Shown here piece by piece: positions 1-64,000 of a stretch of 64,000 nucleotides of DNA. Location: positions 1,296-65,295 of the forward strand of contig JBBTVB010000002.1 of NCBI GenBank assembly GCA_038063455.1, read 5' to 3'. Position numbers and translations under genes: made by a program. The notes beneath the pieces were generated by a model. The model did not search any database. It was not told the origin of the DNA and saw only the letters and a list, made by a program, of their open reading frames with translations. This stretch comes from Patescibacteria group bacterium. GTDB taxonomy: Bacteria > Patescibacteriota > Patescibacteriia > PEXW01. Position 1 is the first letter of the stretch; each line of letters opens with the position of its first letter.

Positions 1-507
1 CTAGGATTCATGATGCACCGCCTCACAGGGTTGATCGAAGAGTCTCGGTTTCTGTAGCTTAGCGAGTACTGCAGCTGAGTATCTAACGGGATATTCTTCA
101 TACCACCTAATCATCGTGTCCTCGCCGACTACTTCGCAAATGTAGTTCAGTTGCAACTCAGTTTCTTCACGACTGGGTGGGTGGAAGTCGGGTACGCCCG
201 GGGAATGATGAATAAAAGTACCCAGATACTCCTTGCAGAATTGCTCGTAATCGCGCGTATGGAGGACGAAGGTGTGCCAATATTCATCGACAATCACCAT
301 CCCCAAATGGATGACCAGTATACGCGGGATGCCTTCGAGATTTTGCGAGCGATCTTGCTTCAGCCGGGCATTGAGCCATAACCACTTCAGTGCCTCTAAT
401 GCAATTTCCTGCGCCTCGGGCAATGAGACCGCATACATTACTCTGAACTTGTTAAGAACGCGGTCGTTCTTATAGTTCAAAGTTTCCTCAAGACTACGCA
501 TGTACAC
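1..507 (-). CDS. hypothetical protein, 168 aa
   Basis: Complete ORF with stop at 1-3. AAAGGAG Shine-Dalgarno lies about 7 nt before the ATG. A minus-strand TTGACA-17nt-TAGTCT promoter-like pair sits at 548-576. No motif I can name. Confidence 0.6.
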   Translation of the reverse strand: MYMRSLEETLNYKNDRVLNKFRVMYAVSLPEAQEIALEALKWLWLNARLKQDRSQNLEGIPRILVIHLGMVIVDEYWHTFVLHTRDYEQFCKEYLGTFIHHSPGVPDFHPPSREETELQLNYICEVVGEDTMIRWYEEYPVRYSAAVLAKLQKPRLFDQPCEAVHHES

Positions 508-595
508 TCCTTTCTAGAATTTATTGAGATTGTTAATGTGCACAAAAAGACTACTCGAAGGTGGCCTTTTTGTCAATGCCGTGCATGCAACGAGT

Positions 596-750
596 TGGTG
601 GGCCGGGTCCCGCCTCGGCGGGACGAAGGCGCAAGGCCAGCAGATTTACAGTCTTCCCTTTGGCGGCACCCCGTTTGTCCGTGAATACTCCGGTTTCGCA
701 TTCACCCCAATGGGTCGCACGCGTTCCGCACGGAACCCACTTCGGTACCT
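596..750 (-). pseudogene. degenerate tRNA-Tyr-derived copy (copy X, 3' side)
   Basis: On the minus strand it shares the D-arm, CTGTAAA anticodon loop, variable arm TGGCCTTGCGCCTTCG and a ...CCCACCA end with the intact tRNA at 769-856. It lacks the 5' acceptor strand and has an anticodon-stem mismatch. It carries a ~58-nt D-loop insertion and a non-canonical T-arm (GTCCCGCCGAGGCGGGAC). Confidence 0.55.
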
Positions 751-768
751 TCTGAAATTGACTTGGAC

Positions 769-856
769 TGGTGGGTCGGGAAGGGATCGAACCTTCGAAG
801 GCGCAAGGCCAGCAGATTTACAGTCTGCCCCGTTTGACCACTTCGGTACCGACCCA
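769..856 (-). tRNA. tRNA-Tyr (anticodon GTA), class II with long variable arm, CCA encoded
   Basis: Cloverleaf built by eye: acceptor GGGTCGG/CCGACCC, anticodon stem GCAGA/TCTGC with loop CTGTAAA, T-arm GAAGG-TTCGATC-CCTTC, discriminator A, then CCA. Confidence 0.9.
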
Positions 857-866
857 CATATAAATT

Positions 867-961
867 ACTGAAAATCAGTCTGTCCCGTTTGTCCGGGGCG
901 CTGCCGATGGGTCGCGCCCGTTCCCCCGCCTTGGCGGGGTAACCCACTTCGGTACCGACCC
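867..961 (-). pseudogene. degenerate tRNA-Tyr-derived copy (copy Z, 5' half)
   Basis: The minus strand starts with the exact tRNA-Tyr 5' end GGGTCGGTACCGAAGTGG. A ~50-nt GC-hairpin insertion follows, then ACAAACGGG. The anticodon arm is replaced by the hairpin ACTGA-TTT-TCAGT. There is no variable arm, T-arm or 3' acceptor. Confidence 0.55.
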
Positions 962-988
962 ATACAACTTTCGCAGGCTAACAGATAA

Positions 989-2146
989 CTATTTTTTCTT
1001 CAAGCGCACAAAGTGTCGCTTTCCTTTTTTGTACACACCTGGTTTTGCAAGCATTGCAGGGTCACCAATAATTTCGTCCTCAAAAGAAATCCCTTTCTGT
1101 TCGATAGCGCGGCGCATGGCCGAAACGGATTCTTGAAAATGCCCGGCCAAAGCCTGAGCTACAGTTTGGCCCGTAGAAAATATTGCCTCAGGAATATCAC
1201 TCGGTGCTTGCTTATTGGTAAAGACGTGAGTGAAGTGTTCCCCGGCTTTTTGTGCCGCCGCAGCCGAATGAAATTGCTCGACGATTGCCTGGGCGAGTTT
1301 CGCTTTTGCCTCGCGCGGATTTTTTGGCAGCGTAAATTCTTCCACTGGTAAATCGGTAAGCATCTCGGCAAACGTTGCCATGGCACTATCTGGCAACGAC
1401 ATGAGCTTCCCGTACATCTCTTCGGGCGCATCGGTAATCCGAATGTGGTTATCCAAGCTCTTGCTCATTTTCTGTTTGCCATCCGTACCCACAAGAATTT
1501 TCAAACTCATTACCTGTTGCGGCTTTTGGCCAAAAAACTCTTGCAGCGGCCGGGCTTGCAACTCGTTAAACGTCTGGTCACTGCCGATGATGGTCAAGTC
1601 CGACTGCAGCATGACTGAATCGTAGGCTTGCAGCACGGGGTACACAGGTTCGTGCAAGCCAATTTCTTCACCCGCCTTGCGCCGCTTGTCGAACATGTCG
1701 CGCTCCAGCATCCGCGCCACCGTGAAATTACTCATGATGCGCAGCAACTCTTCGGCCGTAATTTTTTCGTACCACTCACTGTTCCGTCGAATTTCTAGCT
1801 TGGACTTGTCCAGAATTCCGCCAACCTGGTCAATGTAGGTTTTGGCCGCGTGTTCCACTTCTTTTTTATCGTGCATCACGCGTGACTTTACCTTGTCGGT
1901 GGGGTCGCCGAACCGCGCAGTAAAATCCCCGACCAAAAAAATAACGGTGTGGCCCAAATCCTGAAATTGTCGAAGCTTGCGGTACACGGCTGCATGGCCC
2001 AAGTGCAAGTCCGGCCGCGTGGGGTCCACGCCGTGCTTAATGCGCAAAGGCTTGCCGCTGGCCAGGAGTTGCTCTAGGTCTTTGCGAACAATAATATCAG
2101 CCACCCCGCGGGTCAGAAGATCTTGGGTCTTGGCAGTGGAATACAT
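989..2146 (-). CDS. tyrS: tyrosyl-tRNA synthetase
   Basis: Class I signatures HLGH and KMSKS are present. A TyrRS-type block reads GVDPTRPDLHLGHAAV...GDFTARFGDPTDK. The C-terminus is basic and S4-like. Confidence 0.9.
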   Translation of the reverse strand: MYSTAKTQDLLTRGVADIIVRKDLEQLLASGKPLRIKHGVDPTRPDLHLGHAAVYRKLRQFQDLGHTVIFLVGDFTARFGDPTDKVKSRVMHDKKEVEHAAKTYIDQVGGILDKSKLEIRRNSEWYEKITAEELLRIMSNFTVARMLERDMFDKRRKAGEEIGLHEPVYPVLQAYDSVMLQSDLTIIGSDQTFNELQARPLQEFFGQKPQQVMSLKILVGTDGKQKMSKSLDNHIRITDAPEEMYGKLMSLPDSAMATFAEMLTDLPVEEFTLPKNPREAKAKLAQAIVEQFHSAAAAQKAGEHFTHVFTNKQAPSDIPEAIFSTGQTVAQALAGHFQESVSAMRRAIEQKGISFEDEIIGDPAMLAKPGVYKKGKRHFVRLKKK

Positions 2147-2391
2147 AGCTACAGTGTAGTTTTCCTAGGCGGAAAGGTCAAAAAAAGACTGCCGCACACC
2201 GCTCTAAATCTCGAGGTGTACAAATTGACACCACCCCTTGACACGAGTACCTTTTGAGGCATAGGCTTTGAGGTTATGTAAAAGAAACATGTATGTGCGC
2301 TCTACGTCCAATAAACCGGCGTAGCCACTGCATAAACCTGCAATTTAACAACTAAACAGGCTACTTAAAAGAGCCTCCTTAGGAGAGAAGC

Positions 2392-3003
2392 ATGGAAGCC
2401 GATAGGCCACCCGCAACACTCGCCAAAGATCCGCTCAACGGCTCAACCTGGACAATTTTTAACTACCTTTGGAACAAGTCGATGGGTAAGGTAATTGTCG
2501 TTACAACCCTACTGTGCGCACTCGTCGGTATAAGTCTTGCCAGCATCGTCGGGTACTACACCGTACAAATTACAAAAAGCCGTAAGCAAGCCGCAATGCG
2601 CATTGCACAATACGAGCAGGGCCTTGCCACATTACCGGCTGACCCGCAGCACGTTAACTCTGCCAATGCTAACAGCGAGGTTTTCTTTACTGAACCAAAG
2701 GTGATGCAGAAATTACTGCATCGTGTTTCTGAAATCGTGGATTCGCTCAACATACGCGAGCAGGTCCGCGGCTATCGCATTATCTATGACTTGCGACCAA
2801 AAGATTTTCTGGGTACAACACCCGACATTGGCATGCAAGTAGACATAATGTTGAAATGCGATTGCAAGCAAAACGGCTTCTACGACATTCTTGGATTAAA
2901 GATTGATCCACGCACTTTGCAAACCACGCTGCTCCGGCATTCGCTAGGGGCTTCAGTGGACGAGTACGAAACTTTTTACCTTCAGAAAGGAGGTGAAAAA
3001 TGA
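2392..3003 (+). CDS. hypothetical membrane-anchored protein, 203 aa
   Basis: AGGAGA SD before the ATG. One N-terminal TM helix (VIVVTTLLCALVGISLASIVGYY). Confidence 0.55.
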   Translation: MEADRPPATLAKDPLNGSTWTIFNYLWNKSMGKVIVVTTLLCALVGISLASIVGYYTVQITKSRKQAAMRIAQYEQGLATLPADPQHVNSANANSEVFFTEPKVMQKLLHRVSEIVDSLNIREQVRGYRIIYDLRPKDFLGTTPDIGMQVDIMLKCDCKQNGFYDILGLKIDPRTLQTTLLRHSLGASVDEYETFYLQKGGEK

Positions 3004-3206
3004 AGAAGCTAAGAAAGCTTATCGTCACGTGCATGCTTATGGCAGTTGTTGCAGCGGCATCATTACCGCCATCTGCACATGCACTCTCGCCAGCATGCGA
3101 GAAATTCAGGACATCCGTAGCGGGAACAAACTCCGCTTTTTGGGCAGCGCTAAAGTGTCTGGCCACAGATTTCCAAGGCTTTGTGGAAATCACCGGCGAC
3201 TTATAG
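3000..3206 (+). CDS. small secreted protein, 68 aa
   Basis: ATGA start/stop overlap with the upstream ORF. Signal-peptide-like N-terminus MKKLRKLIVTCMLMAVVAAASLPPSAHA. Confidence 0.45.
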   Translation: MKKLRKLIVTCMLMAVVAAASLPPSAHALSPACEKFRTSVAGTNSAFWAALKCLATDFQGFVEITGDL

Positions 3207-3251
3207 CGCGTCAGCAACATCTGCAGTGCACGCACTACAAGGAGGTGTCAC

Positions 3252-4136
3252 GTGCAACGTGACATAAACCGGCACGCAATGAAAACGGCCTACCAACCAA
3301 ATTTGCTCAAAGCAATGCTGGGGGTGGCCTGCATCGTCACTGCCGCAACATTCTGGCTATTTTTACGCAATAACCAGACATCCGAGCGCATGGTTAGCAT
3401 ACGCATTAAAAATGCACACGTACGACCAAGCGCATTCACGGCTCCCGAGACCAAGCCGACGCAAAAAAACATTGGCGGAGGAACAAGAAACAAAGAACTC
3501 CGAGGACAATTCGGGGAAAACGTTCGCGTTATCCCAGAAACGCCCGCCCCAACTATTGCGCGCCAGCTGAAAACGCCAGTGCATACACTTGTAGATATTG
3601 CCGTAACCCCAGACACGAACATTTCAGTGTCCGACCTGGAAGAAGCTGATATTGGGAAGTATGTACCGGAGGCTGAGTACGTCTATGAAGCTCCCCCACC
3701 TGAAACCACGGTGGTGGAGCCGACCGTCGTACAGTGCTCAGTCGTTGAGTATGTTGAGCCAGAGTATCCAATGTTTGCGAAAGAAAATGGAAAAGAAGGG
3801 GTGGCTAAGCTTATTGTCTTTGTGGACACGCTTGGCAACTTAACGCTCTTTCCAGAAGAAATAATGAGCAAACTTAAAGATACGCTGGAAGTCAAAACCA
3901 TGACTGCAAAAATTGATGGCGAGAAACACCGCTTCAACTACGTAGTAGATTACGAAGACCCACCTGACTTTTTCTTTGCAGCAAACGTTGCAAAAGTACT
4001 AAAGGAGTGGCGTTTCCGGCCTGCTGCGCGTAACGGCTCGCCAATCAATAGCCTGCTTGTGGTAAGCCATGCATTCTGCCTAACCGGAGACTGCAATACT
4101 AGCTTTACGCAAACAGGCCAGTACATGCGGCCATAA
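3252..4136 (+). CDS. membrane-anchored protein with TonB C-terminal-like domain
   Basis: GTG start 6 nt after AAGGAGG. N-terminal TM helix. C-terminal pattern EPEYPMFAKENGKEGVAKLIVFVD...WRFRPAARNGSPI resembles the TonB_C fold signature. Confidence 0.55.
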   Translation: MQRDINRHAMKTAYQPNLLKAMLGVACIVTAATFWLFLRNNQTSERMVSIRIKNAHVRPSAFTAPETKPTQKNIGGGTRNKELRGQFGENVRVIPETPAPTIARQLKTPVHTLVDIAVTPDTNISVSDLEEADIGKYVPEAEYVYEAPPPETTVVEPTVVQCSVVEYVEPEYPMFAKENGKEGVAKLIVFVDTLGNLTLFPEEIMSKLKDTLEVKTMTAKIDGEKHRFNYVVDYEDPPDFFFAANVAKVLKEWRFRPAARNGSPINSLLVVSHAFCLTGDCNTSFTQTGQYMRP

Positions 4137-4157
4137 TTGACATTCTGAACCTTTACC

Positions 4158-4193
4158 GTCCCGACTTTTACTACAAAGTCGGGACGTTTTTTT
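4158..4193 (+). terminator. rho-independent terminator
   Basis: GTCCCGACTT / AAGTCGGGAC stem followed by a T7 run. Confidence 0.8.
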
Positions 4194-4273
4194 ATCCTAT
4201 GTATTATCACCTCTATAAATTCGAAACCCCTGGCGGAACTCATCCCGCCTGGGGTAGTTTTTGGAATGAAAAA

Positions 4274-6847
4274 TTACGCTCGCAAAAAGCGGTTATGCGC
4301 GTGCGGCTTATGCACGTAGCGGAAGTACTGAATCTTGAAAAACTCGGTAAGCCCAAAGTACGCCACAATAAAAAGCGCAATAAGCCCAATCTGCGAAAGC
4401 GTGGGCACGGTGAAGTGGAAGGCCTGGGCCGTGGCTGGAATAAGCGGCAGCGCAATAATCGCTGCGCCGCTAAACACCAGCATGCCCAATAGCAACGCAC
4501 TTGGGCGCGCGGCTTTGAGGATAAACCGATTGCTCCGCACGGAAAGCACCAGAATAAGCTCGGTGAGCACGCTGACTATGACCCACAAGGTTCGCAACTG
4601 ATCCTCACCAAAACCCCGGAACGCCACGAAGGTGAGAATATCAAACATGGTGCTTACCAAGCCCAACGTAATGCCAATGAACGCCAGCTCACGTAAGTGG
4701 ATAGCGGCCGGCTTTTGCACTTCTTCGGCATCTACCCGGTCGGTAGCAACAACGACCAGCGGGAAGTCCGTGAGTAAATTGGTCAACAAAATTTGAATGG
4801 GCAGCAAGGGCAAGTACGGCACGACCATAGAAATAGCCACGATGCCAAAGAAGTTGCCGAAGTTCCCTATCATGGTGCAGCGCAGGTACTTGAGGATGTT
4901 TACAAAAATGGAGCGGCCCATGGCAATGCCACGGATAATAACGTGCAAGTCTTTTTCCAGAAGAACTACATCGCTGGCATCTTTAGCGACGTCAGACGCG
5001 CCCTGCACCACCATAGCCACATTCGCTAACTTCAAGGCTGGTGCGTCGTTCATACCTTCGCCCAAAAAGCCGACGGAGGCGTGCAGCTGCAGCACTTCGA
5101 TAATGCGATATTTCTGCGCGGGACTAATGCGGGCAAACACCGTGGCATTTTGCACGCGCTGCTCCAAGGCCTGGCCCTGCAGCTGTTCCAACTCATCGCC
5201 GGTGGCGACATCGGTGGTCTGCTGCACCAAACCCAACTGCCGGCCAATGGTTTCGGCCACCACTGGGCTGTCCCCGGTAATAATTTTGACTGCCACGTTC
5301 AACTTTTTGGCTTGCACCAACGTGTCGACCGCGGTTGGCTTGAGCGGGTCGGCAAACGCCACAATGCCAATAACTGTTAAGCCAACTTCATCGCGCACGT
5401 GGTACTCGGGCTGCACGCTTATAGGTTTAATGGCCACGGCCAACGTACGATCGCCCGCCCGCCCATAGCCCAGCACAATCCGCTCCAACTCAGCGCGCGC
5501 TTCGTTCATGGGCGCCGGGCCACTGGCCAGCTCGGCACTCTGGCTTTGTGCCAGGACAGATTCGGGCGCACCGCGCACCACCATCCAACGCTTGCCGTCA
5601 CTCAGCTGCACGATGCTGCTAGATCGGCGCCGTACCGGATCAAAAGGCAATTCCGCCACCACGGTCCCGCGGATTACCGGGTCCCCGGCCCGCGTCGCGT
5701 TATGCAATGCGGTTACAAACGATTGCGCTTGCGCGTCGTCCCCACCGGTAAAGCCAATACGCGCCCAGGCCAGGGTCGTAGCTGGGCGGGCGGCAAAGAC
5801 GTCTTTCACGGTGAGCAGATTCTGCGTGAGCGTACCGGTTTTATCCGTGCACAGCACTTGAATTTGCCCTAAGTCTTCAATAGCGGCCAAGCGTTTGACC
5901 ACGACTTTTTCTTGCGCCAGTTTTAACGCACCGCGGGAAAGCGTAATGGTCACAATCGTCGGCAACGCTTCGGGAATAACGCTCACGGCCAGCGCAATGG
6001 AAAAAAGCAATAATTCAATGGTGCTGCGCCCTTCGCCCGTAAACAGCCGCGTGACAAAAACCATAGCTAGGGTAATGCCTACCACGTACAGTAAAAATTT
6101 GCTGAACTTTTTTATACTGTCATCGAAACTCGAGTGTCGAACCGTCCCGGCGGTCAGCTGGGCAATGTCACCAAACACGGTTCGGGCGCCGGTGGCCACC
6201 ACCACCCCAACCGCCGTGCCCGAAACAACCGTGGTACCCATGAGCGCCAGGTTTGCGGCACGCTCGGGTGTGGACACGGCTGAGGGCAAAGCATTGGCAG
6301 ATTTTTTTACCGGTACAGACTCGCCGGTAAGCGTGGACTCATTGAGGACCAAATCCTGCACGTCGACGAGTCGGATATCAGCAGGCACGACTGTCCCCGG
6401 AACCAGCAGCACAATGTCCCCCACCACTAAGCCGATGCGGGTAATAACCTGTTCTTTGCCAGCCCGACGCACGGTGGCGTGTTCCTGGATGTACTTACGC
6501 AAGGCTTCCAGTGCCCGTGCGCTGCGATATTCCTGCGCAAAGCCCAAAACCGCGTTAATGAGGATGATAACGGCAATAGTAATGGCATCAACTGACTCGC
6601 CAACCAGGACAGAAATGATGCAGGCTGCCACCAGCAACAAAACCATGGGCGAACGGAACTGTCGCCAGATCAGACGCATGGTTGAGTCGGTTTCAGTGGT
6701 TATTTCGTTTGCACCATCCTGCTGTCGGCGTGTTTGTACTTGGTCCTCAGCCAACCCCTGAGCCGAAGTTTTGAACTTCGAGAAAAGCTCCACGGGCGAG
6801 AGAATAGCAGTTTCGGCAGTGTTTTTTAGGCTAGGTTTTGCTTGCAT
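4274..6847 (-). CDS. cation-translocating P-type ATPase (Mg/Ca-type)
   Basis: DKTGTLT phosphorylation site, LTGESVPV actuator motif, GEGMNDAPAL hinge and PEALP in TM4. 857 aa with about 10 TM segments. Confidence 0.9.
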   Translation of the reverse strand: MQAKPSLKNTAETAILSPVELFSKFKTSAQGLAEDQVQTRRQQDGANEITTETDSTMRLIWRQFRSPMVLLLVAACIISVLVGESVDAITIAVIILINAVLGFAQEYRSARALEALRKYIQEHATVRRAGKEQVITRIGLVVGDIVLLVPGTVVPADIRLVDVQDLVLNESTLTGESVPVKKSANALPSAVSTPERAANLALMGTTVVSGTAVGVVVATGARTVFGDIAQLTAGTVRHSSFDDSIKKFSKFLLYVVGITLAMVFVTRLFTGEGRSTIELLLFSIALAVSVIPEALPTIVTITLSRGALKLAQEKVVVKRLAAIEDLGQIQVLCTDKTGTLTQNLLTVKDVFAARPATTLAWARIGFTGGDDAQAQSFVTALHNATRAGDPVIRGTVVAELPFDPVRRRSSSIVQLSDGKRWMVVRGAPESVLAQSQSAELASGPAPMNEARAELERIVLGYGRAGDRTLAVAIKPISVQPEYHVRDEVGLTVIGIVAFADPLKPTAVDTLVQAKKLNVAVKIITGDSPVVAETIGRQLGLVQQTTDVATGDELEQLQGQALEQRVQNATVFARISPAQKYRIIEVLQLHASVGFLGEGMNDAPALKLANVAMVVQGASDVAKDASDVVLLEKDLHVIIRGIAMGRSIFVNILKYLRCTMIGNFGNFFGIVAISMVVPYLPLLPIQILLTNLLTDFPLVVVATDRVDAEEVQKPAAIHLRELAFIGITLGLVSTMFDILTFVAFRGFGEDQLRTLWVIVSVLTELILVLSVRSNRFILKAARPSALLLGMLVFSGAAIIALPLIPATAQAFHFTVPTLSQIGLIALFIVAYFGLTEFFKIQYFRYVHKPHAHNRFLRA

Positions 6848-6907
6848 TGTTTATTAGTATACACCCCCTCAGTAAGGCAAAATTTTGGCTAACTATAGCG
6901 GATTTTA

Positions 6908-6941
6908 TTCGTATTTCGTATATTCCTAAACCTAATTCGTA
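6908..6941. promoter_or_regulatory. TTCGTA hexamer repeats (3 copies) in the divergent ATPase/HU promoter region
   Basis: TTCGTA at 6908, 6915 and 6936. The same ATTCGTATTTCGTA string recurs at 14263-14276. Confidence 0.5.
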
Positions 6942-7003
6942 TTTCTTAATCTGCCCATTTCTTAAGAAATATGCTATGGTTTCTGCATCTTTCGCACTAA
7001 CAC

Positions 7004-7294
7004 ATGCATACCATGGCAAAAGGCATGAGCAAGTCAGCGTTCGTAGCCCACTTGGCCGAGAAGTCGGGCCACAGCAAGAAAGAGGTCACCGCAATGTGGG
7101 ACCTCATCGTCACCACGGCCTATGCCGAGGCGAAGAAGGGTGAAATCACACTGCCCGGCTTGGGCAAGTTGATGAAGAAGCACCGCGCTGCCCGCAAGGG
7201 TCGCAACCCAGCCACGGGTGCGGAAATCCAGATTCCGGCCAAAACGGTCGTGAAATTCCGGGTTGCCAAGGCGGCCAAGGACTCCATTCTTTAA
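7004..7294 (+). CDS. hup: HU/IHF-family DNA-binding protein
   Basis: LPGLGKL...RKGRNPATGAEIQIPAKTVVKFRVAKAAKD matches the HU arm and C-terminal pattern. The true start may be the ATG at 7013 or 7025. Confidence 0.85.
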   Translation: MHTMAKGMSKSAFVAHLAEKSGHSKKEVTAMWDLIVTTAYAEAKKGEITLPGLGKLMKKHRAARKGRNPATGAEIQIPAKTVVKFRVAKAAKDSIL

Positions 7295-7316
7295 GAAACC
7301 CTTAAGAATATCAATA

Positions 7317-7341
7317 AACCCCCATAAAATGGGGGTTTTTG
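7317..7341 (+). terminator. rho-independent terminator after hup
   Basis: AACCCCCA-TAAA-TGGGGGTT stem followed by a T run. Confidence 0.8.
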
Positions 7342-7366
7342 GTAAATATCAGTATATTTAAGTTAA

Positions 7367-7507
7367 TTGACAAAATATAAATTAAATGTTCTAATTCTAT
7401 TGACACAATATTGTAGTTTTGTATAAGGTGAAGCCAATGCAGCTTTGGAGGGGTACAGTGTTTTTCTGGTCCTATTGCTTGACAGTTTCCCGGTGGCTTG
7501 CTACAAC
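7367..7507 (+). promoter_or_regulatory. three tandem sigma70-like promoters upstream of the giant surface-protein gene
   Basis: TTGACA-17-TCTAAT (7367-7395), TTGACA-16-TATAAG (7400-7427) and TTGACA-17-TACAAC (7479-7507), all in an AT-rich spacer. Confidence 0.5.
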
Positions 7508-7671
7508 AACACGTTACTCAACCTAGCCCTTAAGGCCATTGCCTATGCAGCTTCTGCGGACGTCCCGAGCTATATAACCCACACATACGTGGTTTATAGT
7601 GTTTTCGTGTATATTCTTTCGAAAATTCAACGCCATTACCAGGCACCTATCTCGTTCTCTAGCTTGTCTCT

Positions 7672-10600
7672 ATGACCTACCTCTTTAAGTCGAACTGGCA
7701 TATGCCAAACCTTATCATCAAGAAGTCAACCAAACGCCGGGCGCTCAAGACCATTAACGTGATCTCGACCTTGGCCATTATTCTCAATACCGGGCTGGTT
7801 TCAGCCTTTATTAACCCGACTGCGGCGAGCGCTGCAGATACGGTGCTCAATTCGCCCAGTGAAAATATCGAAAACGCTAGCGGCGATTCATGGAACAATG
7901 CTAGTAGTGCCTATGCCAATGGTGGTGTAGCCGCAACTGATAGTAGCGGCGAACGACATCGATACTACAATTTCAATTTTTCAATCCCAAACGCTAGTTC
8001 AATAGACGGCATTTCGGTAAAGGCTGATGCCTGGTCTTCAGATTCATCCGGGTGCCAACTCGGGGTTGACCTCTCTTGGAACAGTGGATCAAGCTGGTCC
8101 AATGAAAAAACCCAAAACCTATCTGGGAACGAAGCTACGTACACCTTAGGTGGTAGCAGTGACAAATGGGGCAGCCATACATGGCAACCATCTGAATTTT
8201 CAAACGCCAACTTCCGGGTACGTGTCCGGGACATCGATCCTGGACAAAATTGTCAGGACAGCGCAACGACCAGCCTCGATTGGCTGCAGGCACAAATTCA
8301 CTACACCGAAGCGTCCGTTACCCCGACGCCGGTTGCAAACCCAGCCTTAGCCCAAACCTGCGGTTTGGATATTGGCTTGGTAGTCGACACATCTGGCAGC
8401 GTGAGTACCAGCGAAATGACGCAGATGAAAACTGCGCTGACGAACTTTACCAATGCTTTTGTCGGCACCCCAACCGTCTTTAGCTTGAGCTCGTTTGCCT
8501 TGGAATCGGTGGTGGAAAAGAATTTTTCCCGTACGCCTGCACAAATGGCCGCAGATATTAGCACGGACATCCCTGCTGATGGTGATGGATCGACGAACTG
8601 GGACGGCGGCTTAGCTCGTGGTTTCTCAACTTTTGACCCTCGCGCCGATAAAGCCAACCTCATCGTTATTGCCACAGATGGCAGCCCGAACCACTACGGC
8701 TACCCTGATGCTGTCCCAAGCGGCCCCGACCTTTGGGAAGAAGCATTGAACAAAGCAATCGAGCGTGCAAACGCAATTAAAACTGCGGGCACGCGAATTG
8801 TCGTGGTCGGCATCGGCGACGACAGCAGCGACCCATCGACCCCAGCCCAAAAGCTGGACAAAATGAAAGCCATTAGCGGCCCGAACGTTGCTACGGTACC
8901 TGCCAACATTACCACTAGCACCGACGTCATTAAGGTCACAAATTTTGACGACATTGGCGCGGCACTTTCGGCGTACGTCAAGCAGCTCTGCGGCGGCAAA
9001 ATCCTTGTGCAAAAACAGTTTGAAAACGATCCAAACGCAAGCCTTGCCGGCTACACTTTTGACGTGGATGGCAGCCCGAGCAACCCGGCAGCCCAGGTGA
9101 CCACTGCCACTGGCTCGCTCGCCTTCAACGACATGCTGAACGGCACTTACAGCGTTACGGAAACCGTGGTGCAACCAAATACCACGCTTGCCAGCGCAAC
9201 CTGTGTCAACGGTAACTCCCCCGTTGGTACACTCGACCTGAACGGCCGCACTATTAGCGGTTTGGCCATGGGCACGGACGACACCATTAGCTGTACCTTC
9301 GTCAACAAGCTGTTACCGCCACCAGACGGCACACTCAAGGTCAACAAGCAATTTGACGACAACGGCGATGGCCAAGTGGACCGCACAAACCCACAAGGCT
9401 GGACATGGGACATCACATCCGGCGACCAGAATATTGCCGGAGGTACCACCAAGACACTTACTGCCGGCAGCTATGGCGTGTCCGAAGACGCAATTGCGAA
9501 CTACACAGCAACCTGGTCGTGCAACAACCAGACCAGCGGCACCGGCACAAACTTCAACGTCACAGTGGTGGCTAATCAAGCCGTACAGTGCGCCTTCCTG
9601 AATACGCGCAACACCGGCCGCATTGTCTTTGACAAAGTGGTGGTTGGCGGCAGCGCACTGGACAGTGCTTTCACCTTTACGGTGAACGCGCAAAACTACA
9701 AAGATGGCGACGCTGCAACGTTCCTGACTGGCAGCTACCCATTGACCGAAGGCGCAGTGACCGGCTACACCCTCACAGGTGCCAGCGGCGCCTGCAGCCT
9801 GGGCCAGAACGGTGTGACGCTCAACGTCACCACCCAAGGCGGCACCTGCACCATTACCAACACCCGCGATACGGGTACGTTGATCGTGCACAAGGATGTG
9901 CTCAACCCTGACGGCGGCGCAGTTGCTGACACGCACAACTTTAGCGTGTTGCTCAACGCTGGCAACCAGAAGACCATTGCCGAGGGCACGGACGCAACCT
10001 ACAACAACCTCGACACCGGCACCTACACCATTGTGGAAAATGCCGACGGCGACTACACCTTTGTCAGCTACAGCGCGGATGGCGATGCCAACGTGGCGGG
10101 CGCACAGGTAACGGTCACCAAGGGCCAGACCACCCACCTCACGGTCACTAACAAGCAGAAGAAAGCCACTATCACCATCTACAAGAACGTCTTGAATGCC
10201 GCTGGTAACGAGGTGAGCGATGCAACAGCGTTTACCGTGCAGCGCACTGGCGGTAGCAACGGTAGCATTGCCGAGGGCGCCCCTTGGGCAGTCCAAGTTA
10301 ACCCTGGCACCTACACCTTTACCGAGGTTGCCAACAGCAACTACACCACCACCAGCACCAACCCGAAGCAGCTCACGGTGGGCAGCAACGGCACAGCCGA
10401 ATACACCTTTGTGAACAAGCAGAAGTCTTCTGGCATCAGCGGTAAGAAGTTCGAGGATGAAAACGGCAACGGCGTCCGCAACAACGGCGACGATGGCATG
10501 GATGACTGGAAGATCTACCTCGACCTCAACAACAATGACCAGTGGGACAATGGTGAACCCTACGACTGGACGGACAACAACGGCTACTACAGCTTCAGCA

Positions 10601-13428
10601 ACCTCAACGCTGGCACCTACACCGTGCGTGAAGTGCAGCAGAACGGCTGGCTCCAAACCGCACCGCAAGGTGGTGAATGGACCATCCAGCTCGCCGTCAA
10701 CCAGGAAGTAAGTGGTAAAGACTTCGGCAACTTCCAGCTCGGTAAAATCTGGGGCTACAAGTACGAAGACAAAGATGGCGACGGCAACGTGGACCAGAGC
10801 GACGTGAAGAAAGACGGTTGGACTATCTGCTTGAATGGTCCGTTGCAAAAATGTGTTGTCACTGGAGAAAACACCCAGGATCATAATTGGCCAGATGGCT
10901 ACTATGAATTCACCGGTCTTACCGCTGGCAACTACACCGTTACCGAGCAGCGCGCCACCGGCTGGTACGTCGTGGCCCCGCAACTTACGGGCTACAACGT
11001 AGCCATTGATTCCGGTGATGTTGAGCAGAAGAACTTCTTCAACTTCAAGGGTTTTGACCTGACCGTGAAGAAGCTCATTGACGGCGATGCCAGTTTGCAA
11101 ACCACCGGCGACCAAACACCAGGCCAAAACTGGGAAATCCAACTCTGGAAGAATGGGCAGCCATGCACAGTGCAGACCTGTGGTGACTTTACAAAGTACA
11201 CAGATCAAAACGGTACAGCCACCTGGACGAACTTGCCATACGGCGAGTACGAGGTAAAAGAAATTTTCAACGGCAACGAATGGCAAGCCCTGCTCTCGGA
11301 CAACATCACCGTGCCAAACTGGAGCGATGACGACAGCAGCAAGACGGTTGGCGAATTCGATGCAATGTCTGGTACAAACGTGGAAGTCACGTTTATTAAC
11401 TGGAAGCGCGCGCCGGTGAAGATTGCTGGATACAAGATCGTCTGTGAAAACGAATCTTATCTCCCCGATTGGGCATACCACAATGCGCCAGGCAGCATCA
11501 CTGCTTCCACTGCACAGAACTTCGTGAACTCTGTAAATGCACAATACGAACATAATGTGTGCGAACTAGTCCCGGACTGGAACTTCCAGTGGGGTTTTAG
11601 TGACCAGGTCGGCAACCCGGGTGACAACACCCCCGAAGCCGCGGCCAACTGGCACACCTTTGCCGCAAATGGCACGCCGGTAACCATTGATGCCTTCACC
11701 GGCACCAAGAACCTGCGCGTCCGCGAAGTGTGGAATGACCTGCACATCCCCTTCGACGGCACCATCAACCCGAAAAGCGTCAAGATCGGCGCTGAGTTCT
11801 ACTGCGGCACAGACATTAAGAACTTTGACAACTACGAGTACGTAGATGGCGTGCAGTACGGTTTGAATGGCAGCCAGCCGACGTACTACTGCGTAGCCTT
11901 CAATGTTCGCCAGACCGGAACTGTGACTGTGCATAAAAACTTTGATGATAACGGTGATGGTGAGATTGACCGTGTTAATCCCGAAGAATGGACTTGGGAC
12001 GTCGTTGATGGTCAACAGAACAATGTTGGTAGTGCGACGCTAACCCTGCCTACAGGCAATTACAGTCTTTCTGAAGATGTTATCGCGGGCTACTCCACAA
12101 CCTGGAGCTGCACAAACGAAACTACGGGCCAAGGTACGGTTATTCCAGTGGCGGTAGGTTACAACCAAAATGTTACGTGTACATTCACGAACACCTTACC
12201 GAAATTAACAATTACCAAAACTGCTAACCCTGCGGTCGTCAACGGCAACCAAGACGTGACTTACACAGTCATCTGGTCGGTCGCTGGAGCCAAAGCCACC
12301 GATGTGGTGGTTACTGACCCCATTCCAGCCAACACCAGCTTCGTCTCCATGAGCTGCACAGGCACCGTAGGTACCTGCACCACCAGCACCACTGGCACGC
12401 CAGTGAGCTCGGTCAGCTGGAACCTCGGTACCCGTAACCCAGGCGAAAACGGCACACTCGTGCTCGTGGTAAAGACTGCGGTTTCGGTGCCGAATGGCTC
12501 GGTTATTCCGAACATTGCCAATATCAAGAGCGCCGAAGTTGACCCGGTATTTGCTCAAGCCGACGTGAAGGCTGCAACTGCTCCGGTGCTGCAAATTACC
12601 AAGACTGGCAGCGCAACAATCGTAAACCCCGGCGACCCGCTTACCTACACCGTCAAGGTGAAGAACGTGGGCACAGACACCGCCGTGAACGCCGTGGCAA
12701 CGGATACTCTCCCAGCCGGCTTCAGCTTTGTTAGCACCAGCCCGGTCGCCAACAGCATTGTTGGGCAGACAGCCACCTGGAATTTGGGCAACATGATTGT
12801 GGGCCAGGAAGTAACGCTTACCTACACCGTGAACGTTGCGCCAGGCACCACGGCCGGTGTCTACGACAACATTGCCAAAGCAAAGGCAGACAACGCGCCG
12901 GAAGTGAGCACCAAAGTGCCGGTAACCACCCGCGTACCACAAGTCTTGGGTGAAACCACCAGCCCGGTGTTAGAAATTTCCAAGAGCGTTAATAAGAAAG
13001 CCGTTACGCCTGGTACGGTTGTTACCTACACCGTTAAGGTAAAAAACAGCGGCACGGGCAGCGCGATCAATGTCGTGCTTCAGGATATCCTGCCACTCGG
13101 CTTTACCTTCGATGGCACCAGCAACACCAGCCAATCTTGGAACCTCGGCAACATTGCCGTCGGTGAAACCAAGACGGTGAGCTACAAGGTAAAGGTTGGT
13201 TCCAGCGTGCCAAACGGCGCGTACGAAAATCTAGCGCTGGCCACTGCAGACAACCACGGCAAAGTGACGGCTACTGCGCCGGTCCAAGTGAAACGCGGCC
13301 GCGTGCTTGGTGCCACAGTGGATACCGGGGCCGGTATTGCTGACTACGCCATTGCAGCCAGCGGTCTGGGACTCATTATCCTGGGCTACGTTATCACCCG
13401 CCGCAAGAACGGTAACATAACCGCTTAA
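7672..13428 (+). CDS. giant cell-surface protein (VWA + SdrD-B/Cna-B-like + DUF11 repeats) with C-terminal membrane anchor
   Basis: 1918 aa. N-terminal signal/TM segment. VWA MIDAS motif DTSGS in GLDIGLVVDTSGSVS. Ca-binding SdrD-B-like blocks (FEDENGNGVRNNGDDG, YEDKDGDGNVDQSD). Three DUF11-like repeats (L.ITKT...TYTV.V.N.G). C-terminal hydrophobic helix followed by RRKNG. The alternative start at 7702 (MPNL) is possible. Confidence 0.9.
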   Translation: MTYLFKSNWHMPNLIIKKSTKRRALKTINVISTLAIILNTGLVSAFINPTAASAADTVLNSPSENIENASGDSWNNASSAYANGGVAATDSSGERHRYYNFNFSIPNASSIDGISVKADAWSSDSSGCQLGVDLSWNSGSSWSNEKTQNLSGNEATYTLGGSSDKWGSHTWQPSEFSNANFRVRVRDIDPGQNCQDSATTSLDWLQAQIHYTEASVTPTPVANPALAQTCGLDIGLVVDTSGSVSTSEMTQMKTALTNFTNAFVGTPTVFSLSSFALESVVEKNFSRTPAQMAADISTDIPADGDGSTNWDGGLARGFSTFDPRADKANLIVIATDGSPNHYGYPDAVPSGPDLWEEALNKAIERANAIKTAGTRIVVVGIGDDSSDPSTPAQKLDKMKAISGPNVATVPANITTSTDVIKVTNFDDIGAALSAYVKQLCGGKILVQKQFENDPNASLAGYTFDVDGSPSNPAAQVTTATGSLAFNDMLNGTYSVTETVVQPNTTLASATCVNGNSPVGTLDLNGRTISGLAMGTDDTISCTFVNKLLPPPDGTLKVNKQFDDNGDGQVDRTNPQGWTWDITSGDQNIAGGTTKTLTAGSYGVSEDAIANYTATWSCNNQTSGTGTNFNVTVVANQAVQCAFLNTRNTGRIVFDKVVVGGSALDSAFTFTVNAQNYKDGDAATFLTGSYPLTEGAVTGYTLTGASGACSLGQNGVTLNVTTQGGTCTITNTRDTGTLIVHKDVLNPDGGAVADTHNFSVLLNAGNQKTIAEGTDATYNNLDTGTYTIVENADGDYTFVSYSADGDANVAGAQVTVTKGQTTHLTVTNKQKKATITIYKNVLNAAGNEVSDATAFTVQRTGGSNGSIAEGAPWAVQVNPGTYTFTEVANSNYTTTSTNPKQLTVGSNGTAEYTFVNKQKSSGISGKKFEDENGNGVRNNGDDGMDDWKIYLDLNNNDQWDNGEPYDWTDNNGYYSFSNLNAGTYTVREVQQNGWLQTAPQGGEWTIQLAVNQEVSGKDFGNFQLGKIWGYKYEDKDGDGNVDQSDVKKDGWTICLNGPLQKCVVTGENTQDHNWPDGYYEFTGLTAGNYTVTEQRATGWYVVAPQLTGYNVAIDSGDVEQKNFFNFKGFDLTVKKLIDGDASLQTTGDQTPGQNWEIQLWKNGQPCTVQTCGDFTKYTDQNGTATWTNLPYGEYEVKEIFNGNEWQALLSDNITVPNWSDDDSSKTVGEFDAMSGTNVEVTFINWKRAPVKIAGYKIVCENESYLPDWAYHNAPGSITASTAQNFVNSVNAQYEHNVCELVPDWNFQWGFSDQVGNPGDNTPEAAANWHTFAANGTPVTIDAFTGTKNLRVREVWNDLHIPFDGTINPKSVKIGAEFYCGTDIKNFDNYEYVDGVQYGLNGSQPTYYCVAFNVRQTGTVTVHKNFDDNGDGEIDRVNPEEWTWDVVDGQQNNVGSATLTLPTGNYSLSEDVIAGYSTTWSCTNETTGQGTVIPVAVGYNQNVTCTFTNTLPKLTITKTANPAVVNGNQDVTYTVIWSVAGAKATDVVVTDPIPANTSFVSMSCTGTVGTCTTSTTGTPVSSVSWNLGTRNPGENGTLVLVVKTAVSVPNGSVIPNIANIKSAEVDPVFAQADVKAATAPVLQITKTGSATIVNPGDPLTYTVKVKNVGTDTAVNAVATDTLPAGFSFVSTSPVANSIVGQTATWNLGNMIVGQEVTLTYTVNVAPGTTAGVYDNIAKAKADNAPEVSTKVPVTTRVPQVLGETTSPVLEISKSVNKKAVTPGTVVTYTVKVKNSGTGSAINVVLQDILPLGFTFDGTSNTSQSWNLGNIAVGETKTVSYKVKVGSSVPNGAYENLALATADNHGKVTATAPVQVKRGRVLGATVDTGAGIADYAIAASGLGLIILGYVITRRKNGNITA

Positions 13429-13434
13429 GTACGA

Positions 13435-14193
13435 ATGGTTGATCTGATTCCAGATCGCCCAACCGGGAAACGTGTTACCCACTCGCCGCCCTGCACACCA
13501 GCGGGGCGGCGAGTGCATGGTGTGCGTGCTGCAGGCTTCCTGATTATTGGCGTCGGCATTGTTGTGCTCTCTTTCCCCTTGTGGCCAATTATCCGCTACA
13601 AACTGGCAGGCCCTATAAGCACGCCCGAAGAGCCAGTCTTCCCCTACGAAAGCAATTTAATTGCGGCGGACGGCACTGTTGCCGTGCCGACAGCAGACAA
13701 CCCACTGCAAGTACTCACTAATGTGAAGCAGGCACTTAATGTGCCGGTACAGGCCCCCAAACGGGCCAAGGCCAAAGTACTTAAAAAAACCCGACCCGCA
13801 GATAACCGTCTGGTTATACCTAAAATTGGCGTTAACCTGCCTATTGTGGAAGGCACGGACAGCGAAGACGCACTTTGGAAAGGCGCCTGGCGAGTGGCGG
13901 ACTCTTCTAACCCCAAAGAAGGCGGCAACACTGTACTCTCTGCCCATCGCTTTCGCTACCGTCCGCCGTCGAACCTGACGCTATATTTGCTGGACCAGGT
14001 GAAGCCTGGCGATATTATGATTGTCTACTGGGAAGGCAAAGAATACGACTACCGGGTGGGGAAAACGAAAATTGTGCCGCGCGAGAACACGGATATTGCC
14101 GAGCCGACACTGGTACCACAGCTTACGGTTTTTACCTGCCATCCATTATTTTCGACCAAAGAACGACTGGTGGTGGTTGGGGAGCTTATATAA
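13435..14193 (+). CDS. sortase-family transpeptidase
   Basis: N-terminal TM helix. Catalytic His in NTVLSAHRF, Cys in LTVFTCHP (TLxTC-like) and Arg in ERLVVVG. It begins 7 nt after the giant gene. Confidence 0.85.
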   Translation: MVDLIPDRPTGKRVTHSPPCTPAGRRVHGVRAAGFLIIGVGIVVLSFPLWPIIRYKLAGPISTPEEPVFPYESNLIAADGTVAVPTADNPLQVLTNVKQALNVPVQAPKRAKAKVLKKTRPADNRLVIPKIGVNLPIVEGTDSEDALWKGAWRVADSSNPKEGGNTVLSAHRFRYRPPSNLTLYLLDQVKPGDIMIVYWEGKEYDYRVGKTKIVPRENTDIAEPTLVPQLTVFTCHPLFSTKERLVVVGELI

Positions 14194-14263
14194 AACTTTG
14201 ACCAGCGCAGGCACGGAGACCAGCGCTTGGCATTTGGGACTATAATAGCTTGCATATGAACAA

Positions 14264-14303
14264 TTCGTATTTCGTAAATTCGTATCTTTTTTCGTAATTC
14301 GTA
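14264..14303. promoter_or_regulatory. TTCGTA hexamer array (5 copies) upstream of the CAP-domain gene promoter
   Basis: TTCGTA at 14264, 14271, 14279, 14291 and 14298. It ends 14 nt before the -35 TTGACT at 14317. Confidence 0.5.
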
Positions 14304-14348
14304 ACCTCTGCTATACTTGACTTTCCCGAGCAATTGTGATACAGTGCA

Positions 14349-15785
14349 ATGTTTATGAATACACTTACGGGCAAGAAAAAACTCCACCACCGCATCGCGC
14401 ACCATGCCAAGCACTGGTTTATTCCGCACGCCGGGAATGACCACCGGCCGCATGCGCTGCGGCCGCGCGCGCTCAAGACGTATGCGTACGTCATTATCAC
14501 AGCCAAAGTGGCTAGTGCGGCCTTCTTATTCATTGCTTTCCCAAACGAAGCCAAGTACGCCGCCTATACAGCCAATACGATTGTCAGTTTTACCAATGAG
14601 TCACGGCAAAAAAATGGCGTGAGTACGCTCCAGGCCAACTCCTTGCTCAACGAAGCGGCAACCCGCAAAGCCAAGGACATGCTCTCGCGCAACTACTTTG
14701 CGCACACCACCCCAGACGGCAAGCGCTTTTGGACCTGGATTGACGCCACGGGCTACAACTACACGCTCGCTGGCGAAAACCTGGCCGTTGATTTTACCTC
14801 GCCAGAATCCGCGCACGAAGCCCTCATGGCCAGCCCTACGCACCGCGAGAATATTCTCAACAAGCGCTACAAAGAAATTGGCGTCGCCGTAGTCACCGGC
14901 AAAATGGGTGGGGTGGAAACGACGGTGCTGGTAGAAATGTACGGCACGCAAGCGCCGAAAAAAACCACAACGGCGAAAGTTGTGGCCGCCAAGCCAAAGC
15001 CTACCACCAGCAAACCAACCAACACCCCCGCGAAGCCGGTAGCAAAACCTGCCCCGACCAAGCCGCAAGTGCAAGCTGGCCAAACGCCGAAGCCCAAAGG
15101 GAGCGTCACGCAGCAGAGTCTGGATCGACTCACCCTTACCACGGGCGGTACCGCCGACGTGTGGGCAGAATTTAAAAACACTGGCGAGCAGACCTGGAAA
15201 GCCGGTACGGTTACACTGGTTACCGAGCCCAGTGGCCGCGCATCGAGCTTTACCGATGCTTCATGGAGCAGCACCAGCACCGTGAGTACACTCGGAGAAG
15301 ACGTTTCCCCGCAAGAAGTGGTTCGGGTTGAGTTCAAAATTTCTGCCACCACCGTGGCAACCGAGGCACCAGAAAGCTTTGCACTCACCGATGCGAGCGG
15401 AACCATTCCTGGCACCACCCTTACCCTGGCACTCGCCGTGGCTACGCCGACAGCAGTCGCCACTAGCGAGCCAACGCCAACCCAAACCGACCTCACCAAG
15501 CCGGATACCGCCGTACCCACACCTGAGCCAACCCCCCAGACGATCCGCGGAACATACACCAGCTTGGTAAGCCTCGTAGCCGGTTTCGGCAACCGCTTTT
15601 TCCTGGCCATCCTATTCTTCCTGGTGCTGGCCCTGCTGATCAACATCTTCGTCAAGGTCCGCATCCAACACGCCCACGTCATTGGCCAAAGCATCGCAGT
15701 CATTGCCCTGGCTGCTACGGCACTTCTGCTTAAGTCCCACTTCCTCGAGAACATTGCCTCTGCTGTCCGGGTGCTGGGAGTTTAG
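14349..15785 (+). CDS. CAP/SCP (YkwD-like) domain protein with Pro/Thr-rich linker and C-terminal TM helices
   Basis: CAP-like block NYFAHTTPDGKRFW...GENLA...SPTHRENIL...YKEIGVAV. The promoter TTGACT-17-TACAGT ends at 14345, so the ATG at 14355 may be the real, near-leaderless start. Confidence 0.8.
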   Translation: MFMNTLTGKKKLHHRIAHHAKHWFIPHAGNDHRPHALRPRALKTYAYVIITAKVASAAFLFIAFPNEAKYAAYTANTIVSFTNESRQKNGVSTLQANSLLNEAATRKAKDMLSRNYFAHTTPDGKRFWTWIDATGYNYTLAGENLAVDFTSPESAHEALMASPTHRENILNKRYKEIGVAVVTGKMGGVETTVLVEMYGTQAPKKTTTAKVVAAKPKPTTSKPTNTPAKPVAKPAPTKPQVQAGQTPKPKGSVTQQSLDRLTLTTGGTADVWAEFKNTGEQTWKAGTVTLVTEPSGRASSFTDASWSSTSTVSTLGEDVSPQEVVRVEFKISATTVATEAPESFALTDASGTIPGTTLTLALAVATPTAVATSEPTPTQTDLTKPDTAVPTPEPTPQTIRGTYTSLVSLVAGFGNRFFLAILFFLVLALLINIFVKVRIQHAHVIGQSIAVIALAATALLLKSHFLENIASAVRVLGV

Positions 15786-16086
15786 CTTTGACCAATTCCT
15801 TTGGTTTTGCTAGAATGCAAGCACTGTAAAAGTAAAAATACACCCCCAAAGATTGCCCATTCTGTAGGAGGGATGGCCGAAAATGTTTACCATCGGCCTT
15901 GACATCTGCGCTCCTTTGTTTTGTAAGTAGTATTTTTTCCTGCCACGTGCAGGACACACCCCAAAAATGCCCAAAATATAGGGCTAGTAGCGAAGAGAAA
16001 TTATTTCAAGAAATCCAACCCTTACCTAGGGTTTTCTGATTTTGGAACAATTTTTCCCCACTACTAGCCTTTTCTTTTTCCTGCAT

Positions 16087-17397
16087 ATGCCTAACCTCCG
16101 CAAAGCTACACTCGCCTTTCTCGTCCTGGTCGGTCTTGGCCTCTGGACCGCCCAACCTGCATTTGCCGCCGAGCCCACCCTCACGGCCCTAACCCTTACG
16201 CCTGGGGCTGCAAGTCTGACTACAGACCAAACCACAACCTTTACCCTAACGGGCACGTACAGCGACGCCAGCACCAAGAATGTGACCGAATTGGCCGCCT
16301 GGAACCCCAATGGCGCGGGTTTTACGGGTATCCCTAGCCAGAAGGGCGCATTTACTGCCGTGGCCATTGGTACCTGGACAGTAACCGCAAGCCTGGAAGG
16401 TATATCGGCCTCGGCCACAGTAACAATTACCCATGGGCTACCAGTGGCGCTCAATTTGATGCCCACACCCGAAACGGTTACGACCGATACTATTACCCCT
16501 TTGCGCCTCTTTGCCATTGACGCCGACGGGAATGGCTGGGATGTGACGAGTGAAGCAACCTGGGCCACCAGTGAACCAACCGGCAAGGTAACCGTGTCAG
16601 GATACGCACCAGCTGTTCCTGGCAGCTGGACAGTTACCGCTACACTCGGCAGTTTGCAGGCCACCAGGACTTTTATGGTGACACCTGGCGTTGTGCAAGA
16701 TTTCAACATTACCCCAACAACCCCGCAAACCGTGAAGGTGGGTGGCGTTGCTCAGCTGCAAGCCACGGCCTATGACGCAGATGGCAACCTGCTTGATCCG
16801 GTAGTCACGTGGTCCGTAACCAACCCAAATATTGGAACTGTGGATGCAACTGGACTGTTCACTGCCAAGAGCGCAGGCCAAACCAATGTTATTGCCTTGG
16901 CTGGAAATACCCAGAGCATCACTCCTATCATTGTGCAGGGCGAAGAACTGGATGCAGAGAGCGACCCGGAAATTGTTGCTGTGGCAAAGCCGGTGGCCAC
17001 CCCACGCACGCCCCGTGTCGCTGCGGAAGAAATTGAAAAGCAGCCAGAGGTAAGCACCCAAACCCCTGCGCCTATTTCGACTGCTGCAACAGATTCGAAA
17101 GGTAATAATACACTTTCCCACGCCTGGATTATTACGCTCTTGATTGCGCACGGTATTTTGCTGGCGGGCTACTTTATGTGGCTCATGCGCCAAAAGAAGA
17201 GTTGGTGGTGGGCACCCCCGGCCGGCCTCACTGGTGTGATGCTCGCGGTCTACGCACTGGCCGTTGCAAAAAATACCTACCTGTGGTGGCCGTGGACTAT
17301 CATTGGCATAAGCGTTGTCTTTATTAGTGTGTACTACCAACGCTTTAGCCCGCACGAAGCAAGCCCGGGTAACACCAGCCCACCAACCACAAGTTAA
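16087..17397 (+). CDS. Big_2 (bacterial Ig-like) repeat surface protein with C-terminal TM helices
   Basis: Start moved to MPNLRKATLAFLVLVGLGLWTAQPAFA, a signal peptide. Several repeats of L.(L/I)TP......T..L.ATA.DADGN type. Confidence 0.75.
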   Translation: MPNLRKATLAFLVLVGLGLWTAQPAFAAEPTLTALTLTPGAASLTTDQTTTFTLTGTYSDASTKNVTELAAWNPNGAGFTGIPSQKGAFTAVAIGTWTVTASLEGISASATVTITHGLPVALNLMPTPETVTTDTITPLRLFAIDADGNGWDVTSEATWATSEPTGKVTVSGYAPAVPGSWTVTATLGSLQATRTFMVTPGVVQDFNITPTTPQTVKVGGVAQLQATAYDADGNLLDPVVTWSVTNPNIGTVDATGLFTAKSAGQTNVIALAGNTQSITPIIVQGEELDAESDPEIVAVAKPVATPRTPRVAAEEIEKQPEVSTQTPAPISTAATDSKGNNTLSHAWIITLLIAHGILLAGYFMWLMRQKKSWWWAPPAGLTGVMLAVYALAVAKNTYLWWPWTIIGISVVFISVYYQRFSPHEASPGNTSPPTTS

Positions 17398-17410
17398 TGC
17401 CTCAAACAAA

Positions 17411-17434
17411 GCTCCGCTAAACAGCGGGGCTTTT
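17411..17434 (+). terminator. rho-independent terminator
   Basis: GCTCCGCT-AAAC-AGCGGGGC stem followed by TTTT. Confidence 0.7.
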
Positions 17435-17456
17435 AAAACGCCCTTGTTTTCCTTTA

Positions 17457-17560
17457 CCCCTCCTGCGCCTCCCCTTTGAAAGGGGAGGATATTTATAGTG
17501 CATGCGAACTATCCCCTCCTCTCGGAGGAGGGGTGCCGAACCCGCAAGGGTGAGGCGGGG
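17457..17560 (+). repeat. CCTCC/GGAGG multi-hairpin intergenic repeat, copy 1
   Basis: Closing stem CCCCTCCT/AGGCGGGG. It encloses hairpin A (CCTCCCCTTTGAAAGGGGAGG), an AT-rich spacer, hairpin B (TCCCCTCCTCTCGGAGGAGGGGTG) and a small hairpin C. Confidence 0.75.
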
Positions 17561-17572
17561 CGGTTCTAAAAT

Positions 17573-18388
17573 CTACCGCGCTACCAAATACACGGCCAGC
17601 GCGCCCGCGGCGGCTAACCGGTACCACGCAAACACCGCAAGCGTATGGCCCTGCAAGTATCGAAGTAAAAAGCGGATGACCACGTAGCCAACGGCTGCGG
17701 ACATGGCAATGCCAATGCCAACCTGCAGCAACTCTGCTGAACTCGGACTCCCCTGCACCAGTTCCGTAGCTTTAAAAAGTCCGGCGCCAGCCACCACAGG
17801 CAGCGAGACCAAGAAAGCAAAGCGGGCGGCAGTTTGCCTATCCAAGCCGCGCGCCAGCCCGGCCACAATGGTCGCGCCCGAGCGGGAGATGCCGGGAATA
17901 AGCGCAATGACCTGGGCCACACCAATAATCCATGCGGAGCTGAAGCTAACAGTCTTGCTAACCGAACGGTGCTTGGCCCAATGTTCAACCCAGAAAAAGA
18001 CGAAGGCCCCAAGGGCGAGTGTGCACACCACGACCCAGAGATTCCGCACATGGCCTTCTACCCAGGCATCCGCAAAAAAACCTACGGCTGCGGCAGGAAT
18101 CGCGCCGACAATCACCGTCCACGCATGACGCTGGTCCGTATCCCCTGCCAGGTTCCAACGTCGAAGTGACCGAAAAAAACCACGCAGCAGGCTCACCACG
18201 TCCTGCCAGAAATAGATGAACAACGCCAAAAGCGTGCCCAAGTGCAACGACGCGTCAAAACGCAAACTATTGGCGACATCAAACGTCAGCAACTCATGAA
18301 AAGCCAGTAAGTGGCCAGAGCTAGAAATCGGCAGGAATTCGGTGAGTCCCTGCACGACGCCAAGAATAAAAGCGTGTATACTATCCAT
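17573..18388 (-). CDS. uppP: undecaprenyl-diphosphatase
   Basis: GVVQGLTEFLPISSSGHL signature. Start moved to MDSIHAF at 18388; the track ORF has a 37-aa non-homologous N-terminal extension. Confidence 0.9.
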   Translation of the reverse strand: MDSIHAFILGVVQGLTEFLPISSSGHLLAFHELLTFDVANSLRFDASLHLGTLLALFIYFWQDVVSLLRGFFRSLRRWNLAGDTDQRHAWTVIVGAIPAAAVGFFADAWVEGHVRNLWVVVCTLALGAFVFFWVEHWAKHRSVSKTVSFSSAWIIGVAQVIALIPGISRSGATIVAGLARGLDRQTAARFAFLVSLPVVAGAGLFKATELVQGSPSSAELLQVGIGIAMSAAVGYVVIRFLLRYLQGHTLAVFAWYRLAAAGALAVYLVAR

Positions 18389-18395
18389 ATTAACT

Positions 18396-18824
18396 ATGAA
18401 TTCGAGCATCATTATTGTACCAATTCTCACCGCCGTTGGCACGCAAGTGCTCAAGCTGGCTATTGACCACATTAAGGGCAACTTGGACCTGAAGCACATG
18501 TGGGACAGCTATGGGGGCATGCCCAGCTCCCACGCGGCGTTTGTGGCATCATTAACGACGATGGTGGGCTTTAGCGAGGGCATATGGTCAGCTGCGTTCG
18601 CCATTAGCTTTGTCTTCAGCCTCATTACCATCCGCGATGCCTTTGGTTTCCGCTACGAAATCGGCGTGCACGGCAAAATTCTCAATCGTTTAGTAAGCGA
18701 GCTACCGGGCGAGGAAGCGAAAACCTATCCTAAACTCTCTGAAAAGTGGGGCCACACCCCGGCAGAGATTAGTGTGGGCACAATTATCGGTATCCTGGTA
18801 GGTGCCATCGTGAGTGGGATGTAA
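18396..18824 (+). CDS. divergent PAP2-family membrane protein (DUF212/YuiD-like)
   Basis: GGMPSSHAAF motif with about 4 TM helices. Start moved to MNSSIII at 18396, 8 nt from the divergent uppP start. Confidence 0.7.
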   Translation: MNSSIIIVPILTAVGTQVLKLAIDHIKGNLDLKHMWDSYGGMPSSHAAFVASLTTMVGFSEGIWSAAFAISFVFSLITIRDAFGFRYEIGVHGKILNRLVSELPGEEAKTYPKLSEKWGHTPAEISVGTIIGILVGAIVSGM

Positions 18825-18854
18825 TATTGTTTTACAGGCACTCTTACACTTAGC

Positions 18855-19092
18855 ACGTCTTCGGGGTCTGGGGGTTCGAAAAGCGGACCCTGCGTATACG
18901 AGTCTAGTCTTTCCTACTCAGGACACGCGTTTGAGAACCTCCAGCAGTCTTTTGGTGATACCTTTTCTGCTGACAGAAAAGGTATCTGATTCGTGAGTAA
19001 TCAAAATAAACCGCACAAATACCTCTTCGTCGTCACGAAAAAATGCGAGATCCCTCCCCCTCGACTACACTCGGGGTCGGGATGACAAAAGA
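18855..19092 (+). repeat. structured intergenic element, copy A (paralog of 41376-41616 on the opposite strand)
   Basis: Aligns by eye over about 240 nt with the reverse complement of 41376-41616. Shared blocks are ACGTCT..GGGGTCTGGGGG, CTCCAGCAGTCTTT, CCTTTTCTGCTG.CAGAAAAGG, CGTGA.T.A, TCACGAA and GGATGACA.AAG. Hairpin stems differ by compensatory changes. Confidence 0.7.
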
Positions 19093-19125
19093 GTATAGAA
19101 AACTACTCTACCTACTTCGATACTT

Positions 19126-20040
19126 TTATTTCTGGCACTTTGGGCAATAGTGCGTCCCCCGTCCGCCCAAGCTGATGCGGACAATTTTTTTGCCGCACCG
19201 AAAGCACGGTTGGCCTTTGCGGTCATAGACTTTGTGGTACCGGCCATACGTCCCAATCGAACCATCGGTCCGGATAAATTCGCCAACCGACGAGCCGTGC
19301 GTGCGGATGGCATGCTGCAGCACGCGTTGCAGGCTTTGAAAAAGCCGCGGCCAATCTGCTGGCTTGAGTGATTGTACCTTGCGGGTGGGTTTAATGCGGG
19401 CAGCAAAAAGGATTTCATCCGCATAAATATTCCCTACCCCAGCAAGCAACGTTTGGTCAGTTAGTGCTTGCTTAATTGGCATATTAGGCCGCCGCCGCAG
19501 CGCTACCTGCAGGCGTGTTGCGGTAAAGCCGCGCGCCAGCGGCTCTGGGCCATACCCGGCCAGGTCCGCAACCTTTGGCAGGTCGGCATCCTGCACGGCC
19601 CGCCAGGTACCGAACAACCGAGCATCGTTATAGTAGAGCAAAGTGCCATCGCTAAAACGTACGGTGATGTGCGTGTGCTTGCTCGGCATGGCCTCCAGCG
19701 GCGCGTGGGCCGAGTTGAGCAACCGAATGAGCAAACGCTTTTGACCTTTGTGCTGGATAACCATTTGCCCAGCCATTTTTAGGTGGACAAAGAGCCACCA
19801 GCCGCCAGAGAGCTGAAATTGAATAAGTTTGGCTCGACGCACAACCCGCACAATTTTTTTACCAATAATAGCGCGCTGAAAAGCCCGCACGTGCACCTGT
19901 GAGTGCTGACGCCTGGGGCTTAAGGTTTTAGGGCCAACCGAAACAAGCTTCGGTTTGTGTACGACAACGCTGGCAACCCGCTTACCAGTGAGTCCCTGTA
20001 GACCACGGACGACGGTTTCGACCTCGGGCAGCTCGGGCAT
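19126..20040 (-). CDS. mutM: formamidopyrimidine-DNA glycosylase (Fpg/Nei family)
   Basis: N-terminal MPELPEVE with catalytic Pro2. C-terminal zinc finger CFRCG...CPKC. Confidence 0.9.
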   Translation of the reverse strand: MPELPEVETVVRGLQGLTGKRVASVVVHKPKLVSVGPKTLSPRRQHSQVHVRAFQRAIIGKKIVRVVRRAKLIQFQLSGGWWLFVHLKMAGQMVIQHKGQKRLLIRLLNSAHAPLEAMPSKHTHITVRFSDGTLLYYNDARLFGTWRAVQDADLPKVADLAGYGPEPLARGFTATRLQVALRRRPNMPIKQALTDQTLLAGVGNIYADEILFAARIKPTRKVQSLKPADWPRLFQSLQRVLQHAIRTHGSSVGEFIRTDGSIGTYGRYHKVYDRKGQPCFRCGKKIVRISLGGRGTHYCPKCQK

Positions 20041-20043
20041 GCG

Positions 20044-20487
20044 CTAGCTCAAGAACTGCTTGAACACACTGCGGAAGACGTCTGAACGTGTGGCAATGCC
20101 CAGCAGCTTGCCGCTTTCCACCACTAAGATGCGGCTCACATTATGCGCTAGCATCATCGAGCCGGCTTGCATCACCGGCGTGTCGGGGGTGGCGGTAATG
20201 CTATCCGTAACCATAATCTCTGACACCGGCTTGGCGGCGACGGTTTTCGCATTGCCTTCCAGCTCCACTTCTTGCAGCCAAAGTTCGGGGTTGCTCGAAA
20301 ACTCGGTGACGCTGGGGTAGAGCGCTCGAAAAATATCTTTCTCCGAAACCACACCCACGAGCTTCCCGGCCAACAGCACGGGCGCACCTTTAATGCCGTG
20401 CTGGATAAACAGGTGGATTGCTGAAGCCACAGACTGGTCGGCCGTTAGGGTATGCACGCTATGGGTCATGACGTCGCGTAGGCGCAT
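20044..20487 (-). CDS. CBS-domain pair protein
   Basis: Two CBS-like repeats (V.T...D.....A..LF..HGI.G.PV... and ...ITATPDTPV..A..MML.H.V.R.LVVE.GKLLGI.T..D). Confidence 0.75.
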   Translation of the reverse strand: MRLRDVMTHSVHTLTADQSVASAIHLFIQHGIKGAPVLLAGKLVGVVSEKDIFRALYPSVTEFSSNPELWLQEVELEGNAKTVAAKPVSEIMVTDSITATPDTPVMQAGSMMLAHNVSRILVVESGKLLGIATRSDVFRSVFKQFLS

Positions 20488-20489
20488 AG

Positions 20490-21491
20490 TTAGTTTCCGG
20501 TAAAGGGTGTGAACGACCGGGCAAATTCCAGCAAGTCTTTGCCGTTAATGGCGCTGTGACTAATGGCGACAATGTACGTGCCGCCTTGCTGCCATTCCAG
20601 GATGGTGCGGCCGCGCTCTTCGCGGTAGCGCCCGTCAACGCCATTAATTTTTACGCGAGCGTACGTATCCAGGCTATCAATTAACGGCGAAATTGCCCCA
20701 GGCGCTTCGATTATTTCCAGGCCTTTCAAGAAGTCAATCACCGGCGGGGGCGGGTAGCCGTCGTCGCCGTAGTACATGTGGAACTCGCTATTGAGCACAA
20801 AAATCTTTGGCTCGTAAAATGCATATCGTGCGGGCACAAGGGCCGGCCGGTAGAGCACGAAGGGGAGAGCCTGCTGGGCCTGCTCAATTGTTACAAAACT
20901 CGTCTGCTCTTTTGAGCCGTTCTGAATGGAGACAAAAGTCGCTGCAGCCGTAGCCACCATGCCAATGCTTAACAGTGCAATGAGGAAGTGCTCGCGGTGC
21001 CGCCGGATGACGGAGACCAGCTCAAACGCACAGCCAAAAAACAATCCGACAAGGGTACCAATAATAATCCAAAAAATCCCAAAGTTAAGCCAGTTCACTT
21101 TGGTCAAAACATTAATAATCAGCACCGCAATGCTAATCCAAAACCCAAAACTCAACCACCAGGCAATCTTGGTATAGCCGTAGTAGCCGGTTGCACCAAC
21201 CAGCACCGCCACAATAAGCAACGTGGGGGCACCAAAATTAACCAGGTCTTTCAGGTTTTCTAAGTAGCTCGTCGTCTCCGTGCCAAAAGTTAACGAAATA
21301 ACCGGCACCAGCATAAATGCCAAAAGCGCCAGCAGGCCGTACACGACCATAACCACAAGCCAACTCTTTAGATAGGGCGAGACTGGCGTAGAAAGCTCTT
21401 CCGGCTCCCGCGTTGCCAAACCTTGGGCCAAATTCGCAATTGCACTGGATGGCGCGGCCTTTTTTGGTTCGAGGAGGGGGTGAGAGATCAT
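20490..21491 (-). CDS. hypothetical polytopic membrane protein, 333 aa
   Basis: Five to six hydrophobic helices followed by a soluble C-terminal domain. Translationally coupled to the downstream CBS gene through a 2-nt gap. Confidence 0.6.
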   Translation of the reverse strand: MISHPLLEPKKAAPSSAIANLAQGLATREPEELSTPVSPYLKSWLVVMVVYGLLALLAFMLVPVISLTFGTETTSYLENLKDLVNFGAPTLLIVAVLVGATGYYGYTKIAWWLSFGFWISIAVLIINVLTKVNWLNFGIFWIIIGTLVGLFFGCAFELVSVIRRHREHFLIALLSIGMVATAAATFVSIQNGSKEQTSFVTIEQAQQALPFVLYRPALVPARYAFYEPKIFVLNSEFHMYYGDDGYPPPPVIDFLKGLEIIEAPGAISPLIDSLDTYARVKINGVDGRYREERGRTILEWQQGGTYIVAISHSAINGKDLLEFARSFTPFTGN

Positions 21492-21536
21492 CCCCTACAG
21501 TATATCAAACTTTACCCTGCATGAGGCGCAGGCAGG

Positions 21537-22235
21537 CTAGGCGCCAAAATTGCGTTTGCGTTTAGCGTAGTCGGCAAGGGCCTTATCCAAGTCCTGGTCT
21601 GAAAGTTCCGGCCAACGCTTATTGGTAAAGTAGAGTTCAGCATACGCGGCTTCCCAAAGCAGAAAGCCAGACGTTCGCTGCTCACCGGAAGTGCGAATAA
21701 TCAGGTCGGGGTCTGGCAAGGAGCCGTCGTACAAATTTTGGGTAATGGTTGCCTCGGTAATCTGGGCAGGATCAACCCCTCCCGCCACCATACGCTTGAA
21801 GGCATCCACGAGCTCTGCGCGGCCACCGTAGTTGAGCGCTAAGTTAAGCACGGCCTTCGTATTTTGCTTGGTGACTTCCATTGCTTCACGCAATTGCTGT
21901 TGGAGCGCAATGGGTAGCTGCTCCAATCTACCTAAAACATTAAATTTAATATTCTGGGCATGAAGCTGGCCAAGCTCATCTTTAATAACCCGCTGGCACA
22001 GCCGCATTAAGTAGCCAATTTCTTGTTTGGGCCGGTTCCAATTTTCATTGGAAAACGCAAAAACCGTAACAACGTTAATGCCTTTACGCAGGCACCACTC
22101 GAGGACGCGCTTGAAAGTGTGGCGACCTTGCTGGTGGCCCCGCAGGGAGCTTAACCCCTGGCTTTTTGCCCAGCGGCGGTTGCCATCCATAATAAAGCCA
22201 ACGTGCTTGGGGACGGTGGGGATTTTCGTGGACAT
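21537..22235 (-). CDS. uppS: di-trans,poly-cis-undecaprenyl-diphosphate synthase
   Basis: GFIMDGNRRWA and FAFSNENW..P..E motifs, plus RTSGE.R.S.FLLWE.AY.E. Confidence 0.9.
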   Translation of the reverse strand: MSTKIPTVPKHVGFIMDGNRRWAKSQGLSSLRGHQQGRHTFKRVLEWCLRKGINVVTVFAFSNENWNRPKQEIGYLMRLCQRVIKDELGQLHAQNIKFNVLGRLEQLPIALQQQLREAMEVTKQNTKAVLNLALNYGGRAELVDAFKRMVAGGVDPAQITEATITQNLYDGSLPDPDLIIRTSGEQRTSGFLLWEAAYAELYFTNKRWPELSDQDLDKALADYAKRKRNFGA

Positions 22236-22299
22236 AGGTACAAGGCTACTCTACGGTTGACTATACGTCAATACCGAGTTAGTCTGCCCAACGAAGCAA

Positions 22300-22375
22300 C
22301 GGGGTGTAGCGCAGTTGGTAGCGCGCGTCGTTCGGGACGACGAGGTCCCGGGTTCAAGTCCCGGCACCCCGACCA
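22300..22375 (+). tRNA. tRNA-Pro (anticodon CGG), CCA encoded
   Basis: Acceptor CGGGGTG/CACCCCG. Anticodon stem CGTCG/CGACG with loop TTCGGGA. T-arm CCGGG-TTCAAGT-CCCGG. Confidence 0.9.
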
Positions 22376-22444
22376 CATACGATAACTTTTTTAAAGTAAT
22401 TGGATTTCCGGGTTTGCCGCCAACTTTTGCAATCAACAAAGTGT

Positions 22445-22491
22445 GGGCGGCATCCCGCCCCATGGCGGGACAAGTCCCACCACCCCGACCA
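22445..22491 (+). repeat. GC hairpins plus duplicated 3' fragment of tRNA-Pro
   Basis: GGGCGGCATCCCGCCCCATGGCGGGA forms overlapping hairpins. It is followed by CAAGTCCCACCACCCCGACCA, compared with the tRNA 3' end CAAGTCCCGGCACCCCGACCA. Confidence 0.6.
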
Positions 22492-22494
22492 AAA

Positions 22495-23700
22495 TTAGTG
22501 TAGGTCCTCTACGCGCTCACCATTTGATGGTGTTGTTGTGTTTTTACCTCGCACAATAAACTTCGCGGCCAGTAGCGTCGCAATCGGTACGGCCAGCACC
22601 AGTGCCGAGCTACCCACTAAAGTCCGAATTACCTCTTCAGCAACCATTTCGCTGTTCAGCGTGGTCCACAGTGGCACCTCGGTATTCATACTAAAAAGTA
22701 AAAGGAGTGGGAAGGCAGCACCGGCATAGGCCAAGACTAAGGTATTCACCAGCGAGGCAATGTGCTCACGGCCAACAACCAATCCGCGACGCACGAGCTC
22801 ACGTCTGGAAAGATCCGGATTCGCCTCGTGGATTTGCGCCACGGCAGCAGTTTGACCGGTGGTAATGTCATCCAGCACGCCCAGCGCACCAATAATAATC
22901 CCGCCCAGGAGCAGGCCTTTCAGGTTAAGATTTTCCAGCGCGCCAAATTGTAAGTAAAACGCTTCTTCGGTACCCACGCCCGAAAGTTTTGCCAGGGAAA
23001 CAAAGAGTAGCGCCAAACCCGCAGCCAAGCCGAGCGTGATGAGCGTACTACCCAGCGCAATGCTGGTGCGCCGGTTAAAGCCGTGCGCAACGTACAACGA
23101 GATGACGGCGATGATGACCGCGCCGACCAAGCTCATACCTAGGGGGCTACTGCCGTTAAGAATCCGGGGGATAATAAAACTGGCGAGCACGACAATGCTC
23201 ACGGCTATGCCGATAATTGACGTAAAGCCTCGCCAGCGCCCGAAGAAGACCACCAGGCCAAAGAATATTGCCACCACCCAAGCCAGCGAGGGCAATCGAT
23301 AGTGGTCGGCAATGTAGTAGGCCACTTCACCATCCACCCCGACATTTTTGAGCAGCACCACGCGCTCGCCGACTGTAACTTTCTGGTAGTCCCGGATAGT
23401 TATTTCCCCACCATGTGCAACGGTAATGCGCTTGCCCTTTTCCGGACCGCGAGTTATTTCCAGTTCAACTTCCTGGTACGGCTGCGGCACGCCGCCTAGC
23501 TCCGTCATCCCCTGGTCAGGAATAGCGACAACTTTCGCGACTACGTATTCATCGGGAACAACCAGGGTTTCGGCTGCAACCGGCTGGCCCAGGCTGTCTT
23601 CTACAAAGACCTCTTCGGTTTCTTGCGCGCGCGCCGCCCCAGCCCAAAGCAACGCTACACAGAACCCGGCGAGAAGTGCTGCCCCAAGGCGAATAGGCAT
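22495..23700 (-). CDS. YibE/F-like polytopic membrane protein
   Basis: Signal peptide, a ~120-aa extracytoplasmic domain, then about 8 TM helices. The family call comes from overall pattern memory only. Confidence 0.55.
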   Translation of the reverse strand: MPIRLGAALLAGFCVALLWAGAARAQETEEVFVEDSLGQPVAAETLVVPDEYVVAKVVAIPDQGMTELGGVPQPYQEVELEITRGPEKGKRITVAHGGEITIRDYQKVTVGERVVLLKNVGVDGEVAYYIADHYRLPSLAWVVAIFFGLVVFFGRWRGFTSIIGIAVSIVVLASFIIPRILNGSSPLGMSLVGAVIIAVISLYVAHGFNRRTSIALGSTLITLGLAAGLALLFVSLAKLSGVGTEEAFYLQFGALENLNLKGLLLGGIIIGALGVLDDITTGQTAAVAQIHEANPDLSRRELVRRGLVVGREHIASLVNTLVLAYAGAAFPLLLLFSMNTEVPLWTTLNSEMVAEEVIRTLVGSSALVLAVPIATLLAAKFIVRGKNTTTPSNGERVEDLH

Positions 23701-23714
23701 ACGCGGAGCGTAGC

Positions 23715-24464
23715 CTACTCCAACAACAGGAGCAAGGCCATGACGCCGATGCCGACGAGCAGGAAAAGAAATTGCAAAAAGGACCGTCCGGTATGCTCTT
23801 CGCGATGAATCTCCGGAATCAAGTCAGCCGCGGCAATGTAAATAAACCCGCCAATGGTCAGCGGTACCAAGTACTGCGCCACGGCTTCAACTTGCTCGCC
23901 AATGACCAGCGTCACAACCGCACCGACAATTGCGGCACAGGCCGTGAGGAAGTTGAAAAATAACGCCTTGCGTTTGGTGTAGCCGGCATGCAGCAATATG
24001 CCAAAATCACCGATCTCTTGCGGTATTTCGTGCAGGACAACCGCAACCGTCGTGGCTACACCCACCGCCGGGTCGATCAGAAAACTCGCGGCAATAATCA
24101 CGCCATCCAAAAAGTTGTGCACTGCGTCGCCGACCAGGTTAATCGTGCCGACCGGATGCTGGTGTTGCTCGGTTGATGGTAAGTGGCAGTGCCGCCAGAA
24201 CAACACCTTCTCCAAAAGGAAAAATGCAACAATACCGCCCAGTACCATGACCGACACGCGGGTCACATCGCTAGCTTCTTCCATTACTTCTGGCAGCAAG
24301 TGCAGGAAGGCGTCACCGAGCAACGCGCCGGCCGCAAAGCTGACAAGAAAGAGCAAACCTTTACGCAACCGATCGAAATGCAAAGATAGCGTCGTTATGC
24401 CAATAAGCGAGACGAGGCTAACAATGATGACGCTGACGAGAGTGGCAAACCATGGGGTAGTCAT
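23715..24464 (-). CDS. zupT: ZIP-family zinc transporter
   Basis: HNFLDGV and HEIPQEIGDFGILL signatures. 8 TM helices. Confidence 0.85.
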   Translation of the reverse strand: MTTPWFATLVSVIIVSLVSLIGITTLSLHFDRLRKGLLFLVSFAAGALLGDAFLHLLPEVMEEASDVTRVSVMVLGGIVAFFLLEKVLFWRHCHLPSTEQHQHPVGTINLVGDAVHNFLDGVIIAASFLIDPAVGVATTVAVVLHEIPQEIGDFGILLHAGYTKRKALFFNFLTACAAIVGAVVTLVIGEQVEAVAQYLVPLTIGGFIYIAAADLIPEIHREEHTGRSFLQFLFLLVGIGVMALLLLLE

Positions 24465-24473
24465 AGCGTGTGC

Positions 24474-24875
24474 TTAAGCTGAGAGTGGAGAAGTGCAATT
24501 GGGACAAATCCCGTAAAATTCCAAGGCGTGGCTTACACTATGAAACCCGGCCCGTCTGGCAATGCGCCGTTCTTCAGTCTGTAAATGGGCGCCGACTTCG
24601 ATATCCTCAATGCGCTGGCATGACCGGCAAATGATGTGATGGTGGTGTGCTTTCTTGCGCTCGTAGCGGGTGACGCCATCGGCAAAGCGACTTTGCTCAA
24701 CCTTGCCGGCCTCAACGAGTTTTTCCAATTGCCGGTAAAGCGTAGTTTTGTGGGCCATGACACCCGCTGCCCCAAGTTGTTGCCGCAGGGCGGTTTCGCT
24801 CACCGGGCCCGGCACTTGGTCAAGCAGCCGCAAAACTGATTGATTTATAGTGGTTTTTCTAAAGAAAATAGCCAT
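24474..24875 (-). CDS. Fur-family metalloregulator (Zur-like by context)
   Basis: wHTH N-terminal domain. HHHHIICRSC...CPNC metal-site pattern. First gene of an operon with the ZIP transporter. Confidence 0.85.
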   Translation of the reverse strand: MAIFFRKTTINQSVLRLLDQVPGPVSETALRQQLGAAGVMAHKTTLYRQLEKLVEAGKVEQSRFADGVTRYERKKAHHHHIICRSCQRIEDIEVGAHLQTEERRIARRAGFHSVSHALEFYGICPNCTSPLSA

Positions 24876-24882
24876 GCGTGCA

Positions 24883-24911
24883 TTCTAATGCAACTCGGTT
24901 GCATTTGTCAA
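24883..24911 (-). promoter_or_regulatory. promoter of the fur-family/ZIP operon with an embedded palindromic operator
   Basis: Minus strand TTGACA-17-TTAGAA. The perfect palindrome ATGCAAC-TCG-GTTGCAT (24888-24904) fills the spacer. The ATG lies 7 nt after the -10. Confidence 0.6.
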
Positions 24912-25007
24912 ATGGCCTGCAAATTTTGACAATCCCCTAGCCAGTGTGTATTCTGAAGCATCCGTAAATTGCACATTGATACTTCAACTCCACGGAAGGA
25001 GAAACCG

Positions 25008-25229
25008 ATGCAAAGTTTGCTACGAATAATTCGGCAACGGCTGCAAAGGCAAAAAACTGTGCCGAATAACCCTGACGAAGAAGCACCTGTCGTTGGAAAC
25101 TACAACCATCAGACTGAATTGCTGCCCCCAAATCACAATCCGCTCGAAATGTGGGAGGGCGTAGCAGAGCACGTGCGCAGGAAGGATATGTTACGCCAGA
25201 ATACTGAAACACCGGTCAATGCATGTTGA
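25008..25229 (+). CDS. small hypothetical protein, 73 aa
   Basis: Promoter TTGACA-17-TATTCT at 24926-24954. GGAAGGAGAA SD 4 nt before the ATG at 25008. Confidence 0.45.
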   Translation: MQSLLRIIRQRLQRQKTVPNNPDEEAPVVGNYNHQTELLPPNHNPLEMWEGVAEHVRRKDMLRQNTETPVNAC

Positions 25230-25443
25230 CCACAAACGTATAACCTTTTTAGAAACGAGGCATGATGCCGCCTAAGCCCCCACACCCAGCGGTCCGCCGG
25301 GGACGCCAAGAAGCACGGTTCGTTCGAACACGACATGAAGAGCCCCACGTTATTGCCAAGAGGCAACCACACGCGCATGTTCCCAATCACAGTCCCCGCT
25401 CGCAGCTGGTGAAAAGGTAAGTACAAAACTCATCAAAAACATT

Positions 25444-25474
25444 GTCTCGCTACTTCGGTAGCGGGACTTTTTTT
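25444..25474. terminator. bidirectional rho-independent terminator
   Basis: GTCTCGCTAC-TTCG-GTAGCGGGAC stem followed by T7. A-rich on the other strand. Confidence 0.8.
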
Positions 25475-25775
25475 AATCTATGCCGAGTTGGGCCTTGGCA
25501 TCCTCGCTCATCTTACTTTTATCCCAGGGCGGGTCAAAAGTTATTTCGATGCGCGCATCATGCACGCCAAGCAGGCCACGGATTTTGCTGCCCGTGGTGT
25601 CGACAAAGTAGTCGAGCAGCGGGCAGCCCGGGGTGGTAAGCGTCATCAGTACGTGCACGTCGCTTTTTTCGTTTATGCTCACGTTGTAAATCAAACCTAA
25701 ATCAACAACGTTCACCCCCAGTTCTGGGTCATCACAGGTTTTCAGCACATCCATAACCTGGGCTTCGGTAACCAT
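25473..25775 (-). CDS. DUF59/MIP18-family Fe-S assembly protein (SufT-like)
   Basis: DPELGVNVVDLGLIY...TLTTPGCPL signature. Confidence 0.8.
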   Translation of the reverse strand: MVTEAQVMDVLKTCDDPELGVNVVDLGLIYNVSINEKSDVHVLMTLTTPGCPLLDYFVDTTGSKIRGLLGVHDARIEITFDPPWDKSKMSEDAKAQLGID

Positions 25776-25776
25776 A

Positions 25777-26481
25777 CTAGGCCGTCAGGTTAAAGTGATC
25801 GCCCAGGACTTTACCAATCACGTAGCCGAGCACGGCGGCGGAGAGTGAAATAGTGGTCATCTCTATGCCGCTGCGAATTGCCGACCGGTTAACCAAACGC
25901 GCTTTGCCCACGCCCACAAAAAAGAGGGCCAGCACGGTAAGGATGACAGACAGCCACAACGCCGTGGCCACCGGCAAGAACAGGTACGGGCCAATGGGAA
26001 TAATGCCGGCAATGAGATACGTAACGCCCATGTAGAGCGCGTTCAAACGCGGCTGCTCTTTACCTGGTAAATCCAGGTGCAAACCGTGCGCGTTCAACTC
26101 GCTAAAGAATAACTTGTCGTTGGGACGTACCCGTTTGAGTAAGACGCGAATCTCGGCAAGTTTGAAACCGCTCTTCTTATACGCCGCGGTTAACGCCCGC
26201 AGGGCTTTGGGCCGATTGCGCTTGAGTGCGGCCGCTGCCCGCTGCAGCGCATCCACATCTGCTTCTTGTTTGGACTTTGAGGAGAGGAAGGTGCCGGCAG
26301 CCATGGAAAGCGACTCAACGAAAATGACGACAATACCGGAAAGGATAACCAAAAAACGGTTTGACGTGCCGCCCGCCACCCCGGAAATAACCCCCAGCGT
26401 GGAAACCAGACTGTCTTCAATGCCAAAAACCACCTCGCGGATTTCCATTTGCAACCGAGCGCGGAATGTTTGTTTTGGCAT
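25777..26481 (-). CDS. VIT1/CCC1-family iron/manganese transporter
   Basis: N-terminal R..VFG..D.LVS..G.ISG block and five TM helices typical of VIT. Confidence 0.8.
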   Translation of the reverse strand: MPKQTFRARLQMEIREVVFGIEDSLVSTLGVISGVAGGTSNRFLVILSGIVVIFVESLSMAAGTFLSSKSKQEADVDALQRAAAALKRNRPKALRALTAAYKKSGFKLAEIRVLLKRVRPNDKLFFSELNAHGLHLDLPGKEQPRLNALYMGVTYLIAGIIPIGPYLFLPVATALWLSVILTVLALFFVGVGKARLVNRSAIRSGIEMTTISLSAAVLGYVIGKVLGDHFNLTA

Positions 26482-26511
26482 GGGTATAGTGTACCTCGCG
26501 TAACGGTCGGC

Positions 26512-27384
26512 TTACAAACGCACAATTTCCCCTTTACGGCGCACCAATTGCTCTGCGGTAAGCCGCGTCAGGAGCAAGCGAAAACGCTTCAGTCCCAAAC
26601 CTTGTTGCAGCAATGCTTGCTGCAAAGCCTGGGTACGAGAAGATTTCTTCGGTACTGTTTGTAACATAGCGATAATTTTCCCGCGCCAGTACCGGTCGCT
26701 ATCGGTAAAAGATTGTTGCTTAGCGCGGACCGGTGCAGGAGCAGTCAAGATCGCAGGGTATGCAGCGCAATTTTTTTGTAAAGGGCACACTGCACACTTC
26801 GGCGTGCGGGCTGTACACATGGTGGCACCAAAATCCATCAACGCAGAATTCCACGCCACGCTGTTGCTAGGCACGTGCTCGCTGGCCAACTGCCACATGA
26901 CCGGCTCGGTAATGCGCTGCGGGCCAGTGACTCCGTGGTACACCCGACCCAACACCCGTCGCACGTTTACATCGACCAGCGCCACCGGGGCGCCAAAGGC
27001 AAAACACGCGACAGCAGCGGACGTGTACGGCCCAATCCCTGGGAGCTGCTGCAATTCCTGGGGCGTCCTCGGTAATGTGCCATCATACTTTTTAACGACT
27101 TGCTTAGCGAGTTGATGCAAGTTACGCGCTCGCCGGTTGTAGCCAAGGCCCGACCACGCGGTAATCACACTCCCCTGCCTGGCGCGGGCCAAATGTCGCA
27201 AGGTCGGGAATTTTTGAAGAAAAACTTGGTACTTTGGAATCACCCGGTCCACCTGGGTCTGCTGCAGCATCATTTCCGAAACCAGGATGTGATATGGATT
27301 CTTTGTCCGGCGCCACGGCAAATCCCGCTGGTGTTTGCCATACCAGCTGAGCAATCGGCGTTGTAGGGTGCGACGCTGGCCCAT
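26512..27384 (-). CDS. mutY: A/G-specific adenine glycosylase (MutY family)
   Basis: LPWR..K.PY.ILVSE.MLQQTQV, an HhH region, and the Fe-S cluster C..R.P.C..CP....C. Start moved to the ATG at 27384 so it no longer overlaps ispH. Confidence 0.85.
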   Translation of the reverse strand: MGQRRTLQRRLLSWYGKHQRDLPWRRTKNPYHILVSEMMLQQTQVDRVIPKYQVFLQKFPTLRHLARARQGSVITAWSGLGYNRRARNLHQLAKQVVKKYDGTLPRTPQELQQLPGIGPYTSAAVACFAFGAPVALVDVNVRRVLGRVYHGVTGPQRITEPVMWQLASEHVPSNSVAWNSALMDFGATMCTARTPKCAVCPLQKNCAAYPAILTAPAPVRAKQQSFTDSDRYWRGKIIAMLQTVPKKSSRTQALQQALLQQGLGLKRFRLLLTRLTAEQLVRRKGEIVRL

Positions 27385-27388
27385 GGCG

Positions 27389-28390
27389 CTAGCGCACGCG
27401 CATTTTGGTATGTTGCTGGATGGCGTGCTTTGCCAAAATCGCTTTGCCCGCACCGGCGGCTTGCGCCGCCTTGAGTATCTCGGGTGGCAGGGCAAAATAT
27501 ACAGACTCGTGCAAAGTTTCTACATCTTTCGGCGTCCCGCCGCCCAATGCTTGGACGCGCTGCACAACTTGAATAAAAATATCCTCCGGGGTCGAAGCGC
27601 CCGACGTAACGCCAACAGCCCGTGCGCCGTCGAGCCAGGCCGATAAAATTTCTTCCGGTGTGTTGATCATGTACGCCCGGCTGCCGGATTTTTCTGCAAC
27701 TTCGCGCAAACGGTTGGCGTTCGAGCTGGTGGTTGAACCTACGACAATAACCACGTCACAGCGACTCGCCAGGTCTTTCACTGCAGTTTGCCGGTTCGTC
27801 GTGGCGTAGCAAATATCGCCTTTTGGCGGCGTCGTCATTTTTGGAAAGCGCTCGCGGAGCACGGCCATTATCTCCACCACGTCATCGACACTCAACGTAG
27901 TTTGTGAAAGCACGACAACTTTGTCTGGATTTTTCACCCGCACGGTTCGGGCTTCCTGCACATTGTCCACTAAGGTCGTCACCGCCGGCGCCTCGCCCAT
28001 GGTGCCAACCATTTCTACGTGCCCGCGGTGGCCCACCAGCAAAATTTCGTACCCTTCGCGCGCGTACCGAATCGCTTCCAAATGCACGCGCGTTACCAGC
28101 GGGCAGGTGGCGTCAATAACCCGCAGTCGTTTGGCTAGGGCTTCGGCCCGCAAACTCGGCGGCACGCCATGAGCGCTAAAAACTGTGACCGCGCCGTCGG
28201 GCACGTGGGTCAAATCCTCAACAAAAATTGCACCCTTTTCTACGAGCTGCTGCACCACGTGCGTATTGTGGACAATCTGATGCTTCATGTATACCGGCTT
28301 GCCATAGAGCTCCAGCGCCAGCTCGACAATGTCTATGGCCCGGTCAACGCCGGCGCAGAAACCACGGGGTTTTGCGAGCAAAATGTCCAT
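27389..28390 (-). CDS. ispH: 4-hydroxy-3-methylbut-2-enyl diphosphate reductase
   Basis: MDILLAKPRGFCAGVDRAI N-terminus. Conserved Cys residues and the SAHGV and VVGS..SSN blocks. Confidence 0.9.
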   Translation of the reverse strand: MDILLAKPRGFCAGVDRAIDIVELALELYGKPVYMKHQIVHNTHVVQQLVEKGAIFVEDLTHVPDGAVTVFSAHGVPPSLRAEALAKRLRVIDATCPLVTRVHLEAIRYAREGYEILLVGHRGHVEMVGTMGEAPAVTTLVDNVQEARTVRVKNPDKVVVLSQTTLSVDDVVEIMAVLRERFPKMTTPPKGDICYATTNRQTAVKDLASRCDVVIVVGSTTSSNANRLREVAEKSGSRAYMINTPEEILSAWLDGARAVGVTSGASTPEDIFIQVVQRVQALGGGTPKDVETLHESVYFALPPEILKAAQAAGAGKAILAKHAIQQHTKMRVR

Positions 28391-28451
28391 ATGCTAACGC
28401 TACCATACGCCCCTAGAATATTCCAAGCCAGTACGCTAAAATGCCAGCACC

Positions 28452-29963
28452 ATGAGCTCCAACACCCTGTACCGGAAATACCGCCCGCAGCGTTTTGCTG
28501 ACCTGCTCGGCCAAACGCACGTTGCGCAGACGCTGCAAAACGAAGTAGAGCGCAAGCAGCTGGGCCATGCCTACCTTTTTTCCGGGCCCCGCGGCATTGG
28601 CAAGACCAGCTCGGCGCGCATCTTGGCCAAAGCCGTCAACTGCCTGCACCCCAAAAAGGGCGAGCCAGACAATACCTGCGAAGCTTGCATCAGTATTAAT
28701 GAAAACCGCGCACTGGATGTTTTGGAAATTGACGCGGCCTCGTACACCGGCGTGGATAACATCCGCGACGTTATTGAACACAGCCGTTTTACCCCCAGCG
28801 CACTTACCTACAAGGTCTTTATTGTGGACGAAGTACACATGCTCTCGGCCGCGGCTTTTAATGCGTTACTCAAAACTTTGGAAGAGCCGCCCAGCCACGT
28901 GCTCTTTATCCTGGCCACGACGGAGCTGCATAAAGTGCCGGAGACTATCCTCTCGCGCTGCCAGCGTTTTGACTTCCGGCGCTTGAGCGATGCTGACTTG
29001 GGCAAGCGCTTGCGTTGGATTGCGCAGCAGGAAGAACGCACGGTGGATGATGAAGTTATTGAAGCCGTCGTCCGGGTTGCCGATGGCAGCAGCCGCGACG
29101 CCGAGAGTATTTTGGGCCAGCTCTTTGCCTTGGGCGGGAAGAAGATAACCCATGCCGAAGCCGACCTGGTGCTGCCGCGCTCGAATCAAGCGGCGGTTGA
29201 TGCACTGGTTACTGCGTTACTCAGCAACGACCAAGCCCAGGGTTTAACACTGGTGCAAGAAAATGCTGACCAAGGTACAGACCTCGAAGCCTTTCGGAAC
29301 GACATTGTGCGTCGGCTACGCGATTGCTTGCTGGCCCGGGTGATTCCAGCGCAACAGCGAAACATCCCGGCTGCAGTGCAAGAAGCCCTCGCTGGTGTGC
29401 CGGCACAACGGCTCGTACGCATGCTCGATGTCTTTCTCGACGTGCAACGCTACGTGAGTGTTGCGCCTATGCCGCAGCTCCCGCTTGAACTGGCCGTGGT
29501 TGAATCTACAACTGATGCACCAACGACACCAGCAATGCAGATACAACCAACCGCAACTGCAAAAGTACCAACTGCCCCAGCACCGGCGCCCACACCACCG
29601 ACCAACGGCAACCAACTCTGGCAATCAATAGTCAACAAGGTTTCGCATACGGTGCCAATGCTCGCCCTTTCTCTAAAAATGGTGCTGCCGGTGAGCCAGG
29701 ACGAAACCTCGCTCAAGCTTGCCAGCCCGTTCAAACTCCATGTAGAGCGCTTGCAAACCCCCAAAGCGATTGCCATACTCGAGTCCGCGGCTGGAAAAGG
29801 GGTCACGGTAACCATACACCACGACCCAGAGCTCAAACTTGACATGCCTGCAAGCACAACGCAGAATACCCCGAGTGAAGCATTTACCAATTCGCCCATA
29901 CAAACTCCGGCAGCCTCGGGCGATAAGCTCTGGGACCAGATTGTAAGCGCATTCAACGGCTAG
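28452..29963 (+). CDS. dnaX: DNA polymerase III subunit gamma/tau
   Basis: YRKYRPQ.F..L.GQ, Walker A GPRGIGKTS, a C..C Zn module, Walker B IVDEVHML and SRCQRF. Confidence 0.9.
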   Translation: MSSNTLYRKYRPQRFADLLGQTHVAQTLQNEVERKQLGHAYLFSGPRGIGKTSSARILAKAVNCLHPKKGEPDNTCEACISINENRALDVLEIDAASYTGVDNIRDVIEHSRFTPSALTYKVFIVDEVHMLSAAAFNALLKTLEEPPSHVLFILATTELHKVPETILSRCQRFDFRRLSDADLGKRLRWIAQQEERTVDDEVIEAVVRVADGSSRDAESILGQLFALGGKKITHAEADLVLPRSNQAAVDALVTALLSNDQAQGLTLVQENADQGTDLEAFRNDIVRRLRDCLLARVIPAQQRNIPAAVQEALAGVPAQRLVRMLDVFLDVQRYVSVAPMPQLPLELAVVESTTDAPTTPAMQIQPTATAKVPTAPAPAPTPPTNGNQLWQSIVNKVSHTVPMLALSLKMVLPVSQDETSLKLASPFKLHVERLQTPKAIAILESAAGKGVTVTIHHDPELKLDMPASTTQNTPSEAFTNSPIQTPAASGDKLWDQIVSAFNG

Positions 29964-30023
29964 CTATTCCGAGATCGTCTAATGGCCCCGCCGCAGCGGG
30001 GTCCCGCTATGGCGGGATAGGAC
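29964..30023 (+). pseudogene. duplicated 5' fragment of tRNA-Gln carrying a 32-nt double-hairpin insertion
   Basis: CTATTCCGAGATCGTCTAATGG + CCCCGCCGCAGCGGGGTCCCGCTATGGCGGGA + TAGGAC. The intact gene at 30275-30302 reads CTATTCCGGGATCGTCTAACGG + TAGGAC. Confidence 0.7.
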
Positions 30024-30029
30024 ATCACT

Positions 30030-30293
30030 ATGCAAAGCTACACGGTATACATCCTACAAAGTAGGAAGGATGGAGGGTACTACATCGGACAAACTGAAAA
30101 CCTAGGAGCTCGAGTCAAGAAACATGAACTAGGTCAAGTGCGGTCAACAAAGAATAGACGACCGTTCGTGTTGATTCAATCAGAAGGTTACAAGACAAGA
30201 GGTGAAGCTAGAAAAAGGGAAAACTACTTAAAAAGTCTGAAAGGAGGAAACGAGTTCAAAAAAATTATCAGTAACTATTCCGGGATCGTCTAA
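30030..30293 (+). CDS. GIY-YIG nuclease-family protein, 87 aa
   Basis: YTVYILQS..GGYYIGQTENL..R..KH motif. Looks AT-richer than its flanks. The last 5 codons and the TAA stop lie inside tRNA-Gln, at its positions 1-15. Confidence 0.8.
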   Translation: MQSYTVYILQSRKDGGYYIGQTENLGARVKKHELGQVRSTKNRRPFVLIQSEGYKTRGEARKRENYLKSLKGGNEFKKIISNYSGIV

Positions 30294-30352
30294 CGGTAGG
30301 ACTTCAGGTTCTGGTCCTGAATATCCTGGTTCGAATCCAGGTCCCGGAACCA
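30279..30352 (+). tRNA. tRNA-Gln (anticodon CTG), CCA encoded
   Basis: Acceptor TCCGGGA/TCCCGGA. D-stem GTC/GAC. Anticodon stem TCAGG/CCTGA with loop TTCTGGT. T-arm CCTGG-TTCGAAT-CCAGG. Confidence 0.9.
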
Positions 30353-30366
30353 CGCATTGCTAATCC

Positions 30367-30915
30367 ATGATTGACCACTCACAACTCACTCATCTGGGCG
30401 ACCTCACCTGGCCGGATGTTTTTGAGATTTGGCGGAAGAATGAAGCTGACTCCGAGGCTTGGCGTACAGCCTACACGGCGCGCGGGTTCGACTCCTGGGC
30501 AGCCTGGCGTATGAGCTATGCGGAACCGCTCAAACTGCCGACGCTTTCCTGGGCTTTGTACCAAGTAGACGAACCTGTCGCTACTGTCCCGCAATTTTTC
30601 GGCGGGCCGTTTCGAAGCTGGGTGGAACGCTACTACAATGGGGCGCCGCGTCTTGCCTTCCGGACCCTGGCCAGTCAGTCGACACCCCAGGCGAGTAAAA
30701 AAATACAACAACTTGTACAAAAGTTTCCAAGTCAGACTACCATTACCGGAATTCAGCTGGGGAACAGCACTATCATCGTGGAAGGCATGCACCGTTGTAT
30801 TGCTTTGGCAATTGCCAAAGCAACCGGCAAGAATATTTCCACACAATTACATCTCGTCCTAGCCGAACATCCCGATACAGAGCTGCCGCTGGTAGGACAA
30901 AGCACAAAGGACTAG
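30367..30915 (+). CDS. hypothetical protein, 182 aa (possible ParB/Srx-like C-terminal motif)
   Basis: Long ORF starting 14 nt after tRNA-Gln. IIVEGMHRCIALAIA weakly recalls the (D/E)GxHR motif of ParB-like nucleases. Confidence 0.5.
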   Translation: MIDHSQLTHLGDLTWPDVFEIWRKNEADSEAWRTAYTARGFDSWAAWRMSYAEPLKLPTLSWALYQVDEPVATVPQFFGGPFRSWVERYYNGAPRLAFRTLASQSTPQASKKIQQLVQKFPSQTTITGIQLGNSTIIVEGMHRCIALAIAKATGKNISTQLHLVLAEHPDTELPLVGQSTKD

Positions 30916-30943
30916 AGCAAAGTGCAATCCAAGTTACCCACAT

Positions 30944-30973
30944 TTGACCCCTTCGCTCCGGTGGGTGTAGAAT
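30944..30973 (+). promoter_or_regulatory. sigma70-like promoter of the riboswitch-led operon
   Basis: TTGACC-18nt-TAGAAT, with a TG two nucleotides upstream of the -10. Confidence 0.6.
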
Positions 30974-30984
30974 TTGCGTACAGT

Positions 30985-31205
30985 TCTGTTCCACGAGGAT
31001 ACGATCAGGGAATGGGGTGAGGCCAGCCAGGCTATTCCCCAGCAGTCGCGCTACTGTAATCTGCCCAACGGCAGAGAGCCAGAGTACTGATCCAGAGCTG
31101 AAACAGTATACCCTTCGCGAAATAAGGGAATGACTCATACGAAGACTCGATATGAGTCTATCGTTATGACCATTTTCCTCCCCGCGAGCAAATGGTTCTT
31201 TTATA
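30985..31205 (+). promoter_or_regulatory. cobalamin (B12) riboswitch-like leader with terminator expression platform
   Basis: AGGGAATGGGGTGAGG...CAGCAGTCGCGCTACTGTAA...GAGCCAGAGTACTGATC resembles the core AGGGAA/GGGUGAG/GCAGCCCCCGCUACUGU and the B12 box. GATCAG (31003) pairs with CTGATC (31086). A terminator-like stem ACCATTT/AAATGGT plus TCTTTTAT lies at 31168-31204. Confidence 0.75.
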
Positions 31206-31228
31206 CATACGAAAGATTGGAGTAATAC

Positions 31229-31801
31229 ATGAAAGAACAGTCAGTAGCAAGAAGGACTTTTTTAAGAATGGCAGGACGAGGACTCATCACCATCGTCACC
31301 GGTGGCACGATACTTAGCCTCTTGGAATCTTGTGGCAATGATACAGACCTTGGACTCAATCCCAAGGAAAACGGATTTTCACTGGAACCCACAGGCGCAA
31401 CCTATGAAGGTCGACGAGTATTCCGTACGGTTAGCCCTGCAACCAACATCCACCGTACGCTATGGCCCCCGCCACCGCCCGACTGCCACGTGGAAAAAGA
31501 ATTCCCGGTGAACTTCATCCCACCAGGCGAATCCATAACTATGCTGGAAGCACTGGTTGGTGCAGGCCACACACTTGAGCTGGTGGAGTACCCAGGCCTT
31601 GGCTGGTACGTTATCCGGATAGATAACGGCTGCCACCCCAGTGGCAAGTACGGCTGGGTATTCAACGGGCTAGGTGCCAGCGGACCGATACCTATTGATG
31701 GATCGGTGAGCAACATCCCCCTTTCCTTTGGCAACTACGTGCAGTACGAGTACAACCAACCAGTTCCGCAAAGAAACATACCGGCTGATGCAACCTACTA
31801 G
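31229..31801 (+). CDS. Tat-signal lipoprotein with DUF4430-like (transcobalamin beta-domain-like) domain
   Basis: ARRTFLRMAG twin-arginine motif and an LLESC lipobox-like site. ITMLEAL..AGHTLELVEYPGLGWYVIRIDN...YGWVFNG...FGNYVQYEY fits the DUF4430 pattern. Confidence 0.65.
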   Translation: MKEQSVARRTFLRMAGRGLITIVTGGTILSLLESCGNDTDLGLNPKENGFSLEPTGATYEGRRVFRTVSPATNIHRTLWPPPPPDCHVEKEFPVNFIPPGESITMLEALVGAGHTLELVEYPGLGWYVIRIDNGCHPSGKYGWVFNGLGASGPIPIDGSVSNIPLSFGNYVQYEYNQPVPQRNIPADATY

Positions 31802-31805
31802 CAAC

Positions 31806-31846
31806 GGAAGGGAGAGCGACACAACCTCTCCCTTCCCCAATTTTTC
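31806..31846 (+). terminator. terminator-like hairpin between the first and second genes of the cluster
   Basis: GGAAGGGAGAG / CTCTCCCTTCC 11-bp stem followed by CCAATTTTTCT. Confidence 0.5.
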
Positions 31847-31877
31847 TCACAATCCCCTCGTTTTATAACCCTGCCAT

Positions 31878-33647
31878 ATGAAAAAAATATATAGCGTAGT
31901 GCTGCTGCTCACCTTACTGGTTAGCTTTGCGCCGGTCCGCGCAGCTGTGGACCAAAGCACGGTCGCCTACTTGCAACAAATCAGCCAGAACGCCTGGACC
32001 ACCCAAGCCCTGGTGGCAGCTGGGGTGCAAAATGTACATATTGACTACCTGGCTGGCACGAACCCAGTCACGGCTAGCGACTATGCCAAAACCATCCTAG
32101 CTCTGGCTGCGGCCGGCAAAAATCCAGCCGCCTACAATGGCAAAAACTTTCTCACGGGTTTATCGGCCTTGTACCAGAGCAACCAGCTTGGCGACCTAAC
32201 CTTGCTCTCTGACGACTTCTGGGGGTTGCTGGCCTTGGGTGCAGCCGGCGTGGGTGCGCAGGATACCGTCGTAACTGGAGTTCGGCAGTTTATTGCCAGC
32301 CACCAGAATAGCGATGGCGGCTGGTCGTATGCCCCGGCCACCGAGAGTGATACCAACGACACTGCCGCGGCAGTTATGGCGCTAGTCGAGGGCGGTCTGG
32401 CGGCAAGTAATGCCAAAATCCAATCAGCCATTACCTACCTCCGCAACCAGCAAAATACCGACGGTGGCTTTGCCTTTACCAAAGGCTTTGAATCCGACAG
32501 CGCCTCTGACGCCTGGGTTATTGCGGCGCTCAAAAAGGTCGGCGTGGATGCCGCCAGCTGGCAGGTCAATGGAAAAAATCCAGTAACGCACTTAGAAAGC
32601 TTGCGCCTGGACACTGGCGCCTTTACCTGGGTAGCTTCCAACCGCCAAGCCAACCCGTTGATGACCGCGTATGCCGCCGTTGCGCTAAGCGGTAAGAGCT
32701 TCCCAGTGCTGCGCTACACGCAAGAGGTTGGCCCGCTACCAGTAACCACGCAGCTGCGCATCGAGGCGCCGGCCGGCACCCTCTGCGACACGGCAGTGCT
32801 GGCTGCAACAGCGTTGGAGATTTTGGAAAAAGGCGCGGCGCTGTGCAACTACACCTACCAAGTGGTGAACACGACCTTGGGCAAGTACGTGCAGTCCGTC
32901 AACGGTGTAGCCGCGGCCGGCAACCAGGGTTGGCTGTACCGCGTTAACTGGCAGGCACCGGCGGTGGGTGCGGCTGACTACAGCCTGCAACCCGGTGACT
33001 ACGTCATGTGGTCATTCGGCAAGTCCAGCGACGTGCCGATCAAGCTAACCTTGGCGACTGACCCGCTACGCGTCGGTCAAGAACGCACGGCAACGGTGGA
33101 ACACTTTGATACCAGCTGGCACCCGACCGCCGGCGCGCAACTGATTGTCGGCAGCCAGCACTACACTACAGATGCGGCTGGACATGCGGTCATCGCGCCT
33201 GCCGCCGCCGGCAGCTACAACGCCTATGCCGAAAAAACTGATGCCATTCGCAGCAGCCGCGTCACGCTGACCGTTGTTACGGGCGCCAGCCAAACTGTGG
33301 ACCTTTCGGTAAATATTGATAACCCAATTGTCGGCGGTGACAGCATTGGCTTTATCGTCACGCCCGATGCCGTCACGTTTGGCACACTCAAGCCTGGACA
33401 ATCGGCCACCGGTGCACTCAACGTAAAAAACATCGGGCAGACGAATATTCGAGTGGAAGCGGCAGTGAGTGGCGACGCATTGTTCCAACAGTCGCTCTCG
33501 CTCAACGCCGGTGCCTGGGCAGACTACGAAGCCAACCTGAACAAAGCGCAAGATGCCAATGTCCAGCTAGCCCTGGCCGTGCCGCAGACCTACCAGGACG
33601 CAGGCCAAAAAACCGGCCAGCTCATTTTCTGGGCCAGCGCCCGCTAG
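31878..33647 (+). CDS. secreted alpha/alpha-toroid (prenyltransferase/terpene-cyclase-like repeat) + DUF4430 + Ig-like protein
   Basis: Signal peptide. Repeats SDGGWSYAP..ESDTNDTAAAVMAL and TDGGFAFTKGFESDSASDAWVIAAL. DUF4430-like block YVQSVNGV...GWLYRVNW......Y.LQPGDYVMWSFG. Beta-rich C-terminus. Confidence 0.7.
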   Translation: MKKIYSVVLLLTLLVSFAPVRAAVDQSTVAYLQQISQNAWTTQALVAAGVQNVHIDYLAGTNPVTASDYAKTILALAAAGKNPAAYNGKNFLTGLSALYQSNQLGDLTLLSDDFWGLLALGAAGVGAQDTVVTGVRQFIASHQNSDGGWSYAPATESDTNDTAAAVMALVEGGLAASNAKIQSAITYLRNQQNTDGGFAFTKGFESDSASDAWVIAALKKVGVDAASWQVNGKNPVTHLESLRLDTGAFTWVASNRQANPLMTAYAAVALSGKSFPVLRYTQEVGPLPVTTQLRIEAPAGTLCDTAVLAATALEILEKGAALCNYTYQVVNTTLGKYVQSVNGVAAAGNQGWLYRVNWQAPAVGAADYSLQPGDYVMWSFGKSSDVPIKLTLATDPLRVGQERTATVEHFDTSWHPTAGAQLIVGSQHYTTDAAGHAVIAPAAAGSYNAYAEKTDAIRSSRVTLTVVTGASQTVDLSVNIDNPIVGGDSIGFIVTPDAVTFGTLKPGQSATGALNVKNIGQTNIRVEAAVSGDALFQQSLSLNAGAWADYEANLNKAQDANVQLALAVPQTYQDAGQKTGQLIFWASAR

Positions 33648-33651
33648 CCCT

Positions 33652-34149
33652 ATGCGCCGCTTGCTCTTACTAATTGGTTGCCTGGCACTATTCTGGCCGC
33701 TGGGCCTGCACGCTGCGGGTATCCTGGTACAACCCAGCAGCCTGCGGGTCGAGGTGCCGGTGGGCCAAACGCGTGAAGAAAAATTTACTGTCCAAAACCT
33801 TACGGACGCGCCGGCAACATTCACGGTCTCGGCCGATGAATTGCCAGAGGTCTTCCAGATTCCTGACAACAAATTCAGTTTGACCGGGCAGGAACGCAAA
33901 ACCGTAAACGTACGCATAACCCCAACTGCCGGCGGCGTCTCCACCACCAATCTTTCGATTGTGGCCGCAAGTAGCGAACCAACCACTTTTAACGCTGCGG
34001 CCGGGGTCAAAGTGCCGGTCACGCTGGTGGGTTTACCCAAGGTCAAAAAATATCCCTGGACGCTATTTGCGCTTATCGCTGGGGTGACGGTGACGCTTGC
34101 AGGAGGGCTTGGCTATATCTACTGGGGACGACGAAACCCGGTGCAGTAG
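33652..34149 (+). CDS. small secreted beta-sandwich-like protein with C-terminal TM anchor
   Basis: Signal peptide, alternating beta pattern, then a C-terminal helix plus GRRNP. It begins 5 nt after the upstream stop. Confidence 0.55.
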   Translation: MRRLLLLIGCLALFWPLGLHAAGILVQPSSLRVEVPVGQTREEKFTVQNLTDAPATFTVSADELPEVFQIPDNKFSLTGQERKTVNVRITPTAGGVSTTNLSIVAASSEPTTFNAAAGVKVPVTLVGLPKVKKYPWTLFALIAGVTVTLAGGLGYIYWGRRNPVQ

Positions 34150-34181
34150 GCGGGAAGCAGAGGGCGTGCTAGGGTTGCTTT

Positions 34182-35519
34182 ATGACACCCGAAACCCAAC
34201 AATCCGGCTTTACCCCGCCCCACCTGGCGGGCTCTTCTCGTAAACATACAAACACCGTAGCACCTGACACAGGTGGAGCGGGGTTTACTGGCCTGGGCAT
34301 TGCGCCCCAGCTGCTCGACGCGCTCGATAAGCTCAAGTTTACTACGCCCACGCCAGTCCAGAAGCAATCCATCCCTATTGGCATAGAGGGCAAGGACCTT
34401 ATTGCCATTGCGCAGACCGGCACAGGCAAGACGTTGGCGTTTGGCATCCCGGTTATCCAGCGGCTGGCCCAAGTCAAAGGCCGCGGACTCATCCTGTTGC
34501 CGACCCGCGAGCTGGCTATCCAAGTAGACGAATCGTTACAGGCAATTGGCCGCACCATTGGTTTGCGCACTGCCGTACTCATCGGCGGCGCGTCCATGCA
34601 CGTCCAGCGCCAGCACTTGCAGCGCAAGCCGCACGTCATTATTGCTACGCCCGGCCGCTTGCTCGATCACGTGGAGCAGCGCATGGTTAGCCTCTCCGAC
34701 ATTCGCATCCTGATTCTGGATGAAGCCGACCGCATGCTGGACATGGGCTTTGCCCCACAAATCAAACGCATCTTTGCTGTGCTGCCCACTGAACGGCAAA
34801 CCATGCTGTTCTCAGCCACCATGCCGCAAGAAATTGTGACTATTGCCCAAAAGCACATGAAGATTCCCTTGCGCGTCGAAATTGCGCGCGCGGGCACAGC
34901 CGCCGACAAGGTAACGCAAGAAGTATTCTTCATTGCCAAAGAAGCCAAGGTGCGGCTATTGGAAGCACTCCTGACGCAATACCCCGGTTCGGTGTTGGTC
35001 TTTACCCGCACCAAACATGCGGCACGCAAACTTGCGGGCTATGTAAAAACCATGGGGCACGCGGCAGCGGATATCCATTCGGACCGCAGTTTGGCCCAGC
35101 GCCGACAGGCCTTGGAAGGTTTTAAAACTGGTCGCTACCGCGTGCTCGTGGCCACCGACATTGCTGCCCGCGGCATAGATGTAACCGGCATTGAACTGGT
35201 GGTCAATTTTGACCTGCCAATGAACACCCAAGACTACGTCCACCGCATTGGCCGCACGGGCCGAGCCGGACGCAGCGGCCGGGCCATTTCGTTTGCTACC
35301 TTTGACCAGCGGCGCGACGTGCGGGACATCGAACGGCTCATTCGCACGCAACTACCTATTAAGCCGACACCGGAACTACCACCGGCCCGCGCGCACGAAC
35401 CCGAAATGCCACCCGATCGGCAGCAACGCCAACCACACGCGTGGCCCGCACGACGACCTATGGCCGGGGGCCGAGGTGGTGGATTCCGCGGCGGACAGCG
35501 TCGGGGTCGCGGACGATAA
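34182..35519 (+). CDS. DEAD-box ATP-dependent RNA helicase
   Basis: Q-motif, AQTGTGKT, PTRELA, DEAD, SAT and HRIGRTGRAG, with an Arg/Gly-rich tail. Confidence 0.9.
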   Translation: MTPETQQSGFTPPHLAGSSRKHTNTVAPDTGGAGFTGLGIAPQLLDALDKLKFTTPTPVQKQSIPIGIEGKDLIAIAQTGTGKTLAFGIPVIQRLAQVKGRGLILLPTRELAIQVDESLQAIGRTIGLRTAVLIGGASMHVQRQHLQRKPHVIIATPGRLLDHVEQRMVSLSDIRILILDEADRMLDMGFAPQIKRIFAVLPTERQTMLFSATMPQEIVTIAQKHMKIPLRVEIARAGTAADKVTQEVFFIAKEAKVRLLEALLTQYPGSVLVFTRTKHAARKLAGYVKTMGHAAADIHSDRSLAQRRQALEGFKTGRYRVLVATDIAARGIDVTGIELVVNFDLPMNTQDYVHRIGRTGRAGRSGRAISFATFDQRRDVRDIERLIRTQLPIKPTPELPPARAHEPEMPPDRQQRQPHAWPARRPMAGGRGGGFRGGQRRGRGR

Positions 35520-35584
35520 TTGCACCGTATTGCTTTTCGGCTAGTGATAGCGTACACTATGGGCGGCTTTTGCTCATACTTTTT

Positions 35585-36598
35585 ATGCGTACCAAAATCA
35601 TTGCAACTATTGGCCCTCGGTCTGAATCACCCGAGCTGCTCCGCGCGTTGGCAGCTGCTGGCATGAACATTGCCCGCATGAATTTCTCACACTGCACGCC
35701 AGCCGAATATATTGCCCGCGCCGCACTACTTCGCACCATTGCTGCAGAGACCAAGCAGGAGCTGCACATCATGCAAGACCTCAAAGGCCCACGCTTACGC
35801 GTCGGGAACCTTACCGCAGAAGGGCGGACCTTCCTGGCTGACGAAACAATTACCTTCTCTACCAAGCAAGGCGCAGCCGAAACCTTGTGGATTGACGACC
35901 CCTACCTGCACATCGACATCCAGCCAGCCGAACCACTGTTTCTGGCCAATGGCGCCATCGAAATGGTGGTCACGGATGTGCAAGATGACCGCATTACTAC
36001 CAGGGTCATCCGCGGCGGCAAGGTATTTAAAAACGCGGCCGTAAATGTGCCGCGCACGCATTTAACGACCGCAGGTCTAACTGAGAAAGACATTACCGAC
36101 GTACAATTCGCCCTGGAGCAAGGTGTGGACTACGTTGCACTCTCGTTCGTGCAGTCTGCAGATGACGTGAACCGGCTCAAAGACATTGTCAAAGGCCGCG
36201 CAAAAATCATTGCAAAAATTGAGCGGCGCGTTGCTCTGAGTCACATCGACGAAATTATCCAAGCTGCCGACGGCATCATGGTAGCTCGCGGTGATCTTGG
36301 GGCAGAGCTGCCCGTGGAAGAAGTGCCGTTCGTCCAGAAAAATCTTATTCGCCATGCCGCCTGGCACAACAAGCCGAGTATCGTGGCCACCCAGATGCTC
36401 TTCTCTATGGTGGACCACGCCCATCCCACCCGGGCCGAAGTGTCTGATGTTGCCAACGCCGTGTGGGATGGGGCTGATGCGGTCATGCTCTCGGATGAAA
36501 CTGCCTCCGGCCAATTCCCCATCGAATCACTCAGCACCATGGCGCGCATTGTAAAACGCACCGAACACTTTCGTTACCGCATGGAATCTGCGCTTTAA
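35585..36598 (+). CDS. pyk: pyruvate kinase, short form (337 aa)
   Basis: MRTKIIATIGP.S......L...GMN.ARMNFSH, then MVARGDLG.E and ATQML.SM. Start moved to 35585. It ends without the usual C-terminal domain. Confidence 0.8.
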   Translation: MRTKIIATIGPRSESPELLRALAAAGMNIARMNFSHCTPAEYIARAALLRTIAAETKQELHIMQDLKGPRLRVGNLTAEGRTFLADETITFSTKQGAAETLWIDDPYLHIDIQPAEPLFLANGAIEMVVTDVQDDRITTRVIRGGKVFKNAAVNVPRTHLTTAGLTEKDITDVQFALEQGVDYVALSFVQSADDVNRLKDIVKGRAKIIAKIERRVALSHIDEIIQAADGIMVARGDLGAELPVEEVPFVQKNLIRHAAWHNKPSIVATQMLFSMVDHAHPTRAEVSDVANAVWDGADAVMLSDETASGQFPIESLSTMARIVKRTEHFRYRMESAL

Positions 36599-36737
36599 TG
36601 AAATGCGCCTAGTAAGCATGATATCACGGGCGAGGTTGGGGAGTGACGACTTCCCGACCGACTTTTTTTAGCACAGAATTGTAGAGTTCAACAAAACACC
36701 AGTCTCGCGACTGGTGTTTTTAATTGAAGTAAGGGAA

Positions 36738-37439
36738 TTACAGTTCGTCGATCTTGTCCTGCGTTTCTGGCGTTTCAACGTCACCTTCAACTGAAGGCAG
36801 CACTTCGTGCGGCACGTCGGTGGTCACCGCGTCGGCGGTTTCTTGGCCGGGAATGTGTTTGATAATATTTTCAACTGCCGCAAAGCGCGCTTGCTGGTCT
36901 TTGGGTAAAAGGATGACGACATCGTCACCCGGCTCACCTTTAAAATAGGTGATGCTGGCCAGGAGTACCCGATACACAATGCCGGCAGCAACCACTTGGA
37001 ATTCGTCCGTCTGTTCGTCACGTACTAATTTGCCAACCACGCGGTTGCGGTCTACCGGCCCAATCTGCTTGTAGATAAAAGATCCATCGCCAGTAATTGT
37101 AAGTTTGAGTTTGTCGCCTTCAACCAGCTTGGACTTGGACGCGTAGTTCGCCGGCACGGAATATTGTTTCCCGTCTGGCCCAACCATGTGCTGGCCGTCA
37201 AAGAGTCCTTCGATAATCCGGCTGTCACCGTCAACACTCACCGATCCGGCTTTGCGAGCCTGGGCGGCAATATTAATTCGCTTGCCGGGGGTGCCGGCGG
37301 CGTCATCCAAAATCTGCTCCGCGGATTGAATCGAGGCTTTGGCCTCGGCCAAGAGCTGGCGGACGGCGGCGAGGGGGTCGAGTTCTTGGTCTGTGTCTGT
37401 CATATGTGTGTTAGGGAAAGGTTTATTTCGCACGTCCAA
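36738..37439 (-). CDS. hypothetical acidic protein, 233 aa
   Basis: Long ORF flanked by a bidirectional terminator (AACACCAGTC/GACTGGTGTT at about 36692-36720). The start may be the MTDTDQ ATG at 37403. Confidence 0.6.
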   Translation of the reverse strand: MDVRNKPFPNTHMTDTDQELDPLAAVRQLLAEAKASIQSAEQILDDAAGTPGKRINIAAQARKAGSVSVDGDSRIIEGLFDGQHMVGPDGKQYSVPANYASKSKLVEGDKLKLTITGDGSFIYKQIGPVDRNRVVGKLVRDEQTDEFQVVAAGIVYRVLLASITYFKGEPGDDVVILLPKDQQARFAAVENIIKHIPGQETADAVTTDVPHEVLPSVEGDVETPETQDKIDEL

Positions 37440-37577
37440 TGTAGCAAAGCGGGTCTAAACGGTCAACCCTGCACTTGTAACGAGCCCTAACGCAGGTCTC
37501 CCTGCCCGCCGAACTCGTAATGGCGAGGCAGCCGGGCGTGCCTGCCCGATCACAAAAGACGGTACAGCCCGTTAGCT

Positions 37578-38108
37578 TTAGTCGCCCTTAAAGAACGGCA
37601 CTACGTACCGGTATATTGTCATGGCATTCGGCATGGGTTTATCCACCCGGTCTGGCGTCCAGCCCGGGATAGAAAACGCGTAAGAAATAATTCGCGTACC
37701 CGGACGGCACTCAGCTTCAAATTTGCGTTTGAGCTTGCGCATAGCCGGCGGGGTCAGGAAGCAAAAAATAACATTGGCAGGGTGGAAATTCACGTGGAAA
37801 AAATTTTGACACAAAACCTGCACGCGCGGCACGGACCGGCGAAAACGTAACCACGCGATAAAAAATGGCAACAGTGAAAGTTCGTAGCCAATTATTTTTT
37901 TAGCTTCGGTTGCCGCAAACACTTTGAGTAGTCGGCCTTCACCTGCGCCAAGCTCGTACACCGTGTCAGTTGCCTGCAAAGCCGCGAGGTCGCGAACCCG
38001 GTCAAAATCTTTTGCCCAGGTCGGCACCCACGGCGCAGCTTTGAAGCCCGCCCACGCCGCCGAGGCAATAAGCGTAAACAAAATGACAATGGTAATAGTT
38101 AACCACAT
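37578..38108 (-). CDS. membrane-anchored class I SAM-dependent methyltransferase
   Basis: VYELGAGEGRL glycine-rich motif I. N-terminal TM helix. Start moved to 38108. Confidence 0.7.
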   Translation of the reverse strand: MWLTITIVILFTLIASAAWAGFKAAPWVPTWAKDFDRVRDLAALQATDTVYELGAGEGRLLKVFAATEAKKIIGYELSLLPFFIAWLRFRRSVPRVQVLCQNFFHVNFHPANVIFCFLTPPAMRKLKRKFEAECRPGTRIISYAFSIPGWTPDRVDKPMPNAMTIYRYVVPFFKGD

Positions 38109-38214
38109 GGCTGTAGTGTGGCACGGCAAAGAGGGATTGACAAACGCACCCACCTATGCTATGCTCGTTTGTTCACATCGTACTTTGAAACAATCCAAAT
38201 AAAGGAGGCGCATT

Positions 38215-38751
38215 ATGCGTCGCAAAGCAGTCTCTACTATCATCTTATGTATTCTGGTCCTTACGACAACGGCATGCGATCGACTGATCAGTGATGTGAT
38301 AACGGCGACAGACTCATATACAGCCCTTATCATTACTGTAAGACGTACAACTAACGGAGATGTTTTTCCAGGAGTATTCACCTCAACAACCAGGCCAAAC
38401 TACTCAACGTACACAAATGTTGATGGGGTCTCAGAGATGCCAGCAAGGAATCAGGCCCAGAACCAAACAGTGCATTTTGAATGGCGCGCTCGGCTGAATG
38501 GCGAACTCAGGGCACAGAACTATACTTTCGCACTAACGAAAGGCCCACGGCATGTGGACTGGCGACTCAATGACGATCCGCTTAATCCAAACTACAAGCT
38601 TGGTTCACCTCCTGTTGTCCAACGCGATGGAGCAGTGAAACTTGGAAGTACCTTATACATACCTTTTGGTGCTTGCGAGACGATCCTTGTAGATACGACA
38701 ATTGTCGAAATTCTTGTCCAAAGAGACCTTGTCACAAACAGCGCCAATTAA
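38215..38751 (+). CDS. hypothetical lipoprotein, 178 aa
   Basis: AAAGGAGG SD. Signal peptide with an LTTTAC lipobox-like site. A terminator (CCCGGTAAC...GTTACCGGG + T6) follows. Confidence 0.6.
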   Translation: MRRKAVSTIILCILVLTTTACDRLISDVITATDSYTALIITVRRTTNGDVFPGVFTSTTRPNYSTYTNVDGVSEMPARNQAQNQTVHFEWRARLNGELRAQNYTFALTKGPRHVDWRLNDDPLNPNYKLGSPPVVQRDGAVKLGSTLYIPFGACETILVDTTIVEILVQRDLVTNSAN

Positions 38752-38888
38752 AGTAAAGCCCGGTAACTATTGTGAAAACACAATTATGTTACCGGGCATT
38801 TTTTATTACCCCACGAACTTGCCAAAAACTCCAAAACGTGCTAGAATATGTTTAGTAGTAATAAAAAGCAGCGAAAACAAACCTCACT

Positions 38889-39821
38889 ATGCCTATAGCC
38901 GAAGTTTCGGCACGGAGTTTCCGGTGGATTAATATTACCGGAGCCACGGCCGATGACGCACCAGAAATCCGATACCTGCGGGAACACTTCCCGTACTTTA
39001 GCGCACTTGATATTAAAGACTGCGTCAGCACCGGCCAGCGACCGAAGTTAGAAGTGTACGATCGGTACGCTTTTTTGGTACTCATGTTCCCCATTTACAA
39101 TCGGCAGACCCGGGAAATTGAGTCGTCAGAGATTGATTTTTTCATTGGTAAAGATTTCCTCATAACCATCCACGACAACAAGCGGCATGTGTTAGAAGAA
39201 ACATTTAAAGAGTTCCACGCCCAAGCAAAATCTTCTAACGAAGCACCTGATGTTCTCTTAACCGTCATTGACCTTATTAACAAACTTCTCGGCGCCTGCT
39301 TCCCCATGCTCGACCACATTTCGCTGGACTTGCACGCCATTGAACGACTTATTTTCCGGGGCAAAGAGCGGGAAATGGTCCAGGAAATTTTGGTTACCCG
39401 CCGCAACATTGTGGATTTCCGCAAAATTATGCAAGCCCAGAAGAATACCATTAAAAAGCTGACGCTGGCGCAGCGTGTGCTGGGCTTGCCGAATGCGGAG
39501 CACGTGGGCAATGTGTTAAGCAACACCGTCGAGCGTTCCAAAGAAATCTGGGATAATCTCGAAGCCTTTAAAGAAGCAGTCGAAGCTCTGCAAGCTACGA
39601 ATGAGTCGCTTATCTCGTACCGCCTCAACGACGTGATGAAGACCTACACCACTATCTCGGTAGTTATCTTCACCCTCACACTCATTACTACCATCTTCGC
39701 CGCCCGACTCCCCCACACTCCGCTGATAGAAACTGACTACGGCTTCTACGCCATGCTCGGGATTCTTTTGGTAGTGGCGCTATCGGCGGTTGGAATATTT
39801 AAATGGAAGCGTTGGCTGTAA
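38889..39821 (+). CDS. CorA-like divalent-cation transporter family protein lacking the GMN signature
   Basis: CorA-like cytoplasmic domain and two C-terminal TM helices. The loop reads [15 protein letters not shown] where YGMNF is expected. Promoter TTGCCA-17-TAGAAT lies upstream. Confidence 0.7.
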
Positions 39822-39825
39822 ACCT

Positions 39826-40797
39826 ATGGACACAACCTACATCATCATCGTTGTTGCGGTCCTGGCCATCGTGGTGGTCATGGCTTTGCGCAAGCAGTCG
39901 CAAGGTGCGAGCATGCACAGCGGCGGCCACATGCTATCGCTCTACTCCAAAGATCTCACTAGCCTAGCCAAAGCCGGCAAGCTGGACCCGGTCATCGGCC
40001 GCAAAAACGAAATTTACCGCGTCATCGAAATCCTGTCGCGTCGCACCAAGAACAACCCTGTCCTCATTGGCAAATCCGGCGTGGGTAAAACTGCCATTGT
40101 CGAAGAGCTGGCCAACGAGCTGGCAACGGGCAATGTACCCGAAACGCTAAAAACGAAACGTGTGCTTGCGCTCGATCTCTCGGGTTTGGTTGCCGGCACC
40201 AAGTACCGCGGTGAATTTGAAAAGCGTTTAAAAACGTTGGTTGACGAAATTATTGCCGCCGAGCGCCATATTATTTTATTCATCGACGAAATCCACACTT
40301 TGGCCGAAGCCGGTGAAGCCACTGGCGCAATTGACGCCGCGGATATCCTCAAACCCGCACTAGCGCGCGGCGAACTCCAGGTCATCGGCGCAACGACGCT
40401 GGAAGAGTACCGCAAATACGTGGAAAAAGACCAAACCCTGGAGCGACGTTTTCAGCCGGTTATTGTGGAAGAGCCCTCCCCTACCCAGACCATTGAGATC
40501 CTAAAGGGCTTACGGAAAAAGTACGAAAGCTACCACCACGTTACCTACTCGGATGCAATCCTGGAAGCAATTGTGCAGCTGGCCCAGCAACACCTGCAAG
40601 AGCGGGTGTTTCCCGACAAAGCCATCGACATTTTGGATGAAGCCGGTTCCCGCGTGCACCTGGAGCAAATCGAGTCGGGCAAATCAAGTACGGGAAATAA
40701 GGAAGTGCAACTGGAAGACCTACGGATTATTGTGAATAGCTTTGTTGAACTGCCCAAACAGGAAGCGGCTATGCTGGGCAAACCAAACGTGCAATAA
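39826..40797 (+). CDS. membrane-anchored single-domain Clp/Hsp100 D1-type AAA+ ATPase
   Basis: N-terminal TM helix. Then LDPVIGR..E......[32 protein letters not shown] and [29 protein letters not shown]. There is no N-domain and no D2 domain. Confidence 0.75.
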
Positions 40798-40820
40798 TTT
40801 ATCTACAGTATTGAAAGGAG

Positions 40821-41294
40821 GTGAGAACTATGGAAAGAATGTTTGACCACAAAGTTAACTACGGATCCCCGGTGGTTCTCGCCCTGAGCTTTATTTTTGT
40901 GTTCCTCTTGGGCCTGTTCTTCATCTGGGCAATCGGCAACGCCACCGACAGTATTGGCCCAAACATGGCAGCTTTCAAGCACAAAGATGAGCAAGCGCAG
41001 TCAGCCGTGTATACTAGTGGCGCTTGGGCAGCCAGCAAGGGTTGCTTGGTAGCGTACGTGCAGGCAGACAATGCCGGCTCCTTTGCCGACACCAAGATGA
41101 CATCCGCGCAGAAAGTTGCAGCAGTCGTAGCCAAGTATGATGCCACCAAGTTGCAGGACCTGAATACGAAAGTGGTTTCCTGCGCAGCCAAGAGCATCCC
41201 TGTAAGCTGGGGCGGCGCCGTTCTCGTGAGCGTAACCAAGACGGGCGCGACGGATTTCAGTGTTGAGAGCGTAGCAACGATGCTCGCCGAGTAA
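40821..41294 (+). CDS. hypothetical membrane-anchored protein, 157 aa
   Basis: GAAAGGAGGTG SD. One TM helix. Confidence 0.6.
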   Translation: MRTMERMFDHKVNYGSPVVLALSFIFVFLLGLFFIWAIGNATDSIGPNMAAFKHKDEQAQSAVYTSGAWAASKGCLVAYVQADNAGSFADTKMTSAQKVAAVVAKYDATKLQDLNTKVVSCAAKSIPVSWGGAVLVSVTKTGATDFSVESVATMLAE

Positions 41295-41329
41295 CAAAAA
41301 CAAAACCTCAAAGGCATAGGAGAGGTTAA

Positions 41330-41369
41330 CCCGAAAACCTGATCGTCTACAGCGATCGGGTTTTCGTTT
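41330..41369. terminator. bidirectional rho-independent terminator
   Basis: CCCGAAAACCTGATCG / CGATCGGGTTTTCG long stem followed by TTTA. Confidence 0.75.
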
Positions 41370-41375
41370 ATAGTG

Positions 41376-41616
41376 CTTCTGTCATCCTGAGTCCTGCACT
41401 AGCAGGAAGAAGGATCTTGCTGTTTATTCGTGAAGACGCAGTGATGTTCGTCAGTTACTATTGGTCATTCACGCATTCACCACCTTTTCTGGCAGCAGAA
41501 AAGGTGGTGCCCAAAGACTGCTGGAGATGGCTCGACGCGGTCGCCTCCGTAGGACGGCAGAGTACCCTGGATGCTCGGCCCCGCGGCGATCCACCCCCAG
41601 ACCCCCGGCAGACGTT
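41376..41616 (-). repeat. structured intergenic element, copy B (paralog of 18855-19092)
   Basis: See copy A. Contains the perfect 14-bp hairpin CACCACCTTTTCTG-CTGC-CAGAAAAGGTGGTG and the hairpin ATCCT..TCCTGC-TAGT-GCAGGA..AGGAT. Confidence 0.7.
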
Positions 41617-41900
41617 CTCAAAAAGCATACCCTATAGACTAAAGTCATTTGGCATGTACTTGTTGCCCTGCGCAGTCCCGTCAGCAGGCGGGACGGAGCA
41701 GTCGTGCCGGGGTAGGGGGTGTCGGAGCTGAAAACCGGACGAGGTTTCCAGCGGGGCGGCCCCGCCAGACGGCGGGGTAAACCTTCGACACTCCGAGCCC
41801 CTGGCCCCTGACAAGAGAAAACGTTAGTGAACAAAAGGAGCCGAACGAATGGCAATTCGTCGTCACCCAATGCCGCCAGCCGCTGCTCACCTTCAGCTAG
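41617..41900 (-). ncRNA. ORF-free GC-rich hairpin-dense region contiguous with copy B (candidate structured RNA, class unknown)
   Basis: Only Arg/Pro-rich, non-protein-like ORFs occur on either strand. Long-range helix GGGGCTCGGAG/CTCCGACACCCC encloses CCCCGCC-GTCT-GGCGGGG. Further hairpins are GTCCCG...CGGGAC and ACGAAT-TGCC-ATTCGT. Confidence 0.4.
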
Positions 41901-41904
41901 TAAT

Positions 41905-42903
41905 TTATAGTGCGGTGGGAAGTATGGGTAAAAAATCTTGCAAAGCCCCGGCCACATCTTCATAGGTCGCCGAGCGCACTAACTGGCCGCGTAAAGTTGC
42001 AGCATTCGGCAAACCCTTCACGTACCAAGCTAAATGTTTTCGTAATTCAATGAGGCCGCGCGGGCCGTGGGCAGCAAACGCAATCTGCGCGTGTTGCAAG
42101 ATTGCGTGCTTGGTGGCTTCCCAATCCCGCGGGATGTACCGACCGGTCGCCAGGTACGCTTTAATCTCCTCGAAAAGCCAGGGCCTGCCCCAGCTACCGC
42201 GCGCCACGCCCACGCCATCGGCCCCGGTTTGGTCGAGAAGGGCCTTCGCATCTTCGGGCGTGTGCACGCCACCATTCGCCAGCACAATGCCTGGGAATGC
42301 TTTCTTCACCTGGGTTATCGCATCTACATTCGGTGAACCGTCAAAAGGGCGTTCAAAGCTGCGACCGTGAATCATAACCGTGGCAACCGGTAAACCTTTA
42401 ATAACCTCAATAAGGTCGAGCGCTGTTACTTGCCCTTCCGGATCGTCTACGGCGCAACCTTCTTTACAAATGCTGGCGCGAATCTTAATGGATACCGGAA
42501 TCGGCGATCCCTCGCAGGTAGCTTGCACAATCTCGCGGACCAAATCTAGTCGGCGCATTAAGGTCACTCCCCCGCCGTGCTTCACTACTTTGTAGGCCGG
42601 GCAGCCGAAGTTAATATCCACGCCCGCAAAACCCAATTCGGCTAGCACCTTTGCGCTCTTAAAATAGTGTCCCGGATTTTTGCCGAACACCTGGCACACT
42701 ACCGGCTGCTCGGCCGCAGAGAACTTGAGCATCTCAAAGGTCTTCTTGCTCTCGTACACAATCGCGTCCGTGGACACGAATTCCGTGTACAGCACGTCCG
42801 CCCCGCCGGCTTTGCACATTTGCCGGAAGGCCGTGTCAGTGACACCGGCCATGGGGGCCAGCGCCAAAATCGGCTTGGGGAGGCTAAGCCAGAAGTTCTG
42901 CAT
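41905..42903 (-). CDS. dus: tRNA-dihydrouridine synthase
   Basis: LAPMAGVTD.AFR, the block DINFGCPAYKVVKHGGG with the catalytic Cys, and HGR. Confidence 0.85.
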   Translation of the reverse strand: MQNFWLSLPKPILALAPMAGVTDTAFRQMCKAGGADVLYTEFVSTDAIVYESKKTFEMLKFSAAEQPVVCQVFGKNPGHYFKSAKVLAELGFAGVDINFGCPAYKVVKHGGGVTLMRRLDLVREIVQATCEGSPIPVSIKIRASICKEGCAVDDPEGQVTALDLIEVIKGLPVATVMIHGRSFERPFDGSPNVDAITQVKKAFPGIVLANGGVHTPEDAKALLDQTGADGVGVARGSWGRPWLFEEIKAYLATGRYIPRDWEATKHAILQHAQIAFAAHGPRGLIELRKHLAWYVKGLPNAATLRGQLVRSATYEDVAGALQDFLPILPTAL

Positions 42904-42988
42904 AGACCTACCCTAGCAGAACTTTACTATACCTGTGAAGTTACAAAACACCTCGGTTTTCCCGAGGTGTTTGCTTTGCTTCTTCTTT

Positions 42989-44467
42989 CTAGTCTGCAAT
43001 CTCTATGGGTATCAGATTTTTGACCGTTGGGCATTTGGCTGCCTTGGGCGTGTTGCCCTCGTGGCCCTGGTCCACCCGCCCACCATTGGGCGCTGGCTCG
43101 TTGGCATAACTTGCACCGGGTGTGCCAGCATTGCGGGAAGGTGAATCACACTTCAGGTGGTAGTTACCGGCGGCTGCGTTTTCGAATAGCGGATCAGCAC
43201 TGGCATTGCCAATACTTGCGGCCGTTGGCAAGCCTGCATTGACCTGCCAGACATTGGTATAAGTGGTTGGAATGTCCAAACCGGCCTCTGCATACAAACC
43301 CCCAAGCGGGTTGTTAGAAATAATGGAGTCCTGAACCAAATTATTTGTACTTCCGGCTAATGCAATTATGCCGCGACCATTTGTGTCATACCATTGGCCT
43401 TCATAATACCATCCACCAGCTGGATGATTATCTATGGTGTTAAGTATAAAACGATTATTATTGGATTGTTGCAAGCGCACGCCAACACCGCCAACAAAAT
43501 AATCGAGTACGCCGCATTCGTAACCATTGCTGTAAATGAGGTTGTTGCTAAAGGTATTTGTGTTTGCGCCGTATACATACATGCCGGTGCAACGATTATT
43601 CGAAATGGTATTGCCGGTAAACGTATTATCCGATGATTCCCAAACGCTGACCCCGTGCAAGGCGCCCTGGATGAGAGAATTCGTTACTTGTACTTGCGTA
43701 GAATGTGTTAGCGCTAAGCCCGAGTTGCGAGCGCCTAAAATTTTGACGTTTGTTAACAGAATATTTTCACCATCGCGAATTTCTAAACCGCTGCCGGCAT
43801 AGGGTTCGCGGTAGAGGGTTAAGCCATCAATGGCAAGCCACTTTGTACCAACAGTACGGAAGCCATTTCCTTTGAGGCACTTAAGTACAGGCTGCTCACC
43901 AAATTTTGCCTTTATCACATTTGTCGTTTCTGGGCCTGTGCCGCTGTCGTCAACTCCCAGTGCACAGCCGTAGCTATCCGGGCCGGTGGTAAAATTTTCT
44001 ACGTACATGCCGCTGCCCTGGGCAATTTCGATAGTTACCCCGGCCATGTTCTTAAGCTCGATAAGCGCGTCGTTCAAACTGGTGTAGGCATTTGCCCAGG
44101 TCTTGCCGTTCTTGGCGCCGCGGGCACTATTGTCTACGTAGATAACTTTGCCGCCCAAAACCGGAGTTATCGGCGCCAGCTTGGCCGAAGCTGTTGCGGA
44201 TGGTGCGGCAAGTGTGGTTTTGTAATCGGCAGAAAAGTCTGCCAGCGGAAACTGCTTTGCTGTAGTCGTTGTAGTGGTCGGCTTGGCCACGCCATCTACT
44301 TTGAGCGAGGTTGGGAACACAATGGCCAACGCTGCAACTGCACCAAAAAGTGTGACGCCAACCACCACCATAAAAGCTGCGAGCAACTTCGGCCCGCTCT
44401 GATTTACCCAGTTGGCTATAGGTTCAACCTGCTTCTGCTTTTTAGTGGCACGTGAAATTTTTTTCAT
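42989..44467 (-). CDS. membrane-anchored right-handed parallel beta-helix repeat protein
   Basis: N-terminal TM helix. Multiple G..I......N.I..N.I repeats (NTFTGNTISNNRCTGMYVYGANTNTFSNNLIYSN). Confidence 0.7.
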   Translation of the reverse strand: MKKISRATKKQKQVEPIANWVNQSGPKLLAAFMVVVGVTLFGAVAALAIVFPTSLKVDGVAKPTTTTTTAKQFPLADFSADYKTTLAAPSATASAKLAPITPVLGGKVIYVDNSARGAKNGKTWANAYTSLNDALIELKNMAGVTIEIAQGSGMYVENFTTGPDSYGCALGVDDSGTGPETTNVIKAKFGEQPVLKCLKGNGFRTVGTKWLAIDGLTLYREPYAGSGLEIRDGENILLTNVKILGARNSGLALTHSTQVQVTNSLIQGALHGVSVWESSDNTFTGNTISNNRCTGMYVYGANTNTFSNNLIYSNGYECGVLDYFVGGVGVRLQQSNNNRFILNTIDNHPAGGWYYEGQWYDTNGRGIIALAGSTNNLVQDSIISNNPLGGLYAEAGLDIPTTYTNVWQVNAGLPTAASIGNASADPLFENAAAGNYHLKCDSPSRNAGTPGASYANEPAPNGGRVDQGHEGNTPKAAKCPTVKNLIPIEIAD

Positions 44468-44536
44468 AGGCTTTTTATACAGCGTAAAAATGTAAGATGA
44501 TAGTAGGATACCACATTTTTTACTTTTTGTACAGTG

Positions 44537-45910
44537 CTAGCGCGGGCCCAACACCGGGCCCTCGGGTGTGTCTTTGAGCGAGAAACCCGAGCCTTCAATC
44601 TGCACCCGCAGCTCGTCGGACTTTTTCCAGTCTTTGGCTTTGCGGGCAGCCTCCCGCTCGTCAACCATGGCTTGTACATCCATAGGCACGTCAACAACGG
44701 CTGGCGCGGCCTTCGCTAAGCCCAAACCCAGTAATGTATCCATTTGCAACAGGCTTGCCTTCTTCATGCTGTCTGGCGTGTTGCTCTTTAGTAATTCCCA
44801 CACCACGGCTAAGGCCTGGGGGGTGTTAAGGTCGTATTCGATTGCCTGAAAGAACTTTGCTTCAAAGTCTGCGGCATCGCCAGCGGGTGCATCCATCTGC
44901 GCCACTCTTTGCGTAATTTCATCCAGCGCGGTTTGAGCAGCGCGTAGGCCTTCCCAAGTGAAATTGAGTTTGCTGCGGTAGTGTGTACCCAAGCAATAGT
45001 AACGGAAGGCCAAAGGTGAGAAACCTTTTGCTCGAAGGTCATCCAAGGTGTAGGCGTTCCTCAGCGACTTGGCCATCTTGCCGTCATCTACCAGCAAGAA
45101 TTCGTTGTGCACCCAGTATTTTACAAACTGTTTGCCGGTGGCGCCTTCGCTCTGGGCAATCTCGTTGGTGTGGTGCACGGGAATGTGGTCGACGCCGCCG
45201 GTGTGCAAATCAAAACTTTCACCCAGGGCTTTCATGCTCATGGCCGAGCATTCAATGTGCCAGCCCGGGAAGCCAACACCCCAAGGGCTTTCCCACTCCA
45301 TTTGCCGCTGCTCCCCTGCTGGTGAAAACTTCCACAAAGCAAAGTCTGTTGGATTGCGCTTCTCTTTATTTGCTTCCACCCGTGCGCCTTCCTGTTGGCC
45401 GGCCAAATTCAAGCGGGCAAAATCGCTATAACGCGGAAACTTGCTCGTATCATAATATACGCCATCGGACGTTTTGTAGGTCAACGCCTTATCTTCTAAC
45501 TTCTTGATGAGCGCAATCTGTTCGGCAATGTTATCGGTTGCCTTCAGCCATTGGTCTGGGTCGATAACCCGCAACTCCTTAAGGTCGGCTTTAAAGAGCT
45601 GGGTGTACTTTTCGGCCACATCCCAGACCGAAATTTTTTCTCGCTTGGCACCTATTTCCAGTTTATCCTCGCCTTCATCCGCGTCTGCGACCAAATGGCC
45701 AACATCGGTAATGTTCATAATAAACTGCACGTCGAAACCTGCTTGCTGTAAAGCACGGTGCAAAATATCATCAAAGATATAGGCTCGCAGATTACCAATA
45801 TGTGCCCGGTCATACACCGTCGGCCCACAGGCATAGAACCCGACCTTAGGCGGATGGATTGGTGTGAATTCCTCAACCTTACGGGTGAGGGTATTGAAAA
45901 GTTTGAGCAT
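44537..45910 (-). CDS. cysS: cysteinyl-tRNA synthetase
   Basis: CGPTVYD.AHIGN (HIGH-like), GWHIECS and KMAKS. Confidence 0.9.
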   Translation of the reverse strand: MLKLFNTLTRKVEEFTPIHPPKVGFYACGPTVYDRAHIGNLRAYIFDDILHRALQQAGFDVQFIMNITDVGHLVADADEGEDKLEIGAKREKISVWDVAEKYTQLFKADLKELRVIDPDQWLKATDNIAEQIALIKKLEDKALTYKTSDGVYYDTSKFPRYSDFARLNLAGQQEGARVEANKEKRNPTDFALWKFSPAGEQRQMEWESPWGVGFPGWHIECSAMSMKALGESFDLHTGGVDHIPVHHTNEIAQSEGATGKQFVKYWVHNEFLLVDDGKMAKSLRNAYTLDDLRAKGFSPLAFRYYCLGTHYRSKLNFTWEGLRAAQTALDEITQRVAQMDAPAGDAADFEAKFFQAIEYDLNTPQALAVVWELLKSNTPDSMKKASLLQMDTLLGLGLAKAAPAVVDVPMDVQAMVDEREAARKAKDWKKSDELRVQIEGSGFSLKDTPEGPVLGPR

Positions 45911-45930
45911 GGCTATAGTGTAGCAAATTC

Positions 45931-46019
45931 GACCCCTCCCAGCCCTCTCCTTCGTAAGGGGAGGAGTTTATAAAAATCCCCTCCTCTCGGAGGAGGGGTG
46001 GCCAATGGCCGGGGTGGTC
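45931..46019 (+). repeat. CCTCC/GGAGG multi-hairpin intergenic repeat, copy 2
   Basis: Hairpin A (CCTCTCCTTCGTAAGGGGAGG), an AT spacer, hairpin B (TCCCCTCCTCTCGGAGGAGGGGTG, identical to copy 1), hairpin C (GGCCAATGGCC) and the closing GGGGTGGTC. Confidence 0.75.
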
Positions 46020-46585
46020 TACACTTCGTATTTAAACTTCTTCTTTTCTTTTGCTGCGCCACCAAAGAGCATCATGGCCACGATGGGGGCAATTATCCAG
46101 ACAAAGCGCGCGTTGGGCGTGGCAAATACCCACTTGGTTATAGGCGCCAACTTTTCTACGGCCTCTTTCGGCAAGTAGTTAAGGGTCACGCTCACCAGCA
46201 AACCGACATGGAGAACAGAATATAAAAGTACCTGATACCATTTTCCTTTATCGTCGGACGAGGCGATGGTACGGAGCAAGGCTGAATGGGAAAGAAAAAA
46301 GAAGAGCAGAACAAAGACGCCCAAGAACACGCCAATCTTTATGGCGACTGGGGTATTGATAGTTATGGTGGTGATGTTGCCTAGGAATGGCGCGCTGTTA
46401 ACGATGGCCAGGGCCATGTAAATAGACACCATGATAACGATAATCCTGTCCCGACCGAGACTTAAGCCGTACAAAAAAGCCGCAATCACAAAAAACATGA
46501 TGATGAATAAATCCCAGGTAGGTTGGGCCCAGTTAATGCTGGCCCAGAAGCTTTGTGCAGATGTGCCGACCGAAGTCAGGTCCAT
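46019..46585 (-). CDS. hypothetical polytopic membrane protein, 188 aa
   Basis: Five to six TM helices. Long ORF. Confidence 0.6.
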   Translation of the reverse strand: MDLTSVGTSAQSFWASINWAQPTWDLFIIMFFVIAAFLYGLSLGRDRIIVIMVSIYMALAIVNSAPFLGNITTITINTPVAIKIGVFLGVFVLLFFFLSHSALLRTIASSDDKGKWYQVLLYSVLHVGLLVSVTLNYLPKEAVEKLAPITKWVFATPNARFVWIIAPIVAMMLFGGAAKEKKKFKYEV

Positions 46586-46741
46586 GGTTTTCAGGTTTGA
46601 TATTGAACATGCAGATTATACCACTTTTCAGCCTAGCGAACAAGTTACATATTGACAAAAACTCCAGTTTAAACTATTATGGGGTGTTCACAGTTACTTG
46701 AAAACTACATAAAACCGCGACAGCAGTCGCAGGAGGAAAAC

Positions 46742-47440
46742 GTGGATCTTAAGAGCATCAAAACTCAATGGGGCATCCCTATTCTTACAGCTGATGCAGT
46801 ATACGAATACTTGGAGCAGGTTGGCATTCGGTCTTGGCCAGAGCTTGAGCCACCAGCTGACCTTGCAACATACATTGCAAGCCCTCTCACGGATGAGCAG
46901 CGAACCGAACTACGCTACGCACCAAAGGCGGAAGTAGTTACCCATCGCGATCCAAAGGGGAACCCATTCCGTGGTTTTCGAACGGTAATGAAAAACTGGG
47001 CGACAACATTCTGCCTGCTGCCCGGTGATTATGTCGTCTTGGTTGCGGAATGGAAACACGGTGCCAATGTGATTAGCTTGGTTCCACCTTCTGGTGTACC
47101 AAGCAAAAAAGACAATGGCTCTATGGAGACCTGCGCGAAACGTGAGTTTGAAGAAGAAACTGGAATGGGGCTGGAGCATGTTGAGCTGCTCAGCGGTCCG
47201 AATGGACTGCCGATCGCAACACGCGGTCTCACGACATCGTACTTCCCATTTCTTGGTCGAACGTTTGAAGACATCCACGTGGGTCCTTCATCACTTGATG
47301 AAAAGGAAACCCTTCAACTATTGCTTATGCCACTTACTGAGTGGCTACAGCTCATTGAAACAGGCCGAGTCTACGAGGAATGCGCTGTCAGTATCACCTT
47401 CCTAGCTCTTAACCGACTTGGACGTTTACGTCTAAGCTAA
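46742..47440 (+). CDS. NUDIX hydrolase-family protein
   Basis: Nudix-box-like ...G.METCAKREFEEETGM. Start moved to a GTG 5 nt after GGAGGA. Promoter TTGACA-17-TATTAT at about 46651-46679. Confidence 0.7.
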   Translation: MDLKSIKTQWGIPILTADAVYEYLEQVGIRSWPELEPPADLATYIASPLTDEQRTELRYAPKAEVVTHRDPKGNPFRGFRTVMKNWATTFCLLPGDYVVLVAEWKHGANVISLVPPSGVPSKKDNGSMETCAKREFEEETGMGLEHVELLSGPNGLPIATRGLTTSYFPFLGRTFEDIHVGPSSLDEKETLQLLLMPLTEWLQLIETGRVYEECAVSITFLALNRLGRLRLS

Positions 47441-47565
47441 ACCAAAATCGTATGTTCAACACCCCCAACAGCAATGTTGTGGGGTGTTTTAATATTAAAA
47501 AAATCACCGGGCACCTCGATTGTGGAGGCAACGCCGGTGATGATGGTACTCTCGGGTGAGAGTAG

Positions 47566-47796
47566 TTACTTTGCAATCCAATGCTGCGCAACAATGTGGT
47601 TATCAGAATCGAAACGGACTTCGCCACCGACAATACATTCAGGCGAACCAAGTGGAACGCGGGGTCCCAACATTTTCTGTAGTCCTGTTTTGCACAGGTT
47701 TAGGGTTACTTGTTTTCGCGTACCTCCTTTGTGGCGCGCAACAATGACGCATGTGTCGGCTTCAAAAGTGACTCTTTGAATGAGCTTGGTATCCAC
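47566..47796 (-). CDS. small hypothetical protein, 76 aa
   Basis: Own promoter TTGACG-17-TAGGAT (47822-47850). AAGGAGGT SD 4 nt before the GTG at 47796. A strong terminator ATCACCGG...CCGGTGAT + T8 follows. Confidence 0.6.
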   Translation of the reverse strand: MDTKLIQRVTFEADTCVIVARHKGGTRKQVTLNLCKTGLQKMLGPRVPLGSPECIVGGEVRFDSDNHIVAQHWIAK

Positions 47797-47856
47797 ATGA
47801 ACCTCCTTGTGTTTGTTCCGTATCCTAACCAACGCTTGAAAAAACGTCAACCTTGG

Positions 47857-48969
47857 TTAGCTATCGACTTCTTCCCCTTCCAACTCGGCGAGTTTTTTGA
47901 GGAGCTTTTTACGCTCGCCAGATATTTTTCGCGGCGTATCGACAATGATAGTAACCAAATGGTCGCCCCGCCCGCGCTTGCGCAAGTGCGGCACGCCTTT
48001 GTCGGCCAAACGGAATACTTTGCCCGACTGCGTGCCGGCCGGGATCTTCATTGACACTGGGCCATCCAAAGTTTCAACTTCTACCTTGGTGCCTAACGCG
48101 GCACTGGCGAGCCCTAAGTGAGCGTCAGAAATAATATCGGCGCCTGTACGTTTGTATCGTGGATCAGTCTGCACTTGGATGCGCAAGAATAAATCCCCTG
48201 CGCCAGCGCCGCGTTCGCCGGCTTCGCCCTGGCCCGAGAGGCGCAAGGTTTCACCGTCGTCTATGCCTGCTGGAACGTTGACCTTAATGAGCACGTCTTG
48301 CTTGCGCTTGCCATCGCCGCCGCAGGTCTTGCACTTTTGGCTGGGAATACTGCCCTGGCCATCGCAAGTGCTGCACACCACGGCTTGCGCCATTTGGCCG
48401 AAAATGGAATTGACCACGCGCTGTACTTGGCCACTGCCCTTGCAGGTGGAACAGGTAGTCACTTTTGTGCCCGGTTCAGCCCCGCTGCCATCGCATACGT
48501 TACAAACTGCTTCTTTGTAGAGTGAAAATTCTTTCGTGACCCCAAATACCGCCTCGCGGAAGGTTAGCCGCAAATCAGCTTGAATGTCGGCACCGGATTG
48601 TTTTCGGGTTCGACGCGATCGGCCCCCGCCAAAACCAAACATGTCGCCGAAAATATCACCCAGGTCGCCCATATCCACATTGCCTTGAAAACCACCTTGC
48701 TGGCCAAATCCGCCAAAGCCTGCCCCAGCGCCTGGGCCGCCGCCCTGCCGCCGCGCATCATCAAAGGTTTGGCCATACTGGTCATACTGCCCGCGCTTCT
48801 CTTTGTTCGAGAGCACTTGGTACGCCTCGTTCACCTCTTTAAACTTGGTTTCGTCGCCGTGGGTTTTGTCCGGATGAAATTCGTGCGCTTTCTTGCGAAA
48901 GGCTTTTTTTATTTCGTCCTCGGTGGCACTGCGCGAAACGCCGAGCAAATCGTAGTAGTCTTTGGCCAT
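47857..48969 (-). CDS. dnaJ: chaperone DnaJ
   Basis: J-domain with HPD, a G/F-rich linker and four CxxCxGxG zinc motifs. Confidence 0.95.
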
Positions 48970-48975
48970 AGTGTC

Positions 48976-50151
48976 TTACACTCCCAGATTCTGCACTATA
49001 ACCGTTTTTTCGGTGATGCGCAAGAGTCCGAGCTTGCGGTACAGCCAGGCAATGAGCGGGGCGAAAGCGTAAATGAGGTAGCGAAACACAATGCTGCCCA
49101 GTTGCAGGATGAAGAAGAATGACAGCGCCAAGATGGGCGGGAAAAGTTTTTGGTAGGGGTCGACGTACTTGGCAATATTCCGGGTAAGAATTTTTTCAAC
49201 GACGCTGTCCATAGTATCGCTGCCGGTGGCTGCGACGCCAAAGGTCTGTAAGAATTCTGTCCGCGCTTCATCTAAGAGTGCCCGTTGGGCTGCCGAGAGC
49301 TGGGCCAAAGCTTGCGCTTGTAAAAAAGCACGCTGCTGCTCCAAATTCGATTCCACGTGCTGGGTAACAGCACTGCTCGCTGCCGGGTTATCAAAAACCG
49401 GATTCACTCTTTTTAACTGTTCGGTAATGGCTTTATACGCCTCTTGCTTCTTCGCGTCGCTATCTAAAGTCTGGGTAATTTGCGGGGTCACAAATTCGCC
49501 AAACTTGTCGGTAACCACCAAGCTCAAAAACTGGTCTAACGTCATGCTGCCGCGGTAGCCAGGAATTTGCTTGGGCAAGTAGGCGTTGAGTCCGCTGCGA
49601 GCGGTGCTGGTTAAATCTGCTCGGACACCAGCCGCGGTTTGCGCCGATGTGCCCAGGGTGGCAAAGTAACAAAGGGATATGCCCACGAAAATAATAGCCA
49701 GCGTACCGCTTATACCAGCCGCAACCGTGCTCTGTGGTTGGGGTTGTACGCGGTTTTTCGCGTCGCGGACAATATTCCAAGCACATGCCATGAGCCCAAC
49801 GTACACACAAGCAACCGCAACGTAGGTGGCCGGCTGCAATGGGAAGAAAACCAGTAGTCCGATGCTGCAAAAGAATGCAACGCAACCAGTACCCCAAAAA
49901 TGTGTCCGCCGAAACGCCATAGCCACTATTCCAAATAGCGCCAGCATAACGCAAAAGAAAACCACAGCTATGAGTAGCTGCTGCACCTGCGCCCACCGCG
50001 GCAGGGTTACCAGGTCGTGCTGTAAGGGCAGGCTCAAACTCCACCAAAAAAGCAGGGAAAAAATAAAAGCCACCCCGCCCATAACCCAAAACTTCCAGGT
50101 AGCTGGCTTTTTCTCAACTGGTTGCTTGGCAGGGGTAACGGGGGTGATCAT
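48976..50151 (-). CDS. hypothetical polytopic membrane protein, 391 aa
   Basis: Long ORF with N- and C-terminal TM clusters. A 6-nt gap separates it from dnaJ. Confidence 0.6.
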   Translation of the reverse strand: MITPVTPAKQPVEKKPATWKFWVMGGVAFIFSLLFWWSLSLPLQHDLVTLPRWAQVQQLLIAVVFFCVMLALFGIVAMAFRRTHFWGTGCVAFFCSIGLLVFFPLQPATYVAVACVYVGLMACAWNIVRDAKNRVQPQPQSTVAAGISGTLAIIFVGISLCYFATLGTSAQTAAGVRADLTSTARSGLNAYLPKQIPGYRGSMTLDQFLSLVVTDKFGEFVTPQITQTLDSDAKKQEAYKAITEQLKRVNPVFDNPAASSAVTQHVESNLEQQRAFLQAQALAQLSAAQRALLDEARTEFLQTFGVAATGSDTMDSVVEKILTRNIAKYVDPYQKLFPPILALSFFFILQLGSIVFRYLIYAFAPLIAWLYRKLGLLRITEKTVIVQNLGV

Positions 50152-50251
50152 GTATACAGGTAGTTTACAGCATTGTTACAATCTTGACATTTTCGGGTGT
50201 ATGTCGTAGCCTGCCACAAGTTAACACAAACCTACAAAATGGAGGTCCAAC

Positions 50252-50482
50252 GTGGCTGTAGATCAAAAGTTCATTCAATCGGCAGTGTACAGACTGCACT
50301 ACAAAGGCAACCCAGTCACTGGCTCTAGCCACGACAAAGGGGTTACCAAGGCGTGCATTGCTCTAACGGTTCCACCTTACACGCTGTGGGTGGATATTAC
50401 GACTATGAACGCTTCAGATTTTGCCCCGCCTGTATACCAGCGGCGTGTAACTCATCCAGCCGAATCTCAATCTCAAGCCTAG
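50252..50482 (+). CDS. small hypothetical protein, 76 aa
   Basis: Promoter TTGACA-17-TAGCCT (50184-50212). GGAGG 6 nt before the GTG. Terminator ATCTGCC...GGCAGAT + T7 (50504-50537). Confidence 0.55.
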   Translation: MAVDQKFIQSAVYRLHYKGNPVTGSSHDKGVTKACIALTVPPYTLWVDITTMNASDFAPPVYQRRVTHPAESQSQA

Positions 50483-50595
50483 GCGCACGCATCTGTGTGC
50501 CCCATCTGCCCCACTAAACCTGAGGCAGATTTTTTTCCCCGTTTTAAAACTCCTATTCGGATGTAGGTAGCGAGCTTGCTCGCCAGTACATCATT

Positions 50596-50886
50596 TTACG
50601 CCTGAAAACCAATCCCGCTGGTGGTCGGCGCGTCGGCTTCGGTAATTTTGCCAAAAGCCTTTTCGTACTTTTCCAGGTTCTCTTTAACCGCACCAAGAAT
50701 GCGCTTCATATGGCCGGGGGAAACAATAACCCGCGCCGTAGCTACGCCCGTACCCTGCGCCGGGTAGATGTTAATGAAGTCGAGAACGAATTCCTCTTTA
50801 CTATGCGCCACACCCATCATGTTGGCGTACACGCCCTTAAGGGTAGCATCGTCAATTTTTATCTGGATTTGTTGCTGCTGGTTCAT
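50596..50886 (-). CDS. DUF3467-like small protein, 96 aa
   Basis: Y(A)N...V.....EF.LDF...........AR...SP...K.....L......YE..FG pattern. Start moved to MNQQQQ at 50886. Confidence 0.65.
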   Translation of the reverse strand: MNQQQQIQIKIDDATLKGVYANMMGVAHSKEEFVLDFINIYPAQGTGVATARVIVSPGHMKRILGAVKENLEKYEKAFGKITEADAPTTSGIGFQA

Positions 50887-51034
50887 ATGGATAAAGGGTT
50901 TAAGACGATACAACAATTGTACCACGGAGGTTGACCCAGTCCCACTTTTCCTGACAAAAAAGTGGAGCTGGGTTGACGCCAGACAGGGAATGCTTATACT
51001 TGCGTGCATAAATCAAACATACACGGAGGTACAG

Positions 51035-51322
51035 ATGACCGAGATTAGACACGCAAATAGCGTAAGATTTACAAGCCGGAACACTGGGTGTGCAGCATGC
51101 GAACTCGTGTGTGGCGGCGGCGATGGCGAGCATATCGAAACCATTAGCATCGAGGACTTTGAGAATGGCCACGCACAGATGAATAAGACGGTAGCCGATG
51201 AGGATGGCTATAGTACCAACCTGAATGTGACTACCTGCTCGTTTACGAATGCAACACAAAAGCAATTCAAAAAGTGGTTGGAGGAAAATAGTAATATTCC
51301 CCTACACACATTTATGGGTTAA
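51035..51322 (+). CDS. small hypothetical protein, 95 aa
   Basis: Promoter TTGACG-17-ATACTT (50973-51001). ACGGAGGT SD 5 nt before the ATG. Bidirectional terminator at 51342-51376. Confidence 0.55.
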   Translation: MTEIRHANSVRFTSRNTGCAACELVCGGGDGEHIETISIEDFENGHAQMNKTVADEDGYSTNLNVTTCSFTNATQKQFKKWLEENSNIPLHTFMG

Positions 51323-51374
51323 GCCCCAGCGCACACCATGCAGCCGTCGGTCTACTCTATACCGGCGGCTTTTT

Positions 51375-51662
51375 TTATTTTTGCTTTTTTGCCGTGCCCC
51401 GGTAGAGCACTTTAAACTTGAGGCGACTAACATTTTGATGTTTCTTCCCACGTTCAGCCTTCGCGCCAAGCACCCACACTTTAATGCCGCCGCTCCCTTT
51501 CTTTTCCGTTTCGCTGGTAACGGCCACGTCGAACTCAATAAACGAGCTGGCTGACCGCCGGTCGGTAGTTATGCGGAACTGGTGGTGCGTGGTCTTGCTG
51601 GCCCCATCCATGCCTTGAGCAATGGACGTGAGCGTACTGGTTATAAAGTCGGTGAGGTTCAT
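51375..51662 (-). CDS. trypco2-like (trypsin-co-occurring domain 2-like) small protein, 95 aa
   Basis: The pattern L.DFI.....S......FIEFDVAVTSETEKKGSGGIKVWVLGAKAE......H...LKFKV matches my memory of the trypco2 family consensus. No search was run. Confidence 0.5.
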   Translation of the reverse strand: MNLTDFITSTLTSIAQGMDGASKTTHHQFRITTDRRSASSFIEFDVAVTSETEKKGSGGIKVWVLGAKAERGKKHQNVSRLKFKVLYRGTAKKQK

Positions 51663-51716
51663 AGGAGTATTACTGAGTTAAACTATTAAAACTCTTGGAG
51701 GAAGTTGCTACACCCC

Positions 51717-52781
51717 TTACGATGCCGCCTTCACGCCATAGTGCGACGCGGCAAATGTGTACTGTTCCACAAAAATTTTTCGCAAGGGAACAATAGTATT
51801 CAATTCGTACAGTGCCAGCGTTGCCTCCCGATAGGCTACCTCATCCACACTTCGATAAGACAACGGTGCGCGACCATGTGCGAGAAGTACGGCATTTGCC
51901 ATGAGTCGGGCGGTACGTTTGTTGCCATCACCAAACGGCTGAATGTAGCTAATTCCCAGGAGTGCCACAAACGCCTTGGCGTAGGGTGAGGTCATACTGT
52001 TCACCGAGGTTGTCAGCTGGTCTACTGCTTCGGTAACCTGGTGTGCGTTATCCAGCGGCTGGTAACGTGAGCCAACAACACCAACGGGCTTGCTTCGAAA
52101 ACCTAGGTCAATATCTAAATCTGCAACGAGTAAGGCGTGTACCTTTTCCAGATGAGCGCGCGTGACGGTGCGGAAGTCCGTAGCGTGTGAATAAATCCAG
52201 GTAAACGCGGCCTTGTGGTTCAGGATCATTGCTGCCTCTTGCTTATCGTGTCCAACAGCAGGCGTGTTTTCCAGAAGCAACTTCTCCGTATCGAGGAGGG
52301 TGTAGGTGTTGCCCTCAATTTTTGAAGATTTCCAAGACAGCTCAATAACGAGCCGTTCGAGCTCCTTCTTCTGCATTGCTTCCGAAAGGTCCGTTGTTCG
52401 CACCTCGTATGCCTGTGTCGCCTGCTGCAGCATGTCCGCCTCCTGCTTGGAGAAAATATCAACCGGTAACTCTGGAAATAACTGGAAGTTGAAGTTCTGA
52501 AAACCGTACCGTTTATCCGGCTCCACCGCACAGTACTGCCGCGCATCAACATCAGCAAATACCCGGCCAACCGTGGCAATTTTGTACCGGGTTGCGCGGC
52601 CAGACCCGACAACCGCGAGTAAACCGGTTGCTACCATTTCCGAAAGCGCACGTTTTATCGTAACCAACGAAGTACGTAGTCCTGCTTCGGTAACTCTTGT
52701 GTGTACGGCAGAAGACGACATTTCCCCAAACTGGAGAAAGATCTTAAGCAATTGCTGCTGTTTTTCGTTTATTTCTATCAT
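51717..52781 (-). CDS. Fic/Doc-family protein with N-terminal wHTH, inhibitory SxxxEG motif and a degenerate active-site motif
   Basis: SSKIEGN fits (S/T)xxxE(G/N). The active-site position reads IQPFGDGNKRTAR where HxFx(D/E)GN(G/K)RxxR is expected, so His is replaced by Gln and the NKR is Doc-like. Confidence 0.75.
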   Translation of the reverse strand: MIEINEKQQQLLKIFLQFGEMSSSAVHTRVTEAGLRTSLVTIKRALSEMVATGLLAVVGSGRATRYKIATVGRVFADVDARQYCAVEPDKRYGFQNFNFQLFPELPVDIFSKQEADMLQQATQAYEVRTTDLSEAMQKKELERLVIELSWKSSKIEGNTYTLLDTEKLLLENTPAVGHDKQEAAMILNHKAAFTWIYSHATDFRTVTRAHLEKVHALLVADLDIDLGFRSKPVGVVGSRYQPLDNAHQVTEAVDQLTTSVNSMTSPYAKAFVALLGISYIQPFGDGNKRTARLMANAVLLAHGRAPLSYRSVDEVAYREATLALYELNTIVPLRKIFVEQYTFAASHYGVKAAS

Positions 52782-52805
52782 AATCGTATCATTAATACAC
52801 TTCTA

Positions 52806-52824
52806 TCGTATCATAATGATACGA
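52806..52824. promoter_or_regulatory. perfect palindrome upstream of the Fic-like gene (candidate operator)
   Basis: TCGTATCAT-A-ATGATACGA at 52806-52824. An extra half-site ATCGTATCAT at 52783-52792 abuts the start codon. Confidence 0.5.
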
Positions 52825-53016
52825 AAAAAGCAAGGAATTGCGTTTGATTGAACCTTTTATAAGTTGTTCCCCCGGTTCCCCGTTCTAAGTTCTCCGTTCT
52901 CTGTACTTTGATCCCTACCCCCCCGCCTGCCCCAAGAGGGACCGCAGAGGGGAACAGGTTGACTAATTAGCGAGCTCTTACTAGGCTTGCCTTGAAACAC
53001 AAGGAGGTAAAAATGA

Positions 53017-53292
53017 CTATTCGATAACGTCAATTTTGACAATCATTCCGAGGGGCAACGCTGTTTTCTTCTGGAACGGCAGCTTGACCCGCCAATCAAA
53101 GTTTCATCACTGCACATACGCACCGGGGCACTTCAGATTGGAACCACCGAAGAAATCTCGCCTATGTTCATAAAAGGTGAAACGGATATTGGGCAGGTGT
53201 TATTGCTGCCGCCCGAACATTACCAGCAGTTCCAAGCCTGGTGCATTCGAATCAACATTTCATTCGAAAACGCAAACGAGCTACCAAACTAA
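53017..53292 (+). pseudogene. 91-sense-codon open frame without a canonical in-frame start near its 5' end (frameshifted gene or recoding candidate)
   Basis: Promoter TTGACT-17-TAGGCT (52959-52987). A perfect AAGGAGGT SD plus the ATG at 53013 opens only a 4-codon ORF (MTIR*). The long frame is +1 relative to it. Terminator AAGACTCGC/GCGAGTCTT + T-run at 53311-53340. Confidence 0.45.
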
Positions 53293-53366
53293 ATTTCCCA
53301 AAACCTCATTAAGACTCGCTACGGCGAGTCTTTTCTTTTTGCCCCAAATCCCCCCGGCGAGAAATC

Positions 53367-53924
53367 CTACTCTTCAATCTGCGGCGCGAGATGGGTAAAT
53401 TCAACCAACTTCTTTTTCGCTTCGGCAATTATAGGATGCTCCCACCCTTCTGCAATTGCGGCAATGCCTTTTTCGTACTTTTGTGTGTACTCTTCGACCG
53501 TACCATGGCGAAATATTTTTTCGTACCTAGCCTCTGCAAAGCCAATAAACAATACTAAGTGATGAATGTAATCGGCACACTTTAGGGCTTTGTAGTCGGG
53601 GCTTGCAGTCTGTAAATGTGCTTGTGTGAGCTCCTGCCTTTCTGCCCAGGGAATAGTCTGGTCTACAGTCGCCTCTTCTACTAAAGTGGCTACGTCTCCA
53701 GAGAAATTTGCGCGGACCTCCTCTATCGTGCAGTCAGTATCTTCAACAACATCATGGAGCAAACCAGCAATAATGACATGCTCGGGAAAACCGTGACGTT
53801 CCAAAATCGCCGCCACGTTAAACGGGTGGGATATAAACGGCTCGGCACTATCAATCTTATACTTCTGATCTTGGTGCCACTTTGCCACGAACATTGTGGC
53901 TTTGTTGTAGAGCTGAAGATTCAT
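53367..53924 (-). CDS. HD-domain hydrolase of the RelA/SpoT type (small alarmone hydrolase-like)
   Basis: ISHPFNVAAIL...AGLLHDVVEDT...V..LVEE.T pattern. An extended -10 TGCTAGAAT (53931-53939) ends 6 nt before the ATG, which suggests a leaderless mRNA. Confidence 0.75.
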   Translation of the reverse strand: MNLQLYNKATMFVAKWHQDQKYKIDSAEPFISHPFNVAAILERHGFPEHVIIAGLLHDVVEDTDCTIEEVRANFSGDVATLVEEATVDQTIPWAERQELTQAHLQTASPDYKALKCADYIHHLVLFIGFAEARYEKIFRHGTVEEYTQKYEKGIAAIAEGWEHPIIAEAKKKLVEFTHLAPQIEE

Positions 53925-54051
53925 ATCTGTATTCTAGCACCCTCCCTCCACTTTACCCCCCCCCCGCCTGCCGCAGAAGGGCCGCAGGGGGAAGCGTAAA
54001 AAATAAAATGACCTTCTTAAAATAAGGCCTCAGAATTAGACTAAAAGCTTT

Positions 54052-54456
54052 TTAAGCGATTGCTTTCGCAAATGACCTATTTGTAGTTAACTTACCAAAA
54101 AGTAAGTCCACGATACCCCAAAATTTTTCGCCTTTGGATTCTCTACTCTTATAAAGTCTCTCAGCAAGGAGGCGCATTTCAGGTACCTCCCTAGAGTAAA
54201 CAGAGTAGAAGCTTTGAATACTAAAATATTCAATCTTTGCAGAAGTTTTATCAATTGAAATTGAAAGATTATTATCAATCGGAAAAAGAATTGATTCAGG
54301 TGAGGGTTTGGCGTTCGGATCGCTCCAGTAAAACTCATCATTTTGCTTGTCGTAAAACATCCCCCATTGACCATCTCTAAGTTGCTCAGCAGTTACTGAG
54401 AGATTATTCATGAATATAGATAAAAATTCCTGGGTGTCTAAATTAGTTTTCGGCAT
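54052..54456 (-). CDS. hypothetical protein, 134 aa (weak DUF2283-like pattern)
   Basis: AT-rich ORF overlapping the upstream ORF by 19 nt. MFYDKQNDEFYWS...ISIDKTSAKIEYFSIQSF weakly recalls YD...D.ly......vD....g.ivgiEi. Confidence 0.45.
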   Translation of the reverse strand: MPKTNLDTQEFLSIFMNNLSVTAEQLRDGQWGMFYDKQNDEFYWSDPNAKPSPESILFPIDNNLSISIDKTSAKIEYFSIQSFYSVYSREVPEMRLLAERLYKSRESKGEKFWGIVDLLFGKLTTNRSFAKAIA

Positions 54457-54920
54457 AGGTTTTCAGCAATTGTCGGAAATACATTATATGTAGTAATAAA
54501 AATTCTTTTGCCTTTTTCGTCAGTAGCAAAGCAAATTTTCAGATAATCTGGGCCTTTAGGTTTTGATTGATAAATGCTGTACATGCAGCGAATGCGTTTA
54601 TCATGATTAGAAGGACAAATGCATTTACTATTCCGAAAAGTATCCGGGATAAGGACCTCTAAAAACCGTTGACACCCACCTTCTTGATACCACCATTTAA
54701 ATGGATTCCTTCGATGATCTTCGAGGTTCTTTTTGTCGAGCAATAATCTATAGCCTGAAAACCCACCTTTGTCAAGGACTAGATCAAGAACATACTCTTT
54801 TGGGCTGCCGGTAAACAAAATGTTTGACTGATTAAAAAACAAGAATTTTGCGTATTCAAAGGGGTTCGCACAAAGACATTCATTGACCTTAATGTACCAC
54901 GTAATCGCAGAGTCGGCCAA
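54438..54920 (-). CDS. hypothetical protein, 160 aa (weak DUF4258/toxin-like C-terminus)
   Basis: AT-rich ORF with a TTG start and no in-frame ATG early on. The C-terminal KICFATDEKGKRIFITTYNV resembles the ...viTvy ending of DUF4258-type toxins. Confidence 0.4.
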   Translation of the reverse strand: MADSAITWYIKVNECLCANPFEYAKFLFFNQSNILFTGSPKEYVLDLVLDKGGFSGYRLLLDKKNLEDHRRNPFKWWYQEGGCQRFLEVLIPDTFRNSKCICPSNHDKRIRCMYSIYQSKPKGPDYLKICFATDEKGKRIFITTYNVFPTIAENLCRKLI

Positions 54921-54962
54921 TTGTCCCCGCCTGCCGCATAGGGGAAGTAGTTGATTTATTCT

Positions 54963-56144
54963 TCATTCTAAATTAGGAACGTGCCCGTAATTCGACAAAC
55001 CCTGATTTAATAAATTATATATCTCTGTATCAACGATTGGATTTTTTGAAAAAATTGGCAGTACAGCCACATGCTCTGCGGGTTCAGCCTCTTTATCGGT
55101 TTGGTAATGAAACGAAAAGTTGGTAAAAAATATCCCATTTTCTTCTGAGGGGTTGCTTTGATCATGAGCACCAAGAGAGTCAACATTCCTTTTAATGTCT
55201 TCAAACCAAGGTTTATCCGGAAAATTCATGCCTGGGGTCAATGGAGCATTGAGATCAATAAATATCATGAACGGTATACCCCCTGGATTTTGTGCTAGGG
55301 CTTCTTCCAGCTTATCACGCACATCCGCTCTCATTAGCTCCTCAAGGTTCGCTGTTCCTGGTGTATGTATAACACCATGCCTATGTCGGCTTTTTGCTTC
55401 AACAGCAATCGATATATTTTTTCCTTTGTGTGTTGCAATGAACTCACAATGTGGTGCTTTGGGGTTACCACGGTCCAAAAATTCAATTTCAAAACCCAGG
55501 CGCGTGAAAATTGCAGCAATTGCTATTTCATACCTTGCACCTTGGTACTGATCTAAATTTTTCAAGCGATTAATCTGCCTTTGGAATAATTTTGCTCTAT
55601 GTTGCACACAATAAACATCAAAGGCCAACGCAAAAAGGGATTTGGACCAACCATCAGGCATTGCTCCCCATCGCTCACCCACTCTATTTGACGGTAGAGC
55701 ATTCCTTTTCTTCCAGTCATTATAATGAATGTAACATTGAATAATATAATGTTGTTCGGACTCGGGTAATGTTAGTTGTTCTTTTACCCAAGGCTCTCCG
55801 AGAGTCACCCCAAGTAACTCAATAATGAACTCATGAAATGTCTGCTTTAATGGTAACGAATGATATAGCCGCCCGCCTACAGCACGTACACGCTTCCCCT
55901 GGTACTCTGTTTGGATATGAGGAAGGTAATACCCCTTTGACTCTAGGGCGGCTTGTTCAGCCTGTATTTTTTGGAAATGACTGATTACCTCTTGCATATC
56001 TTCCTGCGTAGGACGCTTTTCATCTTGACCTAAGTGACATTTTTTATATTTTTTTCCACTTCCACAATAACAGGGGTCATTCCTGCCAATTTTGCTCTTT
56101 CCGAATTTTCTCATATGAATAGAATTTTGACTTAATTGCAGCAT
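54963..56144 (-). CDS. SEC-C motif protein with PD-(D/E)xK nuclease-like C-terminal region
   Basis: N-terminal GRNDPCYCGSGKKYKKCH. Later YEIAIAAIF...EIEFLD...CEFIA....ISIAVEAKSR fits an E/D...ExK nuclease core. AT-rich. The start may be the ATG at 56114. Confidence 0.65.
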   Translation of the reverse strand: MLQLSQNSIHMRKFGKSKIGRNDPCYCGSGKKYKKCHLGQDEKRPTQEDMQEVISHFQKIQAEQAALESKGYYLPHIQTEYQGKRVRAVGGRLYHSLPLKQTFHEFIIELLGVTLGEPWVKEQLTLPESEQHYIIQCYIHYNDWKKRNALPSNRVGERWGAMPDGWSKSLFALAFDVYCVQHRAKLFQRQINRLKNLDQYQGARYEIAIAAIFTRLGFEIEFLDRGNPKAPHCEFIATHKGKNISIAVEAKSRHRHGVIHTPGTANLEELMRADVRDKLEEALAQNPGGIPFMIFIDLNAPLTPGMNFPDKPWFEDIKRNVDSLGAHDQSNPSEENGIFFTNFSFHYQTDKEAEPAEHVAVLPIFSKNPIVDTEIYNLLNQGLSNYGHVPNLE

Positions 56145-56150
56145 TAACTA

Positions 56151-56176
56151 AAAAGGGGGCTGAGAGCCCCCTTTTT
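56151..56176. terminator. bidirectional terminator after dnaK
   Basis: AAAA-GGGGGCT-GAG-AGCCCCC-TTTTT. Confidence 0.85.
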
Positions 56177-56178
56177 AG

Positions 56179-58101
56179 TTACTTCTTAACCTCCTCGTAC
56201 TTCGCATCCACCGGCTCGTCCTTAGACCCTGAGCCTGTCGAAGGGTCATCCTTCTTATCCCCTCCTGCCGCAGGCCCCGAGCTTGTCGAGGGGTCGGCTT
56301 TCTGGTCCTTGTACATCGCCTGACCAATCTTCTGAATCGTCTGCCCCAAATCATCCGTGGCTTTCTTGATGGCATCCTTGTCCTCGCCATCCTTCACCTT
56401 TTTCACGGCCTCGATCTTTTCTTCAACTTCCTTCTTCACGTCGGCCGGGACTTTGTCACCGCCGTCTTTTATCGCTTTCTCCGCCGTGAACACCAAGCTA
56501 TCCGCACCGTTGCGCACGTCAATAAGCTCGCGCTTCTGCTTGTCCTCGTCCGCGTGCAGGGCGGCATCCTGCTTCATGCGTTCCACTTCGTCTTTGGATA
56601 AGCCGGACGACGCCGTAATGGTAATGCTCTGCTCTTTGCCGCTGGCCTTGTCTTTGGCCTTCACGTTGAGGATGCCGTTGGCGTCAATGTCGAACGTCAC
56701 TTCCACCTGCGGCACGCCGCGCGGCGCCGGCGGGATGCCGGACAGGATGAACCGGCCCAGGGACTTGTTGTCCCCAGCCATGGGTCGCTCCCCTTGCAGG
56801 ACGTGAATTTCCACCGAGGTTTGATTATCCGCGGCCGTGGAGAACACTTGGGACTTTGAGGTGGGGATAGTGGTATTGCGCTCGATGAGCGGGGTGGACA
56901 CGCTGCCCAGGGTTTCCAGGCCCACGGAGAGCGGGGTCACGTCCAGCAACAGCACGTCGCGTACTTCGCCTTGCAGCACGCCGGCTTGCACGGCTGCGCC
57001 AATGGCCACCACTTCGTCCGGGTTCACGCCCAGGTGGGGCTTTTTGCCGAAAAACTTTTCTACAGTTGATAGCACCAACGGCATACGAGTCATGCCGCCG
57101 ACCATGATCACTTCGTTAATGTCGGCGGGCGTAAGGCCGGCGTCTGCCAAAGCCTTCTTGGTTGGTTCCAGGGTTTGCTCCACCAGGTCGCCCACCAGCT
57201 GCTCCAACTTGGCGCGGGAGAGCTTGAGTACCAAGTGCTTGGGGCCGGACGCATCCGTGGTAATAAACGGCTGGTTGATCTCGGTTTCCGTGGTGGTGGA
57301 AAGCTCGTGCTTGGCCTTTTCCGCGCTCTCCTTAAGGCGCTGCAGGGCCATCTGGTCGTTGCCCAGATCAATGCCCTGGTCCTTCTTGAACTCGTCGATA
57401 ATCCAGTGGATAATCCGCTGGTCAAAGTCGTCGCCGCCCAGGTGGGTGTCGCCGTTGGTGGCTTTCACTTCCACCGTGTCGTTGGACACTTCCAGGATGG
57501 AAATGTCGAACGTGCCGCCGCCCAGGTCGTACACCGCAATTTTCTCGTCCTTCTTCTTGTTAAAGCCGTAGGCGAGCGCCGCGGCCGTGGGTTCGTTGAT
57601 AATGCGCTTCACCGTAAGGCCGGCAATTTCGCCGGCGTCCTTGGTGGCTTGGCGCTGACTATCGTCAAAATAGGCAGGAACCGTGATGACCGCTTCGGTA
57701 ATTTTCTCACCGAGCTTGGCTTCGGCGTCTTCTTTCATTTTTTGGAGGACGAGCGCGGAGATTTCTTGGGGGGCCATAGATTTGTCACCCATGCTCACTT
57801 TAACGCCTTCGCCTGCTTGGACAACTTTAAACGGAAAGACTTTGACGTCGCGTTGGACTTCTTCGTCGTTCCAGTGCCGGCCAATCAGGCGCTTGATGGA
57901 GTAGAGCGTATTTTGCGGGTTCACCACGGCTTGGCGCTTGGCCACTTGGCCCACCAGGCGCTCGCCGGTTTTGGAAATAGCTACAACAGAAGGCGTGGTG
58001 CGGTTGCCTTCCTTGTTTTCTAGTACCTTTGGCTCACCGCCTTCGATGATGGCCATGCAGGAGTTGGTTGTACCGAGGTCGATACCGAGAATTTTTGACA
58101 T
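56179..58101 (-). CDS. dnaK: chaperone DnaK (Hsp70)
   Basis: [17 protein letters not shown] and VGGMTRMP blocks. 640 aa. Confidence 0.97.
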
Positions 58102-58143
58102 AGTTACGGAGAGATTAAAGAGTTAGTTGATTAGTGAAGTAAG

Positions 58144-58302
58144 AATTACCACCCCGCCCCGTGCTCGGGGCACCCCTCCTTAGTTAAGGAGGGGAGGCTA
58201 AGGAAGATGATGAATGGGGAAAGAAAACGTTTTGAGTGTTTGTCTCCCCTCCTCGGATGAGGAGGGGTGGCTCCCGCTACTGCGGGAGATGGGGTGGTAA
58301 TT
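58144..58302 (+). repeat. CCTCC/GGAGG multi-hairpin intergenic repeat, copy 3
   Basis: Closing stem ACCACCCC/GGGGTGGT. Hairpins CCCCG-TGCT-CGGGG, CCCCTCCTTAGTTAAGGAGGGG, TCCCCTCCTCGGATGAGGAGGGGTG and TCCCGC-TACT-GCGGGA. Confidence 0.8.
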
Positions 58303-58642
58303 AGTTCGTGAGAGAATCGCTGTCGAGCACTTTGTGCAGTTCCATAATGTCATCACTGTCCACGTCATTCACATCCTTGAACTTCATCACATCCTGCGCG
58401 GTCAAGTCCGTTATCATCCCGCGGAACATCAGGCCTTGGGGCGACATGGTCATGGTGGCCACGGCCGACGTGCCGCAGTTGCCGCACTTCAGGTGGAGCA
58501 GGGTGGAACCATTTTCTTCGGCCAGCACCTGCGTCTTGCGGAAGTCGAACAGGTTGCCGCAGCTGGGGCAGTGGCCGTCCAGGCGCAGGTGGTCGGACTT
58601 GTTGCCATCTTTACCGAAACTGGGAAGGGCGAATTGGGCCAT
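58301..58642 (-). CDS. zinc-ribbon protein, 113 aa
   Basis: CPSC...(24 aa)...CGNC four-Cys pattern with an acidic C-terminus. Sits between grpE and dnaK on the same strand. Confidence 0.65.
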   Translation of the reverse strand: MAQFALPSFGKDGNKSDHLRLDGHCPSCGNLFDFRKTQVLAEENGSTLLHLKCGNCGTSAVATMTMSPQGLMFRGMITDLTAQDVMKFKDVNDVDSDDIMELHKVLDSDSLTN

Positions 58643-58664
58643 AGGGTAGTTAGTTTTGGGGAGG

Positions 58665-58810
58665 AATTACCACCCCCTGCCCCCTCCTTTTCGTAAGGAG
58701 GGGAGGCAAAGGGTGAAAATCCATACGCCTAATGAAATGATCTTTCTCTCTGCTTCCCCTCCTCGGATGAGGAGGGGTGGATCCCGCTACTGCGGGAGAC
58801 GGGGTGGTAA
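58665..58810 (+). repeat. CCTCC/GGAGG multi-hairpin intergenic repeat, copy 4
   Basis: Same architecture as copy 3. The last ~60 nt differ from copy 3 at only 2 positions. Confidence 0.8.
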
Positions 58811-58813
58811 CCC

Positions 58814-59308
58814 TTACTCGCTCACCGTCACTTTTGCGTGTCGTATTACTTTACCTTGAATAGTGTAGCCGCCAGTGCTTTCTTCCAGAATCGTGTGCGG
58901 CGCTGTTCCTTCCTGCTTTTTCTTAGCCACGGCTTCGTGCATTTCCGGGTTAAAGGTTTGGCCGACGGTTTGAATTTCTTCCACACCCATGGTCTTGAGC
59001 ATGTCGCGGAATTGCCGCAGGATGTGGTCAAACCCTTGGACCCAAGATTCTTTGGTCAGGTTTTCGGGCACGTGCTTCATGGCGGTCTTCAAGTTATCCA
59101 GGATGGGTAAGAGCTCCAGGAGTAAACCCGCGTTGGCAAACTGCACAATTTCCATTTTCTCTTTTTCTGTGTCGCGCTTCAGGTTGAGGTAGTCGGCCTT
59201 GGCGCGCTTCCAGCCGTCCAAATATTCCTGATTGAGCTGCTGGAGTTTTTCCAGATCCGTCAGGACTTTCTCGGTGTCTTTTTCTAAGGTGGTGGGTTGG
59301 TCGGTCAT
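58814..59308 (-). CDS. grpE: nucleotide exchange factor GrpE
   Basis: Coiled-coil N-terminal region, then F.P..HEA.......EG......E...GY.....V.R.A.V.V. Confidence 0.9.
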   Translation of the reverse strand: MTDQPTTLEKDTEKVLTDLEKLQQLNQEYLDGWKRAKADYLNLKRDTEKEKMEIVQFANAGLLLELLPILDNLKTAMKHVPENLTKESWVQGFDHILRQFRDMLKTMGVEEIQTVGQTFNPEMHEAVAKKKQEGTAPHTILEESTGGYTIQGKVIRHAKVTVSE

Positions 59309-59312
59309 GGGT

Positions 59313-60017
59313 TTACATTAAGCCGCGGGTGTAGCGCAGGAGGGGTAGGAGGCGGTCGTAGTCCATGCGCATGGGGCCGAGCAGGGCGATCATAGTAACG
59401 TCGCCTGCCTCGGCCGGCTTGCCGGACGGGTCGATGCGCGTGACCACAATGCTGCAGCGCTCGTCCACCGGATTGTCGCTGCCCACCAGCACCACCACGT
59501 CGTCGGTGGCTTGGTCATACAGCTTGGCCAGCACGCTATCGAGGTGGTCGACGATGTTTGAAATGTGCTGCACCATTTGCTGCTCCTGAAACTCCGGCTG
59601 GCTGAAAAGGTTGAACAGACCCGTATAGAAGGTGTCGTCCGGGCCAAAGCTCACAATGGCGGTTTGCTTGCTGGCATCGGCCAGGGTTTTGGCCACATGC
59701 TTAATTACCTGCTGGCGCTCCGTAGCCTCGTTAGAGGCCTTCTGGAGGGCTTCCTGGGCCTTCTTAGGGACATCCTGCTCGGTTATAAACCGCTCCAAAA
59801 ACCACTTCCAGCCCTTTTCCGTCGGCACCCGGCCGGCAGAGGTGTGGGGGTGGGTCAGGTAGCCTTCCTGCTCCAATTCGGCCAGGTCGTTGCGGACCGT
59901 GGCGGGTGAGCATTCCAGGTTAGACTTTTCCAGCAAGTAGCGGCTGCCGATAGGTTCACCTAGGGCAATATGCTGGCGGACAATGGTACGGAAGAGTTGT
60001 TCCTTACGATTTTCCAT
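59313..60017 (-). CDS. hrcA: heat-inducible transcription repressor HrcA (short form)
   Basis: N-terminal wHTH (PIGSRYL...SPATVRNDLAELE.EGYL.HPHTSAGR.PT..G). Start moved to MENRKEQ at 60017. A CIRCE element lies 15 nt upstream. Confidence 0.85.
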   Translation of the reverse strand: MENRKEQLFRTIVRQHIALGEPIGSRYLLEKSNLECSPATVRNDLAELEQEGYLTHPHTSAGRVPTEKGWKWFLERFITEQDVPKKAQEALQKASNEATERQQVIKHVAKTLADASKQTAIVSFGPDDTFYTGLFNLFSQPEFQEQQMVQHISNIVDHLDSVLAKLYDQATDDVVVLVGSDNPVDERCSIVVTRIDPSGKPAEAGDVTMIALLGPMRMDYDRLLPLLRYTRGLM

Positions 60018-60031
60018 GGATGTTCTAGAGT

Positions 60032-60058
60032 TTAGCACTCTTTAGTGCCGAGTGCTAA
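60032..60058. promoter_or_regulatory. CIRCE operator (HrcA binding site)
   Basis: Perfect TTAGCACTC-N9-GAGTGCTAA. The minus-strand promoter TTGACA-17-TATAGT lies immediately upstream. Confidence 0.9.
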
Positions 60059-60151
60059 TACTATATACCGCAACAAAACCAGTGTCAATAAGTCTGGATT
60101 AAAAAAACCTGCCAGGTGTGAAGTGGCAGGTGTACAGACTAAACGTTTTGA

Positions 60152-60976
60152 CTACAGCGGAATGTCGGCAAGCGACTGCACTGCCCACATCCGCGCATTA
60201 ATTTGCTCGCCCGGTTGGTTGCGCCGCAGCCAGTATCCGCCGCGCAGGTTGAGCTGGTCTACCGGGGCTTGCACGTCGATGGCGAAGGAATCCCCTACCG
60301 CAATTGCCTGGGCGGCCAGAATATTTTTCCCAGTTGCGATCTCTGCATTCCTGAGCATGGCTTCATAAAAACGCTTGTCAGGTTTTTCATACGGGTCCCC
60401 GGTGGTAACACTCGCCGGACGCACGCCCAGGGGGACTAGCGTCTCTAGCCGTTTGGCTTTTTCGGTGCGGGCAAAATCGGGGTCGTACGCCCAAACGTCA
60501 TTTTGCCAGCGCAAGTGACCGTCGGAACCCGTAAAAATATGATACGGAATTCCGGCGTCATCCAAGCGCTGCAAAAATGGCAAGGTGTCCGGGTACAACG
60601 TGGCTCGCTCTGCAACTGCTTGCCAGAAGACAACAGCGACTTCGGCAGCTTGCGCCGGGGTCATGGGCAGGTTGATCTGCTCGGCCGCATACATGGCACA
60701 AATTTGCCGGCTCCATGGAAAAAACATGTCCTGCCCTTGAAGCTCGGTAAAGCGCCGCCGAAGCTTGGTAAAACCTTCTTGGCCGCCTGGGACGTTGGCC
60801 CAGTCGTCATTTTGCACGCGTTTGGCCTGCAAAACAGTTTGGAACGCGCCGTCAAATGCTTGAGCAAAGGGAGCACCATAGCTTGTGGCCAGGATGGCCA
60901 TAGCAGCAGCGTTGCCGGGATCGAAGTCCAGCAACGTGTAGTCGTAGTCAAAGAAAACATCTGTTATCGGGTGCAT
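60152..60976 (-). CDS. HAD-superfamily hydrolase-like protein
   Basis: N-terminal FFDYDYTL resembles the DxDxT motif I. A late GDS..D block resembles motif IV. Confidence 0.55.
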   Translation of the reverse strand: MHPITDVFFDYDYTLLDFDPGNAAAMAILATSYGAPFAQAFDGAFQTVLQAKRVQNDDWANVPGGQEGFTKLRRRFTELQGQDMFFPWSRQICAMYAAEQINLPMTPAQAAEVAVVFWQAVAERATLYPDTLPFLQRLDDAGIPYHIFTGSDGHLRWQNDVWAYDPDFARTEKAKRLETLVPLGVRPASVTTGDPYEKPDKRFYEAMLRNAEIATGKNILAAQAIAVGDSFAIDVQAPVDQLNLRGGYWLRRNQPGEQINARMWAVQSLADIPL

Positions 60977-61037
60977 AAACCTCCAGTGTTGGTGATTGTT
61001 TTTTGAAAGTGGAGCCTACCCGAAAGCGGCTGCAAGG

Positions 61038-61685
61038 TCAACCCTGGCGCCGGTGCTTGCGGTGGACGTGCACGTGGTGCTTGATTGCCCGGTAGTAAAA
61101 CCAAACCACGCCCACGACCGCGATAAGGTTGGCGGCGCCAATGAGCGTCACGTCAGCCTGGTTGACCGCGTCAATCACCAGCAACAACCTGTCCCCTAAA
61201 ACGTAACCCAAACCAACATAGAGCGTGGCCCACACGGCTTGGCCAAAAACTTCTGCCGGGAAGTAGCGCCGCCAGGGCAAAGGTGAAGCCCCGGCCAAGA
61301 TATTTATTTGTGCGGCAATGCTCGCTAAGAAAAACCGCGACACAAACACCCCCCAGGCCCCGTAGCGCAGCAGCACCCGGTCAGCGCGTTCTAATGTGCC
61401 GGGTTTTATAAAGCGGGTCCCGTATTTGAGCAGGATGGGCCGGCCAAATTTTCGACCCACAAAAAAGCCTAGATTATCCCCGGTCACCAGGGCAGTAAAA
61501 ACCGTCAGCCACACCCCAACCAGCGATAAATTACCCGCTCGGGCCAAGCTACCGGCAAAAATAACCACTGGGCCCATGGGAATAGAGGCCACGAACTCAA
61601 ACGCCTCGAACGCAATAAAGCCCCACAGCCCAATAAGACCGTAGTCCGTAAATACCCGAAGAAAAAAACTATCCGCTATAACCAT
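61038..61685 (-). CDS. DedA/VTT-family membrane protein
   Basis: G...G..FGRPILLKYG.RF........A...L.RYG...VF.SRF pattern. Start moved to MVIADSFF at 61685. Confidence 0.75.
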   Translation of the reverse strand: MVIADSFFLRVFTDYGLIGLWGFIAFEAFEFVASIPMGPVVIFAGSLARAGNLSLVGVWLTVFTALVTGDNLGFFVGRKFGRPILLKYGTRFIKPGTLERADRVLLRYGAWGVFVSRFFLASIAAQINILAGASPLPWRRYFPAEVFGQAVWATLYVGLGYVLGDRLLLVIDAVNQADVTLIGAANLIAVVGVVWFYYRAIKHHVHVHRKHRRQG

Positions 61686-61859
61686 GCAGGTAGTATACAG
61701 GAGAGCTAGCGCCCTACGACGCACTACGTAGGGTTTTATTTTCAACAACGCAGCGCGCCTTGGAGAAGGCGCACTCAACATTTGAGGACCAAGCGCATGC
61801 TCTCCCCGCCTGCCTCGCAAACTTGGCGAGCAGGCAGGCAGCATGCGCTTTACCAGCCT

Positions 61860-62708
61860 TTACTTTCCGTTCGGGTACACCACAATCATAACCTTCTTTC
61901 CTGTCGTCACCTTCCCGCCGTTCCAGTCGTGGATGGCATTCCAGAGCACGTCGGGTTTATACACGTAACCATTACCTTTGCGCGTGCCAGGGTCGTTAGT
62001 AATAATCCGGCCATCCTTCATCCAGCCGCGGATAGTAAGCATGTGGTACTTGGGACCGTCGTTACGGAAGTTTGGATTTTTGAGGAGCTTGCCGGCCGTA
62101 GGAATAATCACCGGCCGACCGGCGGCGACGTGGGCTTTGACGTCATCGATGCTTTTCATAGACACTACGTCCACGCGCTTGTAGCCGTACAGGTCCTTCA
62201 TCATCCTGGCGGTTTGAGCTGCGGTCGTGTCTTTAAAGTCGCCAAAGGTTGTATTCTCGTAGGCAATCATCTTGGTAAACTGCGCTTCTATTTGCGTCGC
62301 AGTCGGGCTCTTTACCTTAGTCCAAAAGTAATGGACTGTGAGCACAGCGGCTTCCTCACAGGTTTCGTTGTGCACATCGTCCCAATTGGCGGTGGGGGCT
62401 TGCAGCACAAACGGCACGCTCAAGTTAAATTCTTTGGGGAGTGTTGTCGCAGCATTTACATCCACCTGTTCGCCATCTACCTGGCCAGTGCTGGTATTGG
62501 CATTCTCATTGATTGGTGTTGACGTTGCTTCGTTAGTAACTTCGGTAACGGCAGGAAGGGTGCTGGGCTGGTCATCAAAAAAACGCGCACGAATAACGTC
62601 ACGCTCCAGGTAGATACCTGAAGCAATCAAGAGCACCGCAAAAAGTGAACCGCCAATGACAACCTTACGCATAGCAATGAGTATAGTTGAGAACCAAAAA
62701 GAATACAC
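61860..62708 (-). CDS. membrane-anchored C39-like (papain-fold) peptidase-family protein
   Basis: N-terminal TM helix. LSVPFVLQAP..NW.......TCEEAAVL.V..YW and a late H/D pair (YHMLTIRGW...IITNDPG). The family call comes from pattern memory only. Confidence 0.5.
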   Translation of the reverse strand: MYSFWFSTILIAMRKVVIGGSLFAVLLIASGIYLERDVIRARFFDDQPSTLPAVTEVTNEATSTPINENANTSTGQVDGEQVDVNAATTLPKEFNLSVPFVLQAPTANWDDVHNETCEEAAVLTVHYFWTKVKSPTATQIEAQFTKMIAYENTTFGDFKDTTAAQTARMMKDLYGYKRVDVVSMKSIDDVKAHVAAGRPVIIPTAGKLLKNPNFRNDGPKYHMLTIRGWMKDGRIITNDPGTRKGNGYVYKPDVLWNAIHDWNGGKVTTGKKVMIVVYPNGK

Positions 62709-62731
62709 GAGATGGGGTTAAATGTCAAGGG

Positions 62732-62901
62732 TTGACGCGGCACAACCCTGCCCGTACAGTACATGTGCCTTGAACAAAGTGTGCAAAAAATAACCTACAC
62801 AGGGAGGATACAAAAAAACGCTTACTCCTTGGCAGAACCAAGGGAAAAATCGACAAGCGTGACTGCTTCGATGGAGAGCCGGTGCAACGGCTCTCTTTTT
62901 T
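62732..62901 (+). ncRNA. promoter-to-terminator unit of about 135 nt (candidate sRNA)
   Basis: TTGACG-17-TACAGT (62732-62760). Internal hairpin TCCTTGG-CAGAA-CCAAGGG. Terminator GAGAGCCG-GTGCAA-CGGCTCTC + T6 (62874-62901). Confidence 0.4.
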
Positions 62902-62964
62902 AGCAATAAAATAAAGGCCAATGATGTGTATCATTGGCCTTCAATGTGCAGTTTTCCCCTGCCT

Positions 62965-63069
62965 CTAACGATTTTCGCGAGAGTTGGCAGACTCTGTTGC
63001 TGCTGCCATCTCCATAAGCGTCTGTGCGCCTAGGACCGGACCGCCGTTGTTTGAAAAAGGGATACTCAC
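62965..63069 (-). CDS. 34-aa peptide gene with its own promoter and terminator
   Basis: Minus-strand TTGACA-17-TATCAT (63129-63157). ACGGAGGT SD 5 nt before the GTG at 63069. Peptide MSIPFSNNGGPVLGAQTLMEMAAATESANSRENR. Terminator AAGGCCAATGAT/ATCATTGGCCTT (62914-62941) followed by a T-rich run. Confidence 0.45.
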   Translation of the reverse strand: MSIPFSNNGGPVLGAQTLMEMAAATESANSRENR

Positions 63070-63366
63070 TGGAACCTCCGTGTGGTTGTTGGTTTCCGCC
63101 CTACCTTGGGTGTGCTTTAAAACTCTTGATGATAGCGCAGGTTCGGGGATTTGTCAAGGCCTTATTCTCAACATAGCAATGCTTGCGTATACTTTGAAGG
63201 TAACAAGTATAAAAAAAATAATACTGTAAAAAACGGAGGTAGCGGTAGATGACGAAATAAAAAAACAGATTGAGAAGTACAACAAAGCATTCAGTAGATG
63301 GGGCCGAATCATATGGTTCATGCACCTCTTTTTATTGAACATTGCTCTATGTAAATTTGGCCAATC

Positions 63367-63430
63367 TTAGCCATTTTGGCTAACCTTAGCCAAGCTGTGT
63401 ATTGACAGAGTTGTCACCTAGGAGTATGCT
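63367..63430 (+). promoter_or_regulatory. TTAGCCA/TGGCTAA repeat cluster plus sigma70-like promoter
   Basis: TTAGCCA (63367), TGGCTAA (63377) and TTAGCCA (63386) lie just upstream of TTGACA-17-TATGCT (63402-63430). Confidence 0.5.
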
Positions 63431-63447
63431 ACATCGTTACGGTTGAG

Positions 63448-63594
63448 ATGGCTTCCCGGCCAAACGCGTGCCACTTTGAAAACTGCATAGGATTCCTAGC
63501 CAGCTGCCCCGCTTGGGCACTGGTTGGAGAGAGCGTCTTCTCCGCCTCTGGCGGAATGACGAAAATACATAGCGAAAGCTATGCCAAGCGCTGA
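63448..63594 (+). CDS. possible 48-aa Cys-containing peptide
   Basis: The ATG lies about 11 nt after the predicted TSS and the SD is weak. Peptide MASRPNACHFENCIGFLASCPAW.... A terminator follows at 63648-63688. It could equally be a non-coding RNA. Confidence 0.3.
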   Translation: MASRPNACHFENCIGFLASCPAWALVGESVFSASGGMTKIHSESYAKR

Positions 63595-63647
63595 ACGCAA
63601 ATTACCTATTCGCCAATAATATATTCGCAACATGATTACTACCAAAT

Positions 63648-63688
63648 AACGGACTCTCTCCCAAACAGGGCAGGGTCCGTTTTGTTTG
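63648..63688 (+). terminator. rho-independent terminator
   Basis: AACGGAC...GTCCGTT stem followed by TTGTTTG. Confidence 0.65.
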
Positions 63689-63798
63689 TAGGTCGGGGGA
63701 GCTTGTCTCCCCCCTCTTATCCAGCCTGTAAAAACACTTACCGTCTGGAACTGGAGAAGCAACAAGACAAACAGAAAACATATCGAGGGAGAATCACA

Positions 63799-64000
63799 AT
63801 GCTTACGACAATCATCGTTCTTGCGATCATTACTTTCATCATCCTTTTGGCGACGAAGACCATTCACCTTTCTGGTGGGCTGCACTGGGCCAACTGGAAA
63901 GTGAAAACCAAAAATGAGCGCCAGAACAGAGACATCATTGGCCCAGATCCAATATGGGGAAACGCGACAATAGTCGGCACAAATCAAGAGCAATGGTTAC
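63799..64000 (+). CDS. hypothetical membrane protein, 5' partial (runs off the window)
   Basis: GAGGGAG SD 8 nt before the ATG. N-terminal TM helix MLTTIIVLAIITFIILLATK. The frame stays open to the window end. Confidence 0.55.
   Translation, partial: MLTTIIVLAIITFIILLATKTIHLSGGLHWANWKVKTKNERQNRDIIGPDPIWGNATIVGTNQEQWL

What the first reader, a model, noticed from the sequence alone, without database searches (positions are those of the whole stretch)
51375..52824. Fic/Doc-like protein with Gln replacing the catalytic His, its own wHTH and palindromic operator, followed by a trypco2-like gene
The 354-aa protein has a wHTH, the class-II inhibitory helix motif SSKIEGN, and an active-site loop IQPFGDGNKRTAR. 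The NKR is the Doc-kinase flavour of the Fic motif, but the catalytic His is Gln. That predicts either an inactive scaffold or sensor, or altered chemistry.

A perfect 9+9 palindrome TCGTATCAT-A-ATGATACGA and a third half-site overlap its promoter, which suggests autoregulation. Fifty-four nt downstream lies a 95-aa protein matching the trypco2 pattern. That domain is otherwise described as an adaptor or effector-associated module in NTP-dependent conflict systems. I do not know of a described Fic-trypco2 pairing.
Basis: partly seen in the sequence, partly recalled or inferred. Interest (0 to 1): 0.55.

Follow-up and report, generated by a model that had tools for sequence, protein, structure and literature searches.

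The report
Self-regulated Gln-type Fic gene; trypco2 unrelated
The window carries a stand-alone, apparently self-repressing gene from a large, already noted but uncharacterised group of Fic/Doc enzymes whose catalytic histidine is a glutamine, while the small trypco2 gene next to it is just a resident neighbour, not a partner.

Summary
They include a 354-aa wHTH-Fic protein with SSKIEGN and QPFGDGNKRTAR, a unique perfect palindrome plus a third half-site, and a 95-aa Trypco2 protein 54 nt downstream.

The Gln is not an error. It is fixed in all 120 closest homologues, in 80/80 genome loci, and in 109/110 motif-bearing cluster representatives down to about 30% identity. This His-to-Gln group was already noted in silico in 2015 as clade D2, with motif Qx[F/Y]x[D/E][G/V]NKR. 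Its biochemistry is unknown.

The autoregulation idea is strongly supported by comparison:
- The palindrome ATCGTATCA-nnn-TGATACGAT lies upstream in 79/79 Patescibacteria loci.
- It spans the spacer and extended -10 of a conserved TTGnnn-17-TACGAT promoter.
- It is absent from 573 kb of flanking DNA.
- Distant subfamilies keep the same layout with different half-sites that track the recognition helix.

The Fic-trypco2 pairing is refuted:
- No trypco2 homologue of this lineage's type occurs in 87 loci that carry a homologue of this Fic gene.
- No partner is conserved on either side of the Fic gene.
- Trypco2 is a syntenic resident gene (HD_4 | trypco2 | DUF3467 | dnaJ) that occurs with or without the Fic cassette.

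Verdict: a solo, self-contained, autoregulated Gln-Fic cassette in a variable island. Interest is moderate.

The parts
51718..52835 (-). Self-contained cassette: promoter and operator plus the wHTH-Fic(Gln) ORF. This is the block of homology shared with relatives.
   Evidence: blastn finds window 52834/52835..51718 at 77-80% identity to L007, L008 and L010, which have different flanks. The block starts about 2 nt upstream of the -35 hexamer and ends at the stop codon.
51717..52781 (-). 354-aa protein made of an N-terminal wHTH, a linker, and a class-II Fic domain with Gln in place of the catalytic His.
   Evidence: ORF. Pfam Fic, E 2.2e-12. PADLOC SoFic model, E 3e-17. Model pLDDT 83.7. Best Foldseek matches are BT_2513 (3CUC), FICD, Fic-1, 7XUX and SoFic (3EQX).
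52629..52670 (-). Predicted recognition helix of the wHTH (residues 38-51, SLVTIKRALSEMVA).
   Evidence: Helix 39-51 is followed by a beta-wing at 55-58 and 65-68 in the model. L39, T41, K43, R44 and L46 are invariant, and S38 and V40 nearly invariant, in 20 homologues of 59-84% identity.
52308..52328 (-). Intramolecular inhibitory-helix motif S152-S-K-I-E156-G-N, of the form [S/T]xxxE[G/N].
   Evidence: It aligns to the FICD motif TVAIEGN. S152, S153, E156, G157 and N158 are invariant.
51906..51941 (-). Active-site loop Q281-P-F-G-D-G-N-K-R-T-A-R292.
   Evidence: Gln aligns to FICD His363. The motif is Q-x-F-x-D-G-N-K-R in 120/120 homologues, 80/80 genome loci and 109/110 cluster representatives.
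52806..52824 (.). Palindromic operator TCGTATCAT-A-ATGATACGA. Family consensus is ATCGTATCA-nnn-TGATACGAT.
   Evidence: It is unique in the window. It is present within 130 nt upstream in 79/79 loci and absent from 573 kb of flanking DNA.
52828..52833 (-). -35-like hexamer TTGCTT.
   Evidence: TTG is conserved at a fixed position in the alignment of 80 upstream regions, 17 nt upstream of TACGAT. The generic promoter scan does not call it, so the assignment is inferred.
52805..52813 (-). Extended -10-like element TGA-TACGAT, lying inside the right arm of the palindrome.
   Evidence: Consensus and spacing. Many loci carry TATGAT here. Inferred, not mapped experimentally.
52784..52791 (-). Third half-site TGATACGA, 2 nt upstream of the ATG, where a Shine-Dalgarno sequence would normally be.
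   Evidence: Present within 25 nt of the ATG in 72/79 loci, most often at position -10.
51375..51662 (-). 95-aa Trypco2 (Pepco) family gene. It is an adjacent resident gene and not part of the Fic module.
   Evidence: Pfam PF19631, 33 bits against a cut-off of 24.2. Its homology block begins at its own ATG and is shared with L001, L003 and L005, where no wHTH-Fic gene is present.

Best explanation
Window 52835..51718 is a one-gene, self-contained cassette from a large, mostly Patescibacteria family of wHTH-Fic proteins. It belongs to the Gln-type 'D2' branch of the Fic/Doc superfamily.

**Proposed mechanism**
- The N-terminal winged helix binds, probably as a dimer, to the palindrome ATCGTATCA-nnn-TGATACGAT. 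This palindrome fills the spacer and the extended -10 of the gene's own promoter.
- It also binds a third half-site placed directly before the start codon. Together these hold the gene's own transcription at a low level, as type II toxin-antitoxin operons and the Fic protein CccR do.
- The Fic domain keeps an intact phosphate-binding anion hole (D-G-N-K-R...R), a target-docking beta-hairpin flap, and the cis-inhibitory Glu.
- It is therefore most likely a restrained nucleotide-using enzyme, with a Doc-like (Lys-type) and possibly inverted NTP binding mode. The missing general base implies altered or attenuated chemistry.
- It acts alone rather than with a partner gene.

**Status of each step**
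- Shown by comparison: the gene is solo, the operator is conserved and private to the gene, the operator changes together with the recognition helix, and the Gln is fixed.
- Inferred: DNA binding, repression, catalytic activity, and any toxin-like or defence-like role.
- The downstream trypco2 gene is an unrelated resident of this variable dnaK-dnaJ island.

**My probabilities**
- Solo autoregulated cassette unrelated to trypco2: about 0.85.
- Fic domain is an active but restrained enzyme: about 0.45.
- Fic domain is a non-catalytic ligand sensor: about 0.35.
For: **Family size and the fixed Gln**
- 6972 word-sharing homologues were found.
- At least 507 GTDB species genomes encode a relative.
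- Gln is present in 120/120, 80/80 and 109/110 sequences. It also occurs in 430-530-aa relatives with the motif YLQPFEDVNKR.

**Purifying selection on the catalytic apparatus**
- Invariant positions include Q281, P282, F283, D285, G286, N287, K288, R289, R292, E156, and flap residues 233-245.

**Fold**
- The model is confident, and its best matches are class II Fic proteins.

**Operator**
- Present in 79/79 loci, with a third half-site in 72/79.
- No copies occur elsewhere in 573 kb of flanks, and none elsewhere in the 64 kb window.
- The consensus places it over a TTGnnn-17-TGnTACGAT promoter.
- 72 loci of distant subfamilies keep the 'inverted repeat plus extra half-site before the ATG' layout. 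Their half-sites differ and sort cleanly by recognition-helix class. The T-x-K-R class has TGAGCY in 38/44 and TTGTCCC in 3/44. The T-x-x-R-D/E class has TGWTACRA in 19/27 and TGATAG in 2/27. There are no cross-class cases.

**Solo status**
- Neighbours are heterogeneous on both sides: at most 3 of 76 downstream and 3 of 60 upstream share any Pfam family.
- The cassette boundaries are sharp.

**Precedent**
- CccR is a Fic domain plus a DNA-binding domain that represses its own promoter (PMC9755527).

**Trypco2 is independent**
-.
Against: - There is no experimental evidence for DNA binding, catalysis or toxicity.
- All characterised Fic/Doc activities use the His as general base, so the domain may be catalytically dead.
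- The generic sigma-70 scan does not call the promoter in this window, because TTGCTT and TACGAT are weak matches.
- The agreement between helix class and half-site class could partly reflect shared ancestry rather than direct recognition.
- As RNA, arm 1 and the third half-site could pair (dG -18.6 kcal/mol, z -4.45), so an RNA-level mechanism is not formally excluded.
- The family was not found on viral contigs.
- Mobility is inferred only from variable positions; no mobility genes were identified.
Confidence: 0.6

Rival explanations
1. The Gln-Fic protein and the trypco2 protein form a two-gene conflict system, with Fic as sensor or regulator and trypco2 as effector or adaptor.
For: - The two genes are on the same strand, 54 nt apart, with no predicted terminator between them.
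- In one relative (L005) a different Fic-fold gene, a MazE-Doc pair, sits directly upstream of trypco2.
Against: - None of 87 loci carrying a homologue of this Fic gene has a trypco2 homologue of this lineage's type within 4-6 kb.
- The closest Fic homologues are followed by RibD_C or a 511-aa gene.
- Trypco2 occurs in the same syntenic slot with no Fic gene at all in L001, L003 and L004.
- The two genes lie in separate homology blocks, and the 54-nt spacer between them is unique to this window.
- Characterised Trypco2/Pepco proteins are partnered with proteases (PMC7159879; bioRxiv 10.1101/2025.11.14.688446). None is nearby.
- The MazE-Doc pair of L005 is itself a cassette found next to other genes elsewhere.
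Confidence: 0.03
2. The protein is purely a ligand-sensing transcription factor, or pseudoenzyme. The Gln-Fic domain has lost catalysis. It only binds a nucleotide or a phosphorylated ligand, and this binding tunes DNA binding by the wHTH.
For: - The general base is missing in the whole family, while the phosphate-binding loop is invariant.
- The wHTH and operator are the best-supported functional parts.
Against: - The only detectable operator is at the gene's own promoter. A regulator that controls nothing but itself has no output.
- Strict conservation of the inhibitory Glu and of the target-docking flap is easier to explain if an activity has to be restrained and a substrate has to be docked.
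- His-to-Gln or His-to-Ala substitutions leave residual activity in other enzymes, as argued in PMC4454073.
Confidence: 0.3
3. The three repeats act at the RNA level. Arm 1 can pair with either arm 2 or the third copy, forming an alternative-hairpin switch that masks the start-codon region. On this view the repeats are not a protein operator.
For: - The RNA fold of 52770-52840(-) pairs arm 1 with the third half-site: dG -18.6 kcal/mol, z -4.45, and 0 of 200 shuffles fold as well.
- The arms change coordinately between subfamilies.
- The common variant TGATATGA would preserve a G-U pair.
Against: - A conserved TTG sits upstream of arm 1 at 17-nt spacing from TACGAT. This puts arms 1 and 2 inside the promoter, not in the transcript.
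- Cassette homology starts only about 2 nt upstream of the -35 hexamer, leaving no room for another promoter.
- The half-site sequence is conserved to the letter across proteins that are only 52-63% identical. This fits sequence-specific recognition rather than mere pairing.
- Recurrent arm-1 variants (TCGTTTCA opposite TGATACGA) are not compensated in L088, L095, L096, L098, L112 and L139.
- No Rfam family matches the region.
Confidence: 0.06
4. The Gln is a sequencing error or the gene is a decaying pseudogene.
For: None beyond the departure from the canonical motif.
Against: - An identical protein is recorded on two contigs.
- Gln is universal in the family, and strong purifying selection acts across the whole protein.
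Confidence: 0.01

Closest known systems
Clade D2 of the Doc/Fic superfamily (Khater & Mohanty 2015, Sci Rep, PMC4454073)
   Same: The defining motif is the same: catalytic His replaced by Gln, with consensus Qx[F/Y]x[D/E][G/V]NKR. Both the G form (this window) and the V form (distant 430-530-aa relatives) were seen here. The clade is bacterial and its function is unknown.
   Different: The paper had 45 sequences and called them 'usually single-domain'. The family here has thousands of members, mostly in Patescibacteria. It carries an N-terminal wHTH, a class-II inhibitory helix and a beta-hairpin flap, and it has a conserved private operator. That paper does not mention any of these features.
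CccR of Yersinia pseudotuberculosis (PMC9755527; probably the 7XUX structure, judged from its title and release date only)
   Same: It is a Fic domain fused to a DNA-binding domain in one polypeptide, and the protein represses its own promoter. 7XUX is among the sequence and structural matches.
   Different: CccR has the canonical catalytic His and AMPylates FtsZ. Its DNA-binding domain is C-terminal, and it is a secreted T6SS effector. Here the wHTH is N-terminal, the His is Gln, and there is no secretion context.
Class II Fic proteins with a wHTH: SoFic (SO_4266, 3EQX; PADLOC 'SoFic' model) and BT_2513 (3CUC)
   Same: They share the Fic fold with an intramolecular [S/T]xxxE[G/N] inhibitory helix N-terminal to the core. 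The PADLOC SoFic model scores E 3e-17, and Foldseek gives E 1e-8 to 4e-6. A canonical SoFic-like gene (HPFVDGNGR, 429 aa) lies in the same island in relatives.
   Different: Those proteins keep His and GNGR, and SoFic's wHTH is C-terminal. This protein has Gln and GNKR, and its wHTH is N-terminal.
Doc toxin of Phd/Doc (kinase of EF-Tu; Castro-Roa 2013, as cited in PMC4454073)
   Same: The active-site loop has Lys in place of the second Gly (NKR). In Doc this goes with inverted ATP binding and phosphotransfer.
   Different: Doc is a small single-domain protein that keeps the catalytic His. PMC4454073 describes the beta-hairpin as missing in Doc. From my own knowledge, Doc is inhibited in trans by the Phd antitoxin. 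Here inhibition is in cis, a flap is predicted, the His is Gln, and there is no antitoxin gene.
Trypco2 / Pepco protease-activated pore-forming effectors (PMC7159879; bioRxiv 10.1101/2025.11.14.688446)
   Same: The 95-aa neighbour reaches the Pfam Trypco2 threshold.
   Different: Described Trypco2/Pepco genes sit next to trypsin-like or caspase-like peptidases fused to sensors. Here there is no peptidase among the ten neighbouring genes scanned, and no trypsin or caspase catalytic motif in any long ORF of the window. The gene is an orphan in conserved synteny near dnaJ.

Membership tests
Fic/Fido superfamily (PF02661) | Profile match above the curated threshold, and the Fic fold | tested here: met
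   Pfam scores 48 bits against a cut-off of 24. Foldseek matches to 3CUC, FICD and SoFic have probability 1.00.
Fic/Fido superfamily (PF02661) | Signature HxFx[D/E]GN[G/K]R with an invariant catalytic His | tested here: not met
   The His position is Gln (QPFGDGNKR). All other signature positions are kept.
Class II Fic proteins (Engel et al. 2012 classification, from my own knowledge) | Inhibitory helix motif [S/T]xxxE[G/N] in the same chain, N-terminal to the Fic core | tested here: met
   S152-S-K-I-E156-G157 aligns with FICD TVAIEGN and is invariant in the family.
Clade D2 (Gln-type Doc/Fic; PMC4454073) | Motif Qx[F/Y]x[D/E][G/V]NKR | tested here: met
   Q-P-F-G-D-G-N-K-R in the window protein. 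The family shows both the G and V variants.
Clade D2 (Gln-type Doc/Fic; PMC4454073) | 'Usually single-domain' architecture | tested here: not met
   The architecture has two modules, an N-terminal wHTH (residues about 1-70) plus the Fic domain. The paper's wording is 'usually', so this does not exclude membership.
Phd/Doc type II toxin-antitoxin | A small Doc toxin encoded after a separate antitoxin gene that supplies the inhibitory helix | tested here: not met
   No upstream gene is conserved, and the inhibitory helix is in cis. True MazE-Doc pairs exist in relatives as separate cassettes.
SoFic single-gene defence system (PADLOC) | Match to the SoFic model together with a canonical AMPylase active site | tested here: inconclusive
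   The model matches at E 3e-17 over residues 103-304, but the catalytic His is absent and the domain order differs. Anti-phage activity cannot be tested here.
Autoregulated HTH-Fic proteins (CccR-like) | A DNA-binding domain that binds its own promoter | tested here: inconclusive
   Comparative evidence is strong: 79/79 operator conservation over a promoter-like site, and half-sites that track the recognition helix. Binding itself was not tested.
Trypco2/Pepco protease-effector module | Profile match to Trypco2 | tested here: met
   PF19631 scores 33 bits against a cut-off of 24.2, E 7.4e-8. NCBI also names the identical protein a 'trypco2 family protein'.
Trypco2/Pepco protease-effector module | An adjacent trypsin-like or caspase-like peptidase gene | tested here: not met
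   None of the ten neighbouring genes scanned between 46019 and 58101 is a peptidase by Pfam. No GDSG, TAAHC or QACRG motif occurs in any ORF longer than 150 aa in the window. No peptidase is present in the relatives' loci.
   None of 87 Fic loci contains a trypco2 homologue of this lineage's type. The trypco2 loci L001, L003 and L004 have no Fic gene at all, and L005 has only an unrelated MazE-Doc pair.

The most novel reading that the evidence does not exclude
The Gln-type wHTH-Fic family is a very abundant class of one-gene, self-repressing modules in Patescibacteria and is scattered through other bacteria. On this reading, its Fic domain performs His-independent chemistry. One possibility is Doc-like phosphotransfer, or nucleotide transfer, to an acceptor that needs no general base. 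Another is nucleotide-triggered release of the repressor. Either would make it a fused toxin-antitoxin-like or defence-like element of a kind not yet characterised biochemically.
Probability: 0.3. Interest if true: 0.6.

Novelty: new member of a known kind. Interest (0 to 1): 0.36.

Why it matters
The Gln branch of the Fic/Doc superfamily has been flagged since 2015, but I found no biochemical characterisation of it. This analysis shows several things about it:
- It is very large, with thousands of 90%-identity clusters and at least 507 species genomes.
- It is under strong purifying selection on the whole nucleotide-binding apparatus.
- It comes as a compact cassette with an exactly defined operator and promoter.

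That gives a ready experimental handle: a 60-bp DNA fragment plus one protein. With it one can ask what a Fic domain without its general base does. One can also ask whether small-genome CPR bacteria use such single-gene modules for addiction or defence.

The analysis also removes a false lead. There is no Fic-trypco2 system here.

Tried and rejected
**Fic-trypco2 pairing: rejected**
- I surveyed the neighbours of the closest Fic homologues.
- I surveyed 80 genome loci on both sides of the Fic gene with Pfam.
- I searched all Fic loci with an HMM of this lineage's trypco2.
- Caveat: the HMM was built from 6 close trypco2 sequences. The Pfam summary lists only the 25 most frequent families. A very divergent trypco2 in a single locus could therefore be missed, but not a recurrent one.

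**Other checks that led nowhere or were negative**
- Phage or viral carriage: none was found in IMG/VR with the two peptide patterns used.
- Rfam search of 50000-54500: no match.
- Generic promoter and terminator scan: it did not call the Fic promoter, and it found no terminator between the two genes.
- A cultured-organism example: the Bacteroides finegoldii plasmid homologue (43.5% identity) is N-terminally truncated and lacks the wHTH and operator, so it was uninformative.
- Other Fic or Doc copies, or MazE remnants, in the window: none beyond this gene.
- General association with MazE-Doc: it is seen only in the closest relatives plus L053.
- The small plus-strand ORF that ends at 51322, convergent on trypco2: no significant similarity to the equivalently placed gene of L001.
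- NCBIfam: no specific family model exists for either protein.
Full report
**1. The observation**

Both genes lie on the minus strand. The 354-aa ORF occupies 51717..52781 and the 95-aa ORF occupies 51375..51662, 54 nt downstream.

Fic-like protein:
- Pfam places the large protein in Fic/DOC at E 2.2e-12, 48 bits against a cut-off of 24.
- The small protein falls in Trypco2 at E 7.4e-8, 33 bits against a cut-off of 24.2.
- In a phmmer alignment to human FICD, SSKIEGN aligns with TVAIEGN, the motif that carries the inhibitory Glu234.
- In the same alignment the Gln of YIQPFGDGNKRTAR occupies the position of catalytic His363. In the 7B7Z construct that position is the engineered Ala.
- An AlphaFold model built on 20 homologues is confident (pLDDT 83.7, pTM 0.86). 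It shows an N-terminal three-helix-plus-wing module at residues 6-68, the inhibitory helix, a beta-hairpin flap at 233-242, and the Fic core.
- Foldseek's best PDB matches are BT_2513 (3CUC), FICD, C. elegans Fic-1, 7XUX and SoFic (3EQX).

Palindrome:
- TCGTATCATAATGATACGA at 52806-52824 is the only match in 64 kb even with three mismatches allowed. Shuffles give an expected 0.07 matches.
- A third copy of the half-site lies at 52784-52791, two bases before the ATG.

All the described features are therefore real.

**2. The Gln is a family character, and it is already in the literature**

- The protein has 6972 word-sharing homologues. The identical protein is annotated 'Fic family protein [Patescibacteria group bacterium]' on a 418-kb contig.
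- All 120 best hits, at 59-100% identity, carry Q-[PL]-F-x-D-G-N-K-R.
- So do all 80 loci recovered from GTDB species genomes.
- In an exhaustive HMMER scan of 50%-identity cluster representatives, 109 of the 110 motif-bearing proteins among the top 150 have Gln and Lys, down to about 30% identity.
- More distant 430-530-aa relatives read YLQPFEDVNKRTSR.
- In a 20-sequence alignment the invariant positions include Q281, P282, F283, D285, G286, N287, K288, R289, T290, R292, the inhibitory S152, S153, E156, G157, N158, and much of the flap. This pattern is purifying selection on a working nucleotide/phosphate-binding site, not decay.
- Khater & Mohanty (2015, PMC4454073) described exactly this group as clade D2: 45 bacterial sequences, His replaced by Gln, consensus Qx[F|Y]x[D|E][G|V]NKR. 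They argued that it may not be catalytically dead.
- I found no experimental follow-up in the searchable library.

**3. Autoregulation is strongly supported by comparison**

Close relatives:
- The roughly 55 nt upstream of the ATG travels with the gene in relatives of 82-84% identity that have different flanks.
- blastn shows the shared block runs from 52835, about 2 nt upstream of the -35-like hexamer, exactly to the stop codon at 51718.

The wider Patescibacteria family:
- I examined 79 loci whose proteins are only 52-63% identical to the query.
- Every one has the palindrome, with at most 2 mismatches, within 130 nt upstream. Its most frequent position is -43.
- 72 of the 79 have the extra half-site within 25 nt of the ATG, most often at -10.
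- No other palindrome occurs in the 573 kb of flanking DNA in these loci.
- Isolated 8-mer half-sites there are no more frequent than a uniform-random estimate: 12 observed against about 17 expected.

Promoter geometry:
- The positional consensus is TTGnnn-tA-ATCGTATCA-ata-TGATACGAT-...-TAAATGATACGAatATG.
- This reads as a -35 TTGnnn, a 17-nt spacer, and an extended -10 TGn-TACGAT (often TATGAT).
- The palindrome fills the spacer and the -10. The third site occupies the short leader where a Shine-Dalgarno sequence would normally be.
- In window coordinates the -35 is 52828-52833 and the -10 is 52805-52810.
- The generic scan misses this promoter because each hexamer is a weak match. The promoter assignment rests on family-level conservation and is an inference.

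Recognition helix:
- The predicted recognition helix covers residues 38-51 (SLVTIKRALSEM).
- L39, T41, K43, R44 and L46 are invariant, and S38 and V40 nearly so. This matches the invariance of the operator.

Distant subfamilies:
- I scanned metagenome contigs with an alignment of representatives that are 37-44% identical to the window protein and have different recognition helices.
- The same layout recurs: an inverted repeat plus one more copy of the right arm before the ATG. The half-sites differ.
- Proteins with a T-x-K-R helix have TGAGCY repeats in 38/44 cases or TTGTCCC in 3/44.
- Proteins with a T-x-x-R-D/E helix have TGWTACRA in 19/27 cases or TGATAG in 2/27.
- No cross-class cases were found.
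- Shared ancestry contributes to this association. Even so, letter-perfect conservation within subfamilies combined with wholesale change between them is what a co-evolving repressor-operator pair predicts.

The RNA-level alternative:
- As RNA, arm 1 could pair with the third half-site (dG -18.6 kcal/mol, z -4.45).
- I consider this unlikely for three reasons.
  - The conserved -35 lies upstream of arm 1.
  - Cassette homology leaves no room for another promoter.
  - Recurrent arm-1 variants (TCGTTTCA opposite TGATACGA) are not compensated.

**4. The Fic-trypco2 pairing is not real**

From the trypco2 side:
- The gene has only six close homologues.
- Their contexts show it is a resident of a conserved neighbourhood: HD_4, trypco2, DUF3467, a 390-aa membrane protein, then dnaJ.
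- In L001 trypco2 follows HD_4 after 12 nt, with no Fic gene.
- In L003 and L004 there is no Fic gene.
- In L005 a MazE-Doc pair (HVFVDGNKR) occupies the slot.

From the Fic side:
- The closest homologues are followed by RibD_C or by a 511-aa gene.
- The downstream neighbours in 76 further loci share no family in more than 3 cases.
- The upstream neighbours in 60 loci likewise share no family in more than 3 cases.
- An HMM of this lineage's trypco2 finds no copy in any of the 87 Fic loci.

Other points:
- The two genes lie in separate homology blocks, and the 54-nt spacer between them is unique to this window.
- Described Trypco2 (also called Pepco) proteins are small pore-forming beta-barrels. 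An adjacent protease activates them by cutting the C-terminal tail (PMC7159879; bioRxiv 10.1101/2025.11.14.688446).
- None of the ten neighbouring genes scanned between 46019 and 58101 is a peptidase.
- No trypsin or caspase catalytic motif occurs in any long ORF of the window.
- The adjacency is best explained as insertion of the Fic cassette into a variable island between dnaK (56179-58101) and dnaJ (47857-48969). In relatives this island holds AbiEii, NUDIX, GIY-YIG, a canonical SoFic-like Fic gene, and MazE-Doc pairs.

**5. How it most likely works**

Shown by comparison:
- The gene is solo.
- It carries its own conserved promoter.
- A private operator overlaps that promoter.
- The Gln is fixed, in an otherwise intact Fic active site that keeps a cis-inhibitory Glu.

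Inferred:
- The wHTH, probably as a dimer with a further contact at the third half-site, represses the gene's own transcription.
- The Fic domain binds an NTP. The Lys of NKR is the Doc feature associated with inverted ATP binding and phosphotransfer (Castro-Roa 2013, cited in PMC4454073).
- The E156-R292 type lock keeps the domain restrained.
- Because no general base is present, the chemistry must be attenuated or different, or the site serves only for sensing.
- A regulator with no target other than itself makes little sense unless the second domain provides the output. For that reason I favour a fused, autoregulated toxin-like or defence-like module over a pure transcription factor, but only modestly: about 0.45 against 0.35.
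- CccR, a Fic protein that represses its own promoter through a fused DNA-binding domain and AMPylates FtsZ, is a characterised precedent for the architecture (PMC9755527).

**6. Comparison, novelty and verdict**

- The gene is a member of the already noted Gln-type clade D2 of Fic/Doc.
- It fails the canonical Fic signature at the His only.
- It is not a Phd/Doc pair, not a canonical SoFic, and not part of a Trypco2-protease module.
- As far as I could find, three things add to what is known:
  - the size of the family and its concentration in Patescibacteria;
  - the N-terminal wHTH;
  - the conserved operator that changes together with the recognition helix.
- Overall this is an ordinary, though uncharacterised and experimentally attractive, family member, not a new kind of system.
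- Interest is 0.36.

Noticed in passing
window 52857-52952 (minus strand), with a second copy at 53950-53993; also L007/L010 upstream of the Fic cassette, and L010 282-315: A G-rich intergenic element (CCCCTCTGCGG...GGCAGGCGGGGGGGTAGGG) is followed by short GAGAAC-type repeats. It recurs at junctions between cassettes in this lineage, with 85-86% identity over 34-37 nt. There is no Rfam match. It may be a lineage-specific REP-like element or a recombination site marking cassette boundaries.
   Followed up: partly
window 47857-58101; L001, L003, L005, L007, L008, L010: The dnaK-dnaJ interval is a variable island in this Patescibacteria lineage. Different genomes hold AbiEii, NUDIX, GIY-YIG, RibD_C, a SEC-C protein, HD_4, a canonical SoFic-like His-Fic with a C-terminal wHTH, MazE-Doc pairs, or the Gln-Fic cassette. 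In L005 a MazE-Doc pair sits in exactly the HD_4 | trypco2 slot that the Gln-Fic cassette occupies in the window.
   Followed up: partly
window 51375-51662 (minus strand): This is an orphan Trypco2/Pepco-family gene with no protease partner nearby. It is conserved at 82-86% amino-acid identity in a fixed position between HD_4 and DUF3467/dnaJ. It departs from the protease-linked contexts described for this family.
   Followed up: partly
window 53036-53292 (plus strand): A small ORF with a strong AAGGAGGT ribosome-binding site starts at 53036. It appears to continue in another frame at 53164-53292. It may be a frameshifted small gene or a remnant in the 540-nt gap between HD_4 and the Fic cassette.
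   Followed up: no
window 53367-53924 (minus strand): A 185-aa HD_4-domain protein (E 1.4e-15) lies directly upstream of the trypco2 slot here, in L001 and in L005. HD_4 is the RelA/SpoT-type hydrolase HD domain, so by my reading it is a likely small alarmone hydrolase.
   Followed up: no
L094 (Bacteroides finegoldii plasmid NZ_OY725910.1, 3362-4273): A Gln-type Fic homologue (43.5% identity, YIQPFADGNKRTAR) sits on a Bacteroides plasmid near an integrase. It lacks most of the N-terminal wHTH and has no recognisable operator. The family also occurs on Rhodobacterales and Rhizobium plasmids at about 31-34% identity.
   Followed up: partly

Follow-up and report, generated by a model that had tools for sequence, protein, structure and literature searches.

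An AT-rich segment downstream of dnaK in a Patescibacteria genome: a predicted SEC-C nuclease gene beside a toxin–antitoxin-like gene pair

The window analyzed here is a 64,000-nt stretch of contig JBBTVB010000002.1 from a Patescibacteria group bacterium (GCA_038063455.1). Downstream of dnaK, three open reading frames, here called genes A, B, and C, lie on the same strand (Table 1). As the original prediction had it, the three ORFs are present in the sequence, and the last two overlap by 19 nt, which suggests that B and C are translationally coupled. The segment had also been described as compositionally foreign, and its base composition bears this out. The two lowest GC contents among the 64 1-kb bins of the window are found here (0.373 in bin 54001 and 0.412 in bin 55001), the next-lowest bin being at 0.460 and the window mean at 0.526. 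Likewise, the GC3 values of A, B, and C are 0.34, 0.33, and 0.34, respectively, versus 0.74 for dnaK, 0.65 for grpE, and 0.60 for dnaJ.

Table 1. Genes, residues, and sequence elements in and around the AT-rich segment (positions in the window)
Feature	Position	Strand	Remarks
dnaK	56179-58101	-	gene A segment immediately downstream, within the heat-shock gene cluster
Terminator-like hairpin between dnaK stop and A	56140..56186		22-nt arms, 91% complementary, T-runs on both sides
Gene A, ORF	54963-56144	-	393 aa from ATG 56144
Gene A, likely form	54963..56114	-	383 aa + stop, ATG 56114; identical NCBI protein P0001
SEC-C zinc-binding motif of A, GRNDPCYCGSGKKYKKCH	56031..56084	-	Pfam PF02810, aa 21-38
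Predicted PD-(D/E)xK-like core of A	55245..55553	-	helix, three strands, helix, strand
E196 of A	55527-55529	-	invariant core residue, 383-aa numbering
E224 of A	55443-55445	-	invariant core residue, 383-aa numbering
E239 of A	55398-55400	-	invariant core residue, 383-aa numbering
K241 of A	55392-55394	-	invariant core residue, 383-aa numbering
D287 of A	55254-55256	-	invariant core residue, 383-aa numbering
GC-rich 20-nt repeat copy 1, CCCCGCCTGCCGCATAGGGG	54925..54944		between A stop and B
Gene B, ORF	54438-54920	-	160 aa, TTG start
Gene B, likely form	54438..54842	-	134 aa from TTG 54842; ORF reaches TTG 54920 (160 aa)
His69 of B	54714-54716	-	candidate catalytic pair with Thr144, long-form numbering
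Thr144 of B	54489-54491	-	candidate catalytic pair with His69, long-form numbering
Overlap of B end and C start	54438..54456	-	19 nt, from ORF coordinates
Gene C	54052..54456	-	134 aa, pI 5.2; about ten relatives
Terminator-like hairpin with T-run	54010..54029	-	immediately after C stop codon
GC-rich hairpin element with repeat copy 2 (53962-53981)	53951..54001	-	between C stop and HD-domain gene
GC-rich repeat copy 3	52921-52940		between HD_4 and Fic genes

The strong hairpin that follows dnaK points to a separate transcription of A. Since the ATG at 56144 lies inside this hairpin, it is a poor candidate for the start of A. Translation most likely begins at the ATG at 56114, as in the NCBI call of the identical protein P0001, so that the 393-aa protein reported earlier is a real ORF whose product is probably ten residues shorter. 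For B, the TTG at 54842 is the most likely start because its relatives begin there and residues 1–38 of the long form have pLDDT values below 50. An Rfam scan of the region from 50 to 57 kb gave nothing above noise.

Protein A begins with a SEC-C motif, as had been proposed. Its score with Pfam PF02810 is 36.6 bits (cut-off 20.4; E 4e-9), the zinc ligands are C25, C27, C36, and H37, and 49 of 50 relatives match the same model. When the profile of A was compared with PDB sequences, the SEC-C peptides of SecA and YchJ were matched; this search returned SEC-C peptides only and no nuclease. Scanning the three proteins with Pfam, NCBIfam, and PADLOC models revealed nothing besides SEC-C and a sub-threshold match to Mrr_cat, and the PADLOC-DB 2.0 models matched by A (E2, E1-E2, and PDC-S12) cover SEC-C only (aa 11–61).

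The remainder of A had been read as a restriction-endonuclease-like core with an E...D...ExK pattern in the segments YEIAIA, EFLD, and VEAK. In an alignment of 50 sequences sharing 40–63% identity, the corresponding residues E196, D214, E239, and K241 vary little or not at all, D214 being kept in at least 90% of the sequences. E196, E224, E239, and K241 are invariant in all 50 sequences, as would be expected of PD-(D/E)xK catalytic residues. The AlphaFold model of A (pLDDT 92.8) predicts an α-β-β-β-α-β core with the PD-(D/E)xK topology, consisting of helix 190–205, strands 208–212, 225–229, and 234–242, helix 266–273, and strand 282–287. In this model, the acidic position at the start of strand 2 is occupied by the invariant E224 (CEF) and not by D214; the three segments are present as proposed, with the middle acidic position reassigned. 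The best Foldseek matches in the PDB are SfsA, HindIII, Hjc, FokI, DdmD, RecU, FAN1, and MunI, all with E values of at least 0.014; among them, Hjc is matched with a probability of 0.98 over 56 columns. At E 0.001 or better, Foldseek returned no fold match for A, B, or C. The Pfam model Mrr_cat aligns with residues 188–250 of A at E 0.079 (13.5 bits versus a cut-off of 21) and touches only two of the 50 relatives, both under threshold (best E 0.026). Hence, the predicted topology, the invariant acidic and lysine residues, and the PD-(D/E)xK enzymes among the top Foldseek matches speak for a nuclease-like core, whereas no match to any such enzyme is significant. That A contains a nuclease-like core is thus plausible.

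Compared with the Mrr/Hjc/RecU group of PD-(D/E)xK nucleases (Mrr_cat, PF04471), the predicted core of A has the same order of a helix, three strands, a helix, and a strand. Its acidic residues likewise fall in helix 1 and where strand 2 begins, and its ExK falls in strand 3. Yet, A differs from this group in several respects: all matches stay below thresholds, Glu takes the place of the usual strand-2 Asp, and neither the 185-residue N-terminus, made up of SEC-C and a helical part, nor the conserved C-terminal FTNxSxHY has a counterpart. Protein A has an N-terminal SEC-C zinc knuckle joined to a helical/β region and the predicted PD-(D/E)xK-like core. It may be a metal-dependent nuclease with E196, E224, and E239-x-K241 forming the active site.

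The A family is large, with 1,202 relatives in many phyla, and is unannotated; databases list it only as "SEC-C domain-containing protein". Its distribution is patchy: relatives occur in 203 of 185,579 species representatives, spread over many phyla. Two relatives, P0002 and P0003, are 63% identical to A. Phage carriage was considered as well, and among 2.9 million viral contigs a single distant match (28% identity) was found, so this idea was set aside. No conserved neighbor of A exists in 80 loci. Beside its relatives, large serine recombinases recur at 8 loci and type I HsdM/HsdS at 7. In three loci (L009, L040, and L043), A is located directly after hsdS or between hsdS and hsdM, and a copy on a Caballeronia plasmid adjoins hsdRMS and a tyrosine recombinase. 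The PADLOC summary of the A neighbors is dominated by redundant methyltransferase models and is uninformative alone.

The recurrence of A relatives inside type I restriction–modification (R-M) operons and alongside large serine recombinases points to a role in defence, and A is probably a stand-alone defence nuclease. As an effector of defence or abortive infection it would probably need no partner, with the SEC-C knuckle serving as a tether or sensor. A different reading, which deserves some weight and is nonetheless improbable, is that A has a housekeeping or regulatory function in which a degenerate restriction-enzyme-like fold merely binds, either as a ribosome-, SecA/SecB-, or chaperone-associated factor held in place by SEC-C or as a repair or recombination accessory of mobile elements. 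Indeed, SecA, YecA, YchJ, and a methionyl-aminopeptidase model also carry SEC-C, and A directly follows dnaK here; however, DnaK adjacency is found in only two of the 80 A loci, the second being L073. The weak fold matches and the lack of PADLOC matches outside SEC-C would also suit a binding protein, and the serine-recombinase adjacency could reflect an involvement in recombination and not in defence. Against this stand the rarity and patchiness of the family, the foreign composition of A in this genome, and the varied neighborhoods, R-M operons among them. Moreover, the strictly invariant E/E/ExK residues argue for catalysis over mere binding. For the A family, specific candidate residues of an active site can now be named, together with a genomic context that resembles that of defence genes.

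The association of A relatives with R-M genes recalls PrrC and RloC. PrrC consists of an ABC-ATPase and an anticodon nuclease and is a back-up effector that rides with an R-M system. Similarly, A relatives lie inside the hsdM-hsdS operons mentioned above and beside hsdRMS on a plasmid. However, A differs from PrrC/RloC in its fold and in its likely substrate, R-M context is seen at only about 9% of the A loci, and the copy in the window is near no R-M genes.

A second comparison concerns Rugutis, a single-gene abortive-infection-like protein of lactococcal plasmids whose activity against phages is proven and which is triggered by terminase (PMC11381338, PMC12184496). The likeness between A and Rugutis (pUCCL633_059) is one of architecture alone: both are single genes of about 360–380 codons with SEC-C at the extreme N-terminus, both are carried on mobile or accessory DNA, and both give a confident AlphaFold model in which the part beyond SEC-C lacks a significant PDB match. 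They differ in that a nuclease-like core is predicted for A and none has been described for Rugutis. In tblastn searches of PLSDB with A, a Paenibacillus relative, and the family consensus, no Lactococcus match was obtained, and the other SEC-C plasmid proteins that were found have architectures that differ from that of A. It is doubtful that the A family is part of a broad superfamily that includes Rugutis and comprises more than 1,000 members with an N-terminal SEC-C from Patescibacteria to Proteobacteria. If this were the case, a mechanism would be supplied for a known antiphage gene: the E...E...ExK core would be the effector that Rugutis has so far lacked, acting as a suicide or restriction nuclease upon a terminase trigger. 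The A family would then be a common single-gene defence that accompanies type I R-M operons and, within Patescibacteria, large serine recombinases.

Genes B and C were modeled as a direct B+C fusion with unpaired rows (17 sequences). Foldseek matches obtained with the fusion do not specify which half, B or C, is aligned, and the following values should be read with this in mind. RelE1 and RelE2 were matched with probabilities of 0.87–0.90, TM scores of 0.50–0.53, and E values of about 0.09–0.15; HigB2 and YoeB were also matched. MuF-C proteins reached a probability of 1.00 at E 1.9e-3, as did PolyVal in probability (1.00). MuF-C is a PBECR (BECR) RNase domain with a His/Thr configuration (PMC5512222). 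A corresponding pair is present in B, the core of which was modeled with pLDDT values of 88–97. His69 lies in helix 63–70 and is conserved in seven of the eight members, one having Lys instead, and Thr144 lies in the last strand (139–148), where all eight members have Thr or Ser followed by Tyr or Phe. These are the residues expected for a BECR/RelE-like fold, and a catalytic function for them is a prediction.

The original prediction had compared B with toxins of the DUF4258 type. At the level of fold, the RelE/HigB/YoeB and MuF-C matches favor this comparison; as a family assignment it is not supported, because Pfam DUF4258 (PF14076) matched none of the eight B members (the window protein, six relatives, and the distant partner at L149) at E values up to 10. 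RelE and ParE Pfam models likewise matched none of the eight, sequence-profile searches of the PDB with the B and C profiles gave only noise, and no PADLOC model matches B or C. With DUF4258, RelE/HigB/YoeB, and PBECR/MuF-C, B shares a predicted helix-plus-sheet core, the helix His, and the last-strand Thr/Ser-aromatic pattern; like the BECR toxins of toxin–antitoxin (TA) systems, it is basic and encoded in an overlapping two-gene cassette. Unlike them, it is about 130 residues long and has an extra N-terminal β hairpin and a conserved S-x-C-x-C-P-S-N-H. The toxin-first order of B-C also contrasts with DUF4258, which is listed antitoxin-first (PMC11980606). B may be a basic protein with the BECR fold (RelE/colicin-D/phage MuF-C type) that would cut RNA by means of H69 in the helix and T144 in the last strand.

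The model of C consists of an N-terminal helix, a five-strand DUF2283-like β domain, and C-terminal helices. In BFVD, the B+C fusion was matched with a probability of 1.00 to the DUF2283 protein A0A8S5U1D1 (TM score normalized to the target 0.58, E 6e-3) and to a Pandoravirus DUF2283 protein (E 2e-2). A firm member of the C family, P0138, aligns with positions 3–47 of the 49-position Pfam DUF2283 model with 20.4 bits versus a cut-off of 23 (E 5.8e-4). Pfam DUF2283 (PF10049) does not match the window C or nine of its relatives, and none reaches the gathering score. The fold matches and P0138 favor the earlier DUF2283 reading of C, and Pfam membership of the window protein falls away. C resembles DUF2283 in its YD...D.(L/F)Y(F/W) and IE.f.I motifs and its small β domain. 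It differs in an N-terminal helix of about 30 residues and a C-terminal helical extension of about 50, so that C is about 2.7 times as long as the domain model, and even the best family member stays 2.6 bits below the cut-off. No DNA-binding domain is recognizable in C, although type II antitoxins usually have one. DUF2283 (YuzE) has been annotated as a predicted antitoxin (PMC12521503). The acidic C, with its DUF2283-like β domain and helical extensions, might bind and neutralize B.

The distribution of the two genes is that of a pair. An exhaustive HMMER search of 1.84 billion proteins with B and C concatenated as the query yielded six relatives of B, and about ten relatives of C were collected in all; only about 6–10 cluster representatives came from the whole collection. 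A protein word-index search found almost no relatives of either. A degenerate DNA pattern for YDK..DEF.W gave 52 loci in a metagenome collection, one of which was real (L117, a duplicate of L088). B directly precedes C in nine of nine loci: in eight of them (the window and seven others) both genes are called and overlap by 19–40 nt, and in the ninth (L152) C is preceded by a B-like frame that is not called as a gene. The one close relative of the pair shows identities of 63% and 76%. The pI values are 9.3–9.7 in the B family and mostly 4.7–6.7 in the C family, and B-C is richer in AT than its flanks in five of six other loci. B-C is a strictly linked unit of its own and, by prediction, a new and rare TA-like family; it would operate as a translationally coupled toxin–antitoxin-like cassette.

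Alternatively, B-C might be no TA system at all but a two-subunit complex for RNA binding or processing with an inactive BECR domain, or the roles might be reversed, with C as the effector. We consider this rather unlikely. BECR domains can be inactive RNA binders, as was proposed for MuF-C of phage Mu (PMC5512222), and the replacement of His69 by Lys in one member would fit such a domain; nevertheless, the last-strand Thr/Ser is kept in all B members. The size of C, which exceeds that of classical antitoxins, and its lack of a DNA-binding domain are also in line with a different function, while the antitoxin annotation of DUF2283 (YuzE) weighs on the opposite side. The strict pairing of overlapping genes, the opposite charges of the two products, the AT-richness relative to the flanks in most genomes, and the very sparse spread are typical of mobile TA cassettes. 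As a TA-like family, B-C is detected by no current Pfam, NCBIfam, or PADLOC model, and in it a predicted RNase fold of the BECR type is combined with a partner of the DUF2283 type, so that a concrete, testable role is offered for the two DUF groups.

It had been suggested that A, B, and C form one functional system, in which an addiction module is attached to a nuclease-based defence gene. The three genes are indeed adjacent on the same strand and share nearly the same GC3, and in the one close B-C relative a cut gene of 150 aa lies some 110 nt upstream, at the distance that separates A from B here, so that A may precede the pair there too. However, neither B nor C was found beside A relatives in any of the 80 loci (tblastn, E up to 10), and the 63% identical P0002 and P0003 have no B-C either. 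Conversely, A is absent upstream of B-C in all four loci with readable upstream DNA (L086, L088, L090, and L149), where the neighbors are unrelated. Furthermore, a GC-rich repeat separates A from B in the window. The missing co-occurrence largely refutes a three-gene system, which is now very improbable. The two units were also considered as alternative cargo of a Peptidase_S51 hot spot, and this was rejected since the two S51 proteins concerned are only 24% identical.

The reading we prefer, at a probability of roughly 55%, is that the AT-rich segment just after dnaK is horizontally acquired DNA carrying two independent accessory units, A and B-C, which landed side by side. Because A, B, and C share their GC3, they may nevertheless have arrived together. 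Because Patescibacteria have tiny genomes in which few systems of defence or addiction are recognized, any accessory unit that they retain is informative. The value of both findings lies in annotation, and current ideas are not overturned.

A further feature of the segment is the GC-rich repeat, which has three matches in the 64 kb versus 0.06 expected. At the other B-C loci, no comparable flanking repeats were found. Copy 2 belongs to a hairpin element (-38.1 kcal/mol, z -3.1), and copy 1, with which it agrees at 18 of 20 positions, corresponds to only the 3' half of this element. Together, these two copies bracket B-C.

On the − strand, the gene order is hrcA, grpE, dnaK, A, B, C, an HD_4-domain gene, a Fic gene, a Trypco2-domain gene, a DUF3467 gene, a membrane protein gene and then dnaJ, where A is the gene combining a SEC-C motif with a PD-(D/E)xK-like region, and B and C are the overlapping pair that follows it. 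The open reading frames, the B/C overlap of 19 nt and the AT-rich composition described in the original prediction are all present in the sequence. Indeed, the two 1-kb bins covering A-B-C have GC contents of 0.373 and 0.412, the lowest among 64 bins (mean 0.526), and the GC3 values of A, B and C are 0.34, 0.33 and 0.34, compared with 0.74 for dnaK, 0.65 for grpE and 0.60 for dnaJ. The low-GC block extends over approximately 54000–56150 and has sharp edges. Approximately 7 kb of accessory genes (48976–56144, − strand) part dnaK from dnaJ in the hrcA-grpE-dnaK…dnaJ heat-shock cluster. Several domains encoded between dnaK and dnaJ are typical of conflict systems; HD_4 presumably corresponds to the HD hydrolase domain found in RelA/SpoT-type enzymes.

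Features of the accessory region between dnaK and dnaJ
Feature	Position	Strand	Remarks
Terminator-like hairpin, strong, bidirectional	56140–56186		between dnaK stop and A; 22-nt arms, 91% complementary; T-runs on both sides
A ORF	54963–56144	−	393 aa
B ORF	54438–54920	−	160 aa, TTG start
C ORF	54052–54456	−	134 aa
GC-rich element with copy 2 of the 20-mer	53951–54001		between C and HD_4
HD_4-domain gene	53367–53924	−	
Third, looser copy of the 20-mer	52921–52940		between HD_4 and Fic
Fic gene	51717–52781	−	
Trypco2-domain gene	51375–51662	−	95 aa
DUF3467 gene	50596–50925	−	
Membrane protein gene	48976–50151	−	391 aa

A probably starts at ATG 56114, giving 383 aa, because the identical NCBI protein is called so, relatives start 5–10 residues before SEC-C, and the upstream ATG 56144 of the ORF lies inside the terminator-like hairpin. 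B probably starts at TTG 54842, giving 134 aa, since its relatives start there and residues 1–38 of the long form are modelled at pLDDT <50.

Word-indexed searches with B or C returned almost nothing. With B and C joined as the query, HMMER was run exhaustively against 1.84 billion representatives and retrieved six B relatives (30–63% identity) and approximately ten C relatives. Each B relative that was looked up has a C relative directly downstream on the same strand, with an overlap of 19–40 nt. The most distant C relative, P0138, has an overlapping upstream gene of 140 aa, which matches the B-family profile over its full length with 21 bits. At another locus (L152, 1504–1900), a B-like frame that is uncalled as a gene precedes the C relative P0137, whose annotated N-terminal extension of 31 aa probably reflects a wrongly called start. 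With this frame included, B precedes C in nine of nine loci. B and C were absent near A relatives in all 80 loci searched (tblastn, E up to 10); the neighbors of the two 63%-identical A relatives are other genes, and unrelated genes lie upstream of B-C where the DNA is readable. The nearest B-C relative (63% and 76% identity) has the same 19-nt overlap, with the caveat on independence from A that the partial upstream gene there is unreadable. Collectively, the B-C pair is strictly linked and independent of A. The original prediction had tentatively joined A, B and C into one nuclease-based defense and addiction module; a single functional three-gene module is now largely excluded, since the co-occurrence check over the 80 A loci and the readable B-C loci revealed no linkage. 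The near-equal GC3 of the three genes points to donors with a similar composition or to their arriving together, which would not imply joint function. In five of six other loci compared, B-C has a higher AT content than its flanks, as expected for a mobile cassette.

No member of the B and C families reaches threshold in Pfam, NCBIfam or PADLOC. A fused B+C chain was modelled from 17 sequences (pLDDT 83), with pLDDT blocks of approximately 88–97 for the B core (aa 41–160) and 89–96 for the C beta domain. The B model consists of two short strands, a helix (63–70), a longer helix (83–97) and a three-to-four-strand sheet ending at 139–148. Compact PDB matches to the fused model include RelE1 and RelE2 of Mycobacterium tuberculosis (probability 0.87–0.90, TM by target 0.50–0.53, rmsd of approximately 4.3 over 90 columns), as well as HigB2, YoeB and Thermus thermophilus RelE, with E values of approximately 0.07–0.15. 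Among viral models, the best compact matches comprise MuF-type minor capsid proteins, PolyVal proteins and “Phage MuF C-terminal domain” proteins, the last with probability 1.00 and E = 1.9e-3. According to the definition of Iyer et al., MuF-C is an RNase domain of the phage BECR (PBECR) type (PMC5512222). In B, His69 is located in a helix and kept in seven of the eight members, and the position of Thr144, in the last strand, holds Thr or Ser in every one of the eight, followed by Tyr or Phe. Judged by analogy, this His/Thr pattern is exactly the MuF-C pattern of Iyer et al. The “ITTY” ending that had prompted a comparison of B with DUF4258 corresponds to the Thr144 region. This likeness holds at the fold level, as DUF4258 has been placed in the BECR or RelE/ParE group (PMC11980606; bioRxiv 10.64898/2026.08.28.747851), but it does not extend to family membership, no Pfam threshold being reached. 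All members of the B family are basic (pI 9.3–9.7). They also share a conserved S-x-C-x-C-P-S-N-H segment (window 54603–54626) and, in the C-terminal helix, an invariant Cys (C156 in long-form numbering). RelE-type toxins lack both features, which may provide a metal site or a disulfide.

In the C model, a long N-terminal helix precedes five strands (aa 29–78) and four C-terminal helices, and no DNA-binding domain could be recognized in C. The fused model matches a DUF2283 siphovirus protein (probability 1.00, TM by target 0.58, E = 6e-3) and a DUF2283 Pandoravirus protein (probability 1.00, E = 2e-2). Against a C-family profile from which it had been left out, P0138 scores 73.8 bits; its score against Pfam DUF2283 is 20.4 bits, over profile positions 3–47 of 49, compared with a cut-off of 23. 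The earlier DUF2283 likeness of C agrees with the structural matches but stays below the Pfam threshold. The C family is mostly acidic to neutral (pI 4.7–6.7), with one exception. Many C-termini are small and hydrophobic, namely AIA, AAA, ACA, CCA and QAA (P0123, P0129, P0133, P0136 and P0138; window 54055–54078); speculatively, they resemble ssrA-like degradation signals, as would be fitting for a labile antitoxin. B-C is a putative BECR-toxin/DUF2283-type cassette overlooked by current models; it could also be a non-toxic RNA-binding pair. B-C is predicted to behave like a type II toxin-antitoxin system. A single transcript would serve for the coupled translation of both proteins, RNA would be cut by B through a metal-independent His/Thr mechanism, and C would keep B inactive via its beta domain and helical arms.

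The SEC-C motif previously noticed in A is a clear match to PF02810 (36.6 bits, cut-off 20.4). In a 5.8-billion-protein collection, 1,202 A relatives were found (E ≤1e-3), nearly all of 375–410 aa with the same N-terminal motif, and 203 were confirmed by a pattern scan that took a single genome for each species. They occur in Patescibacteria, Actinomycetota, Planctomycetota, Acidobacteriota, Bacillota (a cultured Paenibacillus among them), Nitrospirota, Omnitrophota and other phyla; a few are on proteobacterial plasmids, and 2.9 million viral contigs yielded only one distant relative. Relatives from culturable hosts include those of Paenibacillus sp. Soil787, Caballeronia p2 and Agrobacterium pAt1D1609b. 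A belongs to a large unannotated SEC-C and nuclease-like family. Among 50 relatives of 40–63% identity, the invariant residues (383-aa numbering) are E196 in YQGARYE, E224 and F225 in CEF, E239, K241 and S242 in VEAKS, D287 and N289 in FIDxN, and T331, N332, H336 and Y337 in FTNxSxHY. In the AlphaFold model from this alignment (pLDDT 92.8, pTM 0.88), a helix (190–205, with E196) is followed by strands 208–212, 225–229 (E224 at its start) and 234–242 (E239-x-K241), and a helix (266–273) and a strand (282–287) close the core unit. In this model, the order of elements and the catalytic-type residues are those of PD-(D/E)xK nucleases. Of the E…D…ExK core originally proposed, E196, E239 and K241 are invariant; in place of D214 of EFLD as the middle acidic residue, the model suggests E224. 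The top Foldseek PDB matches are SfsA, HindIII, Hjc resolvase (probability 0.98, 56 columns, rmsd 2.9), FokI, DdmD, RecU, FAN1 and MunI, all PD-(D/E)xK enzymes, with every E ≥0.014. Pfam Mrr_cat aligns with aa 188–250 (E = 0.079) and touches only two of the 50 relatives, and a PDB sequence-profile search with A retrieved only SEC-C matches. The similarity evidence points in one direction, but weakly; a nuclease fold of A is likely rather than established.

To characterize the surroundings of A, ORFs were called in 80 loci around its relatives and their products clustered; no conserved neighbor was found among them. Large serine recombinases occur near A in eight of the 80 loci, all from Patescibacteria and often directly adjoining, and Resolvase and Recombinase are the commonest families in 149 neighbors within two genes of A relatives. 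In two patescibacterial loci (L016, 4421–7507; L019, 4361–7533), the A relative is located between a full-length large serine recombinase gene and a short recombinase-like fragment; A may lie at the edge of, or within, integrative elements. Type I restriction-modification methylase or specificity subunits, confirmed by Pfam as HsdM and HsdS, are present in seven of the 80 loci; the orders in three of these are hsdM-hsdS-A with an 8-nt gap (L009, 3283–7161), hsdS-A-hsdM (L043, 4775–8567) and hsdM-Fic-hsdS, a short ATPase fragment and then A (L040, 1453–7110). On Caballeronia plasmid p2 (L147), the relative has a tyrosine recombinase on one side and hsdS-hsdM-hsdR on the other. A few of the 80 loci each encode Fic proteins, AAA ATPases or Ser/Thr kinases. 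P0002, the nearest relative outside this genome (63% identity; L001, 2265–6140), overlaps an upstream gene of approximately 392 aa, without a Pfam match, by 26 nt and is two genes from a Mrr_cat restriction-endonuclease gene. The patchy spread, foreign composition and variable surroundings rich in mobile and restriction-modification genes form the usual signature of defense genes, from which we infer a defense role for A; it could also be a non-defense SEC-C protein.

By architecture, the nearest described system to A is Rugutis, a single-gene antiphage protein of 359 aa from a lactococcal plasmid with an N-terminal SEC-C, for which the large terminase of the phage is the trigger (PMC11381338, PMC12184496). 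The likeness, drawn from the description of Rugutis only, consists of a single gene with SEC-C at the N-terminus; when the plasmid collection was searched indirectly, no relative of A came up in lactococci. In the most likely reading, A would act separately from B-C as a putative nuclease that is constitutively present and has gated activity, with the SEC-C knuckle as the obvious candidate for the gating contact.

A GC-rich 20-mer, CCCCGCCTGCCGCA(G/T)A(A/G)GGG (+ strand), is found between A and B (54925–54944) and between C and HD_4 (53962–53981). These two copies are identical at 18 of 20 positions; therefore, B-C is bracketed by direct repeats. In 64 kb, the 20-mer has three matches, compared with 0.06 expected, at three consecutive gene boundaries. 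On the gene strand, copies 2 and 3 form part of hairpins of approximately 45 nt (−38 and −31 kcal/mol; z = −3.1 and −2.4), and copy 1 is only the 3′ half of the hairpin element. No equivalent repeats were seen at the other B-C loci. The repeats could be recombination scars or cassette boundaries, REP-like elements or transcript-end structures. The 585 nt from the HD_4 stop to the Fic start (52782–53366) contain the third GC-rich hairpin and a terminator-like hairpin (53311–53332); neither a convincing ORF nor an Rfam match was found there, and this stretch could represent a decayed gene or encode a non-coding RNA. Finally, the gene call of the collection at L004 (8924–9958; window 54963–55997) makes A just 344 aa long, with SEC-C lost, and so conceals its defining motif, which the 383-aa NCBI protein P0001 retains.
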